64,000 nt of DNA from Nostoc sp. DedSLP01 (GTDB lineage: Bacteria; Cyanobacteriota; Cyanobacteriia; Cyanobacteriales; Nostocaceae). The notes under the pieces are model-generated. The model saw nothing but the letters and a program-made list of their open reading frames with translations, was not told the DNA's origin and ran no database searches. The stretch is taken from contig JAVRCJ020000006.1 of the NCBI GenBank assembly GCA_034530875.2, forward strand, positions 128,001-192,000, in the 5' to 3' direction. Below, piece after piece: positions 1 to 64,000 of this stretch. The first letter of the stretch is position 1; each line of letters starts with the position of its first letter. Both the position numbers and the translations under genes were made by a program.

Positions 1-70
1 TGACTAGGTACTGGTGACTAGGTGCGGGAGAAAAATCTTCCCAATCCCCAATCCCCAATCCCCAACTCCT
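1..70. repeat. STRR-type heptamer repeats (CCCCAAT / GGTGACT variants)
   Basis: cccaatcccca atccccaatc cccaa and tgactagg repeats downstream of acpP. Confidence 0.8.
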
Positions 71-72
71 AA

Positions 73-327
73 TTAAGCTGATGTGGCAACTTTGTCGTTA
101 ATGTAATTTACTGCGTCTTGAACTGTTAGAATTCCTTCGGCAGCTTCGTCGGGAATTTCGATATCAAATTCTTCTTCCAAAGCCATTACTAATTCAACGG
201 TATCTAAGGAATCAGCACCTAAATCTTCCATAAATGTCGATTCTGGTTTGATTTCAGTCTTCTCATCAACACTAAGTTGTTCGGCGACGATTTTTTTAAC
301 TTTTTCAAAAAGTTCATCTTGGCTCAT
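73..327 (-). CDS. acpP: Acyl carrier protein
   Basis: [20 protein letters not shown] phosphopantetheine attachment motif. Confidence 0.98.
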
Positions 328-770
328 GGATATAAATTCCTCAACTAATTGCTAGGATCTCCTCATCATCGGAGACATTTTTTTGAGCATATACATCTTA
401 TCGTCAAGCGCGATCGCCCGTACACTGCCAAGGGTTTTTCTGTTAGAAAACTCCTGCCCTGACAAAAGAGGACAAAAACAGGGAAAGACAAGGGTACAAG
501 GAGAAATCAATTTTCTTTGAACGCTTGAACATTAGGGCTTAGTACGCCATCGCTCACAGTATGTAAATGCTTTTGTTTTCCGATTGATTATTGTCTGGTA
601 GTCTAGAGAGTCAACTTTGCTAGGTTGAAATTTCTTTGCCTCAGAGTGTCTCCCAAAGTCAGAAACCCGGGAAGCCACCGAGTTGCGACTTCTCTTTGTG
701 TCAGTTATAACACCTCTAAATTAATGCGATAGACTACCAGAGCGATCGCTCTAATTCAAACTATAGTTAT

Positions 771-1682
771 ATGCTATCTCAGACACTAAAATACGCTTAC
801 TTTCCTGGCTGTGTTGCCCAAGGTGCATGTCGGGAACTTTACCAGTCAACTCAAGCCCTAACTCAAGCACTGGGTATTCAACTGATTGAACTCAAAAAAG
901 CTGCTTGCTGTGGTTCCGGTACGTTTAAAGAAGATTCCCAACTGTTGGAAGATACAGTTAACGCCAGAAATATAGCCCTTGCAGAAGAATTAAATCTGCC
1001 GTTACTGACACATTGCAGCACTTGCCAAGGTGTTATCGGTCATGTCAACGAACACCTCAAGGAATGCCAAACTACTAACCCTGCCTACATCGAACAAGTC
1101 AATGGTTTGCTGCATAAAGAAGGCTGTTCGCCTTATCGCGGCAGTACTGACGTTAAGCACCTCCTCTATGCCTTGGTAACAGATTACGGTTTAGAGGAAA
1201 TTACCAAACGCGTAACTCGCAAGTTAAGTGGATTAAAATGCGCGGCTTTTTATGGCTGTTATCTCCTCCGCGCTCAAAAGTCTATGCCTTATGACGACCC
1301 TTACCGCCCAGAAGCAATGGAAAATATGTTTCGGGCGGTGGGTGCAACACCAATTTATTACCGAGGTCGGACGCAATGTTGTGGCTGGCCGCTTTCTAGT
1401 TATGCCACTACCCAATCTTTTAAGATGGCGGGGATGCACATTCAAGAAGCCATAGCTTCTGGTGCCGACTGTATGGTTACACCTTGTCCTCTGTGCCACT
1501 TAAATTTAGATTCTCGTCAGCCAGAGGTGGAAAAGGTAATTGGAGAAAAGCTAGGTTTACCTGTGTTGCACTTACCCCAGTTGATTGCTTTGGCTGTGGG
1601 AGTGAGTCCAAAAGAACTGGGTTTAGAACGTCATATTGTTTCGACAAAGCCAGTGTTAGAGAAATTGGGCTTTGCTTTATAG
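771..1682 (+). CDS. CCG-domain protein, HdrB/SdhE family (heterodisulfide reductase B-like / succinate dehydrogenase anchor)
   Basis: YFPGC...CCG...C-xx-C and FYGC...CCG...CPLC, two CCG domains. Confidence 0.9.
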   Translation: MLSQTLKYAYFPGCVAQGACRELYQSTQALTQALGIQLIELKKAACCGSGTFKEDSQLLEDTVNARNIALAEELNLPLLTHCSTCQGVIGHVNEHLKECQTTNPAYIEQVNGLLHKEGCSPYRGSTDVKHLLYALVTDYGLEEITKRVTRKLSGLKCAAFYGCYLLRAQKSMPYDDPYRPEAMENMFRAVGATPIYYRGRTQCCGWPLSSYATTQSFKMAGMHIQEAIASGADCMVTPCPLCHLNLDSRQPEVEKVIGEKLGLPVLHLPQLIALAVGVSPKELGLERHIVSTKPVLEKLGFAL

Positions 1683-1756
1683 AGACGCGATTAATCGCAT
1701 CTATACAATAGTCATTAGTCATTGAGAAAAGACCAAGAATTAATGACTAATGGCTT

Positions 1757-2806
1757 TTACTGGCTATTGTTGAATTTACGCTGTAATTGTTTTAAGGATT
1801 GATAAATATCTGGCAAACGATTATAAATGGCTGATGCTTTGAGATATATTTTGTGGGAGACTGCGGGAGTTCCAGAGACAATTTCTCCGGGTGCAACGTC
1901 GCTGTGAATGCCACTTTGAGCAGATCCGATCGCCCCATCTCCGATTTTCACTTGATTGGCGATTCCTGCTTGTCCAGCTAAAATTACGCGATTCCCAAGT
2001 TTGACGCCTCCAGCCATACCAGCCTGACCTGCAATTGCACAAGCAGCACCGATTTGGCAGCCATGACCGATTTGCACTAAGTTGTCAATTACTGTATCAC
2101 GCCCGATTCGTGTTTCTCCTACAGCTGGGCGGTCAACGGCGCTATTGCAGCCAATTACTACGCCATCTTCTAAGACTGTATAGCCGGATTGTTCCATTTT
2201 GAACCACCCAGTACGGGTAGGAACAAAGCCAAAGCCTTCTGCACCAATGACGGCGCCGCTATGAATTACGCAATCTGCACCGATGTGGCTGCGTTCGTGG
2301 ATGGTGCAATTGGCGTGTAAGATAGTGCGATCGCCGATTTTGACGTCTGGATAAATCGCTACATTCGGATGGATAATTGCACTATTACCAATTTCTACTC
2401 TTTGTTCAATGACAACATGAGGGCCGATATAAACATCGCTACCAATTTTGGCCGTAGGGTGAATTACAGCAGTGGGATGAATTTCTGGGACGGGGCGATA
2501 TGGTTGGTAAAAAATGGCGATCGCTTTAGCAAACAACAATCGCGGTTCGGGAGTACTCAACCAGACGATACCACGTTCTTGTGCAAGCTCCTGTGTTTTT
2601 TCATCCTGGGGCAAAATTAAGGCACTGGCATTGGTCTTAGCCACAAAAGATGTAAATTTCGTTCCCTCTACGTAGCTGAGAGTACCGACAGTAGCTTCAT
2701 CAATAGCTGCTACTCCTGTAATGTCTGGGTCATTGTTGGGATTGATGTTCGGGCTATGAGCCGTAGCTGCATCGCCTAATTGGTGTAGGATTTCGCTGAA
2801 TTTCAT
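1757..2806 (-). CDS. lpxD: UDP-3-O-(3-hydroxymyristoyl)glucosamine N-acyltransferase
   Basis: Hexapeptide repeats, IGAEGFGF, IDNLVQIGH; start taken at MKFSEIL (2806). Confidence 0.96.
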   Translation of the reverse strand: MKFSEILHQLGDAATAHSPNINPNNDPDITGVAAIDEATVGTLSYVEGTKFTSFVAKTNASALILPQDEKTQELAQERGIVWLSTPEPRLLFAKAIAIFYQPYRPVPEIHPTAVIHPTAKIGSDVYIGPHVVIEQRVEIGNSAIIHPNVAIYPDVKIGDRTILHANCTIHERSHIGADCVIHSGAVIGAEGFGFVPTRTGWFKMEQSGYTVLEDGVVIGCNSAVDRPAVGETRIGRDTVIDNLVQIGHGCQIGAACAIAGQAGMAGGVKLGNRVILAGQAGIANQVKIGDGAIGSAQSGIHSDVAPGEIVSGTPAVSHKIYLKASAIYNRLPDIYQSLKQLQRKFNNSQ

Positions 2807-2914
2807 TACTAAAAAACGCAAATAAAGTTCTAGAGTTATTACATCAGTAACACGCTAAGATACCATTGCCTTTGGCGATCGGCAATTATGCTGATACATA
2901 TAAATGAATCTAAA

Positions 2915-2975
2915 TTAATTACGAATTACGTTAGCGCAGCCGGGCCTAGCCCATTACGAATTACGAATTATTTCG
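2915..2975. repeat. AATTACG heptamer (STRR) arms around a short GC-rich core
   Basis: aattacgaattacg ... cattacgaattacgaatt. Confidence 0.7.
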
Positions 2976-3011
2976 TTAATCTACAATCTTTGACTTGAGA
3001 TTTTTAGGAAA

Positions 3012-3722
3012 ATGTTGCGACTTTATCATTTACTACTAGGTTTTATTTTGCTGCTCTTAATCCCGGTAGGAGCAAAATTTATTTTTGCAAACAAACAGAC
3101 GAATCCCCCCGCAGTGTCAAGAGTTTCTAAAGCTGATGAGGGAAATACCTGGCAGAAAATTCTGGGAAATATTAGCGCTCCAACTAACTGGCAAGTTGCC
3201 ATTTGTAATGAAAATGTGCGCTTGTTGTGTGTTTCTTCTAAAGGAAAAGTTTTAGGTACAGTTGAGATTAACGTTTACCCATTAGAAAAGATTCCGGATT
3301 TTCAGAAGAAACTTGTGACTGCGGGTATTCCAACTGGTTCTCAAAGTGACTACCAAAGTTCTAAATACCAAACTCAGCTTTTGGCTGCACTCAAGGCTTG
3401 GGTCGAAGATAACTATGCTACTTTTGCCAAAGACCGTCAAGCTCAATATGGAAGAGATATTATTTTATCAACCTACCCGCCGCAACCAGTACCAGTAGGT
3501 AAACTTCAGGGAATGCGCTATGGCTTCGCCGCACTTAACCAACAAGGTGGAGTACAAGAGCAACATATCGGTCATGTTGCCTTTGATGGCATTAAACTTT
3601 ACGTAATTACCACTGCCTTTGATTCAGGTACGCAAACAGGTAAGTTTGACAAACTGGAGAATTTGGCTATTTTTCAACCTTATTTATACGCGATCGCCGC
3701 AGATTTGCGTTTGCCGCAGTAG
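3012..3722 (+). CDS. Hypothetical exported or membrane-anchored protein
   Basis: 236-aa ORF with N-terminal hydrophobic helix. Confidence 0.75.
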   Translation: MLRLYHLLLGFILLLLIPVGAKFIFANKQTNPPAVSRVSKADEGNTWQKILGNISAPTNWQVAICNENVRLLCVSSKGKVLGTVEINVYPLEKIPDFQKKLVTAGIPTGSQSDYQSSKYQTQLLAALKAWVEDNYATFAKDRQAQYGRDIILSTYPPQPVPVGKLQGMRYGFAALNQQGGVQEQHIGHVAFDGIKLYVITTAFDSGTQTGKFDKLENLAIFQPYLYAIAADLRLPQ

Positions 3723-3925
3723 GGATTGGGGATTGGGGACTGGTGACTGGGGACTGGTGACTAGGGATTAGGGATTGAGGATTAGGGAGTGGGGAGATGG
3801 AGAGATGGGGATTAGGAAAGGAGAAGTTGTAGTAGTCTTTGCCTCTGCTTCTTATGCCCAGCCCCAAGTCACTAGCCCCCAGTCTCTAGTCACCAGTCAC
3901 CAGTCCCCAGTCCCCAGTCCCCGAT
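3721..3925. repeat. STRR cluster (GGGGATT/GGGGACT arms and inverse CCAGTCA/CCAGTCC arms)
   Basis: Many heptamer copies in inverted orientation between convergent genes. Confidence 0.9.
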
Positions 3926-3929
3926 TGCC

Positions 3930-4817
3930 CTAAATCTCAGCTACCGCCCGTTCAATTAAGCGACGTGACAAAGTTTGCGTACCTGTGTGTTCGTAATAAT
4001 TGGTCGATACATCCAAGAACGCGGCTAGATAGTCTAATTTGTCGTCGGCAACATCCATAAAACCTTGCAAGTGATGAGCAACTTTTTGTGGAGTTAAATT
4101 ATTGGCGTTGACTAGCCCACTCATCCAACCTTTAACTGAGTCAAAGCTTTCGCCGATAAAATTGAGTTTGCTGCCAGCATTGTTACCTGGAATCACATCT
4201 TTGATGTTTTGGAAAGTTGAGTTTTGCTCTAATTCCTGGGGATTTGTCTGATTGAGTCCAGATATTGCTTTGCTGATGAAGTCCGGGCCTAGAGGTATCA
4301 AACCATCAACACAAACTAACGCCACCATACGGATGAGCGATTCACCGCTATATTCTCCCAACGAGGCGACAAAATCCCCAATACTGTCTCCAGGAATGCC
4401 GTTAATTTGGCAGAAGGCTATCAACTCAGCGACTAATTTTAGTGTCAAATCGATAGTTTGGGCTTTGTCAGGTTTGGGAGTGACAGAATTTAAAAAACCT
4501 AACAAAGGAATTTTTTCGCCGACTTTGTTAGCTAAAGCTGCTGCACCAAGGGCTTTATCTGTATTATCAACGGTTTGATACAGCCACAAAGCGGTTTGAT
4601 AGCCTTGGGATTTGTCATTGAATAAATAAATGGCTCGTTCGCCAATTTGCTGAATTAAATCTTCGTCTGTTTCGAGAGTGACTGTCTTAATAGTGTTGAC
4701 GAAACCAACTGTATTTTGCCACTCCCCAGGAGCAACAAAGTCGAGCGATTTTAACAGAGAAACAGTCAAGCCGCTGGTTGGTAATTCATCAACCAACTGA
4801 AAAATCGATTTGCTCAC
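3930..4817 (-). CDS. Conserved hypothetical protein
   Basis: 295-aa ORF, RBS-like AGGAG upstream, co-oriented 48 bp after the lipoprotein gene. Confidence 0.8.
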   Translation of the reverse strand: MSKSIFQLVDELPTSGLTVSLLKSLDFVAPGEWQNTVGFVNTIKTVTLETDEDLIQQIGERAIYLFNDKSQGYQTALWLYQTVDNTDKALGAAALANKVGEKIPLLGFLNSVTPKPDKAQTIDLTLKLVAELIAFCQINGIPGDSIGDFVASLGEYSGESLIRMVALVCVDGLIPLGPDFISKAISGLNQTNPQELEQNSTFQNIKDVIPGNNAGSKLNFIGESFDSVKGWMSGLVNANNLTPQKVAHHLQGFMDVADDKLDYLAAFLDVSTNYYEHTGTQTLSRRLIERAVAEI

Positions 4818-4865
4818 AAAAGTCTCCTTATTTCAGGTTTATTATGCTGATGTTGGCAATGCGGC

Positions 4866-5375
4866 TCATTTGAGTTTGGCTATACCATTGAGGTTAAATT
4901 TTTCTATCCAATCTGCGCGATCGCTAGCTGTAAATGACTTATCGCGGGAAAGTATTTTTACTTGGTACTTGCCTACTAAAATCGCAGTTTGCGTGCTACC
5001 TATTTCTACTGCCGGATAACCACCAATTTTTTTGGTGCTTTTCGAGAACTTTGCTGCTGCTGCTGGCGTGCTGGTGGTATCGGAAACAGACAGCAAAGCT
5101 ATATCTTTACCGCCTTTTTTCAACTTGGCTTCAGCAAAACCTTTTTTCTCTTGGGTAAACACCCGCTGGTAGCCATCGCTGGCTGCTGGGAAAAATTTGT
5201 TAAATTCGCTACCTTGAGTTGCGTTTTTAGCAACAGCTTGACCGCTTTTTTGGCGACTGCTTTCTTGCTGCGCTTGGTCAAAACGTCCCGGTGTTTTGGG
5301 ACTACACGCTGCTGTCAGCAATAGTACTGAGAGTAGCAACGCAGTTAAAACTCTACGCCCACGGTATAAAATCAT
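4866..5375 (-). CDS. Hypothetical lipoprotein
   Basis: Signal peptide with lipobox LTAAC. Confidence 0.8.
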   Translation of the reverse strand: MILYRGRRVLTALLLSVLLLTAACSPKTPGRFDQAQQESSRQKSGQAVAKNATQGSEFNKFFPAASDGYQRVFTQEKKGFAEAKLKKGGKDIALLSVSDTTSTPAAAAKFSKSTKKIGGYPAVEIGSTQTAILVGKYQVKILSRDKSFTASDRADWIEKFNLNGIAKLK

Positions 5376-5476
5376 TGTTGGATTCTCCTGATACTTGAGC
5401 TTTGAGGCAATTATCTGCGCTGCTAGTAATTTTGGCCGGAAAATTTACTTTTTGATAATGATTGCTGGATATTTAC

Positions 5477-5590
5477 AGCAGGAGGCAAGAGGCAGGAGGC
5501 AGAAGGCAGGAGGCAGAAGGCATGGGAAGAAAGGGGGCATAAATTCTCTTTCTCCCCACACTTCCCTATTTCCCCATCTCCCTGCCTTCT
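5477..5590. repeat. GGCAGGA/GGCAGAA heptamer repeats with palindromic partner arm
   Basis: gcaggaggcaagaggcaggaggcagaagg... then ctcctgccttc. Confidence 0.8.
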
Positions 5591-6235
5591 TCACTTGCGG
5601 TAAGCGATGACTGCATAAAACGGATCTCCTCCGGGTGCGCCCAACCACTGTAAAAAGTTCGGTAATGTTGATTTCTGAACGATAACTTCTGGGGTGGTAA
5701 ATCCTGGAACTGAAGCGAAGTAACCCTTGACTAATTCGACTCGTTGTGTTTCTGAAGCATCGCGCCAAACTTGAATTGCCTTTTGAAAGAACATACGGTT
5801 GGAAAAGCTGATAATGGCGACACCACCAGGTTTGAGGATGCGGTGAATTTCAGAAAATATTGCTTCTGGATATTGTATGTATTGCACAGATACGCAATTG
5901 AGAACCGCGTCAAAATCTTCGTTTGGCAAGGGAAGCTGGGGATTTTCGTTGAGATTTTGCACAAAGTAACGATTGAAGCGGGGGTTACGTGCTAGTTCTT
6001 CGGCGTTGAGTCCGTGTCCCTCTACATGGGAAAATTCCATCTCTTCTGGCAGATGAGATACCCAGCTGCTCATCATATCAAAGATGCGGGTGTTGGGTTT
6101 GAGGCGATCGCGATATAAATCCGTTAGCTGTTGAATAAAACCTTCATCGACATGGGTGACGAAGCGCGGATAGGCATAAAATAAGCGATCGTCTGTATCA
6201 TCTAGTTTGAGGCGATCGTTCGGTCTTAGCTGCAT
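5591..6235 (-). CDS. Class I SAM-dependent methyltransferase (type 11-like)
   Basis: FYAYPRFVTHVD, DMMSSWVSHLP, ISFSNRMF motifs; start taken at MQLRPNDR. Confidence 0.88.
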   Translation of the reverse strand: MQLRPNDRLKLDDTDDRLFYAYPRFVTHVDEGFIQQLTDLYRDRLKPNTRIFDMMSSWVSHLPEEMEFSHVEGHGLNAEELARNPRFNRYFVQNLNENPQLPLPNEDFDAVLNCVSVQYIQYPEAIFSEIHRILKPGGVAIISFSNRMFFQKAIQVWRDASETQRVELVKGYFASVPGFTTPEVIVQKSTLPNFLQWLGAPGGDPFYAVIAYRK

Positions 6236-6335
6236 AAATCTCTCGTGTAGATAACTTTTTTCCAAGATTGCGGCAATTTCAGGTATTTTTAAACCAGCCC
6301 TATGTAACATATTTTAATAAAACTAAGACACATAC

Positions 6336-6560
6336 GGCAGAAGTCAGGAGTCAGGAGTCAGAATTCAGGAGTCAGGAGTAAAACAAGTTTTATTTGTGGC
6401 TTTTAGAGCTAGTTTGTGGTAAACATTCATGAGTCAGGAGCCAGAATAGTTGAAAAATTAATGATTGTATGCTTGCTTAATTCCGTACAAACATCGAGTT
6501 TAGGTATCTCAGCCTGATTAATTCTGAATTCTGAATTCTGAGTTCTGAATTCTGACTTCT
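6336..6560. repeat. Composite STRR element (AGTCAGG arms ... TTCTGAA arms)
   Basis: agtcaggagtcaggagtcagaattcagg ... attctgaattctgaattctgagttctgaattctgac. Confidence 0.8.
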
Positions 6561-6590
6561 TATTGCAGCATTTATTTATTACAAATATCA

Positions 6591-8252
6591 ATGTTTTATA
6601 AATCACAATTATTGCAGTATATTTGGCGTAAAATCCTGCTTTTGGCATCATTCCCTTATTTGAGTTTATTACTTTGGATACTACCTTTATTAATATTTAC
6701 TTCTGGGCATAATAGTCTGATAGCACATGATGAAGCGCTTTACGCTTCCCGCGCGCGCCTGATGTTTGATTCTGGTGATTGGATAGCACCTTGGCAAAAG
6801 GCACATCATAAAACACCAGGCCCTTATTGGTTAATTGCCAGTTCTTACAAGCTGTTTGGTATCAATGATATTAGCGCGCGTCTTCCTAGTATGGTTGCAG
6901 GAATTTTATGCTTATGGCTTGTATATGAAATCGGCAAAATTATCCTGGGTAAAAAATTAGCTTGGCTTGCTGCTGCTATTTTAAGTGTGGAATTTCTCTG
7001 GTTGCAATATTCTCGATTGAGTACGCCTGATGTACCTTTAGTTTTATTGGTACTTTTAGCTATTTTGTCTTTTATCAAAGCAGAATTAAATCCCGTATCC
7101 CGCAAATTTTGGACTTTGCTTGCTGGTTTTAGTTTAGGCTTAGGCTTTTTAGTTAGAAGCTTTATGATTTTTGTGCCAATTATAGCTTTATTACCTTATT
7201 TAATTTGGAACCATCGCCGTCATCGTCATCTTACCAACCCAATTCTATATTTAGGATTTTTTATCGGTTTAATTCCTACTTTCGTTTGGTTATGGCTTTG
7301 TTGGTTACATTATGGTAATCAGAGCTTTGAGGAATTGTACAAGTTTTTTGTATATCAAAGTACTAATGGTAATGACAATTATCAAACAAATTTCTTATTT
7401 TATGTCTGGAATATTCCCTTAAAAGCATTCCCCTGGGCTTTTTTTGGAATTTTAGGTCTATTTTTGGTTTTACGCCATCCTGTTCGCTACAATTTATTAT
7501 TCGTAGGATTTCCACTAGTCTTATTTATTGAAATTAGTATTTTTACTACTCGTTTCTCTCACTATAGTCTTTTCCTTTATCCGTTCGTGGCTTTGTTTGC
7601 ATCTGTGGGTTTAAACTGGCTAGGCAAAATTTATGAGTTAGAAATACCCCCACAATTTCCTCTTCAGAAAGGTAAAAAGAAATTATTAAATTTTTTTGCT
7701 AAAAATAATCTTCCGCGAAACCTTAGTTATGGCTTTGGTGGATTTGGTGTTTTACTTGTCATCGCCAGTTTTGCGATTTTTGGTTGGGGTAGTTCTGATA
7801 TCCGTAAGTATGCAATTATTGGTTTGGCGATGGGGTTGGGTTGGTTAATTTTACCTGTAGTCTGGATTGGTCGTTATCGCTTTGGTAAAAAGTTTCTCAC
7901 GAGTCGTTACTGGGTTGCAGGTTGGTTAATTCCCTGTTGGTTAGCTTTGGCGGCAATGGGTTGTGTAGGCTTGTTCAGTGACTATAATCCTGCTTTAAGA
8001 ATTTTTCTGCAACAAAGTACGATCGCTTCTATTTTGAAAACAAATCCGATATACTTTGTGCACATGGATGATAAAGTTCAAGTCCTTCTGGATTTCTATA
8101 TTTCTATTGATGAAAAACCAGTAAACTCTATCTCCGAAGTACCACCTTTTGCCTATGCTTGGATTTATCTTGATAAATCCCCTCAATTATCCAGACCTCA
8201 CCGCAGTCTCGGTACTGTCAAAGAGTACCAGTTTATTCAATTACTAAATTAG
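6591..8252 (+). CDS. Glycosyltransferase family 39/83 (ArnT/PMT-like) membrane protein
   Basis: HDEALY, HHKTPGPYW, ARLPS, TPDVP motifs; many TM helices. Confidence 0.9.
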   Translation: MFYKSQLLQYIWRKILLLASFPYLSLLLWILPLLIFTSGHNSLIAHDEALYASRARLMFDSGDWIAPWQKAHHKTPGPYWLIASSYKLFGINDISARLPSMVAGILCLWLVYEIGKIILGKKLAWLAAAILSVEFLWLQYSRLSTPDVPLVLLVLLAILSFIKAELNPVSRKFWTLLAGFSLGLGFLVRSFMIFVPIIALLPYLIWNHRRHRHLTNPILYLGFFIGLIPTFVWLWLCWLHYGNQSFEELYKFFVYQSTNGNDNYQTNFLFYVWNIPLKAFPWAFFGILGLFLVLRHPVRYNLLFVGFPLVLFIEISIFTTRFSHYSLFLYPFVALFASVGLNWLGKIYELEIPPQFPLQKGKKKLLNFFAKNNLPRNLSYGFGGFGVLLVIASFAIFGWGSSDIRKYAIIGLAMGLGWLILPVVWIGRYRFGKKFLTSRYWVAGWLIPCWLALAAMGCVGLFSDYNPALRIFLQQSTIASILKTNPIYFVHMDDKVQVLLDFYISIDEKPVNSISEVPPFAYAWIYLDKSPQLSRPHRSLGTVKEYQFIQLLN

Positions 8253-8319
8253 TCATCAGTCATTAGTCATTAGTGATTTTCTCCTCTACCCCTCGCTCCC
8301 AGTCCCTAAAAAACAGCTA

Positions 8320-8348
8320 TTGCCAAAATCAACTAATTTAGATAGCAT
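8320..8348 (+). promoter_or_regulatory. Putative sigma70-type promoter of marR
   Basis: TTGCCA-17 nt-TAGCAT, 32 nt upstream of the ATG. Confidence 0.55.
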
Positions 8349-8350
8349 AT

Positions 8351-8374
8351 AAATATTACGTATGCGAAGTATTT
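8351..8374. promoter_or_regulatory. Candidate MarR operator 1
   Basis: Imperfect palindrome AAATATTACGTATGCGAAGTATTT, repeated at 8904. Confidence 0.6.
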
Positions 8375-8380
8375 TACTAA

Positions 8381-8848
8381 ATGATTACTACATCTAATCA
8401 ATCTCCAGCTTTAGAGCCGTGGCAGCAAAATCTGGCACCATACAATTTGGGCTACAGAATCAAATTACTGTCTCAACTCATTGGACGCAGGTTTACTGAC
8501 AGACTAGAACCCTTTGGCTTGACGCCATTTCACTGGTTGGTTTTGTGCTGTCTTTGGCAAGAAGATGGTTTGCCTACTTCTAGTATTGGGGACAAACTCA
8601 AACAAGTAGGCGGTACTTTAACTGGGGTATTAGACCGGATGGAAGAACGGGGTTTGGTGCGTCGAGAACGCGATACTCAAGACCGCCGCATCTGGCGAAT
8701 CTGGCTAACGGATGCAGGTAAGGAACTGCAAACGGTCTTACCTCCAATCGCCGCAAATGTCCGTGATGAAGCGATGGACGGTATTTCCCCTGCCGACCGA
8801 GAATTCTTTTCCCAACTCGTGAATCGAGCGATCGCTAACCTATCTTAA
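8381..8848 (+). CDS. MarR family transcriptional regulator
   Basis: LTGVLDRMEERGLVRRERDTQDRR...LTDAG wHTH signature. Confidence 0.95.
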   Translation: MITTSNQSPALEPWQQNLAPYNLGYRIKLLSQLIGRRFTDRLEPFGLTPFHWLVLCCLWQEDGLPTSSIGDKLKQVGGTLTGVLDRMEERGLVRRERDTQDRRIWRIWLTDAGKELQTVLPPIAANVRDEAMDGISPADREFFSQLVNRAIANLS

Positions 8849-8903
8849 GTATCGTCCCACAATCACCCAACTGGGGGAGGCAACATTAAGATTTATTTTG
8901 GCA

Positions 8904-8924
8904 AAATATTACGTATACGAAATA
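8904..8924. promoter_or_regulatory. Candidate MarR operator 2
   Basis: AAATATTACGTATACGAAATA, 17/18 identical to operator 1 over the first 18 nt. Confidence 0.6.
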
Positions 8925-9010
8925 AAAGCCGGAGAAAGTCTCGTAAATCAATAATACGTATTCTAAATAAACGTCAGTTAATTAAATCATTCTGCAAGGA
9001 GTTAAAAATT

Positions 9011-10504
9011 ATGGGTGCCAATACTTTAAACGGACGCAAAGATAACAGAACCCCAGTTTTAGAACCAGAATTGATTAAAGATTCAGAAACTTTAGAAGCT
9101 ATGACCGCACAGACAACGGAAGCGCCTGTTGTCACTCCCAATAAAGAGACAGCGCAAGCACCTGTCGTCACTCCCGAGGTAGAGAAAGAAGTTCCACCGA
9201 AGCGTAAAAAACCCATTGGTTTGATTTTGGCAGGATTAGGCGTAGGTGCGATCGCCGCAGGTGCTTTTGGCTATAACTATTGGCAATATTCCTCTACCCA
9301 CCAAGAAACAGATAACGCCACAGTTGTGGGAAACATTCACCAAGTTAGCAGCCGCATCCCCGGAACTGTAACCCAGGTGCTGGTGAACGACAATCAACTG
9401 GTGCAACCGGGACAATTGTTAGTCAAGTTAGATCCGCGGGACTACGAAAGTAAAGTCCAACAAGCGCAAGCAGCCTTAGAAAATGCTCGCGGTCAGGCGC
9501 AAGCTGCCCAAGCGAATATCGCTTTAGCTTCACAAACCACCAGCGGTAAGACAACTCAGGCGCAAGGAGATGTCAGCAACGCTGTAGCGGCAATTTCCAC
9601 CGCCCAAGCAGCGGTCCAAGAAGCGCAAGCTGGAATACCAGCGGCGCAAGCAGAAGTGAAGTTAGCCCAAGCTGGAATTCCTGCCGCCCAAGCGCAGGTA
9701 GCCCAAGCAAATGCCAACTTGGAAAAAGCCCAAGCAGATTACAACCGTTATAACGAATTGTATCAATCGGGTGCGATCGCTCGCCAGCAATTAGACACAG
9801 CTAAAGCAGCATATAATGTGGCTGTAGCGCAGAAAAATGCTGCCGTTCAGGGTGTAGAACAAGCGCAAGCGAGATTATCCTCAGCTAAAGTTGGCGTCGC
9901 CAAAGCCCAATCTCAATTAGCACAAGCCCAAGAAAGTGTAGTCAGCGCCCAAGCACAATTGGCTGCATCCAAGGGAGGATTGCAACAAGCGACAGCAGGC
10001 GGCCAAGATACAGCAGTCAAACGCAACCAATACGAAGCAGCCAAAGCAGCGATCGCGCAATCAGAAGCATCTCTGAAAGACGCTCAATTGCAACTATCTT
10101 ACGTTAATATTACGGCTCCTAGTGCCGGACGCGTGGGTAGAAAGAACGTCGAAGTTGGTAACCGAGTTGCAGCGGGAACGCCGTTAATGGCGATCGTCGA
10201 TAATCAAAATTGGGTAGTTGCAAACTTCAAAGAAACCCAATTAGAAAACATGCGGCCGGGAGAACCGGTAGAAATCAAACTGGATAGTTTCCCTCATCAC
10301 ACCTTTACTGGTCATGTTGATAGTATTTCGCCAGCTTCCGGCGCTCAGTTTGCCTTATTGCCACCAGATAACGCTACAGGTAACTTTACCAAAATTGTAC
10401 AGCGCATCCCAGTCAAAATAGTTTTTGACCAAAAGAGTATTCAAGGATACGAATCGCGGATTACACCAGGTATGTCTGCGGAAGTTGCAGTGGAAGTTAA
10501 GTAA
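9011..10504 (+). CDS. EmrA/HlyD family efflux periplasmic adaptor
   Basis: TM anchor, long Ala/Gln coiled coil, FALLPPDNATGNFTKIVQRIPV. Confidence 0.95.
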   Translation: MGANTLNGRKDNRTPVLEPELIKDSETLEAMTAQTTEAPVVTPNKETAQAPVVTPEVEKEVPPKRKKPIGLILAGLGVGAIAAGAFGYNYWQYSSTHQETDNATVVGNIHQVSSRIPGTVTQVLVNDNQLVQPGQLLVKLDPRDYESKVQQAQAALENARGQAQAAQANIALASQTTSGKTTQAQGDVSNAVAAISTAQAAVQEAQAGIPAAQAEVKLAQAGIPAAQAQVAQANANLEKAQADYNRYNELYQSGAIARQQLDTAKAAYNVAVAQKNAAVQGVEQAQARLSSAKVGVAKAQSQLAQAQESVVSAQAQLAASKGGLQQATAGGQDTAVKRNQYEAAKAAIAQSEASLKDAQLQLSYVNITAPSAGRVGRKNVEVGNRVAAGTPLMAIVDNQNWVVANFKETQLENMRPGEPVEIKLDSFPHHTFTGHVDSISPASGAQFALLPPDNATGNFTKIVQRIPVKIVFDQKSIQGYESRITPGMSAEVAVEVK

Positions 10505-10599
10505 TACCAAAGTGCTTTCTGCCTCTGACTTGAGAGAGGCGTCTCTAGATGAGGCGAGATGATATTTATGAAAGCAGATTGGTATAAAACAAACTTGAT

Positions 10600-11877
10600 A
10601 TGAAAAAATTGGTATTACCTGCATTAAGGTCAAGAAACTACCAGCTATTTTTTGCCGGACAAGGTGTTTCCTTGATTGGGACGTGGATGACGCAACTTGC
10701 AACGATTTGGCTAGTTTATGATTTGACAAACTCCCCATTAATGCTAGGAGTTGTAGGATTTTCGAGCCAAATTCCGAGCTTTTTTCTAGCCCCTTTTGGT
10801 GGAGTATTTGTAGACAGATTTTCTCGATATCGTACCTTAATTGGCACGCAAATCTTGGCGATGATTCAGTCGTTAGCATTAGCGGTGCTGGCGCTGACTG
10901 GGGTAATTCAGGTATGGCAAATCATCGCCTTGAGTTTGTTTCAAGGATTTATCAATGCCTTAGATGCACCAGCACGGCAAGCATTTGTGCCGGAATTGGT
11001 CGAACGCAGGGAAGATTTAGCCAACGCGATCGCCATTAACTCTACAATGGTCAACGGTGCGCGATTAATTGGCCCTGCGATCGGGGGTTTACTAATTGCT
11101 GGTATTGGAGTTGCCTATTGTTTTTTAATAGATGGTTTGAGCTACATTGCTGTTATCGCTGCTTTGTTGGCAATGAAAGTTAAACCTTGGCAAAATTCCA
11201 TCAATGATGGTAATCCCTTGCAAAAAGTTAAAGAGGGATTTGTATATGCCTTTAACTTTCCCCCAATTCGAGCAGTTTTATTACTATCAGCTTTAGTTAG
11301 CCTTATTGGATTACAAAATACTATTCTCGTACCAATTATTGCCGAAGAAATTCTCAAAGGTGGCGCAGAAACCTTGGGGTTTTTGATGGCGGCTTCTGGA
11401 GTTGGAGCCTTATCAGGTGGTATTTATCTCGCTACACGCAAAACAATTTTGGGAATTGGTAAATTCATTGCTTTAGCTCCAGCAATTTTAGGAATTGGCC
11501 TGGTTAGCTTTTCTTTATCTCGATTTTTACCACTTTCTTTATTCAGTATGTTATTTGTTGGCTTGGGAACAATTCTGCAAATTGCCGCTAGCAATACATT
11601 TTTACAAACAATTGTGGAAGAAGATAAACGCGGCAGATTGATGAGCTTATACACAATGTCATTTTTGGGAATGATTCCCATAGGTAATTTATTAGGAGGT
11701 GCATTAGCAAATCGGATTGGCGCTACCAATACTTTATTTTTTGATGGTATAGCTTGTATTATCTTCTCTATTATTTTTAGCAGGCAGTTACCTGCTTTAA
11801 GACAAATAATGCGTCCAATTTATCAGGAAAAAGGCATTTTAAAGAGTAATGAACCTGAAGATAAAAAATATCACTAA
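10600..11877 (+). CDS. MFS transporter (DUF894/EntS-like)
   Basis: ALRSRNYQLFFAGQGVSLIGTWM, DAPARQAFVPELV, 12 TM pattern. Confidence 0.92.
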   Translation: MKKLVLPALRSRNYQLFFAGQGVSLIGTWMTQLATIWLVYDLTNSPLMLGVVGFSSQIPSFFLAPFGGVFVDRFSRYRTLIGTQILAMIQSLALAVLALTGVIQVWQIIALSLFQGFINALDAPARQAFVPELVERREDLANAIAINSTMVNGARLIGPAIGGLLIAGIGVAYCFLIDGLSYIAVIAALLAMKVKPWQNSINDGNPLQKVKEGFVYAFNFPPIRAVLLLSALVSLIGLQNTILVPIIAEEILKGGAETLGFLMAASGVGALSGGIYLATRKTILGIGKFIALAPAILGIGLVSFSLSRFLPLSLFSMLFVGLGTILQIAASNTFLQTIVEEDKRGRLMSLYTMSFLGMIPIGNLLGGALANRIGATNTLFFDGIACIIFSIIFSRQLPALRQIMRPIYQEKGILKSNEPEDKKYH

Positions 11878-11934
11878 ATGTATAAAATATAATCATAAAT
11901 TTTTTGCTACTTCACCTTGAGTTGAAACAACACT

Positions 11935-13530
11935 ATGGCTAATACAGGTGTAATTCGTCAGCAAGGGCAAAATCCTGCTCTACCACCAGATCGGGTACCG
12001 CTAAGAACCTGGATTGGTGTATTAGCAAGTATGCTTGGTGCATTCATGGCGGTATTAGATATTCAAATCACGAATGCTTCCCTGCAAGATATTCAAGCCA
12101 GTTTAGGGGCAACTCTAGAAGAAGGTTCTTGGATTTCTACTGCGTATCTGGTTGCTGAAATTGTAGTAATTCCTTTAACAGGATGGTTATCAAGAGTCTT
12201 TTCTCTGCGACGCTATCTGTTAGTAAATACTGCATTATTTATTTTCTTTTCTATATGCTGTGCTTGGGCGTGGAATTTGAATTCAATGATTTTATTCCGC
12301 GCTTTACAAGGTTTTTGTGGAGGAGTACTCATTCCTACCGCGATGACAATTGTCTTAACGACCTTACCAGCATCAAAGCAATCAGTGGGGTTGGCTGCAT
12401 TTGGTTTTAGTGCAGTTTTTGCTCCATCAATCGGGCCGACATTAGGAGGTTGGCTAACTGAAAATTTTGGTTGGGAATATAACTTTTATATCAATTTAAT
12501 TCCAGGCGCATTAATGTTAGCTGGCGTTTGGTATGGAATTAAGCAAGAAGCAGCCCAAATTAGTTTACTCAAACAAGGTGACTGGTGGGGAATTATTGCA
12601 ATGGCGATCGGATTAGGTTCCCTGCAAGTTGTTTTAGAAGAAGGTAGCCGTAAAGATTGGTTTGGTTCGGCGTTAATTGTGCGTCTAACTGTAATTGCAG
12701 TAATTTTTCTAGCAATATTTTTCTTTATAGAATTAACTCGCAAACAACCATTTATTAATTTGCGGCTGTTGTTTAGGCGTAACTTTGGTTTAGCCAGTAT
12801 TGTGAATGTATCTTTGGGTGTAGGATTGTATGGTTCAATTTATATTTTACCGTTGTATCTTGCTCAAATTCAAAAATATAATGCGCTACAAATTGGTGAA
12901 GTATTGATGTGGGCTGGGATTCCGCAACTATTTATTATTCCTTTTATACCTAAATTGATGCAACGCTTTGATGTGCGTTTCATGGTCGCTGTTGGCGTAA
13001 CTTTATTTGCCGTAAGTGCATTTATGAATGCTGGAATGACTAATGAAACAGGATTAGATCAGTTACGCTGGTCGCAATTTGTACGCGCAATGGGACAACC
13101 TTTAATTATGGTACCTCTGAGTTCTATTGCCACTGGTGGATTAAGTCCAAAAGAAGCAGGTTCAGCGAGTGGTCTATTTAATATGATGCGGAATTTAGGA
13201 GGTTCTATCGGAATTGCTTCTTTGGCAACTTTATTAACAAATAGAGAGCAATTTCACTCCAATAGATTGGGCGATGGCATATCTTTGTATGACCCGACAA
13301 CTCAACAGCGAATTGACCAGATGACACAGTATTTTATCAGCCGAGGAGCAGATTTAAGTACGGCACAAAATCAGGCGATCGCATCTATATCAAATATTGT
13401 ACGTCGCGAAGCATTTGTCATGGCTTTTAACGATTGTTTCTACTTTATTGGCATTGCTTTATTACTAAGTGGAATTGCCATTTTATTCTTTAAAAAAGTC
13501 AAGGCAAGTGGTAGTGCTGTCGCTCATTAA
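11935..13530 (+). CDS. DHA2 family (EmrB/QacA) MFS efflux permease
   Basis: GAFMAVLDIQITN, WISTAYL, ASGLFNMMRNLGGSIG. Confidence 0.95.
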   Translation: MANTGVIRQQGQNPALPPDRVPLRTWIGVLASMLGAFMAVLDIQITNASLQDIQASLGATLEEGSWISTAYLVAEIVVIPLTGWLSRVFSLRRYLLVNTALFIFFSICCAWAWNLNSMILFRALQGFCGGVLIPTAMTIVLTTLPASKQSVGLAAFGFSAVFAPSIGPTLGGWLTENFGWEYNFYINLIPGALMLAGVWYGIKQEAAQISLLKQGDWWGIIAMAIGLGSLQVVLEEGSRKDWFGSALIVRLTVIAVIFLAIFFFIELTRKQPFINLRLLFRRNFGLASIVNVSLGVGLYGSIYILPLYLAQIQKYNALQIGEVLMWAGIPQLFIIPFIPKLMQRFDVRFMVAVGVTLFAVSAFMNAGMTNETGLDQLRWSQFVRAMGQPLIMVPLSSIATGGLSPKEAGSASGLFNMMRNLGGSIGIASLATLLTNREQFHSNRLGDGISLYDPTTQQRIDQMTQYFISRGADLSTAQNQAIASISNIVRREAFVMAFNDCFYFIGIALLLSGIAILFFKKVKASGSAVAH

Positions 13531-13535
13531 AAGGC

Positions 13536-13694
13536 CGAATGAGTGTGGAATGCTTCCGTCGTAATGAATAAGGGCATTGGGTACTTTATCCTTATGAAAA
13601 AGGAGACGAGGTACATTTAGCGAGTGTTGATTTTCGTTGTGCCATTGCAGCAATATATAAAGATGTAACAGTAGTAAAGGATAATAATTTTTAA
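13536..13694 (+). pseudogene. C-terminal fragment of a Uma2-family gene with internal stop
   Basis: Manual translation RMSVECFRRNE*GHWVLYPYEKGDEVHLASVDFRCAIAAIYKDV; TAA at 13569; 5' part missing. Confidence 0.7.
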
Positions 13695-14449
13695 TCCAAC
13701 ATTTCTGGGTCAATTCCTAAAGCATTTAGTTGTTCAACAGAAAGATTACGCAATTTCTCTACAATTCTTTCTCGCTTTTGTCGTTCAACTTCAGCGCGTT
13801 CTTCACCTGTTAGCAGTAAATTTCCTTGTGCATCCCACCACCGCAACCAAGGTAACTCTGCATTCTGATATAAACCCTGCCAAATTCCCAACTCTACCCC
13901 TAAAGGAGCAATTGGGTAATGTCCTCTTTCATTGGGTTTCATTAGTTGATAAGTAAAATCGGTGAGATGATACACCTCAACCTGAGCTTTTGCTACTTCA
14001 TAAATTCCATAATAAGGCACTCGAATTGCCTGCTCGTAAACCCAAAACTTGCCAACATTTCCACTTTCTCCTTGAGATGGCGGTGTTTTATCTCGTTCTT
14101 CTGAACCATCTCCAGAGACAAATTCCAACACAATTAAAGGTGCAACATACTCCTTCCACAGGACATAAGAACGCCGCATTTTACCATCGAGAGTAGGCGG
14201 TACATTGGGTACATAAAACCAATCTGGTGCCTCTGCGCCCTTTTCAGGAGGATCTGTTAATCGCCAGTAAATACCAGAATCTTGTCCAATACAATATTGT
14301 CCGTCAGGATGACGTTGTTCCAGAACAGGTTTAATTGAATCTGTAATTAAGATACTTTGGGGATGCTCCTGAAGATTTTTCACAAATTTACCATCTGAAT
14401 CTGGTAACTGAGTGTGGTCAGGTAAAGTTAATGCCGATAAGGAAGTCAT
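13691..14449 (-). CDS. Uma2 (DUF820) family putative endonuclease
   Basis: AEAPDWFYVP, PLIVLEFVS, GKFWVYEQ, WLRWWD. Confidence 0.93.
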   Translation of the reverse strand: MTSLSALTLPDHTQLPDSDGKFVKNLQEHPQSILITDSIKPVLEQRHPDGQYCIGQDSGIYWRLTDPPEKGAEAPDWFYVPNVPPTLDGKMRRSYVLWKEYVAPLIVLEFVSGDGSEERDKTPPSQGESGNVGKFWVYEQAIRVPYYGIYEVAKAQVEVYHLTDFTYQLMKPNERGHYPIAPLGVELGIWQGLYQNAELPWLRWWDAQGNLLLTGEERAEVERQKRERIVEKLRNLSVEQLNALGIDPEMLD

Positions 14450-14628
14450 AGGCTTTAACCGAGATTATATTTATATTTTGTTTATTATCTTAATAAATCT
14501 AACAAGCTTTGTTTCATAGAGTACTTGATATTTATGAATTTTGCACTCGTTAAATTTGCAATTAAGTATGCTTTTTGAATTCATGTAACTATATAGCAAT
14601 GGTTTAGATTTGTTTCACCAATTGAAAA

Positions 14629-15324
14629 TTAATAGATGGTAAGAAAAGATTTAAGCGTATTGAGTAATGGTTGTATAAATATATCCACTATTGGCTTTGT
14701 AAAACTAAGCAGAACCCCAATAGCAATCGCAAAAACAAAAGCCTGTTTAACAGAATAATTTTCTATTTTTTTCTCCATATCATCCAAACGTTTTACTAAA
14801 TAAGGAAGAGAAGAAACTAAATCAGGACTATTAATTAAGTCGGTTGGAATTGAATCATAACCTATCTTGTTTCGTGGATTTTCGTCTGCTTTATCCAAGT
14901 CTGTATACCATATAGCAAAAACCCTCTCACCTCTTCCTACATGAAAGTTAAGAGGCCCAGCATTATAAACAGCAAAAATTAGTTTTCCACTATAGCCAGG
15001 ATCGACATGAAAACCTGAAACATTGATCAGTCCACTTGATTTAAATTTAAATTTAATCGAAATAAATGCAAGTGCATTGTTAGGAACTTTGATTATTTCA
15101 GAAGTCATCAGAAATGCAAACTGTCCTGGAGGTATAGCAACAGTTTCTTTCTCTTTTAAAAGAATTTTTTTCCGATCTTTCAAAGGTGTATCAGGAAGGG
15201 CTGAAATATAAATTTCTTCCCCTAAACACAATTCATACGATGCAGACTGAATTTGATCGGCATTAAATGGTTCAATTAAATTAGGAAGATGAGATCTCAA
15301 AGTTTGTGATGACCAAAAACTCAT
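14629..15324 (-). CDS. dCTP deaminase/dUTPase-fold protein with C-terminal coiled coil and transmembrane helix
   Basis: IQSASYELCLG, IPPGQF, HVDPGYSGKL motifs; hydrophobic tail AFVFAIAIGVLLSF. Confidence 0.85.
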   Translation of the reverse strand: MSFWSSQTLRSHLPNLIEPFNADQIQSASYELCLGEEIYISALPDTPLKDRKKILLKEKETVAIPPGQFAFLMTSEIIKVPNNALAFISIKFKFKSSGLINVSGFHVDPGYSGKLIFAVYNAGPLNFHVGRGERVFAIWYTDLDKADENPRNKIGYDSIPTDLINSPDLVSSLPYLVKRLDDMEKKIENYSVKQAFVFAIAIGVLLSFTKPIVDIFIQPLLNTLKSFLTIY

Positions 15325-15854
15325 TTGTTTATCCGCAAGATATCGTTTAGTGAATGTTTTATCTCCACAGAGGCTAAACGTCGTCTAGACTCTTCTAAAA
15401 TAGAAATATTTCGTGAGTGTGCTTCACGAAGTAGAAGGTAAAAAAACTTTCGTATATTTCTATTCCAGGTAGCTCGAATCGGGTAATCTTCTTGGTGATC
15501 TGTTGCTTCACAAGCCTTAGCGAGTTCAGCAAGGAGCAGAATATATTCATCAATGAAATTACCGTTAATAGAATTAATTTTATCAATCAGCAGCTCTTTT
15601 GCTAAATAAATTCCTAATAAGTTACTTGCAGAAACAATCATTATAAATGAATCAATAAATGCCCTATTGTTTTCTGCTGCTGATATAGGTATAGATGAAA
15701 GAATTCCGAGATATTTAACGAGATGCAAGGCAATATGATTCATTCGCCTAGAAATATCAAGTACAACTATTTCATGATGGTAAATTTCATCATGCTTCAT
15801 TTGTAGACGTTGATAAGCATTTAATTCTTCAGTTGAAATTAGTTTGTTTAACAT
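15321..15854 (-). CDS. Hypothetical all-alpha protein, MazG/NTP-pyrophosphohydrolase-like
   Basis: Helical pattern HLVKYLG..DSFIMIVSASNLLGI and LAELAKACEATDH..; ATGA overlap with downstream gene. Confidence 0.6.
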   Translation of the reverse strand: MLNKLISTEELNAYQRLQMKHDEIYHHEIVVLDISRRMNHIALHLVKYLGILSSIPISAAENNRAFIDSFIMIVSASNLLGIYLAKELLIDKINSINGNFIDEYILLLAELAKACEATDHQEDYPIRATWNRNIRKFFYLLLREAHSRNISILEESRRRLASVEIKHSLNDILRINK

Positions 15855-16096
15855 GACGTTTACACTGATTTAATTCTTAAAATTTAGTCAGCCTATCTCC
15901 CTTAATTTAGGTATTTAGAGAGTTAGAATAACAATTTTGTATTTGACACCCTCATATTAGTGACTAAACAGACTGTAATCTTTACAACACCTTTAAATGA
16001 GTGATTAAACTGATAGCTTTTTTATAATACATCAATAAGTATAAAGAGGTATAAAGTTACCGCAAGTCATCTGTAATCTAATTAACAGTAGCTCAA

Positions 16097-16192
16097 TATA
16101 GCATTTCCTGTTATGGTGAAGTACAAGGTAGAAGCGAATAGCTTTGCGCCTCTACAAATTTCTGTACCTCAATTTGATTGGGAACCGTTATA
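16097..16192. mobile_element. Short MITE-like palindromic element
   Basis: Imperfect terminal inverted repeats TATAGCATTTCC..GTGAAGTACA / TGTACCTCA..GGAACCGTTATA with internal GTAGA..TCTAC hairpin. Confidence 0.55.
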
Positions 16193-16319
16193 ATAGCATT
16201 TTTTCTTTTATTATCCTTAAATATTACTTGAAAAATGTTATTAGTTTACAGTGATTATTCTACCATTCAACAAGCACAGAATTTGATTTTGTTATATTAT
16301 TTGAAATCTCGTATTTTGT

Positions 16320-17453
16320 CTATACTATAGAATTTAAGTTTAAAGATAATTCCTGAAAATTACTATTATTCAGTTGTTGCAGATTATGAATACTGAAATT
16401 TGGCAATTTATACTCTAAGCCTTGTTTTACTTTGCTGTTAATTCGCCATTTAGGTGGATAAAAATAATCAATGGGTTGAGGCGTTGAAATAAATTTAGAC
16501 TTTATCTTTTTACGATTACTTTTCAAATCAGGAAAAGCTGCTCGGCAGTATTTATCAGTTTCACAAAATAAATTTTGACAGTCTATAGCCTGTAGCGGAC
16601 GACCCCAAAGTGATTGAAAATTTAATCCCAAACGCTGAAATTCTTTCTCTTGATTTTCAGTCATCCAATGAATAACATCTGTATATGTTTTACCTTCTGT
16701 ATCAATAAAACATTTGTTAATACCACGTTCGGCACCTGGGCCTGCTATAGTAAAACTATTCTCGTCAAAGTTGATAATTTCACTATAGTTAATATCTGTG
16801 GCTAATTGGTAAGCCATAAACTTACCCAATAAGGGATATTCTTGAATTATTTGAAAAACAGCTTCAAAACTTTTGGCTTTGACTATGTTATTTACTACCC
16901 TATCTTGGACAACCATTTTATCAATTAATGCTAAATGATTTTGGTGTTTTTTATCATAACCGAACTCTTTGCTGGCACAAGACATATAGGCACTAGTATA
17001 AATAACATACCCAAGATTCATCGCTTCTTGCAAGATGTTTGAATATACATTAAAATCAAAGTTAGATAATGTAATATAGTCGCCTATTTGTTTCTCTAAA
17101 TATTCCCAGGTTTCTATCTTATTAAAGATTTTAAATAGTAAAATTCTGAAGATTACTTCTTCTTCATTTTTGCTTCTATTATCATCATAAATTACGTTTT
17201 TAATCAGATATTGTGAAACGCGATCGCTTGCTCGATATGCGTTACAAAACTTATAAGTATTAATAATGGGATCGCTTGTCCAAGGCGGTGGTAGATTGTT
17301 AATTTTGTTGAAAAATACTTCTTGGCGCATAGCAGCAAATCGCCAATAGGTATCAAAAATTTCTTGTCTTACTCGCATATACTGTTCTCTTGGCTTGCGC
17401 TCATCAGTTTTGCCTCTAGAAATCTGATTATACGACAACTGTCGTATAATCAT
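16320..17453 (-). CDS. aGPT-Pplase1 / amino acid:DNA transferase-like protein (HhH glycosylase fold, DNA base hypermodification family)
   Basis: YWRFAAMRQ..PWTSDPII..YKFCNAYRASDRVSQ, LGKFMAYQLATD, AGPGAERGI, DCQNLFCETDKY. Confidence 0.85.
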   Translation of the reverse strand: MIIRQLSYNQISRGKTDERKPREQYMRVRQEIFDTYWRFAAMRQEVFFNKINNLPPPWTSDPIINTYKFCNAYRASDRVSQYLIKNVIYDDNRSKNEEEVIFRILLFKIFNKIETWEYLEKQIGDYITLSNFDFNVYSNILQEAMNLGYVIYTSAYMSCASKEFGYDKKHQNHLALIDKMVVQDRVVNNIVKAKSFEAVFQIIQEYPLLGKFMAYQLATDINYSEIINFDENSFTIAGPGAERGINKCFIDTEGKTYTDVIHWMTENQEKEFQRLGLNFQSLWGRPLQAIDCQNLFCETDKYCRAAFPDLKSNRKKIKSKFISTPQPIDYFYPPKWRINSKVKQGLEYKLPNFSIHNLQQLNNSNFQELSLNLNSIV

Positions 17454-17529
17454 CTACAGCGATCGCATTTTTGACAAACTACCTTCAAAGCAAATGTTTT
17501 TAACTTTTATCTCTTGAAAAATATAACTT

Positions 17530-18198
17530 TTATGAAATACTAGGATCGTCTGCTTTTTTTATTTCTTCCAAGATTTTTTGAACTTGATTAACTTTTTCAT
17601 TTCTATTCTGTTCTTTAAAAATATTTAAAGCTTTCTCTAGAGAAGAGATTGCCTCATCTTGTTTATTTGTTTGCCACATTGCCAGAGCAAAGTTAGTTAG
17701 TGCTTCAGCATAATTCGGATTAATTTCTAAAGCTTTCTGGTATTGAGAAATAGCGTCTTGCCAGCGATTGTCGCTAGCATAGACCATACCAATAGCATTG
17801 TAGGCTAAAGCATATTTTGGCTGGAGGCGGATCGCTTCTTTGTAGGCGCTAATTGCTTCTTCTGATTTCTTTTGCCGAAAAAGTACGTTTCCTAGTTGAA
17901 AGTGTCCAAAGGCATCTTTAGGAAATTGTTTAATGAATTTGCGTAAATTTTCCTCTGCACCCTTCAAGTCTCCTTGATTGTACAAAGCATTGGCTTGTTG
18001 GAGAATTTGCGATCGCTCTGATGGCCCTTGGTCTGAAAATTGCGCTAGTTTCTGTATTTGTCTTGTGGGATACTGTTGAGGCGAATGCAAAGAAACTGCT
18101 AATACTGATGGTGATAGACCAATTGCAGTGATGATACTCAGTGTTATGCAGCTCAAAGGTTGAACAAATGCTGATTTCAGTTTGTTGTTCGCTTTCAT
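17530..18198 (-). CDS. Tetratricopeptide repeat protein with signal peptide
   Basis: Repeated AISAYKEAIRLQPKYALAY / AISQYQKALEINPNYAEA. Confidence 0.92.
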   Translation of the reverse strand: MKANNKLKSAFVQPLSCITLSIITAIGLSPSVLAVSLHSPQQYPTRQIQKLAQFSDQGPSERSQILQQANALYNQGDLKGAEENLRKFIKQFPKDAFGHFQLGNVLFRQKKSEEAISAYKEAIRLQPKYALAYNAIGMVYASDNRWQDAISQYQKALEINPNYAEALTNFALAMWQTNKQDEAISSLEKALNIFKEQNRNEKVNQVQKILEEIKKADDPSIS

Positions 18199-18286
18199 CG
18201 CCCTGAATGCCTCAATAGTGTTCTAATACTTATGATAAATTGCAGGTGCGTTACCAGGTAACGCCCCACAATTAATCTAGAAATTG

Positions 18287-20260
18287 CTACGCGCCTTCGC
18301 GCAATTTATCCAACACGCCTCTATCTTCTAAGGTAGAAGTATCGCCAGATACTTCTTCTCCCGCAGCGAGATTTCGCAATAATCGCCGCATAATCTTACC
18401 CGATCGCGTTTTCGGCAAAGCATCCGTAAAGCGAATTTCTCCAGGACGGGCGATCGCACCAATTTCTTTGACAACGTGTTGCTTGAGTTCTTTACTCAAT
18501 TCCTCACTTCCCTGGTAAGTGCCTTCTAATGTCACAAAAGCAACTACCTCTTCTCCTTTGAGTTCATCCGGCTTACCCACTACCGCTGCTTCTGCAACTG
18601 CTGGATGGGAAACTAAGGCTGATTCAACTTCCATTGTACCGAGTCGGTGTCCTGATACATTCAATACGTCATCAACGCGACCCATTACCCAGAAGTAACC
18701 ATCTTCATCGCGTCTAGCGCCATCACCAGCAAAATAAGTATAGTTCCCATCCTTGGGGGGGATGTGTTCCCAATAGGTGCGGCGGAAGCGTTCCGGATCG
18801 CCGTAGACTGTCCGCATCATTCCCGGCCAAGGATGGCGTACTGCTAAATAACCGCCTGCATTGTTGGGTACGGCATTTCCTTCTAAATCTACGATGTCTG
18901 CAAGAATTCCGGGGAAGGGAAGAGTTGCAGAACCGGGTTTAGTGGGAATTGCCCCTGGTAGGGGTGTAATCATGATACCGCCAGTTTCCGTTTGCCACCA
19001 AGTATCAACGATGGGACAGCGATCGCCACCAATCACGCGATGATACCACATCCAAGCTTCGGGGTTAATCGGTTCGCCGACGGTTCCCAGCAATCGCAAC
19101 GAAGATAAATTTCGCGCCTTGGGATGTTGTTCGCCCATCTTAATAAATGCCCGAATTGCCGTAGGTGCGGTATAAAAAATATTGACGCCGTATTTTTCAA
19201 TCACATCCCAGAAACAACCGGGATTAGAAGCACGGGGCGCACCTTCATACATGATGGTTGTTGCGCCGTTGGAAAGCGGGCCGTAGACAATGTAGCTGTG
19301 TCCAGTAATCCAACCTACATCGGCAGTACACCAGTATACATCTGTATCTTGCAGATCGAAAATCCACTTGGTGGTGATATGGGTATACAGATTATAGCCA
19401 GCAGTTGTATGCACCACACCTTTGGGTTTGCCCGTACTGCCGGAAGTGTAGAGGATAAACAGCATATCTTCGCTGTCCATCGGTTCGGCGGGACAATCTG
19501 CCGATGCATTTTTTTGCAGTTCGTGCCACCAATGGTCGCGTCCGCCTGACTGCATATAAGTTTCTTGTCCGGTGCGCTTGACAACAAGGACATTTTCTAC
19601 ATTGGGAACAGCACCGTTAGCTAAGGCTTTATCTACCTGTTCCTTGAGAGGAACGATCGCATCTTTGCGCCAGCCACCATCAGCAGTAATTACCAACTTA
19701 GCTTTAGCATCAATTAAGCGATCGCGTAAAGCTTCGGCACTAAAACCACCAAATACAACGCTGTGGGGTGCGCCAATTCTGGCACAAGCTAACATGGCGA
19801 TGGCAGCTTCGGGAATCATTGGCATATAAATACCAACGCGATCGCCTTTTTGTACGCCTAGTTGCTTCAACACATTGGCAAACTGACAAACTTCTCGGTG
19901 CAATTGGGCGTAGGTAAGGGTACGCGAGTCTCCTGGTTCGCCTTCCCATATCAGTGCAGCTTTATTTTTGCGCCAAGTAGTGAGGTGTCTGTCAAGACAG
20001 TTGTAAGAAATATTCATCTTACCGCCAACAAACCACTTAGCAAAAGGCGGTTGCCAATCTAGGACTGTATCCCATTTTTGGAACCAAGCTAATTCTGTAG
20101 CTGCCAAATCTGCCCAAAATTGCTGCGGATCGGCTTTAGCTTTGTCAGAAAGGCGCTGATAGTCTTCTAAGCTTTTGATATGGGCGTTTTGTGAAAATTC
20201 CGGGCTAGGATGGAAAAGGCGATTCTCTTGTAGGATTGATTCTATGGTTGGTTGAGACAT
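18287..20260 (-). CDS. acs: Acetyl-CoA synthetase
   Basis: [32 protein letters not shown]. Confidence 0.98.
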
Positions 20261-20457
20261 AGTTTATCAGCGCGATCGCTATAGTTACTAAAAACTATTC
20301 TTAGCCCAGTTATGGTGTAGTGTGTTTAGATTTTCATTAAGCTGGGTGGAAATTGCTGAGTTATTAGTCATTCTGTGCGTCTGTGCGTCTCCCTCATTTT
20401 TTCCACTTACCACCCTCGATTGCTAAAACTAACGTCAGTAAAGTCGAGCTTAGACGC

Positions 20458-21261
20458 TCATGCTTTCCGAGCAACAACGTAGTAAATTAACTCCTCATGC
20501 CATACACCATGCTCAGTTTCTAGTGCAGCAATCTTATCGTCATAACTAGCTTTAATCTGGCGAATTTTTTGGCGTTTTAATTGCCGTAAGGGATTATCGA
20601 TATGTAGCCAGAATTGCCCATTCCATCTGCTTTGTGCTTTTTCTAAGCTTAGGTAAGTCCCCATCTGTCGAGGATGAATTTCAATTTGGGTAAATTTGGC
20701 TTGAGTTAATACGTTTTGAATTCGCTCTGGCGTTCCTAATGGTTCGTGCAGATTTGGAAGTGTAATTCCATGTTTTGCACAGGCTTCTACAATCGACAAT
20801 GCTAAATACGAATCTTCAGAGGAGCAAGTAAATGCGATAAATCCACCGAACTTGAGAAAACGATACCAATTTTCGAGAATCTTAGGAATGTTGGGAAAAA
20901 GCACGATCGCGTAAGAACAATAGATCGCGTCAAACTTATCTGGTTCAGTCTGATATACTTGTGCATCGACTTCAATTAGCTCAACATTTGATAAGTTTTC
21001 GGCTTGAATTTTCTGTTGAGCAATCTTAAGTAATTCTGTTGCGATATCAATTCCAATTACAGAGCCACTTGTACCAACTTTTTGAGCTGCTGCGATCGCA
21101 ATATTTCCCGTTCCCGTTGCAACATCTAAAACACATTGCCCAGGAGATAGACTTGCGTAGTCTAAAAGTGCAATTGCGCGATTGAGAGTAACATCATTAT
21201 CATAATTCGTCCTTCCATTGTAAAAATCGATAAGTTCCTGTTTGTATATCATAAATAACAA
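20458..21261 (-). CDS. Class I SAM-dependent methyltransferase (UbiE-like)
   Basis: VLDVATGTG SAM-binding motif. Confidence 0.9.
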   Translation of the reverse strand: MLFMIYKQELIDFYNGRTNYDNDVTLNRAIALLDYASLSPGQCVLDVATGTGNIAIAAAQKVGTSGSVIGIDIATELLKIAQQKIQAENLSNVELIEVDAQVYQTEPDKFDAIYCSYAIVLFPNIPKILENWYRFLKFGGFIAFTCSSEDSYLALSIVEACAKHGITLPNLHEPLGTPERIQNVLTQAKFTQIEIHPRQMGTYLSLEKAQSRWNGQFWLHIDNPLRQLKRQKIRQIKASYDDKIAALETEHGVWHEELIYYVVARKA

Positions 21262-21517
21262 CAGTTTAGGATAACAAAGGGCAAATCAAATAGGCTGAAA
21301 TTAATGCTTTAATATTAAGGGTAGACTATTTTAATTATTCAGCATCAAATCAGCCCATCATTATTTAAGACGCGAACAACAGCTTACTTATCAATTAATG
21401 CCATTATTAAATCTCAATGAATTTCCGATGCAATAGAGTTATTACAAGTTTTTAAAAGCATCTGCAAGTTAGTCAGTTTTCAGGAATAATGATTGTAAAT
21501 TGCGGGGCTATGCACTC

Positions 21518-22246
21518 ATGTCTGAACCTGCTACTTTAGAATTCATCTCTGATAATACTTTAGAAGATGAAGTTATATTTCCTCCTGGTGATTTATATAG
21601 TGACGAACCACCCTTGGAAAGCGACCTACACCGAGACCAAATCGATTTGCTGATTCGCCTACTTAAATCGTGGTGGCGAGAAAGGCAAGATTTTTATGCT
21701 TCTGGGAATTTGACAATTTATTACAGTCCTAACCAGAAAAAATCAGAATACTTCCGAGGTCCAGACTTTTTTGTAGTTTTGGGAACCGAGAAAAAAGACC
21801 GTAAAAGTTGGGTTGTTTGGCATGAAGACGGCAAATATCCAAATGTAATTGTAGAGATTTTGTCGAACTCAACAGCAGCAGTTGACAAAGGCTTTAAAAA
21901 ACAGATTTACCAAGATACTTTTCGCACACCCGATTATTTCTTGTTTGACCCGATAACAATTGAGTTACAAGGATTTCATCTAGTAGATGGTAAGTATCAA
22001 AATATTCAAACCACTACTGATGGACGTTTATGGAGTCAGCAGTTAGAACTTTACTTGGGAGTTTATGAAGGTAAATTAAGATTCTTTACTGCCGAAAATC
22101 AATTGATACCATCATCTGAAGAACTAGCCCAACAAGAAACTTTACGTGCCCAACAAGCAGAAGAACGCGCCCAACAAGCAGAACAAGAAATTGCTAGACT
22201 GCGCGAACTTTTGCGTACACAAGGCATTAACCCTGATAATATTTGA
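21518..22246 (+). CDS. Uma2 (DUF820) family putative endonuclease
   Basis: SDEPPLES, RGPDFFVV, PNVIVEILS, C-terminal RAQQAEE repeats; start at ATG 21518. Confidence 0.93.
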   Translation: MSEPATLEFISDNTLEDEVIFPPGDLYSDEPPLESDLHRDQIDLLIRLLKSWWRERQDFYASGNLTIYYSPNQKKSEYFRGPDFFVVLGTEKKDRKSWVVWHEDGKYPNVIVEILSNSTAAVDKGFKKQIYQDTFRTPDYFLFDPITIELQGFHLVDGKYQNIQTTTDGRLWSQQLELYLGVYEGKLRFFTAENQLIPSSEELAQQETLRAQQAEERAQQAEQEIARLRELLRTQGINPDNI

Positions 22247-22566
22247 TGAGATGAGCAAATTCACATAGACACTTTACAGTTAAAATTAAATATAAATTTA
22301 TTGAAACAGCGAACAGCGAACAGTCAGCTAAGGCGTATTCAGGGAAATTTAGAGGACGTTGGAAAAGTAGTAGCCGATGTATATAAAACTTTAAATATTC
22401 CTGCTTCAGGAAGAGTTGGAGAAGTTGATTTTCCAGTTTTTATGCTACGGAATATCGATACAAATCTACACTTGACAAATATTCTCTTCTACCCAAAGTA
22501 TGAAACTGACTATAAGTAACTAATTTACTGTTAAAAAAGCGTTAGTATCTGAAAGTAGGGCAGCGT

Positions 22567-23259
22567 TTGCAAGCAAAACAGATTAAGGAGAAATTAAAAT
22601 CCCTCATCGAGCAAGCTTCCTCGATAGATCCTAATTTGGCAAAAAGATTAGATGAAATAAACCGTTGGGTAAAGGATATCAAACCGGGTTCCCTGACGGC
22701 TAAACCTTTTGTTATTGCTTTTCTTTTAGAACTAATTACGGACTCGACAATTTGGTTGATAATAAAATCCTCATCTTCGCCAGAAGAACAACAAGCAAAA
22801 TTTGAGCAAATGACACCAATTGAAAGATATTGGTACGGTTACCTTTTTCCAAGATGGATTAATGCAAATGATTCCAAGTTTTATATTTGGAAACAAAAAT
22901 TAATGGCAGGTGAATTCGATCGCCGCGATGATGATATTATTAAAGATATAGCCCAAGATATTATTCAGCGAGAAGGTGATTTTTGGCAGCGTTATATTGC
23001 CGACCTCTCTATGGCGACAGACCTAATAGTTAGTAATCGTAACAATCAACCACTTTGCATTCAAGTTACCAGCGTCAGCGAAGAACTTAATCAACAAAAG
23101 TACCAAGCTTGGCAAAATACACTCCGAGCCTGGGAGATAGAGAGAGGATTGTTCTTAAGTTACAATCCCAAGGATGCTAATTTTGTCAACCAACTAGTCA
23201 ACGTAGCACTGTATAACAGTGATTATCTTTCTGGCGGGAAATATTTAAAATTTTCCTGA
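22567..23259 (+). CDS. Hypothetical protein, possible PD-(D/E)xK-like C-terminal domain
   Basis: 230-aa ORF (TTG start); ADLSMATDLIV...LCIQVT. Confidence 0.65.
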   Translation: MQAKQIKEKLKSLIEQASSIDPNLAKRLDEINRWVKDIKPGSLTAKPFVIAFLLELITDSTIWLIIKSSSSPEEQQAKFEQMTPIERYWYGYLFPRWINANDSKFYIWKQKLMAGEFDRRDDDIIKDIAQDIIQREGDFWQRYIADLSMATDLIVSNRNNQPLCIQVTSVSEELNQQKYQAWQNTLRAWEIERGLFLSYNPKDANFVNQLVNVALYNSDYLSGGKYLKFS

Positions 23260-23327
23260 TATTTCCGGATTTCGATTTCGAGAATTTGTATTCTAGCTTA
23301 CAGATTTACTTGCTCATTACAGCTTTT

Positions 23328-23768
23328 ATGCCTCACAAAAGAGAAACTCACACCTACAATAATGTAGATAACTTTGCCGAAGCTTTAGCAACAGCAAGAC
23401 AAATGCAGCAGAACTGGCTAACTTATGGCGTCGATTTTGTGAATTTTTATGTTGAAGATGTAGATGGAGACTGGTTAGAAACCTGGGGAAACGACGAAAT
23501 CTTAGGTAATTCTCGATTACGTACTATTAAAGAATTTTTGATAAGCGATGATAATGTAGCTGTAAAAGTCAGGCAGTATTTAGGAGAGCGATCGCTATTC
23601 GATTTTGCAGTCAGTTTAGAAGAATATTGGAGAATTGCTGAGGTAGATGACAGATTAGCGGCTGTGAAAAATCTATTAGCTGGTTGTGAAAATAATATTG
23701 ATAAAGACGACATCATCTTAGTAGATTTGGCTAATAGTCTCTTGGTGAAGTTAGCAGATATTTTGTAA
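23328..23768 (+). CDS. Hypothetical acidic protein
   Basis: Open frame following 22567-23259; start at MPHKRE. Confidence 0.7.
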   Translation: MPHKRETHTYNNVDNFAEALATARQMQQNWLTYGVDFVNFYVEDVDGDWLETWGNDEILGNSRLRTIKEFLISDDNVAVKVRQYLGERSLFDFAVSLEEYWRIAEVDDRLAAVKNLLAGCENNIDKDDIILVDLANSLLVKLADIL

Positions 23769-23870
23769 AATTTTAAATCACAAAACCAGACGCGATAAAT
23801 TGCTTGTAGAGACGGCGAGGTATCGCCTCTTTGTTATGGAGAAGGTCAGACAAATATGATTTCTATAGCT

Positions 23871-24122
23871 CTAATAATCTTTGAGATGTGCAATCTTTAT
23901 CACTGTTAATAGTAAGGATCGATCCTCAATTTGATAAACAATGCGATATTCACCCAAACGAACTATATATAGCCGTTCAGTATCCTTCAATGGGTGAGCA
24001 TCTTTTGGACGTGGATTTAATGCTAGCTCCTCTAGCTTTTGTGCTAGTCGTTGCTGCGCCTCTGAGTGCAATTCTACAATTCTTTGCACAGCTGAAGGTG
24101 CTAATGCTACTTGATAGCTCAT
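23871..24122 (-). CDS. RelE/ParE family toxin
   Basis: LEELALNPRP, YIVRLGEYRIVYQIED, IKIAH. Confidence 0.9.
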   Translation of the reverse strand: MSYQVALAPSAVQRIVELHSEAQQRLAQKLEELALNPRPKDAHPLKDTERLYIVRLGEYRIVYQIEDRSLLLTVIKIAHLKDY

Positions 24123-24388
24123 ATCCCTAGCTCTCTTTTAATGTCTTCCAAGGATGTTGTCCCCAGATCTGCAATTTCTTCTAGTAATGTATAAGCATCT
24201 CTGAGATCAGTCTCATCTAACCTTGCTTCAATTAGCTGATGCATCTGCTGTGTTGAGGTAATTTCAATCCCAGGTTCTTCTCTAAGTTTGTCAGTTAATG
24301 CATGAAAAGCTTCTATATCGTCTTGATGTTTTAATAGATAAGCTCTTAACTCTTGTTTAGTCATCGCTTGAAAATTTGCCTTAGTCAT
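24119..24388 (-). CDS. DUF6887-like protein with RelB-like acidic C-terminal tail (putative antitoxin)
   Basis: MTKANFQAMTKQELRAYLLKH..AFHAL N-terminus; GTTSLEDIKRELGI tail; ATGA overlap with toxin. Confidence 0.7.
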   Translation of the reverse strand: MTKANFQAMTKQELRAYLLKHQDDIEAFHALTDKLREEPGIEITSTQQMHQLIEARLDETDLRDAYTLLEEIADLGTTSLEDIKRELGI

Positions 24389-24589
24389 AAATATCTCACC
24401 TTCCCATTTGGCAATATTTCTACTTCAAAGCTTTGTCCAGCAAGAATGTAAATGTGTTTAGTCCGTTCATCTAATCTCACCAAGTAAATTGGCAGGTACT
24501 TGGGAGTAACTAGAATTTTTTGCCACCTTTTAAGGGGTTTGAGGGGTCTAAAACCACTGTAAATTGAGTTTTTGATCTGAAGTTGGCAT
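24385..24589 (-). pseudogene. Disrupted DUF6888-like small gene
   Basis: MPTSDQKLN start and YLPIYLVRLDERTKHIYILAGQSFEVEILPNGKVRYL* end, separated by an out-of-frame 64-nt stretch containing a stop. Confidence 0.6.
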
Positions 24590-24621
24590 CAATGACAGCT
24601 GTGCTACCCTACAAGAGTTTT

Positions 24622-24768
24622 ATTGCAACTCCAGAACGTACTTTAGTAACTAAAACATATTCGTTAGTTACTCTAGAACATGTTTTAGTTACTCTAGAAC
24701 ATGTTTTAGTTACTCCAGAACGTGTTTTAGTTACTCCAGAACATGTTTTAGTTACTAAAATGCGTTCA
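24622..24768. repeat. 21-bp tandem repeat, 7 units (consensus TTAGTTACTCYAGAACATGTT)
   Basis: Four near-identical central units at 24664-24747 plus degenerate flanking units. Confidence 0.92.
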
Positions 24769-25202
24769 TTAATAAGTTAAAAAGTATTTTCATTAGCTCA
24801 AATTCTATTTAGCTTATCATTTAATTACTTTATATAATTAAAAAATTAATTTATTGAGAACAACTTTAGTTTTATTTATAAAAAAACGAAAATTTGCAGC
24901 AAAAATATCACAAGTATAAATAAAACTTAGATGGAATCAAGAACCAATTATGGTTAATTTATCAAATGATGAGTTTTTCTAAGCGAGCGCCTTAAAACTT
25001 GTCAAAAGCGAATATTAAAACTTTTGGTGTATTGACTTACACGCCAAATACCCCAGTAGTAGGGTCATTGCACCCATTTAACCCTCTTCAGAATGCAGCA
25101 CAACCACGTTAAGCTGGATCGAGGTGGCAATTTACTGCGCTCTTGAATAAAAAAATCTCTCTTCCTGTGAAATTTTAACTTTTCCTGCTTGAGAAACTTG
25201 GA

Positions 25203-25928
25203 ATGCTAGACAGAATTTTTGATTACCTCAACTTTCATTTCAGCGTTGAAGCCCCGATAGTCCTGCTGATCCTGATATTTTTAGAGGCGGTGCTATCAGC
25301 TGACAATGCGATCGCCCTCGCTGCTATCGCCCAAGGGCTAGAAGACAAAGAACTTGAGCGTAAAGCTTTAAACTTTGGTTTAGTTGTTGCCTACGTGCTA
25401 CGAATTACCCTAATTCTTACCGCGACTTGGGTGCAACAATTCTGGCAATTTGAATTATTGGGCGCTGCCTACTTGCTATGGCTTGTATTTCAACACTTTA
25501 CCTCAGAAGAAGGCAACGGCGCTCATCATCACGGGCCGCGTTTTAGTTCTCTATTACAAGCCATCCCCGTGATTGCATTTACAGATTTAGCATTTTCCTT
25601 GGATAGCGTCACAACTGCGATCGCTGTTTCTCAAGAAAGATGGTTAGTGCTAACGGGTGCCACAATCGGTATTATTACGCTGCGTTTCATGGCGGGATTA
25701 TTTATCCGTTGGCTAGACGAATATGAAAATCTAGAAGATGCAGGCTATATAACAGTTGCTTTTGTGGGTTTGCGACTCTTATTAAAAGTAGTGAACGATA
25801 ATTTAGTCCCACCAGAATGGCTAATGATTACAGCCATCTTCCTGATTTTAGGCTGGGGATTTTCCAAACGCGTTGGCGCTGCCGAATTACCCCAAATCGA
25901 ACCGGAAAAGACTGAACTACCGAAGTAA
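25203..25928 (+). CDS. TerC family membrane protein
   Basis: LEAVLSADNA and FTDLAFSLDSV motifs. Confidence 0.93.
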   Translation: MLDRIFDYLNFHFSVEAPIVLLILIFLEAVLSADNAIALAAIAQGLEDKELERKALNFGLVVAYVLRITLILTATWVQQFWQFELLGAAYLLWLVFQHFTSEEGNGAHHHGPRFSSLLQAIPVIAFTDLAFSLDSVTTAIAVSQERWLVLTGATIGIITLRFMAGLFIRWLDEYENLEDAGYITVAFVGLRLLLKVVNDNLVPPEWLMITAIFLILGWGFSKRVGAAELPQIEPEKTELPK

Positions 25929-25932
25929 AAAG

Positions 25933-26052
25933 AGGGCAGGGGAAGCAGGAGGTGTGGGAGGTGTGGGAGGATGGGGAAGAAATCTTTCCCCCCACACTCC
26001 CCACACTCCCCACACTTCCCCATCTCCCTACTCCCTACTCCCTACTCCCTAC
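25933..26052. repeat. G-rich/C-rich palindromic repeat element plus CTCCCTA heptamers
   Basis: ggaggtgtgggag..ggggaagaaatctttcccccc acactcccc x3; near-identical inverted copy at 54541-54640. Confidence 0.85.
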
Positions 26053-26498
26053 TCCCGCAACCAGGCTGTTAAATGCGGTTGCCAATTTACTAATTCTTCA
26101 TCCTTAAACCATAAGGCTATTTCTCGTTGGGCGGTTTCTTGAGCATCGGAACCGTGGATTAGGTTGCGGCCGATATTAATGCCAAAATCGCCGCGAATTG
26201 TTCCCGGTTCGGCTGATAAGGGGTTTGTTGCACCAATGATTTTTCTGGCAGCTGCAACGACGCCATCACCTTCCCATACCATCGCTACCACGGGCGCAGA
26301 AGTGATAAATTCGACTAAGCTACCAAAGAAGGGACGTTCCTTGTGGACATCATAATGTTGTTCAGCTAATTCTCGGCTGACTTTCAGGAACTTTAAACCA
26401 ACTAGGGTAAAACCTTTAGTTTCAAACCGACGGATAATTTCACCCACCAATTTGCGCTGTACGCCGTCTGGTTTAATTGCTAAAAATGTGCGTTCCAA
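26049..26498 (-). CDS. ndk: Nucleoside diphosphate kinase
   Basis: [29 protein letters not shown]. Confidence 0.98.
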
Positions 26499-26729
26499 AG
26501 CTATCTCCCAAAACTTAATAAAGTTTTTATCTAGTCAATTGTCCATTGTTATTTGTACTTTGTTCAAGCGTTTTGCACTCATGACTAACGCTTGATGACC
26601 AATGACAAATAACATCAGACTCTTGACCAATCAGAGTTTATCTCAGAAATTAACCTTGGGTGCATATCGGTTCTGAAACGAATGCGCTAAATTGTTAATT
26701 CGTGGGTGAAACACAGAGGTTAGGAAGAA

Positions 26730-28748
26730 ATGGGTGTTGAGTCAACTGCTACATCTGACGAGGTGGTACTACTACCGTCCAATGGACACAAATCTGACGT
26801 GAAAAATCATAAACAAAAAAAGCTGTTACCACCAAGTACTACCACAGGAGATTTACCTCGCTCCTGGAAAATTGAGGATAGCGAAACACTATATCGCATC
26901 GAAGGTTGGGGACAACCTTATTTTTCTATTAATGCTGCTGGTCACGTTACCGTTGCGCCGAAAGGCGATCGCGGGGGTTCTCTAGATTTGTTTGAATTAG
27001 TTAACGCCCTAAAGCAGCGCAATTTGGGACTCCCGATGCTCATTCGCTTTTCCGATATTTTAGAAGACCGGATTGAGCGGTTGAATGCTTGTTTTGCCAA
27101 AGCGATCGCCCGTTACAACTACCCTGGTGTCTACCGTGGCGTCTTTCCTGTCAAGTGCAACCAAGAACGGCATTTAATTGAAGATTTAGTCAAATTCGGC
27201 AAGCCCCATCAATTTGGTTTAGAAGCCGGTTCCAAGCCAGAATTAATGATTGCTCTGGCTATCCTAGATACGCCAGGAGCATTGTTAGTTTGCAATGGCT
27301 ACAAAGACCAGGAATACATTGAAACCGCAATGTTAGCCCAAAGGCTAGGGCAAACACCAATCATCGTCTTAGAACAGATTGAAGAGGTTGATTTGGTGAT
27401 TGCAGCCAATCGCCAGTTAGGTATCAAGCCGATTTTGGGCGTCCGGGCGAAACTCAGCACCCAAGGTATGGGACGCTGGGGAACTTCCAGCGGCGATCGC
27501 GCTAAATTTGGTTTGACTATGCCTGAGATTATCGAGGCAGTTGACAAATTACGGGATGCTAATCTGCTGGATTCTTTACAGTTGATGCATTTCCATATCG
27601 GTTCGCAAATTTCTGCCATTAATGTAATTAAAGATGCCATCCAAGAAGCCAGCCGCATTTACGTAGAGTTGGCGATGCTGGGGGCAGATATGAAATACCT
27701 CGATGTCGGTGGTGGCTTGGGCGTAGATTATGACGGTTCCCAAACCAACTTCTACGCATCGAAAAATTACAACATGCAGAACTATGCTAACGATATTGTG
27801 GCAGAGTTAAAAGATACCTGTGCAGAACGGCAAATTACCGTACCAACACTGATTAGCGAAAGCGGACGAGCGATCGCTTCCCATCAGTCGGTGCTGATTT
27901 TCGACGTTCTCAGTACCAGTGATGTCCCCCTCGATTCGCCAGAACCACCCCAAGAGGGAGAATCCCCAATCATTAATTACCTCTGGGAAAGCTACCAATC
28001 CATCAACAAAGAAAATTACCAAGAGCTTTATCACGATGCGGCACAATTCAAAGAAGAAGCCATCAGCCGCTTTAACTTGGGAATTTTACGCCTTAGAGAA
28101 CGAGCCAAAGCCGAACGCCTCTACTGGGCTTGTTGTCAAAAGATTTTGAACATTACAAGGCAGCAAGAATACGTACCCGACGAACTGGAAGACCTGGAAA
28201 AAATCATGGCTTCCATCTATTACGTTAATATGTCGGTGTTCCAATCGGCACCAGATTGTTGGGCGATCGACCAATTATTCCCCATCATGCCAATTCACCG
28301 CTTGGATGAGGAACCAACGCGGCGGGGAATTTTAGCAGACCTCACCTGTGACAGCGACGGCAAAATAGACCGCTTTATTGACTTGCGCGATGTCAAATCG
28401 GTTTTAGAACTCCACCCCTACAAAACAGGAGAACCCTATTACTTGGGCATGTTCCTCAATGGAGCTTACCAGGAAATTATGGGTAACTTGCACAATTTAT
28501 TTGGCGATACTAACGCCGTTCACATTCAATTAACGCCCAAAGGCTACCAAATCGAACACGTAGTTAAAGGCGACACCATGAGCGAAGTGGTCAGCTACGT
28601 CCAGTATGACTCCGAAGATATGGTGGAAAACATCCGCCAGCGCTGCGAAAAAGCTTTAGAGGAAAAGCGCATTACTCTAGCCGAATCTCAGCGACTTCTA
28701 CAAACCTACGAACAGAGTCTTAGAAGGTATACGTACCTAAATAGTTAG
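26730..28748 (+). CDS. speA: Biosynthetic arginine decarboxylase
   Basis: FPVKCNQ, GLEAGSKPEL, HFHIGSQI, DLTCDSDG, HNLFG. Confidence 0.97.
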   Translation: MGVESTATSDEVVLLPSNGHKSDVKNHKQKKLLPPSTTTGDLPRSWKIEDSETLYRIEGWGQPYFSINAAGHVTVAPKGDRGGSLDLFELVNALKQRNLGLPMLIRFSDILEDRIERLNACFAKAIARYNYPGVYRGVFPVKCNQERHLIEDLVKFGKPHQFGLEAGSKPELMIALAILDTPGALLVCNGYKDQEYIETAMLAQRLGQTPIIVLEQIEEVDLVIAANRQLGIKPILGVRAKLSTQGMGRWGTSSGDRAKFGLTMPEIIEAVDKLRDANLLDSLQLMHFHIGSQISAINVIKDAIQEASRIYVELAMLGADMKYLDVGGGLGVDYDGSQTNFYASKNYNMQNYANDIVAELKDTCAERQITVPTLISESGRAIASHQSVLIFDVLSTSDVPLDSPEPPQEGESPIINYLWESYQSINKENYQELYHDAAQFKEEAISRFNLGILRLRERAKAERLYWACCQKILNITRQQEYVPDELEDLEKIMASIYYVNMSVFQSAPDCWAIDQLFPIMPIHRLDEEPTRRGILADLTCDSDGKIDRFIDLRDVKSVLELHPYKTGEPYYLGMFLNGAYQEIMGNLHNLFGDTNAVHIQLTPKGYQIEHVVKGDTMSEVVSYVQYDSEDMVENIRQRCEKALEEKRITLAESQRLLQTYEQSLRRYTYLNS

Positions 28749-28858
28749 GGAATAGGGACTGGGGACTGGCGACTGGGGAGTAGGGATTGGGAATATATTA
28801 TTTCTCCCTCATCTCCCTACTAACCATTACCCAGTCCCCAGTCCCCAGTCCCCAATTC
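28748..28858. repeat. STRR inverted array (GGGGACT / CCCCAGT)
   Basis: Heptamer arms between convergent speA and cugP. Confidence 0.85.
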
Positions 28859-30028
28859 CTAATTCGCGCTTGTTCCCAGTAATTCCTCTATCGCTTGTCG
28901 CTCAACAGGGGTATGGGATGGTACTGTTTGACGAGCATCGGTAATCAGCCAGTCTAAAGCTGCGGCTTGAACATCAATTGCAGCACCAGTTTTATCGACG
29001 CAATAACGTCCAAACACCAGCTTATCTACTAAACGGACTCCGGGGCCGAGGCGCGACCATTCAAAAATGACGCTGTTTTCTACTGTTGCGCCACTGCATA
29101 TCCAACAGTTAGGGCCAATCATTGCCGGGCCGACGATTTTAGCTCCGTCTTCTATTCTTGTCATCCCACCAATGTAAACTGGGCCTGTAATGTCTACTTT
29201 GTCCCAATTGACGGCAACATTTAAGCCAGTGTAGATACCAGGGGCAACTTCATGACCGGGAATTTGCACGTTTTTGATTTCACCCAGGAGTACGCCGCGA
29301 ATCGCCCGCCAATAATCTGGTACCTTACCAATATCTACCCACTCAAAGTCCATAGGAATGGCATAAAAAGGAGCTTTGATTTCTACGAGTTTCGGGAACA
29401 ATTGGCTACCAATGTCGTATTCAACGCCAGAAGGAATATAGTTAAATACCTCTGGTTCAAAGATATAAATACCAGTGTTGATGTTGGTGCTAAGGGCTTC
29501 TTCAGTTGAAGGTTTTTCTTGGAAAGCTTTAACGCGACCTTCTTCGTCGGTGACAACTACACCGTAACTAGAAACTTCTTCCTTGGGGACAGATTTCGTA
29601 ATAATAGTAGCGATCGACCCTTGAGCTCTATGCCATTTAACTGCGGCAGTTAAATCCAAATCGATTAAAGCATCACCGCACAATACGACAAAAGTATCAT
29701 CAAAAAACGGTGAAAAGTCTTGAATGCGGCGCATTCCTCCAGCTGAACCGATGGCTTCGCCTACCAGTTTACCGTCGTCGTCTATTTTCCCTTCAAAAGA
29801 ATAGGCAATTTGTACGCCAAATCGCTGACCGTCGCGGAAATAGTTTTCTATTTCCTCAGCTAAATGACTAACATTGACCAAAATCTGGTCAAACCCATGT
29901 TGGCGTAACAGTTCCAGCAAAAACTCCATCACTGGCTTTTGCAGGATGGGCATCATCGGTTTGGGCATAGTGTACGTAATCGGACGCACGCGAGTACCCT
30001 TGCCAGCTGCGAGAATCATCGCTTTCAT
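28859..30028 (-). CDS. cugP: NDP-sugar synthase; cyanobacterial UDP-glucose pyrophosphorylase (CugP type)
   Basis: MKAMILAAGKGTRVRPIT..PKP nucleotidyltransferase plus left-handed beta-helix tail. Confidence 0.85.
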   Translation of the reverse strand: MKAMILAAGKGTRVRPITYTMPKPMMPILQKPVMEFLLELLRQHGFDQILVNVSHLAEEIENYFRDGQRFGVQIAYSFEGKIDDDGKLVGEAIGSAGGMRRIQDFSPFFDDTFVVLCGDALIDLDLTAAVKWHRAQGSIATIITKSVPKEEVSSYGVVVTDEEGRVKAFQEKPSTEEALSTNINTGIYIFEPEVFNYIPSGVEYDIGSQLFPKLVEIKAPFYAIPMDFEWVDIGKVPDYWRAIRGVLLGEIKNVQIPGHEVAPGIYTGLNVAVNWDKVDITGPVYIGGMTRIEDGAKIVGPAMIGPNCWICSGATVENSVIFEWSRLGPGVRLVDKLVFGRYCVDKTGAAIDVQAAALDWLITDARQTVPSHTPVERQAIEELLGTSAN

Positions 30029-30260
30029 AAAAGTTTATTCCTCAACCACAAGCCAGTTTACTTTCATTAAATGACACTTAATCATCAGTTTTTATTTCTG
30101 CTCTAAGATATCCCTCCAAACAGGGATAACAGTAATTTAGTGGTTATTGCAACCATAGGTACACTTAGATGACAAGCGATCGCTTATCTTTTCAATTTAC
30201 TCGGATTTTCATACTCAAGCAAAAATATGTCAATTATCTGTAGAGCGAGTTTTACATTAT

Positions 30261-31091
30261 TTAGTTCATCGATTGCTCGATAGCTTTGTAGTTGTTAGTC
30301 GAATCTGTAAGCAAACGAACTTTAATCTCATCGTAAAATTCCTCTTGAGATAACTCTACTTTGGATTGAGCCGAAAGTAGTAATAACGCCCAGAAAACGC
30401 TAACTAGGTGACCGTGTTTAGAGTCGTGTCCAGAACCATTTTGAGATGATTGCCTTGTCTGAGTCCACAACTGTACGAGTTGTTCTAAATTCAACCAATT
30501 TTGTTCTAAAGATAGCTCTTTTGCCGATAATTTCATCACTTGCTCTAGTTCTCCAGCTACTTCTGTGAGATTTTCTTGGTGAGCTAGTTCTAGAGCCTGC
30601 CGCATACTTTGGATGCTAGGCTGACGCCTGGGACGGATGGGTTTGCTGGTTTTCTCTACGAGTTTGAGCTGGTTAGCCATAATCTGTAATTGCTCAATTA
30701 ACTCTTGCAGAGTTACCCGGCGTTTTGGTGGCGGCATTGCTGCTGGACGACGACGCAATTGCCGTTCTAATGGTAGACGAGGGCCATGAGGTAAGATTCC
30801 ATCTGCATCTTCCAATAGAGAATCATCTAGTACACCATCTTGTGCATCTTCTACTGTTGACAATTGCATTAAGGTATTAGCTTTGAACAATACCAACATT
30901 GATGCTGATAAAAAGGCTTGTCCAGATTGAGACAAGTCAGTTTCGTAGCGTTTTCCTATTGTCTCTGGCGCCATCAATTCTAAGTAACGATCGATCACCT
31001 CAATCACTTGGACATCCCAAGGGTCAATTTCCCCCTGCTCGGCTTGATGAATCAGCAATGTAATTGTTTCTAACAGCTCGGAAGCTTCCAT
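30261..31091 (-). CDS. scpA: Segregation/condensation protein A
   Basis: GEIDPWDVQVI, RVTLQELI, FWALLLLSAQSKVEL.Q. Confidence 0.9.
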   Translation of the reverse strand: MEASELLETITLLIHQAEQGEIDPWDVQVIEVIDRYLELMAPETIGKRYETDLSQSGQAFLSASMLVLFKANTLMQLSTVEDAQDGVLDDSLLEDADGILPHGPRLPLERQLRRRPAAMPPPKRRVTLQELIEQLQIMANQLKLVEKTSKPIRPRRQPSIQSMRQALELAHQENLTEVAGELEQVMKLSAKELSLEQNWLNLEQLVQLWTQTRQSSQNGSGHDSKHGHLVSVFWALLLLSAQSKVELSQEEFYDEIKVRLLTDSTNNYKAIEQSMN

Positions 31092-31140
31092 CAGCAGCTA
31101 CTTAAGTTAATTAATCAGAGTCGAAAAACCTAAGAATAAC

Positions 31141-31265
31141 AGAGGGAGTGGTGAGTGGGGAGTGGGGAGGTGGGGAGATGGGGAGCAGAGGAGCTGGGGG
31201 GAAGTTGCACTAACTCTTTCCCCTCTGCCCCCTATCCCTTCTGCTCCCCTGCCTCTTCCCCATAC
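31141..31265. repeat. STRR/palindromic G-rich and C-rich repeats
   Basis: gagtggggagtgggg.. / ctctgccccctatccc. Confidence 0.75.
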
Positions 31266-31272
31266 CCAAATA

Positions 31273-31467
31273 TTAAAACCGCCACCAAGTTCTTTGAGCA
31301 TAACTGATAATTCCGATCGCGATCGCCCCCAGTAACAGCAGCCAAATAATTCCACCCGGGATAAACGTGAGAATGCCAAAGCCTCTGAGTATCCAGATGG
31401 CTAGGCTCATACCAAGAAATATACCGAAAATTTGGATTAACCTACGATTTAAAGAAGATTGGCTCAC
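31273..31467 (-). CDS. Small two-TM hypothetical protein
   Basis: 64 aa, two hydrophobic helices, GAGG RBS upstream of GTG. Confidence 0.75.
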   Translation of the reverse strand: MSQSSLNRRLIQIFGIFLGMSLAIWILRGFGILTFIPGGIIWLLLLGAIAIGIISYAQRTWWRF

Positions 31468-31936
31468 TTAGTTTTCCTCTCAACTCAACAGACATTACAT
31501 TTAGTATTGATATTCAGTTATGAAGATACGATGAAATTTGAATGTCATCAGAAATAACACGCAAAAATTAGCAGACACTAACTAACAAAAGCCACCAAAT
31601 ATCCAAGAAAGTTTCTACTGAGGTATTTTCTAGAATTAGCCTTGGTAGCTGAATATTTAGATCGTGTTTGTGCCATTTTAGCTGTTAAAAACTTGATTTT
31701 ATATTTACGAATATTGCTTTAAAAAATTTTTACTTAAGTGTTGATTGTGTTAATTGTGATAAGGAATACTTTTTTTGCAGTAAACTAACTGAAATAATTA
31801 TCAAAAAATTAGTGTTTCCGGAAAGAACAAGTACTAAACTGGAACTAAAATTTAGTGGATTGAATCTGGATCGAGTGTAATAGCTTGTAGTTTCAATCTT
31901 TTTAGGTGGATAAGTTGAGGAGCGACGGAAATTATT

Positions 31937-32494
31937 ATGTCTGCGTCTGATATATTAAACTCAATTATTGCAGGTTCCAATATGGCTTGGAGTCAAGATA
32001 AGCAACAGTTGCTGGTACAGGGTGAAATTTTAGTAGAAACCCGATCGCACAAGGCATGGGGTGGCGCTGTCACAGCTTGGATGTATTTGCCAATGGTGCG
32101 ATCGCAAGTCTGGCAGCAATTAACTGATTACCCCCGCTGGGTACAGTATTTTCCAGATATTACTAAGAGCGAAGTAATACATCGAGGTGAAGTTAAACGC
32201 CTGTATCAAGCAGCACAAAAAGCTTTCTTGTTTTTCACGGCTCAAGTAGAAATTTACCTCAATGTTGTAGAAGTGTTAGGTCAACAAATCCAATTCCGTA
32301 TGGAAAAAGGAACTTTTGAGGACTTTGACGCTCGTTTAGAACTCAAAGATTGCGGTAATGGCACTTTACTCGCTTATACTGTCCAAGCTACACCTAATAT
32401 TCCGATTCCATCGATTTTCATTCAACAAGCAATGAACTTTGAATTACCTGCGAATATGCGTAAAATGCGCCAAGTTATCTGTAAGAGTCATTGA
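31937..32494 (+). CDS. SRPBCC / polyketide cyclase-dehydrase family protein
   Basis: VWQQLTDYPRWVQYFP, FRMEKGTFEDF. Confidence 0.85.
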   Translation: MSASDILNSIIAGSNMAWSQDKQQLLVQGEILVETRSHKAWGGAVTAWMYLPMVRSQVWQQLTDYPRWVQYFPDITKSEVIHRGEVKRLYQAAQKAFLFFTAQVEIYLNVVEVLGQQIQFRMEKGTFEDFDARLELKDCGNGTLLAYTVQATPNIPIPSIFIQQAMNFELPANMRKMRQVICKSH

Positions 32495-32497
32495 ATA

Positions 32498-32965
32498 AGG
32501 CAGGGGGCAGGGGGCAGGAGGCAGAAGGCCAATTAGAGGGAGTCTGCTGAATCACCCTCTAATTGTTCGTATGATTGCGTTCCCGAAGGGTAGACCACTA
32601 AATCTCAGATTTAGTGGGGATCTTAAACCCAGTTTGGGCTGCGGCTTAAGACTTACCTTAAAACTGTTTCTTGACTTATCACCTCTGCCCTCAGCATAGC
32701 TGCCTTGCCCGAAGGGCAGATAAACCTCTTGCAAAACTCTTTTTGCACTCTTGGGGAAAAGGGATGCATGTAAAAGGGAAAGGGTTTTTTCTTATCGCTT
32801 CCCCCTTTCCCCCTTACCCTTTTCCCGACTTTTGCAAGAAGTCTAATAAACAATTCTGCCATTACCTGAATTTTCGTTCAGTCCGTCTCCCGTGGAATAG
32901 GGTTCGGTTAAAGAGCAAAGGCAAAAAGCATAATTTTAAACCTTCCCCTTTTGCCTGCCCGCATT
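32498..32965. repeat. Nested Nostocales intergenic repeat / MITE-like elements
   Basis: Palindrome CCACTAAATCTCAGATTTAGTGG, inverted arms CTCTTGCAAAA..TTTTGCAAGAAG, A/G- and C/T-rich heptamer arms. Confidence 0.6.
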
Positions 32966-33018
32966 ACAGATGAGAAGTACTTATCTGAAACGTATTGCTC
33001 TGCCTTGTCAACGAATTC

Positions 33019-33888
33019 TTATTTAGTATTGAAAAACGAAATGGATTTTTGAAATCGATTCATTATCGATTCAGGTAATCGTTGCGGATACTTAGAAAAA
33101 TAGAAAATTCTTAATTGAATGAAGTTTATAATTAAAGCGAATCGAACCTCCCATTGTTCAATAAAGGAAAGTGTTTTGGCATACTCCTTAAATAATTGTT
33201 GGACTCGGGTTTGATTTGTTCCATTTGTAGAATCATCAAAAGTTTTTGTTCCTGGATAATATCTATAATTTCCCCAAGTTTCATTAAAATATTTTACATT
33301 AGCTACTTTAACTGCTTTAAGTAGAAAATCTATATCCATTGCATAATGTTCTTCAACTTTGTATAGTCCAATTTGTTCGTGCAAGGATTTATGGTAGAAG
33401 TAAGCCGATGGATTCATAGGATAAGCACAATCAATGATTCCATCATCATTAATTTGTATTCTCATCAGTAAGTTTACTGTCTGTAGCCGTTTAGGTTTGT
33501 TAATCTGAATTAACCTGTCTTGACTATCCAAGATATTACAATTTCCAACAATCAAGCTAGGTTCTGGTAAAGTTTTAAATAACTCATAGATGCGACTAAT
33601 AGCATTTGCCTCATAGAAATCATCAACGTTTAAAAAACTGATAATTGCTCCTTTTGCCATAGCAATTCCTTTATTCATTGCATCTGATTGTCCCCGATCT
33701 TTTTCAGAAATCCAGCGAATGTGGGGATATTGATTAGCGTAAAGTTTGATAATATCTATTGTTTTGTCGGTCGAACCACCATCGACAATGATATGCTCAA
33801 CATCGATACAATTTTGATTAATGACAACTTGAATGCAGGATTCTATAAATTTTTCACTGTTATAAGTTGGCGTAATGATACTAATCAT
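33019..33888 (-). CDS. Glycosyltransferase family 2
   Basis: ISIITPTYN, IIVDGGSTD, GQSDAMNKG, FLNVDD. Confidence 0.95.
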   Translation of the reverse strand: MISIITPTYNSEKFIESCIQVVINQNCIDVEHIIVDGGSTDKTIDIIKLYANQYPHIRWISEKDRGQSDAMNKGIAMAKGAIISFLNVDDFYEANAISRIYELFKTLPEPSLIVGNCNILDSQDRLIQINKPKRLQTVNLLMRIQINDDGIIDCAYPMNPSAYFYHKSLHEQIGLYKVEEHYAMDIDFLLKAVKVANVKYFNETWGNYRYYPGTKTFDDSTNGTNQTRVQQLFKEYAKTLSFIEQWEVRFALIINFIQLRIFYFSKYPQRLPESIMNRFQKSISFFNTK

Positions 33889-33992
33889 GAATTATCACCT
33901 TAGAAAAGTGAATTGGACTAGAAAAAGCTTTCCTAATATCCAATTATTTTGATAAACATAATTTATAATTCCCATTTTTTGCCTAAATAATT

Positions 33993-34027
33993 CAAAAACC
34001 CGTTCTCTATGAGAAAACGGGTTTTTG
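33993..34027 (-). terminator. Intrinsic terminator of clpB
   Basis: CAAAAACCCGTT..AACGGGTTTTTG hairpin 25 nt after stop. Confidence 0.8.
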
Positions 34028-34052
34028 TGTGTGATTTGTGTGTGAAGTAAAA

Positions 34053-36671
34053 CTATCCAGTAAACACCTCAACAGGCAAACGGCCAAAGGCCAGACGCTC
34101 ATTTTGCACATCTACAAATATGGTGTCACCGTCGTTAAATTCGCCGCGCAAGATGGCTTTGGCAATTTGCGTTTCTAACTCCCGCTGAATCGCCCGTTTT
34201 AGCGGACGCGCTCCAAATACTGGGTCGTACCCTACTTCTGCTAAAAAGTCAAGAGCAGCATCGGAGAGTTTGAGAGAAATCTTGCGATCGCCCAGTCTTT
34301 GCCGCAATCTTTCCACTTGCAATTGCACGATTCGGCGTAATTCCTGCTTGTTCAAACCGTGGAAGATGATGATTTCGTCAATCCGATTGAGGAATTCTGG
34401 ACGGAAACTATTTCGCATCGCCTCCATCACGCGACGGCGCATTTCCTCGTAATGGGCGTTATCGCCAGCGATATCGAGAATGTACTGGGAACCGATGTTG
34501 CTAGTCATGATGATGATAGCGTTCTTGAAGTCCACAGTATGACCTTGGGCATCAGTTACGCGACCATCATCGAGAATTTGCAAGAAGATATTGAATACAT
34601 CAGGGTGTGCTTTTTCGATTTCGTCGAAGAGAATCACTGAGTATGGACGACGACGAATCGCTTCAGTTAATTGTCCGCCTTCTTCATAACCCACGTATCC
34701 TGGAGGCGCACCAATTAAGCGAGAGACAGCGTGTTTTTCCATATATTCCGACATATCGATTCGCACGAGTGCTTCTTCGGTGTCGAACATATACGCCGCC
34801 AAGGCTTTTGCTAATTCGGTTTTACCAACACCCGTCGGCCCGAGGAAAATAAAGCTAGCGATGGGACGATTGGGATCTGCCAATCCAGCACGCGATCGCT
34901 GAATTGCATCAGCTACGGCTGTGACTGCTTCTTGTTGTCCAACTACGCGGCGGTGTAATTCATCTTCTAAATGCAACAGTTTTTCTTTCTCTGATTCCAC
35001 CAACTTGCTGATGGGAATTCCTGTCCATTTAGAAATAACTTCAGCAATATCAGCTTCGGTTACTTCCTCACGCAGCAGAGATTTCCCAGTTTTTTGAGCA
35101 TTCGATAATTCGCTTTCTGCTGCTTCTAATTTGCGGTGTAAATCGGTTAATTTACCGTATTTCAACTCAGCAGCGCGGTTGAGGTCGTAGTCGCGTTCTG
35201 CTTGTTGAATTTCCAAATTCACCCGTTCAATTTCTTTTTTAACGGACTGAATTTTGTCAATGATATCTTTTTCAGATTGCCATTGAGCGTTGAGAGTGCT
35301 TTGTTCTTCTTTGAGGTCGGCAATTTCCTTTTCTAGTCTCTCTAAACGTTCCCGAGAAGCTGCATCGCTTTCTTTTTGTAGCGATAACTTCTCCATTTCT
35401 AATTGCAGAATCTTGCGGTCAATTTCGTCGAGTTCTTCCGGTTTAGAGGTAATCTCCATTTTCAACCTAGCAGCCGCTTCATCTACTAAGTCAATGGCTT
35501 TATCTGGTAAAAAGCGATCGCTAATATAACGACTCGATAATATCGCCGCTGCAACTAAAGCACTATCGGAAATCTTCACCCCGTGGTGGTTTTCATAACG
35601 TTCCCTCAAGCCGCGCAAAATGGAAATCGCATCTTCGACACTAGGCTGATCGACATAAACTTGTTGGAAACGTCTTTCTAGTGCGGCATCTTTTTCGATA
35701 TATTTGCGATATTCATCCAAAGTTGTCGCCCCAATACAGCGCAATTCGCCCCGCGCCAGCATTGGTTTTAATAAGTTACCAGCATCCATCGCGCCTTGGG
35801 TAGCACCAGCACCGACAACGGTATGAATTTCATCAATAAATAGAACAATATTGCCGCCAGATTCGGTAACTTCTTTTAATACTGCTTTTAGACGTTCTTC
35901 AAACTCACCCCGGAATTTTGCCCCAGCAATTAAAGCACCCATATCTAAAGCAATTAGCTTGCGGTCTTTAAGAGATTGGGGGACATCACCAGCGACAATG
36001 CGCTGTGCTAATCCTTCAGCGATCGCAGTTTTACCAACACCAGGTTCGCCGATTAATACAGGATTATTCTTAGTCCGGCGAGAGAGAATTTGTATAGTGC
36101 GGCGAATTTCATCATCGCGCCCAATCACTGGATCGAGCTGACCTTTTCGGGCTGCTTCTGTAAGGTCACGCCCATATTTTTCCAGTGCTTCGTACTTGCC
36201 TTCTGGATTTTGGTCAGTCACTTTTTGGCTCCCACGAATTTGTTTAATAATATCTTTTAGTTTCTTTTCGTTTAAAGCGAATTCTTGGAATATACCTTTG
36301 CCAAAGCGGTCATCTTTGGCATAAGCCAGTAATAAATGTTCAATTGAAATATATTCGTCTTGAAATTCTTGGCGATATCCGTCTGCGCGGTCTAAAAGTG
36401 TATCTAAACTGCGCCCTAAATAGACGGAAGTACTGCTACCAGAGACTTTCGGTTGACGTTGGATAAATTGTTCGGTGCGATCGCGCAGTTTTTGCAAGTT
36501 AACACTGGCTTTCGTCAACACACTGCTAGTTAGACCATCTTGTTCTAGCAGGGCTTTCATTAAATGTTCGCTTTCAATCTGCTGTTGTTGATATTGTTTA
36601 ACAATATCTGGCGTGTGGGCGATCGCTTCCCAGGCTTTTTCCGTAAATTGGTTTGGATTAGTAGGTTGCAT
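34053..36671 (-). CDS. clpB: ATP-dependent chaperone ClpB
   Basis: Two AAA+ modules ([16 protein letters not shown]) and coiled-coil middle domain. Confidence 0.98.
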
Positions 36672-36977
36672 AGGCTTTTTTAGGAACGTAAAGGCAGAGC
36701 AGCTTGTCAGAGGCTACCACCAGAACACCAAGTCAATAAAATTTCTGTTCTCACATAGATATTGTAAGAATAGGAGAGCGATCGCCTAGATCGGTGTTCA
36801 CGTCTTATAAAAGTCGTATTTTCCCGTAGTTCCTATTTCGCATTCATTGCTTTGCTATAAGTAAAACGATGTGAAAAAACCAAACTATGTTAAGAAAAAT
36901 TAAATAGACTCAAATCCTCTTCCCTCCTGCCTCCTGCCTCATCCCAATGATAAATATTCACACCGACCCACTTATGA

Positions 36978-37370
36978 CTACGGAAACAAACTCAAGCGAA
37001 TCCATAATGCCACTTGAGAAGTACTGTTCATCTCCAAATATTCGACAGTGACTTTTCCAGAAGAAGTAATGCCTATAATCTTGCCAGATTGAGTATCAAC
37101 CTGAAAATGCTCGCTCCACTTATCCTGTCTGGGATGAAAGAAACTAACTTCAGTGTTGGAAGCAGGCATAATGCCACTAATACGAGTTCCTTTACGGAGA
37201 TTACACGAGCGACAGCCAAGAGCTAAATTTGCTTCGTTATTTTCACCTTGCCGAGAGAGTAGGATAATATGCTCAACCTCAAATGGAAAATTAAAGATTA
37301 ATTTAGGGGCTTGGCAGTACTCACAGCGATGATTGGCACGCGCGGCGATCGCAGTGTAATACCGATTCAT
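36978..37370 (-). CDS. HNH endonuclease
   Basis: RCEYC, EVEHII, NLALGCRSCNLRK. Confidence 0.9.
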   Translation of the reverse strand: MNRYYTAIAARANHRCEYCQAPKLIFNFPFEVEHIILLSRQGENNEANLALGCRSCNLRKGTRISGIMPASNTEVSFFHPRQDKWSEHFQVDTQSGKIIGITSSGKVTVEYLEMNSTSQVALWIRLSLFP

Positions 37371-37729
37371 GAACTCTCTTGCTGAATCAATGCAGCTGTT
37401 CTGACTGTTGCTGCTCTTAATTCTGCCTCAACCAAGGTATCCAGTTCTGCTTGTTGCTCTGGTGGCAATGCTTGTCCCCGATCTCGTGCCGATCGCCATA
37501 AACTCATCAATTCCGATAACCGTTTTTGTTGTTTAGCACTGAAAAACGGGTCAGGTTTAAAGTTTTGAATGACAAGCAGTGCGCTGAACTCCGTTTCTCC
37601 CAACTGAGTAGTTAACGCATCTAGGGCTTGCCCCGCAGTTTTGCCAACAGAGTGCTTATCCCCTGCAATGGCGCGATAAGTTTTTTCACCATCAGCATCA
37701 AAAATTGGCAAGATTGCTACTGTTGTCAT
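37367..37729 (-). CDS. Hypothetical protein coupled to HNH gene (putative antitoxin-like partner)
   Basis: ATGA overlap; QQKRLSELM..QQAELDTLVE helical tail. Confidence 0.75.
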   Translation of the reverse strand: MTTVAILPIFDADGEKTYRAIAGDKHSVGKTAGQALDALTTQLGETEFSALLVIQNFKPDPFFSAKQQKRLSELMSLWRSARDRGQALPPEQQAELDTLVEAELRAATVRTAALIQQESS

Positions 37730-37869
37730 GCTTTCAGTTTGGAATCCTTTGCCTCAAATTATAGCTTTACACGAACAACACCCGACCAAGCGATTATATG
37801 CCTCCACCATTCTCCTCGTACCCACAGACAGAGTTAACATAATTCAAGGTCGCTTAGTGGATACTGAAA

Positions 37870-38238
37870 ATGATTGACTCCTACGACTTTGAGGATAATG
37901 ACTTTGAGGATGAGGATTTATTTCTAATGAAATCCATAAGTCAAATGAGTGAAGGAGAAAAGCTACAGCGATTTAAGCGTTTCTTTGACAGTAGCAGCCG
38001 CGCTATGTTACATGAGTGCCTATTTCGGATTGTCGAAAACAAAGATAGTTTGGGTACTTTGGCAATTCTTTGCCCTAATGAAGTTGTCAGACAACGCCTT
38101 TCCAAAAAAAAGCGCAAAATCACCAACAATATTAACAGCTGTTGGAGTCATGTTAGATGGTTTTCCCTATGTCTTCAACAAGATGGTGAATTGCATTGCC
38201 AAAAATTTACCCGCAACGGTGATTTGGTAACACATTAA
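37870..38238 (+). CDS. Hypothetical protein
   Basis: 122-aa ORF with acidic N-terminus. Confidence 0.65.
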   Translation: MIDSYDFEDNDFEDEDLFLMKSISQMSEGEKLQRFKRFFDSSSRAMLHECLFRIVENKDSLGTLAILCPNEVVRQRLSKKKRKITNNINSCWSHVRWFSLCLQQDGELHCQKFTRNGDLVTH

Positions 38239-38323
38239 TTGTGGGAGTAGGGAATAGGGAATAGGGAAATGAGAGAGAAAAACTAATAATAACTAATGAC
38301 TAATAACTAATAACTAATTACCA

Positions 38324-38578
38324 ATGACTAAAAAACAAAAATTTCCTTATTTACTTGGTTCTAAGTGGACAGCACAGCAAAAAGTAGACGGATGGAGACA
38401 TTTCCAAGTTATCAACCGTAAAAATCAGGGTAAGTGGGTTTATGCTGAAATGGTGGCTGCTTGCGATCCCAAAGTTCGTTTTTGGATAAATGCCAAATTA
38501 TTACAAGATAACTCGCAGTGGCAAGCTGGCTGGCAAACATTACAGCAAATCGAGGAACTAAAAGATGATGTGTCTTGA
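38324..38578 (+). CDS. TIGR02450 family Trp-rich protein
   Basis: LLGSKWTA, WRHFQV, WQAGW. Confidence 0.88.
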   Translation: MTKKQKFPYLLGSKWTAQQKVDGWRHFQVINRKNQGKWVYAEMVAACDPKVRFWINAKLLQDNSQWQAGWQTLQQIEELKDDVS

Positions 38579-38674
38579 TTGCCTGAAATAGAGAAATTGA
38601 AATAAATCCTAATCTAAGTTTGGTAGCCAGCGATAAAATCTTAACTAATGACTAATGACTAATAACTAATAATC

Positions 38675-38702
38675 AAAAAAGGACAGGTACAAAACCTGTC
38701 CT
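38675..38702 (-). terminator. Intrinsic terminator of ndhD
   Basis: AGGACAGGT-ACAAA-ACCTGTCCT hairpin with A-run (U-tail on minus strand). Confidence 0.75.
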
Positions 38703-38735
38703 AAAATAATATTAGTTGAAAAGAGCGATCGCTAT

Positions 38736-40313
38736 CTAATTAGCAATTTCTGGCGCACTCAAAGAAACCTTTGGTACTTCTGGTTTTTGTTGTGCTAATG
38801 TTGGCACTGAATTCCGCAATCTTGCTGTCAATTGTACAGTTGTAGAGTCGTACATTTGAGTGAGTAATTTCGGATAGAAACCAATACCAATAATTGGCAC
38901 TAACAAGCAAGCAATGATAAATACTTCACGGGGTTCAGCATCTATCAAAGCTTGATGAGAAACTAATTCTTTGTTCTCTTGACCGTAGAAAATTTCGCGC
39001 AACATTGACAGCAGATAAATCGGAGTTAAAATCACCCCAACTGCCATTAAGAAGACGATGATAACTTTGAAAGTAGAGCTATAAGCATCGCTAGTAGCAA
39101 AGCCAACAAATACCATTAATTCTGCTACGAAACCGCTCATTCCTGGCAATGCCAACGATGCCATTGAACAAGTGGTGAACATCGCAAAAATTTTCTGCAT
39201 TCTCTTACCGACACCACCCATTTCATCCAACATGAGGGTGTGTGTCCGGTCGTAAGTTGCACCTACAAGAAAGAACAAACTCGCCCCGATTAAACCGTGG
39301 GAAACCATTTGCAATACTGCCCCACTTAACCCCAAATCGGTAAAGGAAGCAATCCCAATGGTGACAAAACCCATGTGAGAAATTGAAGAGTAGGCAATTT
39401 TTCGCTTCAGGTTCCGCTGCGCAAAGGATGTCAGGGCAGCGTAGATAATATTTACTACCCCCAAAACCACCAATACTGGCGCAAAATAAGCGTGGGCGTC
39501 AGGTAGCATTTGGGCATTCATCCGAATTAGAGCGTAACCGCCCATTTTCAGGAGAATACCTGCAAGCAGCATGTGTACGGGGGCTGTAGCTTCACCGTGG
39601 GCATCAGGTAGCCAGGTGTGCAAGGGAATAATCGGCAACTTGACGGCGTAGGCAATTAGGAAGCCAGCGTAAACCAAAAGTTGGAAATTGAGGGCGTAGT
39701 CTTTGAGGCCGAGCGATCGCATGTCAAAGGTGACTGTATCGCCATAAAAGGCCATTGTCAAAGCACCGACCAAAATAAACAGCGAACCACCGGCAGTGTA
39801 CAAAATAAACTTGGTGGCTGCATATTGCCGCCTTTTGCCTCCCCAAATTGCCAGCAGTAGGTAAACCGGAATTAATTCCAACTCCCACACTAGGAAGAAC
39901 AGCAGCATATCCTGGACGGCGAAGACGGCAATTTGACCGCCATACATCGCCAAGAGCAAAAAGTAAAATAGCTTGGGCTTGAAGGTCACAGGCCAAGCTG
40001 CTAAGGTCGCTAGGGTGGTAATGAATCCAGTCAAAATAATCAGAGGCATGGACAAGCCATCAGCCCCTACCGACCATTTCAAATCGAGTTGTGGTACCCA
40101 GGCGTAACTTTCCGCCAACTGCAAATCTGGATTGGAGAAATCGTATCCAGTATAAAAAGCGTAAACAATCAGTGCAAAATCTATCAGCCCGACAATCAGG
40201 GAGTACCAGCGCACTGTTTTGCCGTCTTTATCTGGGATGATGGGAATTAGTAGTGACGCCGCTATCGGAAACAGAATAATCGTCGTCAGCCACGGGAAAT
40301 TAGCTGTATTCAT
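38736..40313 (-). CDS. ndhD: NAD(P)H-quinone oxidoreductase subunit 4 (NdhD1 type)
   Basis: [30 protein letters not shown]. Confidence 0.97.
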
Positions 40314-40543
40314 CGCAATTCGTCTGCTATCAAAATCATGTTTGGCAAAAAGTCACTAGTTATTAACTAACAGCTTTTTGGGGATTTGGTCTTAGTCGTT
40401 AGGTTGATTTAATTAAATTGCCTATCCCAGATTTTTCGGTTGGGAGTCTATTTTGACATCTGGTGGTGCGGAATGTGAGTAGGTACTCCCAGTCAAGTCA
40501 AAAATTTACCCGAAAAAAGCTGCTAGGCTAGAGTTTTAGGGAT

Positions 40544-40686
40544 GCGATCGCGTAGTAAAATCTGGCGATCGCTAAAAATACACGATGCTGTTTGGTGGTT
40601 GTCAAAAAAGCGATTTGGTGCAAAAAAGTATGACAAGAGAAACAACCATAATGATAATGGCACAAATTGAAAATTAGGTTCGTTAT
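40544..40686 (+). repeat. Direct repeat copy A (degenerate copy of 41618-41761)
   Basis: Starts at HIP1; includes ATGATAATGGCACAAATTGAAAATTAG with a stop where copy B has CAG. Confidence 0.88.
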
Positions 40687-40753
40687 CAGCTACCAATCCT
40701 TTGTACACCTGATAAATTTTTGATGTCCAAAAGAAATCGATCGCACACCTAAA

Positions 40754-41023
40754 ATGCAAATTACCATCGAAATCCCCGACGAGATTGCCCATCAACTCGC
40801 TAATACCCCTGACCAACTTTCCCGCCGCGCCCTAGAATCTTTAGTGGTCGAAGCTTATCGCCATCGGCAACTTTCTACTGCCCAAGTTCAGCGTCTGTTA
40901 AATCTCTCTTCTCGACTAGCTACCGATGCTTTTCTCAAAGCCTATGAAGCTTACCTACCCTACACCGCAGCTGACTTAGAGCAAGACTTGGCAGCTATTG
41001 ACCAAGCCGTTACTCAGCAATGA
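40754..41023 (+). CDS. UPF0175 family antitoxin
   Basis: MQITIEIPDEIA, LVVEAYR..LST, LNLSSR..DAFLK. Confidence 0.88.
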   Translation: MQITIEIPDEIAHQLANTPDQLSRRALESLVVEAYRHRQLSTAQVQRLLNLSSRLATDAFLKAYEAYLPYTAADLEQDLAAIDQAVTQQ

Positions 41024-41505
41024 CCGTTGTTTGCGATACTTCACCCCTGTGCTATCTAATCTTGATTGATTGTGTTGAAGTTCTGCCTCAGCTTTTCAGT
41101 CGCGTCACCATCCCCAATGCTGTCTGCACAGAACTCCTTGCCGAAGGCTCCTACACCCAAGTTCAAAACTGGATTGCCCGCCCCCCAAGCTGGTTAGAAA
41201 TTCAAACTACCACGTCTGTGTTACCCAACCTATCCACTAAACTTGGCATAGGTGAGCAAGAAGCCATTTCTCTGGCTGTCCAACTCAACGCAGCCTTGAT
41301 TATCTTAGATGATATGGATGCTCGGCTCTCAGCGATCGCTCAGGGTCTCAATGTAACAGGCTTACTCGGTGTTCTTTATCGTGCGGGAACCCAAGATCTA
41401 ATTGATTTTCCTAACGCCATTTCTAGATTGCAATTAACTACCTTTCGTGCATCTTCTACCCTCATCCAAAGTTTTTTAGAGCGTTATTACCAAGAACGAG
41501 GTTAA
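41020..41505 (+). CDS. DUF3368 PIN-domain toxin
   Basis: VCDTSPL, LGIGEQEAI, ILDD, VTGLLGVL. Confidence 0.9.
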   Translation: MTVVCDTSPLCYLILIDCVEVLPQLFSRVTIPNAVCTELLAEGSYTQVQNWIARPPSWLEIQTTTSVLPNLSTKLGIGEQEAISLAVQLNAALIILDDMDARLSAIAQGLNVTGLLGVLYRAGTQDLIDFPNAISRLQLTTFRASSTLIQSFLERYYQERG

Positions 41506-41568
41506 TTTTGCCATGTTCGTCAACCCAAAACTAGTACCTGTATTCATCTGGTCGCAAGAAGAGGTGAC

Positions 41569-41649
41569 ATGAAGGAGGGCAGTAAATATCAGCCACTCCT
41601 GGAATTTTTACGTGGCAGCGATCGCGTAGTCCAACCTGGCGATCGCTAA
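41569..41649 (+). pseudogene. 5' fragment of a gene, truncated at a HIP1 site
   Basis: GAGGTGAC RBS + MKEGSKYQPLLEFLRGSDR, resembling the N-terminus of a cyanobacterial HTH regulator family; homology to repeat copy A begins at GCGATCGC 41618. Confidence 0.55.
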
Positions 41650-41761
41650 AAATACACCATACTGTTTGGTGGTTGTCGAAAAAAGGAATTTGCTGCAAAA
41701 AAGTATGACAAGAGAAATAACCATAATGATAATGGCACAAATTGAAAGTCAGATTCGTTAT
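41618..41761 (+). repeat. Direct repeat copy B
   Basis: Matches 40544-40686; contains the 5' end of the 41726-41983 gene. Confidence 0.88.
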
Positions 41762-41983
41762 GTAACAAACGCAGATGGAGAAACAACTGATGTACTCGTT
41801 CCTGTAGAACTTTGGCAACAGCTTATAAGTTCCATAAATTCTGATAACGTCAGTGGTTTAGCTTGGATTGATGAAAAAGAGCCAAAAGCACAAATATTAG
41901 CTGACCTGCAAGAGTCTGTGCGACAAGCAGCAGCAGGACAAAGTTTGCCAGTTTCAGAGCTTTGGGACGATATCACAGCTTAG
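41726..41983 (+). CDS. Orphan antitoxin-like protein
   Basis: QIRYVTNADGETTDVLVPVELWQQ and QSLPVSELWD, typical of RelE-associated antitoxins; no toxin follows. Confidence 0.65.
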   Translation: MIMAQIESQIRYVTNADGETTDVLVPVELWQQLISSINSDNVSGLAWIDEKEPKAQILADLQESVRQAAAGQSLPVSELWDDITA

Positions 41984-42144
41984 AATAAGAAAACTAAGTT
42001 GCATATCTAATAATCTCCAATTCTGCTCCATTATTAACAGCTAATTCTGCTTTTTCTAAAACTTTTACACTTTGTAAATGAATCTTTAGCTCTTCTTCGA
42101 TACTTTCACGTAACATAGATTTTGAGTGAGCTTAAGCAATTGCT

Positions 42145-42702
42145 ATGACGAAGAAGTGGATTTTGTATAGTAAAGAAGACAGGCAAGTTAAATGGCCTAC
42201 TTGCATTAATAAGTTGTCGCCTGTTAAAAATAAAAATCCACTAGAGGGGGAATCGCTCGCCGAACTGAGAGAAGCACACACTTGGACAGATAGGTTTGAT
42301 GAAATGATCCTTTCAATTCGGTCAGTTTCAATTCTAGGAAAATGCAGTACAGCAAAATACTTAGAATGTCCAAACATACCCGATCATCATAGAGAAAATG
42401 CTAGAGATTCTACTAGGCTTTATAGAGAGCATCCATCAAAATATTTCGATAATATTGGACAGTATTACTGGGTAGATTTTGATATTATTACTTCAGATAA
42501 ATTGACAATGAAATTACGAATGGTTGTCAATGAGGGTGATGCTGATTGTAATGATGGTCAGTGGGGAGAAGTTTGGGAGAGCAATACGGGAAAGCCTGTT
42601 GCACAAATATTGAGTACTGGTGACATGGAAACGACAGTGGCGACCAGTTCAAGTGAATTGGACAAGCTTGTGCGTTTTATAATCGAAATCGTACTGTTTT
42701 AG
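42145..42702 (+). CDS. Hypothetical protein (possibly 3'-truncated)
   Basis: 185-aa ORF, no recognised motif. Confidence 0.55.
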   Translation: MTKKWILYSKEDRQVKWPTCINKLSPVKNKNPLEGESLAELREAHTWTDRFDEMILSIRSVSILGKCSTAKYLECPNIPDHHRENARDSTRLYREHPSKYFDNIGQYYWVDFDIITSDKLTMKLRMVVNEGDADCNDGQWGEVWESNTGKPVAQILSTGDMETTVATSSSELDKLVRFIIEIVLF

Positions 42703-42804
42703 TCTTAGCGTTGATATCGATAATAATCAAAGTCTCCGGTCTAACATAACCTCTGAGATAGACGAGAATTTGCCACTATCAAGGCAGCGAATTTGAAGAT
42801 GCTT

Positions 42805-42925
42805 ATGACCCTGGCAATTGTCGCTGAAACTGATCCTCTGAAAGCAAATGAGGATGGTGTGATTCTTATAGGCAAAACCCGCGTGACATTGGATACTGTG
42901 GTTGCGGTCTTTAAGGAAGGCGCGG
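42805..42925 (+). pseudogene. DUF433-family antitoxin N-terminal fragment
   Basis: MTLAIVAETDPLKANEDGVILIGKTRVTLDTVVAVFKEGA then loss of family similarity. Confidence 0.7.
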
Positions 42926-42989
42926 TAGATTTTCTCTTAGTTCCTCTTCGGTTTCACTCTGAGTCTAATAGTCAATTTATGAAAAGATA

Positions 42990-43108
42990 CGTAGGGTGTT
43001 ATAGCGGAGAGTACGACACCAAACCCTGGATAATTGTGCGTTACGAACTTCGTTCTAACACACCCTACAATACCTAATTTTGTTCAAAAATCAAATAGGA
43101 GTCCTATA
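42990..43108. mobile_element. REP/MITE-like element
   Basis: GTAGGGTGTT..AACACACCCTAC palindrome plus TTCAAAAATCAAATAGGAGTCCTATA end. Confidence 0.6.
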
Positions 43109-43132
43109 TCATCTTTAGACTCTGAAAAAACT

Positions 43133-43158
43133 TAGGGGCGGACAGTCGCCCACCCCTA
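43133..43158 (-). terminator. Hairpin downstream of ndhF
   Basis: TAGGGGCGGAC..GCCCACCCCTA imperfect stem. Confidence 0.5.
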
Positions 43159-43164
43159 TTCAAA

Positions 43165-45267
43165 TCAGGTCACACCAAAAACGATCGCTAAACCCAAAAC
43201 AGCCCCAAACACAATCAAGGCATAGAATTGAGCGCGACCGTTTTCTAGATATTTCAAACCTTCGCCGCTGACAAGGGTGAAGAAACCTGTGAGGTTAACT
43301 GCACCATCGACAACGCGGAAGTCAACTTCCATAACTTGTCTAGCTACGCGACGCAAGCCAACGACAAAAACGCGATGGTAAATGTCATCAAAGTACCACT
43401 TGTTGAGGGATAACTCGTAAAGTGGTTTGATTTTAGCAGCGATCGCCGCCGGGTCAATTTTACCCCGCAAGTACATTAACAAAGCCAAGGTAATACCAAC
43501 TACGGAAATTGCCACGGAAGCACCCGCCATAATATAAAACTCTGTCGGGTCGAACTCAGCAGTTTTTTCGATAACTTCCGCGAGTGTTTCGCTTGGTGGA
43601 AAGATAAACTCCTCGAAGTAATTGGCAAAGGGAGTTCCTATCAAACCAATCAAAATCGAAGGCACTGCCAAAACTGCTAAAGGCAGAGTCATTGTCCACG
43701 GCGACTCATGAGGAGAATCGCTGTGATGTCCGTGGGAGTCATGGGAGTCATGATGACCGCCAGTTGCAGCCAATTCTCCTTTTTTCATTGCCCCAGGCCC
43801 AAAATTCGGCACTGGTTCTTCTGACTCTAATTCCAGGACGATTGTCGCCGCTTTTTTGAGTTTTTCCTTGATTTTGTTGTCAGTGCCGCGGAATTTGCCT
43901 TCAAATGTCATGAAATACATTCTAAACATGTAGAAAGCAGTAATCCCGGCGGTTACCCAGCCAATTAACCAGAGGAATGGGTTGGCTTGAAAAGCTTGCC
44001 CCAGAATTTCATCTTTTGACCAGAATCCAGCAAAGGGGGGGATACCAGAAATTGCCAAGCAACCAATCAAAAAGGTAGTTGCCGTCACTGGCATATACTT
44101 CCGCAGTCCTCCCATCAGCCGCATATCCTGGGCTAAGGCGGGGTCATGGCCGACGACACCTTCCATACCGTGAATTACCGAACCCGAACCCAAGAACAGC
44201 ATGGCTTTGAAATAGGCGTGGGTCATCAGGTGGAATAGTCCAGCACTGTACGAACCTATTCCCATTGCCATCACCATGTAACCGAGTTGGGAAATGGTGG
44301 AATAAGCTAAGCCTTTTTTGATGTCGTTTTGGGTAATGGCAATACTTGCCCCCAAAAACGCTGTAAATGCCCCAGTAAAAGCAATAACGTTCATTGCTGC
44401 TGGGACATGTTCAAATACTGGGTACATCCGGGCTACCAGGAAAACCCCTGCTGCCACCATTGTTGCCGCGTGAATCAAGGCAGAAATGGGGGTGGGGCCT
44501 TCCATCGCATCTGGTAGCCAGACGTGGAGGGGGAATTGGGCAGATTTTGCCACCGGGCCCAGGAAAACTAAAATCGCAAACAGGACAGCGAGAAAATTGC
44601 TGATACTACCTGTTTCGACGAGATGGGCGAGGCGATCGCCCATAATATTAAAATCAAAGCTTCCTGTTGCCCAGAATAGCCCTAAAATCCCCAGCAAAAG
44701 ACCAAAGTCGCCCACACGGTTGGTTACGAATGCTTTTTGCGCGGCATCTGCTGCTGACTTGCGATCGTACCAAAAGCCGACCAGCAAGTAGGAACACATC
44801 CCGACAAGTTCCCAGAATATATAAATTTGTACTAGGTTGGGGCTAAGTACCAAACCTAACATTGAAGAGCCAAATAAACTGAGATAAGCATAAAACCGGA
44901 CGTAGCCGGGATCGTGAGCCATGTAGCCATCGGTATAAACCATGACTAAAAAGGCTACTGTTGTCACGATTACCAGCATTAGGGCTGTCAGGTGGTCAAC
45001 AGTGTAGCCCATGCTCAGGTGAAAATTGCCTGCCGCAGCCCACTCTAAGGTATGGGTGTAAGCCGGATGTCCTTGGACTTGACTCCACAACAAGGCAAAC
45101 GACAGGGCCATAGCAGCTCCCATTAGGGAGATAATGACTACAGCGTTCAACTGCCGCAGACCGTTTGTCACCTGATTCAACGATATTAACCCTAGACCGA
45201 CCAGCATTGCCCCGAAAAGAGGTAATACCGGAATCAGCCAGGCATACTGATAGATCACTTCCATCAC
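43165..45267 (-). CDS. ndhF: NAD(P)H-quinone oxidoreductase subunit 5 (NdhF1 type)
   Basis: YAWLIPVLP, KSAQFPLHVWLPDAMEGPTP, HLMTHAYFKA. Confidence 0.97.
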   Translation of the reverse strand: MMEVIYQYAWLIPVLPLFGAMLVGLGLISLNQVTNGLRQLNAVVIISLMGAAMALSFALLWSQVQGHPAYTHTLEWAAAGNFHLSMGYTVDHLTALMLVIVTTVAFLVMVYTDGYMAHDPGYVRFYAYLSLFGSSMLGLVLSPNLVQIYIFWELVGMCSYLLVGFWYDRKSAADAAQKAFVTNRVGDFGLLLGILGLFWATGSFDFNIMGDRLAHLVETGSISNFLAVLFAILVFLGPVAKSAQFPLHVWLPDAMEGPTPISALIHAATMVAAGVFLVARMYPVFEHVPAAMNVIAFTGAFTAFLGASIAITQNDIKKGLAYSTISQLGYMVMAMGIGSYSAGLFHLMTHAYFKAMLFLGSGSVIHGMEGVVGHDPALAQDMRLMGGLRKYMPVTATTFLIGCLAISGIPPFAGFWSKDEILGQAFQANPFLWLIGWVTAGITAFYMFRMYFMTFEGKFRGTDNKIKEKLKKAATIVLELESEEPVPNFGPGAMKKGELAATGGHHDSHDSHGHHSDSPHESPWTMTLPLAVLAVPSILIGLIGTPFANYFEEFIFPPSETLAEVIEKTAEFDPTEFYIMAGASVAISVVGITLALLMYLRGKIDPAAIAAKIKPLYELSLNKWYFDDIYHRVFVVGLRRVARQVMEVDFRVVDGAVNLTGFFTLVSGEGLKYLENGRAQFYALIVFGAVLGLAIVFGVT

Positions 45268-45543
45268 TGACGCCTACTTTTAGAATTCTTGATTAGCGTG
45301 TCGGAACTGTTAACAATTGTGACACACACCCTTTAGGATAAAATAACCCACCCAAGGCTGATTGGGTGGGGTATTAAGCATGGTTTTAGATTTGGGCTTA
45401 TGGCATAGAGCATTGGGCATAGGGGATTGGGAAAGGGCAAGGGGCAAAGGGTAAACGAAAAATCCCTCCTTTTCCCTTTTCCTCTATCTCCCCATCTCGT
45501 TTATCTCCATGCCCTATGCGCCATGCCCCCTTCCCTATTCCTA

Positions 45544-45930
45544 TCAAGCTGACCAATACTCCAAGTCAGCTGTTTTAGAACCCTTGTAGATTTTAGGGTA
45601 GCTAGTGTAGCTAACTTTGATATCTTCTAACGCCAAACGTAAATCTTCTCTGCCACGAAAACCTTCCAAGCGATGGCGAATGTTGCCATTTTCAATCAGT
45701 AGTAAAGTGGGCAGTGATTTGAGCTTATAAGTCGTAGACAATTTAAAATTTTGGTCGGCGTTAATCACAACCATTTTAATTTCCTCCCCACATTGGGCTT
45801 GAAATTGCAACAAAAGTGGGTGAATAATCCGACATAACCCACACCAAGGGGCTTCAAAATTCACTAAAACAGGAATTGGAGATTCTAAAACTTCTTGAGT
45901 AAATGTCCGCTCACTAACCGACAACACCAT
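45544..45930 (-). CDS. trxC: Thioredoxin C (atypical cyanobacterial thioredoxin)
   Basis: WCGLC active-site motif. Confidence 0.85.
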   Translation of the reverse strand: MVLSVSERTFTQEVLESPIPVLVNFEAPWCGLCRIIHPLLLQFQAQCGEEIKMVVINADQNFKLSTTYKLKSLPTLLLIENGNIRHRLEGFRGREDLRLALEDIKVSYTSYPKIYKGSKTADLEYWSA

Positions 45931-46577
45931 GACGCCTCTTGGATTATAGGGTTTTTATATTAAACTAGCTACTTGCACTCAATTCGTTAAACTGCTGAGT
46001 TTTGAGTCCGGAGGAGCCACCGCGGTCATTTGGTCTGCAAATTTAAAGCAAGTGGCGTTGCTGAATGGAAGTTCATGACTAAAGTTGGGGAATTGAATGA
46101 GGAAATCGTTTCTCTTTGCGATTCAAGTGGGGGCTGGGGACTACTTGCCAAGTAAGGAATACTAATGTTTTTGATTTTACTCATTACTTAGGACTCATTG
46201 CTTAGCAGTAGTTTGGTGAAAGATTAGCAAGCCAGTAAATTGCGATAGCTGCTTTTAGGAGATAATTTTCCGGACAGAACACGATCTAGACATAAATTTA
46301 CCGCGCCTATAGTGTCTGCTTTCAAAAAGCCAGCATAATTTTCACGGTGGCTTACACGTTTAATTTCTTATTGCCGTTGCTCCCTGAGAACTTAACTAAA
46401 ACGGTCGTTTACTCCCCAGGAGTGGCAGCTGACCAACACTTAACCCAGATAAAATTTCAATTTGACCGAACCCACCCCCAATGATGAATATTTGAGTTTA
46501 TCGTACATTGATTTGGGGGCAATTGATAAGTTGAAATTTTCATTGACTTGGGATTTTATGCTGACATTGGGGATCGG

Positions 46578-47354
46578 TTAGAATTCCCATTTTATCGTAC
46601 CAGTCGCTTCGAGCAATAGAGGGTGCGACCACCAAAATAAAGCCACAAAAATTGCAACTCCTAAATAGGCAGGTCGGATAAATTCCTGCCATTTGATAGA
46701 TTGACGTCCGTCAAGAATTGCCTTGAAGGGAATAATTGAAGTCCGCTGTTTGACCATTTCAAAGGCTTCCCCATAGCGTAAGCTCAAACGGCGATCGCCA
46801 TGCCAAACCCCAAATAAGTGATGCAAAATCAAGCCAATGGAGGTGACAACAGTAAAAGTAGTACCCAACCACAGAGTATGGGCAATACACCAAATTATTT
46901 GTCCTACCATCTGGGGATGACGAGTAATCCGCATAATTCCTGTTTCGTAGAGACGAACTTCAGGCTTTTGAATGGCAGCAATTTCTAGTAGATTGAAGGT
47001 ACCAGGATATAAAAACAAAAACGAAATTGCTGATAAAATCCAAACAAATTCTCTCACTCCCGGTACTCCTTGTACCTGCCAAAGTTGCAAACCATCATAG
47101 CGATGCCGAAAAAAGTAAATAATTAAGAGCACGGCCAATGGTAGGCTGACTAATGCAAAAATAATACGATAAAGCCTTGCCCCAATGTATTTTTCTGCCC
47201 GAGGGCGCAAAGCAGCGCCTCCACTGTGAGCGATCGCAAAAACTATTTGTAACCCTATTATCACAAAATGGCTGGGTGTCAACCAAGAAATCGGCATCAT
47301 AATACACGGGTGAAGTAATTTAAAGAAAACTGAATTCAGTACAACCAATACCAC
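46578..47354 (-). CDS. NnrU family protein / 15-cis-zeta-carotene isomerase (Z-ISO)-like
   Basis: HSGGAALR, RITRHPQMVG, HGDRRL, TSIIPF; true start probably MMPISW near 47300. Confidence 0.88.
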   Translation of the reverse strand: MVLVVLNSVFFKLLHPCIMMPISWLTPSHFVIIGLQIVFAIAHSGGAALRPRAEKYIGARLYRIIFALVSLPLAVLLIIYFFRHRYDGLQLWQVQGVPGVREFVWILSAISFLFLYPGTFNLLEIAAIQKPEVRLYETGIMRITRHPQMVGQIIWCIAHTLWLGTTFTVVTSIGLILHHLFGVWHGDRRLSLRYGEAFEMVKQRTSIIPFKAILDGRQSIKWQEFIRPAYLGVAIFVALFWWSHPLLLEATGTIKWEF

Positions 47355-47513
47355 AAAGTATTCAAAAGGGGACTTTAGTTAAGATGTTGTGCTACTGTCT
47401 TTTTCGAGTCAAGCCTTCAAGTTTAAGATGCAACGAATCACATCCAGCCAATTGCTGCCGAAGATGATTTGCTGCGTACATTTGCTCCTTTCAAAGTTTG
47501 TGGGTTGAGCCTT

Positions 47514-48527
47514 ATGTCTGACCTTCCTTTCACTTTAGATCAGTTACGTATTTTGAAAGCGATCGCTGTAGAAGGAAGCTTCAAGCGCGCTGCTGATAGT
47601 CTTTACGTCTCCCAACCTGCCGTTAGTTTGCAAGTGCAAAATCTCGAACGACAGCTCGATGTTCCTTTATTCGACCGTGGAGGACGACGCGCACAATTAA
47701 CCGAAGCTGGACATCTACTGTTAAGTTACGGCGAAAAAATCCTCAGTCTGTGTCAGGAAACCTGCCGCGCCATCGAGGATTTGCAAAATCTCCAAGGCGG
47801 TACTTTAATTGTCGGTGCTTCTCAAACCACTGGCACGTACCTTTTGCCGAGAATGATCGGTATGTTTCGCCAAAGATATCCAGATGTGGCAGTGCAATTA
47901 CACGTCCACTCTACTCGCCGTACTGCTTGGAGTGTCGCTAACGGACAAGTCGATCTCGCCATCATTGGCGGTGAAATTCCCGGCGAACTCGGAGAATCAT
48001 TGGAAATTATTCCTTACGCGGAAGATGAACTAGCACTGATTTTACCTGTCTTTCATCCCTTAGCTAAACTTGAAAAAATCCAAAAAGAAGACCTGTATAA
48101 ATTACAATTCATCGCTTTAGATTCCCAGTCTACAATCCGCAAAGTAATTGACCAAGTATTAGCACGTTGTGAAATTGATACTAGGCGTTTTAAAGTGGAA
48201 ATGGAACTCAATTCCATTGAAGCAATTAAAAATGCCGTGCAATCTGGTTTAGGAGCTGCGTTTGTTTCGACTAGCGCCATTGCTAAGGAATTACAAATGG
48301 GCGTACTCCACTGTGCCACCATTGAAAACGTAATTGTAAAACGAACGCTGTGGCTGATTTTTAATCCCAACCGCTATCGTTCCAAAGCCGCAGAAGCCTT
48401 TAGTCAAGAAATTCTGCCCCAGTTTGCAAATCCTGGATGGAGCCAAGATGTGTTAACATTGACACAAAAAAATATAGTGCTAACTACATTGGATATAGCA
48501 ACACCTACATCTCCTGGCGAAGACTAA
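47514..48527 (+). CDS. pacR: LysR-type regulator of the RbcR/Ycf30 group (PacR orthologue)
   Basis: [36 protein letters not shown]; synteny with devH/trxC/ndhF. Confidence 0.85.
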
Positions 48528-48670
48528 AATCTGGTCATTAGTCCTACTCTTACTTACAGGACGCTTGTGTGCGGCACGGCACGAAGGCATAGCTTGCTTC
48601 GACTCAGGGGTAAGAAAAATCTCCTTACAGCGTCCATGTCATTTGTCGTTTGTTTTTTGTAAATGACCAA

Positions 48671-48828
48671 ATAATTCGTAATTCGTAATTCGTAATTATT
48701 ACCCCAACTGCTGTAGCTGAGCTAAGGATTTGACATAAACAAAAAGTTTCCTGTTCTTAATAAAGAAATTTAGTTTCTCTATAACCTGAACCGATAGCGA
48801 ATTACGAATTATCAATTACGAATTATTT
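48671..48828. repeat. TAATTCG / AATTACG inverted STRR-armed element
   Basis: taattcg x3 ... gaattacgaattatcaattacgaatt. Confidence 0.8.
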
Positions 48829-48850
48829 TGACTAATGACTAATCACTAAA

Positions 48851-50248
48851 ATGGAAGTTTACTGCACTCGTCCAGGTTGCCCGCGCCCACAAAACTATTT
48901 TGCCGATCTAGATGATATTACAACCCTAAAAACAACGCAGCAAAAGTACTGTATTAGTTGTGGTATGCCACTATTGCTTGATGGTCGATATGTGACCGTT
49001 AAGTTATTGGGAAGAGGTGGGTTTGGAGCAGCATTTTTGGCACGCGATCGCCGAATTCCCGGAATGCGTCAATGCGTAGTTAAACAGTTTCAACCAGCAG
49101 GAAATTTAACTTCAACTCAACTGCAACAAGCACAGTTAATGTTTGAGAGGGAGGCAGAAGTTTTAGCCCAAATAGGTAACGAACACGAACAAATTCCTGA
49201 CTTGTTTGCCTTCTTTCCAGTCATACTTAACAGCTTGCAACCAGGACATCAAGACCAATTTTTTTACTTAGTACAAGAATATATTGATGGGCAAAACTTA
49301 GAAGAAGAATTAGCTCAACGCGGTAAATTTTCTGAACCACAAGTATTAGAAGTATTGCAAGAAATCCTGAAAATACTTAAGTTTGTTCATGAAAGAGGTA
49401 TCATCCACAGAGACATCAAGCCCTCTAACATCATGCGTCGTCGTGATGGGAAACTCTTCCTGTTAGATTTTGGTGCAGTCAAGCAAGTAGCAAACATTGC
49501 AGTCGGCGCTGCTTCTTCCACGGGAATTTATTCTCTAGGCTTTGCACCACCCGAACAAATAACTGGCGGCCAAGTATTTCCATCTACAGATTTATACGCC
49601 TTGGCTGTAACTGCAATCACCTTGTTAACAGATAAAGAAGCAACTCAATTGTTTGATGCCTATAGCAACCAATGGCAATGGCGATCGCACGTGAATGTCA
49701 GCCCACGCCTTGCTAACATTTTAGACCACATGCTTCTACCCGCTGCCAATCAACGCTTCCAATCAGCCCAAGAAGTTATAGATGCAATTAACTCACCGCA
49801 TCTAGCCCCGACACAAATTAACCCACTGTCTGCAACACTTCCGCCACAGCCACGCCAAAGCCCTAGCCCTCCCGTTCCCCGTACTCCGAGAACTCAACCA
49901 GCGTTTTCGACATTGGAATTATTGGGCGGAGCAGCTTTCAGCGGATTTGAAGGTGCATTGATAGCGATCGCTCTCTTGAGTTTAGTAAAATCGCTACCGA
50001 TCGCATTCGCTGTTGCATCCCTAATTTTGGGGATACTAATATTTGCCCAAACCAGGCGGTGGATTGAAAAGTTCGATTTATTAATTATTCCGGCAATTAC
50101 TTTTGCTATTATTTTTTTTCTACCTTTTTTAAAAGGAAGTCTTGGGATTCAGGCAATACTTATTTTAGCAGTTGCAGCTAGTTTAGTAGCCATCTCCATA
50201 ACAGCCATATTTCGACTTATTTATAAATTACTATCTCTCATTCTTTAA
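48851..50248 (+). CDS. Hanks-type Ser/Thr kinase with 4-Cys N-terminal prefix and C-terminal multi-TM region
   Basis: YCTRPGC..CISCG, GRGGFG, HRDIKPSN, DFG, PPEQ. Confidence 0.95.
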   Translation: MEVYCTRPGCPRPQNYFADLDDITTLKTTQQKYCISCGMPLLLDGRYVTVKLLGRGGFGAAFLARDRRIPGMRQCVVKQFQPAGNLTSTQLQQAQLMFEREAEVLAQIGNEHEQIPDLFAFFPVILNSLQPGHQDQFFYLVQEYIDGQNLEEELAQRGKFSEPQVLEVLQEILKILKFVHERGIIHRDIKPSNIMRRRDGKLFLLDFGAVKQVANIAVGAASSTGIYSLGFAPPEQITGGQVFPSTDLYALAVTAITLLTDKEATQLFDAYSNQWQWRSHVNVSPRLANILDHMLLPAANQRFQSAQEVIDAINSPHLAPTQINPLSATLPPQPRQSPSPPVPRTPRTQPAFSTLELLGGAAFSGFEGALIAIALLSLVKSLPIAFAVASLILGILIFAQTRRWIEKFDLLIIPAITFAIIFFLPFLKGSLGIQAILILAVAASLVAISITAIFRLIYKLLSLIL

Positions 50249-50496
50249 AAAAATTCTATTCTTAATATAATCATTGTCAAGAGCTGAGCCACAGACATTT
50301 CCCTTACTTTGGCAATAATCCATAACAAAGGAGGCAGGAGTTAGCAGCGAAAATTAACAAGGCTTGGATACCCAAGCTTGATAATTTGAAGAAAATCAAA
50401 AAATTAAAAATCATCACATACTTGATTCTGAATTCTGATTTTTGAATTTTCCCAAGCATCAAATAATAAAGAATTTTTATTTTATAAAAAATATTC

Positions 50497-51894
50497 ATGT
50501 CACAAAAGAATGAAACTATAGTTTTAGTATTGTCTCTATTACTGACAGTTGGAATTGTTGGGGCTGGTATTTGGTGGTTTACTCAAAATGGGGTCAATAT
50601 TAAAAACATCACCCCAAAAACGCCAGAGCCAGCTAACAATATATCATTAGAAGACCGCATTAGTTTTGGCGAAAAAAGTTTGATTCCAGGTGGAATTTCT
50701 CCAGTCAAAAAAGAGGGAGTACAAGCGATCGCTGCACAAAATTATGAGAAAGCGATCGCTAGTTTGTCAGCATCTTTAAAACTGCGACCCAACGATCCAG
50801 AGGCACTGATATATTTGAACAATGCCCGAATTGGGACTTCCAAAAGCTATACCATTGTTGGATCTGTGCCTATTGGTACAGATCCCAATACTTCCCTAGA
50901 AATTTTACGTGGCATTGCACAAGCCCAAAATACTATTAATAGCTCTGGCGGAATTAAGAATGTGCCATTAAAAGTAGGGATAGCTAACGATGATAATAAT
51001 CCAGAAATCTCCAAAAAAATCGCTGCTAATTTAGTTAATAATTCCCAAGTATTAGGTATAGTTGGCCACAACGCCAGCGATACTACCTTAGCCGCCGGCA
51101 CGGTCTATAATACCGGAGAACTGGTAGCCATTTCCCCTACCAGTAGTTCTGTGAAAATTTCTAACTTTAGCCGCTACGTTTTTCGCACAGTTCCTAGCGA
51201 TTTTATGGCTGCTAGAAGTTTAGCCAACTACATGGTGAAAATTTTGCAGAAAAAAAATGTAGCGGTTTTCTTTAATTCTGAAAGTAACTATAGCCAGTCT
51301 TTAAAATCAGAGTTCGTTTCCTCGGTGTCTTTGGAAGGTGGACAGGTATTAAGCGAATTTGACTTATCCAAGGCAGATTTTAGTGCAGCTAAAAGTGTAG
51401 AACAAGCAACTAAGCAAGGTGCAGAAGTGTTGATGTTAGCTGCTAACGCTGAAACTCTGGATAAAGCACTGCAAGTAGTTCAAATTAACCAGAAAAAGTT
51501 AACTTTGCTGGGAGGAGATGATGTTTACACACTCAAAACGTTAGAAATTGGTAGAGAACAAGCTGTGGGGATGATATTAGCAGTTCCCTGGCATATTGAA
51601 GGCGATCGCAATTCAGATTTTCCCCAGAAATCGCGGCAGTTATGGGGCGGTGATGTGAGTTGGCGGACTGCCACCAGTTATGATGCTACAGTAGCTTTGA
51701 TTGCCGCCTTAAAACGCAATCCTACACGCTCTGGAGTCCAACAAGCACTCTTATCCTCTGATTTCTCTGCCACTGGTGCTTCTGGTACAATTCGCTTTTT
51801 ATCATCAGGCGATCGCAACGCCCCAGTCCAACTTGTCAAAATCGTTCCAGGCTCTCGCTCTCGTACTGGGTATGATTTTGAACCAGTGAGATAA
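50497..51894 (+). CDS. Membrane-anchored branched-chain amino acid-type substrate-binding protein
   Basis: N-terminal TM, TPR-like NDPEALIYLNN, type I PBP motifs FRTVPSD. Confidence 0.88.
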   Translation: MSQKNETIVLVLSLLLTVGIVGAGIWWFTQNGVNIKNITPKTPEPANNISLEDRISFGEKSLIPGGISPVKKEGVQAIAAQNYEKAIASLSASLKLRPNDPEALIYLNNARIGTSKSYTIVGSVPIGTDPNTSLEILRGIAQAQNTINSSGGIKNVPLKVGIANDDNNPEISKKIAANLVNNSQVLGIVGHNASDTTLAAGTVYNTGELVAISPTSSSVKISNFSRYVFRTVPSDFMAARSLANYMVKILQKKNVAVFFNSESNYSQSLKSEFVSSVSLEGGQVLSEFDLSKADFSAAKSVEQATKQGAEVLMLAANAETLDKALQVVQINQKKLTLLGGDDVYTLKTLEIGREQAVGMILAVPWHIEGDRNSDFPQKSRQLWGGDVSWRTATSYDATVALIAALKRNPTRSGVQQALLSSDFSATGASGTIRFLSSGDRNAPVQLVKIVPGSRSRTGYDFEPVR

Positions 51895-52014
51895 GAGGAT
51901 TGGGGATTAAGGAGTATAAAAGACAAGAATACTTGAGTGAAAACTTGCAACAAGTCTTTCCTGTTGTCTTCATTACATACCTAGTCCCCAGTAAATCGGC
52001 TCAGGGGAAATATT

Positions 52015-53061
52015 ATGTCCCAAAAAAACGAAATACCTATTCTTGTTTTATCTATTTTAATTACGGTTGGGTTAATAGCTGGCGGTTTTTGGTGGTTCAG
52101 CAGAAAATCTGGTGTTAATTTAAATCAGATTAATTCTCGCAACACCAACACACCCCAGCCTATATCGCAACAACCTGATACAAATACTTTTGCTTCAGTA
52201 AAGGATGTTCCTACTGGATTATTCAATTATGGAGGGAGTACTTCTTGGGCACCGATTCGATTAATAGTTGACCCAGCAATTCAAGCAGCACGAGGAGAAT
52301 TTAGGCTGCGCTATGTAGAACCGAGCAATGGATCTCCCGGTTCTGGTACTGGTATTGGGTCGTTAATAGATGGTCAACTAGCTTTTGCCCAGTCTTCTCG
52401 ACCAATCTTAGATGAGGAATTTAGCCGCGCCCAGCAGCGTGGGTTTACTTTGAAACAAATTCCTGTGGCAATTGATGGTTTGGCAGTTGCAGTCAACCCA
52501 AATCTCAATATTCCAGGATTAACGATAGACCAGTTAAAGTCAATTTACACTGGCAAAATCAATAACTGGAGCCAGGTTGGTGGTTCTAATATCCCAATCA
52601 AACCTTATTCCCGCCAGATTGTTGATGGCGGCACCGTAGAACTTTTCGTCCAAGACATCTTGGGTGGTCAAGCTTTCGGCTCCAATGTGGAATTTGTCTC
52701 CACAACCACCCAAGCCCTGCAAAAATTGGCTGGTAGTCCTGGTGGCATTTACTACGCTTCTGCCCCAGAGGTCGTTCCTCAATGTTCGATTAGAGCCTTG
52801 CCGTTGGGGCGTACACAAGGACAATATATTCCTCCTTACCAAGAACCATTTGTCCTCCCGTCTGAATGTCCTGGTAAACGAAACAAGTTAAACATTGAGG
52901 GTTTTCAATCAGGAAAGTACCCGATTACCCGGAATCTGTTTGTGGTGGTCAAACAGAATGGTCAGACTGAGCAGCAAGCAGGTGTCGCTTACGCCAACTT
53001 ACTGCTGACTGAACAGGGACAGGAACTGATTACCCAAGCTGGGTTTGTCAAAATTCGCTGA
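52015..53061 (+). CDS. PstS-like phosphate-binding protein, membrane anchored
   Basis: YGGSTSW, GSGTGI, AQSSRP, VAIDGLAV, YPITRNLF. Confidence 0.9.
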   Translation: MSQKNEIPILVLSILITVGLIAGGFWWFSRKSGVNLNQINSRNTNTPQPISQQPDTNTFASVKDVPTGLFNYGGSTSWAPIRLIVDPAIQAARGEFRLRYVEPSNGSPGSGTGIGSLIDGQLAFAQSSRPILDEEFSRAQQRGFTLKQIPVAIDGLAVAVNPNLNIPGLTIDQLKSIYTGKINNWSQVGGSNIPIKPYSRQIVDGGTVELFVQDILGGQAFGSNVEFVSTTTQALQKLAGSPGGIYYASAPEVVPQCSIRALPLGRTQGQYIPPYQEPFVLPSECPGKRNKLNIEGFQSGKYPITRNLFVVVKQNGQTEQQAGVAYANLLLTEQGQELITQAGFVKIR

Positions 53062-53138
53062 CACTGCGATCGCTCTTGGCGATGTCTAGCCCATAGCATT
53101 CAGACAGAGTGGCAGAAATCGCCCCTCTGAACTGTGCT

Positions 53139-53858
53139 TTAACTGGCTCTGTTAATCGACTCTGCTGGTAAGCAAATGAGATTATCGCCTTGGGTGAGAA
53201 TTAAGCCACGTTGACGTAGCTTGCCCATTAGGCGGGTGACGGTGACACGAGTCGAACCAATCGCGCTACCAATTTGGGCATGGGTAAGAGGAAAAGGCAG
53301 ACAATAACCGCGAATTACATCAGGATCGGTGTCGCTCATCGCCGGCTCGCCATATTCCTCAATCAACAATGTGAGAAATCCTAAGAGTCGGTCAATTGTG
53401 CGGCGTTGTCCCAAAGCGCTCAGCCACAGCAGTTTGCGCTGGTGCTGATATCTAAAGGCATCCATAACTTCGCGGCGGAAGTGAGGCCAGTTGTCTAAGT
53501 CGTGCCAGTACATCCACAACACCGCAGTTTGATCGACGTGGGCGTAAGCCTGGAGTGTGAATGGTGACTGAGCAACAATTTCAAATGGCTGTCCAGCTCC
53601 AACAAAACCCAAAAACGCTTCTTCTGGAGTTCTGTTGATTCGTCGAGACGTTAGCTGGCTAGCAGTCGCACTAACTTGGGCGGTTCCTACCATACGGATT
53701 GCACCCCTTTGCACCAAATATAGCAATCCAGGTCGGGCTGGAATGCGCTCATCTTTGCTGAAGGTGCGGCATCGGTAGTGTTCCTGAGCCCAGTCAAGAA
53801 TTCGTTGCCAAGTTAAAAAAGGCCGTGATGCCTCGGAAAAAGAAGATGGAGATTGCAT
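53139..53858 (-). CDS. devH: Crp/Fnr family regulator DevH (heterocyst maturation)
   Basis: 239 aa from MQSPSSFSEASRPFLTWQRILDWAQEH; HTH LTHAQIGSAIGSTRVTVTRLMG. Confidence 0.88.
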   Translation of the reverse strand: MQSPSSFSEASRPFLTWQRILDWAQEHYRCRTFSKDERIPARPGLLYLVQRGAIRMVGTAQVSATASQLTSRRINRTPEEAFLGFVGAGQPFEIVAQSPFTLQAYAHVDQTAVLWMYWHDLDNWPHFRREVMDAFRYQHQRKLLWLSALGQRRTIDRLLGFLTLLIEEYGEPAMSDTDPDVIRGYCLPFPLTHAQIGSAIGSTRVTVTRLMGKLRQRGLILTQGDNLICLPAESINRAS

Positions 53859-54029
53859 AGGTAACAAAGAGCGTTCGGCTGAAGACAAAGACGTAATAAA
53901 AAGGTGCAAGGAGTGTCTTTGTGTTGGCGATGCTGGCTTAACGCCTAATAACAGCGCCAGCCATCCAAAGAACAGAAAGCAAAGAATCACTCTCTATTCT
54001 TTTGTTATACTTCCTACTGTACAATGATG

Positions 54030-54043
54030 GTAGTAAAGTTTAC
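54030..54043. promoter_or_regulatory. Candidate NtcA-type box upstream of devH
   Basis: GTA-GTAAAGTT-TAC matches GTA-N8-TAC. Confidence 0.45.
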
Positions 54044-54174
54044 TCACTATTCATCGATTATTCATCAAATTTTATCCTACTCTCATTTTTCTTCATCTAG
54101 ATTAAACCTATATCCGGAGATAGGTGACACCAAATTGACAAATATCTTTTCCCAAACCATTTACGTAAAAGTTC

Positions 54175-55119
54175 GTGAGTAAAAAAATACAAGCATTCAA
54201 CCATATATCATTTAGGCAGCTAGTATATGAATGTTTAAGCGAATTTTTAAGTATTAGTACTGAGGATATACAAAATAAATACAAAGAAGACCAAAAAATT
54301 TCTCTACATAAAAATAGAAACGATCGCAAAATTTTGTATACCTCTGGTTTGGCGTTGCGAGCCTCAAACTCTCAGAATCAAAGAGCAATGGAGTTTGCCA
54401 GCGCGATCGCTTTTCATGTATCCGCAAGCTGTGGCGGGGTTTTCAACGTGCAAATAGTTCCCCCTGGTTGGATACATTTTGAATTGACTGACTCAGCCTT
54501 GGCAAGTTGGTTACAAAACTTAGCAGTTGGGAAGGGGGAGATGGGGAGATGGGGAAGTGTGGGGAGTGTGGGGAGTGTGGGGAGAGAGGGGGGAAAGATT
54601 TCTTCCCCATCCTCCCAGACCTCCCACACCTCCTGCCTCCCCCATGCCCCATGCCCTATAACTAATTCCTTATTTCCCGTTCAACATGCTCATGCGCGTT
54701 GCTGTTCGCTAGTGCTGCTGGCTCACCGGGAGGGATTAATTCAACTTAGAGAACCACTTGTAAATAGCAGTCCCAGTTTTTGGAGCGTTATTTCCCCCGA
54801 TCCCATACCTTGGCTTAACTGCGATGGAAGATTGCGGCTAAATCATCCAGATGAGCTTTGTCTACTTAGCGAGTTAGTACAGGCGGTAGACAGCATAGAA
54901 TGTCCCGATATTAGAAGTTATGTGAAATGGGAAAAGACAGGATTGAATTTGAGCCAAGCTTTTGAAAACTTCTGGCGTAATTGCCGCATTTGGGGTGAAG
55001 TGAAAATTGTTTCACCAGAGGTAGCCCAAGCTAGGTTGGGATTGCTTATGGCTGCTCAGTCAGTGTTAAAATTTGTACTAGAGGAAAACTTGAGAATTTT
55101 TGCGCCATTGGAACTATAA
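54175..55119 (+). CDS. DALR anticodon-binding domain protein (ArgRS-related, non-catalytic)
   Basis: PGWIHF, VQHAHARCCSL, ARLGL..APLEL; contains an in-frame repeat insertion. Confidence 0.85.
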   Translation: MSKKIQAFNHISFRQLVYECLSEFLSISTEDIQNKYKEDQKISLHKNRNDRKILYTSGLALRASNSQNQRAMEFASAIAFHVSASCGGVFNVQIVPPGWIHFELTDSALASWLQNLAVGKGEMGRWGSVGSVGSVGREGGKISSPSSQTSHTSCLPHAPCPITNSLFPVQHAHARCCSLVLLAHREGLIQLREPLVNSSPSFWSVISPDPIPWLNCDGRLRLNHPDELCLLSELVQAVDSIECPDIRSYVKWEKTGLNLSQAFENFWRNCRIWGEVKIVSPEVAQARLGLLMAAQSVLKFVLEENLRIFAPLEL

Positions 55120-55136
55120 AAACTTTCTCATAGCTA

Positions 55137-55165
55137 TTGACTCAATGCATTACCTCGGCTACATT
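55137..55165 (+). promoter_or_regulatory. sigma70-type promoter of the Yfr2-like sRNA
   Basis: TTGACT-17 nt-TACATT, 7 nt upstream of GTGTGAGGAG. Confidence 0.7.
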
Positions 55166-55172
55166 AGCTCTT

Positions 55173-55240
55173 GTGTGAGGAGCGAACCAGCAGGGGCACC
55201 GAGACGAAACACGGCCAGTCGTCGGTGTCCTTTCTGATTT
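55173..55240 (+). ncRNA. yfr2: Yfr2-family small RNA
   Basis: 5' GUGUGAGGAG motif, stem GGGCACCGA-GAC / GUC-G-UCGGUGUCC with GAAACACGG loop, U-rich end. Confidence 0.75.
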
Positions 55241-55270
55241 ATATGGGTTTGGTTAAAAAAATTGCCCTCA

Positions 55271-56140
55271 CTAAAGCAAAAATTTTTCGATCGCCACTGC
55301 TACTCCGTCTTCATCTACACTAGGAGCTACCCACTGAGCGATCGCTTGCACTGGTACTGGTGCGTTTCCCATAGCTATACCAAAACCAACATACTCTAGC
55401 ATTTCCAAATCGTTGAAGTTATCGCCAATAGCCATAACGTTGGCTAGTTGTAATCCCAATAATTCTTCGGCTAGGTAGCGTACAGCAGTTCCTTTATTCA
55501 CAGCAGCGTTAGTGGCTTCTAAAAAGGTGGCAACAGATGTCGTGAGGTAAAGTTCAGCTGGTGTGTATTGGCGGCGCAAATTCCCCAATACTTTGCTGAT
55601 GAAATTTGTGTCATCACACAAAGCAAGAATTTTTGTCGGTTCATTCGTTAATGCTTTACGTAAATCTCCTACGGGAATTGGGGTAATACCGGAACGTTGT
55701 GCGTAAATTTCGGTTTCATTAGTGATTTCTCGGACGTAAAGTTGGTCGTTGATGTAGAAATGGACAGATAAAAGCGATCGCAATTGTGGTTGTTCAAAAT
55801 AGTCGAGTAGTTTGCAGGCAATTTCTCTCGAAACCACTAAATGGCGATGAATTTTTTGAGTATTGGGGTCTTGAATCCAAGCTCCTTGATAAGCCATTAA
55901 TGGTAATGTAGAGCCGATTTCTTGGTGAAAGCGCAAGGCTGAACGATACATCCGACCTGTAGCGATGGCCACTGGAATGCCTCGTGCTTGTGCCGCAATT
56001 AACGCTTGTTTGACAGGTTCGCTGATAGTGTTGGAGTGTCCGGCGATCGTGCCATCTATATCTACAACGAGTAATTTAATATCTTTTGCAACAGCTTGAT
56101 TACCAGTCGATTCCAGATGTGGGGCAGATGCTTTCTGCAT
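55271..56140 (-). CDS. Cof-type HAD-IIB hydrolase
   Basis: DIDGT, ATGR, NKG, GDNFND motifs. Confidence 0.95.
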   Translation of the reverse strand: MQKASAPHLESTGNQAVAKDIKLLVVDIDGTIAGHSNTISEPVKQALIAAQARGIPVAIATGRMYRSALRFHQEIGSTLPLMAYQGAWIQDPNTQKIHRHLVVSREIACKLLDYFEQPQLRSLLSVHFYINDQLYVREITNETEIYAQRSGITPIPVGDLRKALTNEPTKILALCDDTNFISKVLGNLRRQYTPAELYLTTSVATFLEATNAAVNKGTAVRYLAEELLGLQLANVMAIGDNFNDLEMLEYVGFGIAMGNAPVPVQAIAQWVAPSVDEDGVAVAIEKFLL

Positions 56141-56227
56141 AAACTTCCTAGATTTAAAGTTACAGTAAGAGGTTATACTATTTTGGATTTTAAATTTGGA
56201 ATCGAGAATAGCGTTTTGATGCCAATA

Positions 56228-56258
56228 AAAAAACCCGATTCTCGAAAGAATCGGGGAT
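56228..56258 (-). terminator. Intrinsic terminator after the PEP-CTERM gene
   Basis: AAAAAACCCGATTCT-CGAA-AGAATCGGG. Confidence 0.75.
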
Positions 56259-56324
56259 TTACATTTAAGTTAGATGATTTGACTGATAGATAGAAGAGAA
56301 AAAATCTATCTATTCAACTAAAGT

Positions 56325-57032
56325 CTATGAATTTAATACTTTGGCTGAAATCTTTTTGCGTTGTGATAACAGACAAAGCCCAGCAACTAAACCAATTCCA
56401 AGGGTAGTTGATGCTTCAGGTACAGACTTCAATTCTTCGTAGTTATAAGTTACTTTGACACCTGCTTTGGCATAAGTATCAATATAGGATCTAATGTTAC
56501 CCGATCCTGAAACTAGTGAGTTGGCAATTGCTGAGAACAAAAAGTCAACGTTGCCGTTACCAATAAAAGACTGTAAGAATTGCGTATCAGTGAAAGACTG
56601 AGTACCAAACTGTGTAGCTGTTAAGTTAGAAAGAGTCTTTCCTGATGTGCCAGCATAATCAGTGATGCCATCGTATTTGGCAACTTGGTACTGTGAAGTA
56701 TATTTTGGATTTAATGTCAACAAAGACTGATTATTTAGTTCTAGACTCAATTGACTGCCAAGAGTTACTGTCGCTTGACTTGCGCTGGGACTTCTATTTT
56801 CAAAACCTGCATTACCAAGTATGTCGCCAGTAAATTCTATAGTTACACCTTTGAGCGTACCGAGAGATGAATTAAATTTTTGGATGCTCAAAGGTGCATC
56901 AATAATATCTGTAAATTCGTAATTAGTAGAGCTAGTGTACGAGAGAGAAGCTGCGTTAGCTACTCCAGAAGTTGCAACAATTCCTGCCAAAGTTGTAGCA
57001 GCGCCTAGAGCGTTCAATAGTTTTGTTGTCAT
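56325..57032 (-). CDS. PEP-CTERM sorting domain surface protein (choice-of-anchor E-like)
   Basis: Signal peptide ..ANAAS, KFNSSLGTL, VPEASTTLG + TM + RKK. Confidence 0.88.
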   Translation of the reverse strand: MTTKLLNALGAATTLAGIVATSGVANAASLSYTSSTNYEFTDIIDAPLSIQKFNSSLGTLKGVTIEFTGDILGNAGFENRSPSASQATVTLGSQLSLELNNQSLLTLNPKYTSQYQVAKYDGITDYAGTSGKTLSNLTATQFGTQSFTDTQFLQSFIGNGNVDFLFSAIANSLVSGSGNIRSYIDTYAKAGVKVTYNYEELKSVPEASTTLGIGLVAGLCLLSQRKKISAKVLNS

Positions 57033-57286
57033 GATAAAAGATGCTTTTAAAAACTGAGCCATTACAGGGTTTACTAAATTATTTTTAACTTGGAAGTCCT
57101 ACTTATAGGGTTGATAAATACACGTAAAATTATGTAAAAGTTTTGTATTTAATTTACCCCAATAAATATATTTTTTTAGTAAAAATATAAAGTTTTGTTA
57201 AGATAACTATCTCGAGGCTGCGAAGAACTTCAATAAAAGAACTGATGCAGTATGTAAATAACGAAGCTTCTGGCTAAAATAGGGCT

Positions 57287-60208
57287 ATGTCTCAAACTCC
57301 TGCTACTGCAACCCCAACACGTCCGACCTTCATTCTGGTAGACGGACACTCTCTGGCTTATCGTTCATACTTTGCTTTTGCCAAAGGGCGAGATGGAGGA
57401 CTACGTACAAAGACGGGGATTCCTACGAGCGTATGTTTTGGTTTTATTAAATGTTTATTGGAAGTAATGGCAACACAACAGCCCCAAGCAATGGCTGTAG
57501 CCTTCGATCTAGGTTTGCCGACCTTCCGTCATGAAACAGATGATACATACAAAGCCGATCGCAAAGAAACGCCAGAAGACTTTATTCCAGACTTAGAAAA
57601 TCTCCACGAGTTACTCGATGGCTTGAATTTACCAATTTATACTGCTCCTGGTTACGAGGCAGATGATGTTTTGGGAACTTTAGCACAGCAAGTTACGGCT
57701 GCTGGGTATAAGGCGAAGATTCTCACTGGCGATCGCGATTTATTTCAACTGATAGATGCCGATAAAGAAATCACAGTTCTAAATTTTAGTCCAGATGCTT
57801 TAAAGCGTTCTACAAATAGCATCACTGAATTTAAAGCAGAACAGGTTAAAGAAAAGCTGGGCGTTTTACCTTCACAAATTGTTGATTATAAAGCACTTTG
57901 TGGTGATAAATCCGATAATATTCCTGGGGTTAAAGGAATTGGGGAAAAGACGGCAGTACAGTTGCTTAATACATATAATTCTCTGGAAAATATTTATGCT
58001 GCGTTAGATGAAATCACAGGCGCAACTCAGAAAAAATTAGCAGCAGGTAAAGAAGACGCTGATAGGTCTCGCTATTTGGCAAAAATTGTTGTAGATGTTC
58101 CTCTAGAATTTGATTTGCAAGCTTGCAAATTAAAAGGATTTGATACCAGCGTTTTATCCCCAATTTTAGAAAAGCTGGAATTTAAATCATTTTTAGGAAA
58201 AATAAACGAACTACAGCAACGTTTTGGCGGTCAAGTTGAAGAAGCGCCAAAAACAGAAACAACAGAAACAGAATCCGAGTTTGAAGACCCGGATCTTTCT
58301 TTTTTCAGTTTTGCTGAAACACAAGCCGCACAACAACAACCTGCTTCATCAATTCAGCCACGCATCATTAACACTGAAGCTAAACTGACTGAATTAGTCA
58401 AGATTTTGCAAAAATTTACTAATCCAGAAATACCTGTTGCTTGGGACACTGAAACTACGGATTTAGAACCAAGAGATGCCGAGTTAGTAGGAATTGGTTG
58501 CTGCTGGGGAACGGAACCAGATGAACTAGCGTATATTCCTCTTGGGCATAAAACCGGAGAAAATTTAAATCAGGATGTGGTCTTAGAAGCACTACGTCCA
58601 ATTCTTGAAAGTGCCGATCATCCTAAAACTTTACAGAATGCTAAATTTGACCGCTTAGTTTTTAAGTGTCAAGGCATTAATTTGGATGGGGTAATATTCG
58701 ATCCGATGTTGGCGAGTTATTTGCTAAATCCAGATTCGAGTCATAATTTAATGGATTTGGCACAGCGATATTTGGGATTAACAGCGAAAAGTTATTTAGA
58801 TTTAGTACCCAAAGGTAAAACCATTGCTGATATAGATATTCCTTTAGTCGCAGATTACTGCGGTATGGATGTTTATTCTACATTTGGTTTAGTGCCAAAA
58901 CTCCGCGCAGAATTGGAAAAATTTCCAGCTTTATCTAAGTTATTAGTAGAAGTGGAACAGCCGCTAGAAGCAGTTTTAGCGCAGATGGAATACATAGGTG
59001 TGCGCATTAATTCAGCTTATTTACAAGAACTTTCGCAGCATTTAGAAACAGAGTTAGTCAGATTAAAAGAGAAAGCAATAGAAATAGCTGGGGAAAACTT
59101 TAATTTGGGTTCTCCTAAACAATTGAGTTCCATTTTATTTGAAAAACTAGGCTTAAGCACCAAATATTCTCGGAAAATTCAAACAGGTTATTCTACAGAT
59201 GCAGCAACGCTAGAAAAACTCCAAGAAATAGATTCAAGTGGATTTGTTGAGGTCATAACTGAGTACCGGACTTTATCTAAATTAAAGTCTACTTATGTAG
59301 ATGCTTTACCTGCGTTGGTGCGTTCAGATACTCAACGGGTACATACTGATTTTAATCAAGCAGCAACATCGACAGGTAGGTTATCTTCTTCTAATCCAAA
59401 TTTACAAAATATCCCGATTCGTACAGCTTTTAGTCGCCAAATTCGCAAGGCATTTTTGCCAGAACCGGGGTGGTTAATGGTGGCTGCTGATTACTCACAA
59501 ATTGAATTGCGAATTTTGGCTCATTTGAGTCAAGAGCCGATATTAGTGCAAGCATATCAGCAAAATGAAGATGTTCACACTGTGACAGGACGATTAGTAT
59601 TTGAAAAAGAAAATATCACATCAGAAGAGCGATCGGTAGCCAAAACTATTAATTTTGGTGTGATATATGGAATGGGTTCTGTCAGATTTTCTCGTTCAAC
59701 TGGAATAGATAGAGCTATTGCCAACGAGTTTATTAAGCGGTTTAATGAACGATATCCTCGAATTTTTGCTTATTTGGAGCGAGTGAAAAAAGAAGCGATC
59801 GCTCAAGGTTATGTAGAAACTATTCTCGGTCGCCGTCGTTATTTTGATTTTACCAACAACAGCTTACGCAAATTAAAAGGCAGCAATCCAGAAGATATTG
59901 ATTTGAGTAAATTGAAAAATTTGGGTGCTTATGATGCCGGTTTACTACGTTCCGCTGCTAATGCACCAATTCAAGGTTCTAATGCTGATATCATCAAAAT
60001 TGCAATGGTGCAACTGCATGAGGTTTTGCAAAAATATCAGGCGCGTTTATTATTACAAGTTCACGATGAATTAGTCTTTGAAATTCCTCGTGATGAATGG
60101 GGAGAATTACAACCGCAAATTAAATCCGTGATGGAAAATGCTGTACAGTTAAGTGTACCGTTGGTAGTTGATGCGCGTGCGGGCGAAAATTGGATGGAAA
60201 CTAAGTAA
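57287..60208 (+). CDS. polA: DNA polymerase I
   Basis: 5'-3' exonuclease LVDGHSLAYR, DTET, TGRLSSSNPNLQNIP, DYSQIELR, QVHDEL. Confidence 0.98.
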   Translation: MSQTPATATPTRPTFILVDGHSLAYRSYFAFAKGRDGGLRTKTGIPTSVCFGFIKCLLEVMATQQPQAMAVAFDLGLPTFRHETDDTYKADRKETPEDFIPDLENLHELLDGLNLPIYTAPGYEADDVLGTLAQQVTAAGYKAKILTGDRDLFQLIDADKEITVLNFSPDALKRSTNSITEFKAEQVKEKLGVLPSQIVDYKALCGDKSDNIPGVKGIGEKTAVQLLNTYNSLENIYAALDEITGATQKKLAAGKEDADRSRYLAKIVVDVPLEFDLQACKLKGFDTSVLSPILEKLEFKSFLGKINELQQRFGGQVEEAPKTETTETESEFEDPDLSFFSFAETQAAQQQPASSIQPRIINTEAKLTELVKILQKFTNPEIPVAWDTETTDLEPRDAELVGIGCCWGTEPDELAYIPLGHKTGENLNQDVVLEALRPILESADHPKTLQNAKFDRLVFKCQGINLDGVIFDPMLASYLLNPDSSHNLMDLAQRYLGLTAKSYLDLVPKGKTIADIDIPLVADYCGMDVYSTFGLVPKLRAELEKFPALSKLLVEVEQPLEAVLAQMEYIGVRINSAYLQELSQHLETELVRLKEKAIEIAGENFNLGSPKQLSSILFEKLGLSTKYSRKIQTGYSTDAATLEKLQEIDSSGFVEVITEYRTLSKLKSTYVDALPALVRSDTQRVHTDFNQAATSTGRLSSSNPNLQNIPIRTAFSRQIRKAFLPEPGWLMVAADYSQIELRILAHLSQEPILVQAYQQNEDVHTVTGRLVFEKENITSEERSVAKTINFGVIYGMGSVRFSRSTGIDRAIANEFIKRFNERYPRIFAYLERVKKEAIAQGYVETILGRRRYFDFTNNSLRKLKGSNPEDIDLSKLKNLGAYDAGLLRSAANAPIQGSNADIIKIAMVQLHEVLQKYQARLLLQVHDELVFEIPRDEWGELQPQIKSVMENAVQLSVPLVVDARAGENWMETK

Positions 60209-60886
60209 TTAGAGTTTTCGGCCGATCGGGGACTAGGTAAGCGTTGCAAAACTTCGGAGTTATTGTAGAATTTTAAACCCTCATCGCTAGTCTCTTAAGT
60301 ACAGCTACTACATCAAGATAATACCAAGCTAAACATTAAAAGTTTGGTTAAATCTTGCTTTTTGTAGTCAAATATACTAATATATTTAAACAAATAGTAA
60401 AAACTATTTATTAGTCAGAGAATAATCACTGACATAACTATAAATACATAATTTAAGAGAATTTTTTTAAATAAACCTTGTATAGAATCTGGGGGGTAGA
60501 ACAGTAACAAAATTCTTTAGGAATTTTGAAATCTGCTTTTACTCGCCTTTTTTTATATCCACAGTGGCTGTGGCTGGTTAAAAATCTGCGAAGCCAGTTT
60601 CTAGTTTTTCATGATGTGTGAATGCTGAAAAAGATAAGGAACTTTTGTCATAAGTGTTTTGTTTGAAATTGGATGAGCAAATAAAGGTAAATCTCAAATA
60701 TTGAAAAATTAAATATAGACATATTTGCTATTTTTGAATGTGCGGATGAGGTTGTTTGTTCTACAATTCCTATAGTCTGGTTGAAAATACGCCAAACTAA
60801 GTAGAAGGCAGAAGGTAAAATCCTCAACAGTAAAAGGTTTTGCTGCTTGCTTTGGATTTTACATTTAATTATGTCCGTCTACTTAT

Positions 60887-61852
60887 ATGAAAGACAAACT
60901 CACAAGGAATTTTATTATGTATCGGCGTTGGCTCTTATCTGCTTTAGCATTGTTTTTGAGTATAATTTTAATTGCTTGCAATACTGTTAGTACTCAAAAT
61001 CTACCAACAAACGCGACAAATAATAGTGAAACAGCTAATATTAATTCCCAGCAATTACCAAAACGATCGATAAAAAGAGTTGTTGCTCTTTCTTCTTTAT
61101 CAGCTGATATTATTGCTCAACTCGATCAAACAAAAATTGTTGGCATTACTGGTAGCAAGTTATTTAACGATGACCCTCGGTTTAAAAACATTCCTCGTGT
61201 TAGTGAAGGTCAAAATCCTCCGAATTTAGAAAAGATTGTGGCGCTAAAGCCAGATTTAGTTATTGGTGCGGAAGGTTTTTCTACTATTCCAATTCAAAAA
61301 ATTAAGCAATTAGGGATTCAAACTTTGCTTACCCAGGTTAAAAGCTGGGAATCTCTAGAAGAGTTAACTAAAACATTGGCTCGGTTTATTGATGCGGATC
61401 CTCAGCCTTTGTTAAACCTTTATAAAACTTTCTTGCCAGATAAACCTGCTCAGAGTCTTACGGCTTTGGTGTTGGTTAGTCGGCAACCGATTTTAGCACC
61501 GAACAAAAATAGTTGGGCAGGAGATATACTAAGAAAATTTCAGGTGAAAAATCTGGCAGCAGAATTACAAGAAAAAAGCCCGGTTGGCGGGTATGTGACG
61601 CTTTCGGCTGAGAAAGTTTTAGAGGCAAACCCAGAGGCGATAATTTTGGTTAATACTCCGCGAGGTAATTCGGAAGTAGGGCTTTTAGATTCTTTGAAAA
61701 AGGAGGCTTTTTGGAATAAATTGCAAGCAACTCAAAAGAACCGAGTTTATGTATTTGATTATTATGGTTTGGTGAATCCAGGTAGTATAGATGCGATAGA
61801 AAAGGCTTGTCAGCAAATCAAGAAAGATTTGTTTGGAGGAGAGCGTGGTTAG
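60887..61852 (+). CDS. Iron-siderophore/cobalamin-type ABC substrate-binding lipoprotein
   Basis: Lipobox LIAC, PNLEKIVALKPDLVI; start may be 60917. Confidence 0.88.
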   Translation: MKDKLTRNFIMYRRWLLSALALFLSIILIACNTVSTQNLPTNATNNSETANINSQQLPKRSIKRVVALSSLSADIIAQLDQTKIVGITGSKLFNDDPRFKNIPRVSEGQNPPNLEKIVALKPDLVIGAEGFSTIPIQKIKQLGIQTLLTQVKSWESLEELTKTLARFIDADPQPLLNLYKTFLPDKPAQSLTALVLVSRQPILAPNKNSWAGDILRKFQVKNLAAELQEKSPVGGYVTLSAEKVLEANPEAIILVNTPRGNSEVGLLDSLKKEAFWNKLQATQKNRVYVFDYYGLVNPGSIDAIEKACQQIKKDLFGGERG

Positions 61853-62013
61853 TTTAATGAAAGATAATTTAAAATCTTGTTTTAAGATAGGATGGTTTTT
61901 TCTCACGCAGAGACACAGAGGAGCCAGTACGCCCTTGCGGGTTTCCCGACTTCAAGCATCTGGCGTCGCGCAGAGAGAATTAAGAGGGATATTGAGTCTT
62001 TACTAAGATTTTT

Positions 62014-62982
62014 TTAATCTTTAGCAGAATTGATTGGTTTTTGGCGAGAGAAAATATCCTTTTTAGGTTTAGAAAAGCTGACTCCAAGACTACGGAAATA
62101 TATTCCGCCAATGGTGAATAAAAATGTTATGTATCCGATGGCTTGGACGAGATAAAGTTTGTCGCTATAGCCAAATAAAGATTTGAGAACAATGCCGGGG
62201 AACTGTTCGTCAGGCAATATTGCGGAGGTATTTGAAACCATCGGTCCCAAAATACAGGAGTGAATTTTAGTAAAACGTTCGTAATAGAAACAAAGGCTTT
62301 GTGTGGCACGGCTGCTAAGGGCAAAGTTCGCTACAGCGTCGTCAAAATTTTTCAAGGCTGAAACTACTAACCCAGCGACAATTAATACTAATAAAACGCC
62401 CATCACTTGGAAGAACTGGCGGATGTTTATTTTAATGCCCCATTTAAATAAAAGCACGCCTATGGCGATCGCCACTATCAAACCTGCAAGTGCGCCGATA
62501 CCCTGTACTAATCCTTGTTGAAAGTTAGCGGCAATGAACAGAACTGTTTCAAAGCCCTCGCGAACAACAGCAATAAAAACTAAACTAAAAACACCCCAAC
62601 CTGCATTTGAGTTTTGTTTGAGTGCTTGCGTAACTGCTCCCTCAACTTGCCCTTTCATAAATTTGGCTTGTTGAGTCATCCAGATTAGCATCCAGCTTAA
62701 CATTGCGATCGCTAGGACGCTAAATACACCTTCTAGCAATGGCTCAACGACGGAAGTATATTGAGGATTAGCAGTCCCCACTACTTGAATTATCCAACCA
62801 AATAACACACCTATCAAGCCACTAATCGCAATTCCAACGCCGACGCCAGCATATACCCAAGAATTCAGTCGGGATTTTTTCGCTTTTTTGAGCAAAGCTA
62901 ACACAATTCCAACAACAAGCGCAGCTTCTACTCCTTCTCGGAGTGTAATCACAAAAGTAGGTAGAGCAGTACTAAAATTCAT
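62014..62982 (-). CDS. FTR1/EfeU family iron permease
   Basis: Two REGxE motifs (LREGVEA, VREGFET). Confidence 0.93.
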   Translation of the reverse strand: MNFSTALPTFVITLREGVEAALVVGIVLALLKKAKKSRLNSWVYAGVGVGIAISGLIGVLFGWIIQVVGTANPQYTSVVEPLLEGVFSVLAIAMLSWMLIWMTQQAKFMKGQVEGAVTQALKQNSNAGWGVFSLVFIAVVREGFETVLFIAANFQQGLVQGIGALAGLIVAIAIGVLLFKWGIKINIRQFFQVMGVLLVLIVAGLVVSALKNFDDAVANFALSSRATQSLCFYYERFTKIHSCILGPMVSNTSAILPDEQFPGIVLKSLFGYSDKLYLVQAIGYITFLFTIGGIYFRSLGVSFSKPKKDIFSRQKPINSAKD

Positions 62983-63049
62983 CTTTTGTCCTTTGTCATG
63001 CGTCTTTCGTCATTAGCCAGTTGCCATTTGTCAAATGTCCTTTACAAAT

Positions 63050-63082
63050 GACCGATGACTAATGACTAATGACTAATGACTA
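63050..63082. repeat. AATGACT heptamer repeats
   Basis: gatgact aatgact aatgact aatgact. Confidence 0.85.
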
Positions 63083-63517
63083 TTAACTAAAATCGCGTAA
63101 CATCTTTTTCAATTCGAGATTATGCATCTCTTCTTGTCCGATCATGCCGCGAGCAAATTCTTCTAAATAAACGCTGGCATTAGTGACAGTTTCAAGGAGA
63201 CTTTTATACAAATCTAATGCCTTTTTTTCATGGGATAAGCTTTCTGCCAAAATATCTTTGACGGTATGCTTATATGTTTCTTCCATTGGAGCAATTTTTA
63301 GGGAAGGATGCCCATCTAATCCAGTAAGAATTTCTCCCACTTGTTGAGCATGAAGCAAAGATTCGCTTGCTTGTCCTTTGAAGAAAGCCACAATGGGAAT
63401 GCGGTTAGGACCAGTCACCATCAATGAATAATGTGTATAGCGTACTACTCCTGCTAGTTCAAATTCCATAATGGCGTTCAGCAGGTCGATGGTTTTTTGT
63501 TGGTCAAGTTCTTGCAT
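63083..63517 (-). CDS. Ferritin-like / bacterioferritin-like protein
   Basis: EFELAGVVRY, ESLLHA, EKKA..Y, EEMH di-iron ligand pattern. Confidence 0.88.
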   Translation of the reverse strand: MQELDQQKTIDLLNAIMEFELAGVVRYTHYSLMVTGPNRIPIVAFFKGQASESLLHAQQVGEILTGLDGHPSLKIAPMEETYKHTVKDILAESLSHEKKALDLYKSLLETVTNASVYLEEFARGMIGQEEMHNLELKKMLRDFS

Positions 63518-63698
63518 CAGTTGTTAGTTGAAGTGACGAATATAGTGCAATTAGTTAAAAGTTATGAGTTTGGAGTGAGAAGTTAAAAGTTGATAATTTC
63601 TAAATTATTAACTTTTAACTGGTAACTTTTTACTCTTAACTCTTAACTGTTTTCTCATTTTAAACTCCTTACCATATACTTCACATTAAATCAAAATG

Positions 63699-64000
63699 TT
63701 ATCGTTGTACTGAGGAAGTAGATTTATCTATCACTTTTTGAGAGTTTTCCTCAATACTTTTCACCAGTTTGGTAACATCTTCTGGAGTTTTTACTGGTTT
63801 AGCTGGTGGAATAGCATCGGGCCAAACTTTTATCAGTTCGGCAAAACTAGCATTGATTACTTTACCTGCTTCGGAATCTTGTTGACTTACTTGGCTAGAA
63901 ATTCCTTTATATAATTCGTTGGCGTAAACAACAAATCCCCGAGAGTCTTGATACTCAATTGCTGCGGATATTTTACCATCTGCGATCGCTGCACCATATT
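63699..64000 (-). CDS. 3' end of a conserved protein upstream of ferritin/FTR1 (partial, runs off window)
   Basis: Manual translation YGAAIADGKISAAIEYQDSRGFVVYA...WPDAIPPAKPVKTPEDV...VQR*. Confidence 0.75.
   Translation of the reverse strand, partial: YGAAIADGKISAAIEYQDSRGFVVYANELYKGISSQVSQQDSEAGKVINASFAELIKVWPDAIPPAKPVKTPEDVTKLVKSIEENSQKVIDKSTSSVQR

Follow-up and report, generated by a model that had tools for sequence, protein, structure and literature searches.

What do three co-oriented genes, a clade-1 aGPT-Pplase, an NTP-pyrophosphatase-fold protein, and a Dcd-fold protein with a predicted membrane helix, do for the cyanobacterium Nostoc sp. DedSLP01? We analyzed the 64,000-nucleotide stretch of DNA in which they lie (the window), and propose that the trio is probably an antiviral system that would respond to thymine or uracil building blocks of altered chemistry. 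The features of the locus are the following:

17530..18198, minus strand: flanking TPR gene (Pfam TPR), outside the module and also present at empty sites
16320..17453, minus strand: g1 (377 aa), clade-1 aGPT-Pplase / HMUDK_hel protein with an HhH-glycosylase-like fold (PF18723)
16095..16200, no strand assigned: dispersed repeat of ~100 bp in the g1-g2 gap, near the two-module junction
15855..16046, minus strand: non-coding leader, kept together with g2-g3 in loci L106, L107, L109, and L120
15321..15854, minus strand: g2 (177 aa), all-alpha NTP-pyrophosphatase superfamily with a dimeric-dUTPase fold, from its predicted structure and fold matches
14629..15324, minus strand: g3 (231 aa), Dcd/trimeric-dUTPase-fold domain (~residues 1-155), linker, and one hydrophobic helix (PF22769)
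14686..14742, minus strand: predicted transmembrane helix of g3, residues 195-213 (Kyte-Doolittle 19-mer mean 2.11)
13691..14449, minus strand: flanking Uma2 gene (PF05685), outside the module and also present at empty sites

This layout agrees with the first-pass annotation, which had described three co-oriented AT-rich genes between Uma2 and TPR, the last two overlapping by ATGA. The GC content is 0.319 for g1, 0.328 for g2, and 0.328 for g3, lower than the genome value (0.409) and the range of seven flanking genes (0.36-0.49), and the g2 stop and g3 start share ATGA at 15321-15324. Furthermore, the TPR gene adjoins Uma2 in three relatives (G003, G004, and G005) that have none of the three genes; the trio is a genuine insertion. 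All three ORFs are intact, and comparison with four close relatives showed purifying selection on each of them, with dN/dS values of 0.09-0.15 for g1 (3 pairs), 0.17-0.22 for g2 (4 pairs), and 0.20-0.40 for g3 (4 pairs). Housekeeping genes flank the trio here, with no defence island. A gap of 465 bp separates g1 from g2. The repeat within it has 9 further blastn matches across the genome, at 76-88% identity among the 7 listed, and the leader is kept even in L109, a locus without g1. This leader is the probable promoter region of g2-g3 in its own right; a promoter scan was at chance level, with 16 found and 16.8 expected.

g1 matched PF18723 (HMUDK_hel) with an E of 1e-109 (366.6 bits against a cut-off of 25, profile positions 2-280 of 281) and is homologous to PaMx11 gp50 (probability 99.7%). 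Thus, its initial naming as an aGPT-Pplase1 stood, whereas the hypermodifying activity attached to that name did not carry over: in the part of the aGPT-Pplase literature available to us, transferase activity is demonstrated only for clade 2, no activity is given for clade 1, to which g1 belongs, and the clade-1 paralogue in phage M6 is dispensable. Translation of g1 may start at Met26 (17378); the orthologue in G579 has 352 aa, and residues 1-17 of the predicted structure fall below a pLDDT of 50 (87.2 overall). The fold matched a queuine salvage enzyme (Z 10.3), PaMx11 gp46 (Z 9.9), and HhH glycosylases (Z 7-8.4), and there was no PDB match by sequence. When g1 was compared by hhalign to gp46, a clade-2 protein (AADT, PF18724), the probability was only 0.7%, and in this weak alignment Cys297 falls on gp46 Cys247 and Gln293 on gp46 Glu243. 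Cys297, Glu298, and Gln293 are invariant in 45 of 45 aligned homologues, and Cys297 is probably the same Cys nucleophile as in gp46. Clade-1 aGPT-Pplases are present in 509 phage records and many bacteria, and 8 Nodularia phage records hold a g1 homologue at 28% identity. Nodularia phages were considered as natural targets and rejected: neither PF00303 nor PF18724 gave a match in a single such genome, which thus offers no sign of thymidine modification.

The label MazG-like, previously given to g2, holds at the level of the superfamily but not of the family, as the closest folds are dimeric dUTPases. By sequence, g2 had no Pfam or NCBIfam match and reached a single unnamed PHROG; profile comparison gave weak matches to two structures of the MazG type (E 0.03 and 0.08), and Foldseek on PDB returned no match at E<=0.001. 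In a fold search of 48,161 chains with the g2 model (pLDDT 88.7), the top three matches were the dimeric dUTPases 5myd (Z 12.2, rmsd 3.1, 144 residues), 1w2y (Z 10.4), and 2yay (Z 9.0), and the next row had a Z of 7.5; the value of 12.2 is read with the caution that Z below ~13 may be generic for helical bundles. Its Atlas neighbours are dUTPase_2 and MazG-like proteins, and its BFVD neighbours agree with the fold. The g2 family comprises 544 clusters at E<=0.001. Among 100 members, none matched MazG PF03819 or dUTPase_2 PF08761 at E<=0.05, and one matched PF12643 (E 0.01). An alignment of 100 rows revealed a His-rich conserved site consisting of Q18, H21, D22, H26, H40, H44, K47, Y48, D68, N78, E116, D119, H120, E122, and R159, in which helix 2 carries His and Lys at the positions (mapped by eye) where dimeric dUTPases and MazG have acidic metal ligands. 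Solo g2 homologues occur in lytic phages, as expected of a counter-defence; cultured phages were found via a viral homologue as query, and none was reached with g2 itself. These phage genes keep 17-18 of 18 site residues, and the His-rich site is therefore no mark of a dead defence sensor.

g3 matched PF22769 DCD (E 8e-18) and fell below the equivalog cut-off of the dCTP deaminase family TIGR02274 (74.6 vs 92.8 bits); against TIGR00576 it scored 18.6 vs 102.55 bits. In alignment with E. coli Dcd (1xs1/1xs4), Glu138, Arg115, and Ser111, which we take to be the catalytic residues of dCTP deaminase, are replaced by Ala118, Ser96, and Phe92, and the Glu138 position was Ala, Ser, or Thr in 73 of 73 g3 homologues. 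Trimeric dUTPases are marked by a motif-3 Asp and a motif-2 Arg-Ser; in the same homologues, the motif-3 Asp108 was kept in 72, Lys/Arg91 was found in 72, and 68 have Ala or Phe in place of the motif-2 Ser. A C-terminal hydrophobic segment of at least 1.6 was present in 72/73, and the remaining one is truncated by a stop codon. Judged from these features, g3 has the appearance of a binder anchored in the membrane and not of a deaminase, in agreement with what the first-pass annotation had proposed. It could also be an active hydrolase, because Asp108 is kept and because its two closest PDB relatives are likewise without the Dcd Glu. A complex prediction that combined three copies of g3 residues 1-185 with two of g2 scored 0.00, which counts neither way.

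These properties bear on an explanation that requires no signalling, in which g1 would damage or cross-link modified phage DNA, and g2 and g3 as hydrolases would drain pyrimidine dNTPs, modified or canonical. It is consistent with the glycosylase-like fold and Cys of g1, with a g2 site that is invariant even in phages, with the retained Asp108 of g3, with the annotated uracil-DNA glycosylases carried by sister loci, and with the proposal in the literature that MazG-like proteins are NTP-depleting effectors. However, it leaves both the near-universal membrane helix of g3 and the replacement of its motif-2 Ser unexplained, and we consider such a direct attack unlikely.

The supposition that g1, g2, and g3 belong together held across phyla. 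Among 45 genome loci with g2, many of which are near-copies on related mobile elements, g3 lies directly behind g2 in 43 and g1 nearby in 36, and in 30 the three share a strand and are ordered g2-g3-g1. Ten of these 30 are without a TS-like or regulator gene and have the same content as the locus here (two of the ten have less than 2 kb upstream). Larger versions add a thymidylate-synthase-like (TS-like) gene, in which the catalytic Cys is kept in 32 of 32 cases, and CapH/CapP-like regulators: HTH and M78 peptidase genes in 21 of 49 loci match PADLOC capH (E 4e-12) and capP (E 1e-14). Genes for integrases, relaxases, and T4SS often lie nearby, and a PADLOC match at E<1e-15 was found in a neighbour of 10 of the 45 loci, within a hand-picked set of 85 proteins and without background control. 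Pairwise distances of g2, g3, and g1 correlate (0.72, 0.77, and 0.49; 34 loci), which is not telling because kinship alone would give the same. A metagenome scan with g3 yielded at least 2 loci from 589 pattern matches.

With their TS-like, dUTPase-fold, Dcd-fold, and aGPT genes, the larger operons resemble phage hypermodification clusters. The genes could accordingly be a bacterial copy of the phage line from dCTP over dUTP, dUMP, and modified dUMP to DNA, which would mark the DNA of the cell or of the element; the retained Cys of the TS-like partner fits this idea, and bacterial homologues have been suggested to make unexplored modifications (Lee 2018). In the host genome (G000, 99.8% complete), however, there was no match to PF00303 (thymidylate synthase; control positive in 10 of 14 genomes) or to PF18724 (clade 2; PaMx11 gp46 control positive, E 3e-29), and no tblastn match to three TS-like queries; PF18748 kinase, PF18722, and PF07799 were also blank, in searches without a working control. 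That no thymidylate-synthase-family or clade-2 gene was found makes phage-style self-modification unlikely here, as the earlier reading of the locus had assumed. The missing deaminase Glu of g3 and, in the weak alignment, the Gln of g1 in place of gp46 Glu243 also count against it, and we give this explanation a low probability.

Within the Nostocaceae, the genes are patchily distributed: g3 was found in 28, g2 in 5, and g1 in 79 of 389 genomes. Here g1 is usually paired with DUF1643 and MazG+MazG_C, and g2-g3 form a second module. DUF1643, which had no PDB match by sequence, is presumably UDG-like. Among 65 fetched Nostocaceae loci, g1 occurred without g3 in 41, which counts against a joint mechanism, and alone in 5. 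A quick g3 tree, built without bootstrap and no basis for inferring transfer direction, did not separate g2-type from MazG_C-type rows within the cyanobacteria. Sister loci carry both MazG_C and DUF1643; tblastn with working queries found neither at the present locus, and the g1-g2 gap holds no remnant of either.

The trio here might therefore be an accidental mosaic, in which g1 would be an orphan left after loss of DUF1643 and MazG+MazG_C, and g2-g3 a separate unit, with no joint function. g1 is indeed nearer to MazG_C-type Nostocaceae loci (82-90% identity) than to proteobacterial three-gene loci (41-49%), the gap contains the repeat and a separate leader, and g2-g3 are found without g1 in 7 of the 45 g2 loci, as g1 is found alone. 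Yet g1 is strongly selected, four genomes from two genera share the arrangement (g1 dS as high as 1.1), and in unrelated phyla the same three genes form a compact operon. We regard the accidental mosaic as very unlikely. As for the suspicion that the gap separates independent insertions, the gap does mark a two-module junction in the Nostocaceae, although the trio forms compact operons elsewhere.

A defence role of some kind is likely. Our preferred reading, to which we assign a probability of roughly 0.45, is that of a mobile abortive module that would kill or arrest the infected cell on appearance of a non-canonical deoxyuridine-type nucleotide, with g3 as the candidate effector and a logic like that of Kongming. 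g1 would flip out or bind uracil or 5-substituted uracil, be it in phage DNA, in degraded host DNA, or as a free nucleotide, and its Cys297 would serve to form or set free a modified pyrimidine deoxynucleotide; in the larger versions, the TS-like enzyme itself may make C5-modified dUMP. g2 would bind or hydrolyse the modified nucleotide and set a threshold, the simplest role being clearance of basal signal, and in sister versions MazG+MazG_C would take the g2 slot. g3 would form trimers, bind the nucleotide in its conserved non-deaminase pocket, and disturb the membrane with its C-terminal helices. In favour of this explanation stand the gene linkage, the patchy distribution, the residue changes and membrane helix of g3, the CapH/CapP-like regulators and PADLOC-matching neighbours, the mobile-element genes nearby, the retained Cys of the TS-like partner, the solo g2 genes of phages, and the precedents of KomB in Kongming and of DS-4. 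One membrane helix per g3 chain is thin for a pore, which counts against this explanation, as do the housekeeping flanks of the present locus and the lack of a matching PADLOC model for g1-g3 and their partner enzymes. A more specific form, which we put forward tentatively and think rather doubtful, is that a modified deoxyuridine nucleotide acts as messenger: g1 would turn thymidine-modified phage DNA into an alarm, the dead Dcd-fold g3 would read it and open the membrane, and g2 would erase it, phages having taken the eraser as counter-defence.

The gene linkage and the anatomy of g3 would also fit a guard logic, in which a constantly present nucleotide silences g3 and a phage dUTPase, dCTPase, or MazG-like enzyme trips the effector by removing it. 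Panoptes and Hailong are reportedly precedents for guarding, and all-alpha NTP-PPases are common in phages, some of them structurally close to g2. Against this, the three-gene form is without an obvious synthase, and 21 of the 65 Nostocaceae loci have g3 but no g2, at a median dN/dS of 0.38, although MazG+MazG_C are then present. We find the guard logic improbable.

If the abortive module is real, base-modified nucleotide signalling, known for purines (dITP, m6-dAMP), would extend to pyrimidines, and a Dcd-fold membrane receptor would join the known effector types. If in addition the messenger reading is true, clade-1 aGPT-Pplases would obtain a first function, and hypermodification of phage DNA would become a liability. 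With three genes in 2.8 kb, the locus is a compact model in which to study the still unexplained clade-1 aGPT-Pplases, and g2 represents an unstudied NTP-PPase-fold family with solo phage members as putative counter-defences. Should the trio prove to have no part in defence, whatever g1 and g2 act on would still be new nucleotide chemistry.

PADLOC v2.0.0, whose library dates from 2023, gave no match for g1-g3 at E<=0.1 and none at E<=1e-5 for 13 further proteins, homologues or partners of the three. The first-pass claim of an undescribed system does not hold in full: the available part of the DefensePredictor paper (PMC13092281, Fig. 6F) names, among other domains of defence systems that are predicted but not validated, aGPT-Pplase, MazG, MazG-C, dUTPase, and UDG, and the sister loci here hold a similar set with HMUDK_hel, DUF1643, MazG+MazG_C, and a Dcd-fold protein. 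The present locus has neither MazG_C nor DUF1643, and that part of the text makes no mention of a His-rich g2 family, a membrane helix, lost deaminase residues, or a mechanism. It further describes DS-4 of E. coli, a validated system with thymidylate synthase, dNMP kinase, HMUDK_hel, TIR, and NMAD, in which the row for lambda is weak (-log EOP 0.93, small plaques). DS-4 thus places PF18723 in a bacterial operon listed as defensive, but its thymidylate synthase, kinase, TIR, and NMAD have no counterpart here, and by listed names it lacks the g2 and g3 types. The trio is a candidate variant of a predicted defence kind.

With housekeeping Dcd and dimeric dUTPase/MazG, the locus shares the folds of g3 and g2, whereas g3 lacks the Dcd residues and has an added membrane helix. 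With phage thymidine hypermodification (5-HMUDK kinase and clade-2 AADT; M6, ViI, PaMx11), it shares the gp46 fold in g1, whereas g1 is of clade 1 and neither a hydroxymethylase nor a clade-2 gene was found in the host. Kongming (KomA deaminase, KomB HAM1, KomC Sir2) likewise consists of three genes and combines a base-modifying enzyme, a repurposed nucleotide-enzyme binder, and an effector; its upstream enzymes are swappable, UDG included, and KomB is a dead pyrophosphatase with an Asp changed to His. No HAM1, Sir2, or adenosine deaminase match was found for g1-g3 in Pfam or PADLOC. Whereas Kongming uses the purine signal dITP, a HAM1 fold, and an NADase effector, the folds here are of the pyrimidine type, dimeric and trimeric dUTPase, and the candidate effector is a membrane helix.

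The module under study lies between a TPR gene (17530..18198, -) and a Uma2 gene (13691..14449, -):

16320..17453 (-), g1, clade-1 aGPT-Pplase protein
15321..15854 (-), g2, His-rich all-alpha protein
14629..15324 (-), g3, Dcd-fold, predicted membrane protein
16095-16200, dispersed repeat of ~100 bp, hairpin at its core, matched at 9 other places in the genome

This trio is real, conserved and mobile. Its three ORFs, ATGA overlap, 465-bp gap and flanking genes were all as the first-pass annotation had them, and its AT-richness was confirmed (GC 0.32-0.33 vs 0.409 for the genome). Neighbourhood comparison showed the TPR gene adjoining Uma2, with the trio absent, in the relatives G003, G004 and G005, and different cargo at the same site in G011. 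Furthermore, g1, g2 and g3 are alike under purifying selection. Named homologues place the host in the Nostoc group of cyanobacteria. Within the genus the acs-TPR-Uma2 interval (14450-17529) is a hot spot, either empty or carrying g1 alone, MazG_C modules, a TPR protein or small nuclease-like genes. The stretch at 8381-13530 reads in translation as an ordinary efflux operon, presumably of a MarR-like regulator, a membrane-fusion protein and two MFS transporters.

Among 389 Nostocaceae genomes, g1 occurs in 79, g3 in 28 and g2 in 5; phylum-wide, g3 was found in 3/401. Sister versions of the locus carry a MazG+MazG_C protein, often with DUF1643, and larger ones add a thymidylate-synthase-like (TS-like) gene. 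The 65 fetched loci comprised g1+DUF1643+MazG_C (25), the same set plus g3 (21), g1+TS-like+MazG_C (9), g1 alone (5), g1+g2+g3 (3), DUF1643+g2+g3 (1) and one locus truncated at a contig end. The last 13-26 codons of g2 persist behind or fused to MazG_C in 15 of the 22 MazG_C+g3 loci and in 2/34 MazG_C loci without g3. Such endings are found at:

L012:8301-9257, L013:4022-5026, L112, L140 and L151, MazG+MazG_C whose tail is the final ~25 residues of g2

From these remnants we infer an ancestor that carried both modules, in which deletion of g2 left g3 beside MazG+MazG_C; the median dN/dS of g3 in that company is still 0.38. At L140 and L151 the g2 fossil remains and g3 has been lost as well. 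The window retains g2-g3, DUF1643 and MazG_C being absent, and the g1-g2 gap holds a leader travelling with g2-g3 plus the dispersed repeat. The possibility that this gap separates independent insertions of genes that do not co-occur elsewhere is thus half borne out locally, but the trio is an operon in other phyla, and we consider an accidental mosaic the least probable reading.

When the genome collection was scanned with the g2 alignment, 45 loci were confirmed out of 89 pattern matches; since the pattern demands one motif, they sample only part of the family. g3 came directly after g2 in 43/45 and g1 was present in 36. Of these 36, 30 had the order g2-g3-g1 on a single strand, 2 had g1-g2-g3 and 4 had other layouts; ten of the 30 had no further module gene (two have <2 kb upstream). 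Neighbours were surveyed by Pfam (118 of ~350 families) and PADLOC (85 hand-picked proteins). HTH and M78 peptidase genes, matching capH and capP in PADLOC, occurred at 21/49 loci and a TS-like gene at 21/49, its Cys kept in 32/32 proteins; papain-like peptidases were common and mobile-element genes frequent. A PADLOC neighbour at E<1e-15 was present at 10/45 loci, which we do not claim as enrichment because many loci are near-copies and there was no background control. Nine plasmids carry g3; in the six inspected, g2 was nearby in four, MazG+MazG_C in three (one with both) and an annotated UDG in three.

At L026:3728-6999 and 20 similar loci, a regulator block comprises a small ORF, HTH, M78 peptidase and papain-family peptidase; the M78 peptidase carries a fused chagasin-like inhibitor domain, forming a protease-inhibitor pair within a CapH/CapP-like switch, and an ACP-synthase gene sometimes follows the module. 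At L024:554-8193, a TS-g1-MazG_C module, whose g1 appears split, is separated from g2-g3 by a prokaryotic Argonaute and the Cas4-like nuclease that goes with it; in our strain's genome the nuclease has a homologue at 53% (C3:247229-248029), and the Argonaute had no match.

By profile match (E 1e-109) g1 belongs to PF18723, the clade-1 aGPT-Pplase family since renamed HMUDK_hel. Its predicted model (pLDDT 87.2) resembles a queuine salvage enzyme (Z 10.3) and, tied, the PaMx11 glycinyltransferase gp46 (Z 9.9), and also HhH glycosylases (Z 7-8.4). PaMx11 gp50 is a g1 homologue (99.7%); homology to gp46 is faint (0.7%), and that alignment places invariant Cys297 over gp46 Cys247 and invariant Gln293 over Glu243. 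The aGPT-Pplase1 label stands as to family, but transferase activity is ascribed to clade 2 in the accessible text of Lee 2021, which also describes M6 gp55, the fifth protein, as dispensable; the accessible part of the 2026 dapT paper makes no mention of Pplase1. Searches with working controls found no thymidylate-synthase-family and no clade-2 gene in the strain's own genome, so a phage-style route on the host's own DNA is unlikely, in line with the first-pass suggestion that the cell may not be modifying its own DNA. Self-modification by the module is, in our estimate, unlikely.

A solo clade-1 aGPT-Pplase occurs in phages of Nostocales (L167:7998-8957, Nodularia phage NC_048756, whose genome matched neither PF00303 nor PF18724). 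A 630-aa HMUDK_hel-DUF1643 fusion at L016:5391-13340 (G026) is accompanied by another HMUDK_hel, a P-loop protein and a pair of thymidylate-synthase-domain genes, one of them in fusion with a pterin-binding domain.

g2 had no fitting family in Pfam or NCBIfam, and its family spans 544 clusters by profile search. Against 48,161 chains, the top three matches of its model (pLDDT 88.7) were dimeric dUTPases, and Atlas and viral-structure neighbours were dUTPase_2, MazG-like and NTP-PPase proteins. The MazG-like label is thus apt for structure but not for sequence profiles, as MazG and dUTPase_2 profiles matched 0/100 members. The conserved site is His-rich: mapped by eye, His40, His44 and Lys47 occupy positions at which MazG-type enzymes carry acidic metal ligands. 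As a solo gene, g2 has homologues on 4 IMG/VR contigs and in T4-like Acinetobacter phages and jumbo Pseudomonas phages; in two of these phages the gene sits between dexA and a topoisomerase gene. The loci are:

L168:3980-4564, L170:3067-3660, L169:2947-3699 and L066-L069, solo g2 homologues of lytic phages, His-rich site kept in full

Six viral proteins keep 17-18 of the 18 site residues, which makes the site a trait of the family, quite possibly a catalytic one. The solo phage proteins are candidate counter-defence or nucleotide-pool enzymes.

The Dcd-fold-TM description of g3 held: profile search found the Dcd fold, scoring below the Dcd cut-off, and 72/73 homologues have a C-terminal hydrophobic helix. 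Ser111, Arg115 and Glu138 of E. coli Dcd, which we take to be catalytic, align with Phe92, Ser96 and Ala118; the Glu column reads Ser 36, Ala 35 and Thr 2 across the 73, and it is in this column that 1xs1 and 1xs4 of the PDB differ, a Glu in one being an Ala in the other. His106, Asn101, Ser103 and Trp139 are invariant. Against a dead-enzyme reading, however, Asp108 is retained in 72/73, and two archaeal relatives entered in the PDB as dCTP deaminase have no Glu there either. That the module acts by direct depletion or by attack on DNA seems to us improbable.

Every version combines a protein of the clade-1 aGPT type with an all-alpha NTP-PPase fold, supplied by g2 or MazG, and with a candidate output, which is g3, MazG_C or, in DS-4, TIR; uracil-handling enzymes are optional. 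We favour, at a probability of about 0.45, a nucleotide-gated membrane effector, in which a nucleotide would gate the candidate membrane effector, each functional step being putative. A guard version of the module is an unlikely rival.

PADLOC 2023 models matched neither g1, g2 and g3 nor their partner enzymes, and literature searches turned up no paper describing a module of the g2-g3 type. Iyer 2013 reportedly lists bacterial aGPT-Pplase operons, so the trio's gene neighbourhood may already be in print. The trio appears to belong to a predicted defence family: in the accessible part of DefensePredictor (PMC13092281), aGPT-Pplase, MazG, MazG-C and dUTPase figure among the domains for which a defence role is predicted but unvalidated. 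Of the first-pass claim of an undescribed system, the g2-g3 form thus appears new but the domain set does not. DefensePredictor also counts DS-4 among the defensive systems, on lambda with a weak effect in the row listed. The accessible parts of the PUA-Cal-HAD and Atd1 preprints give precedents for a MazG-like protein as effector and as phage counter-defence, respectively. As far as its accessible description goes, Kongming has the closest logic; the trio, though by our analysis not a Kongming member, would work alike in logic.
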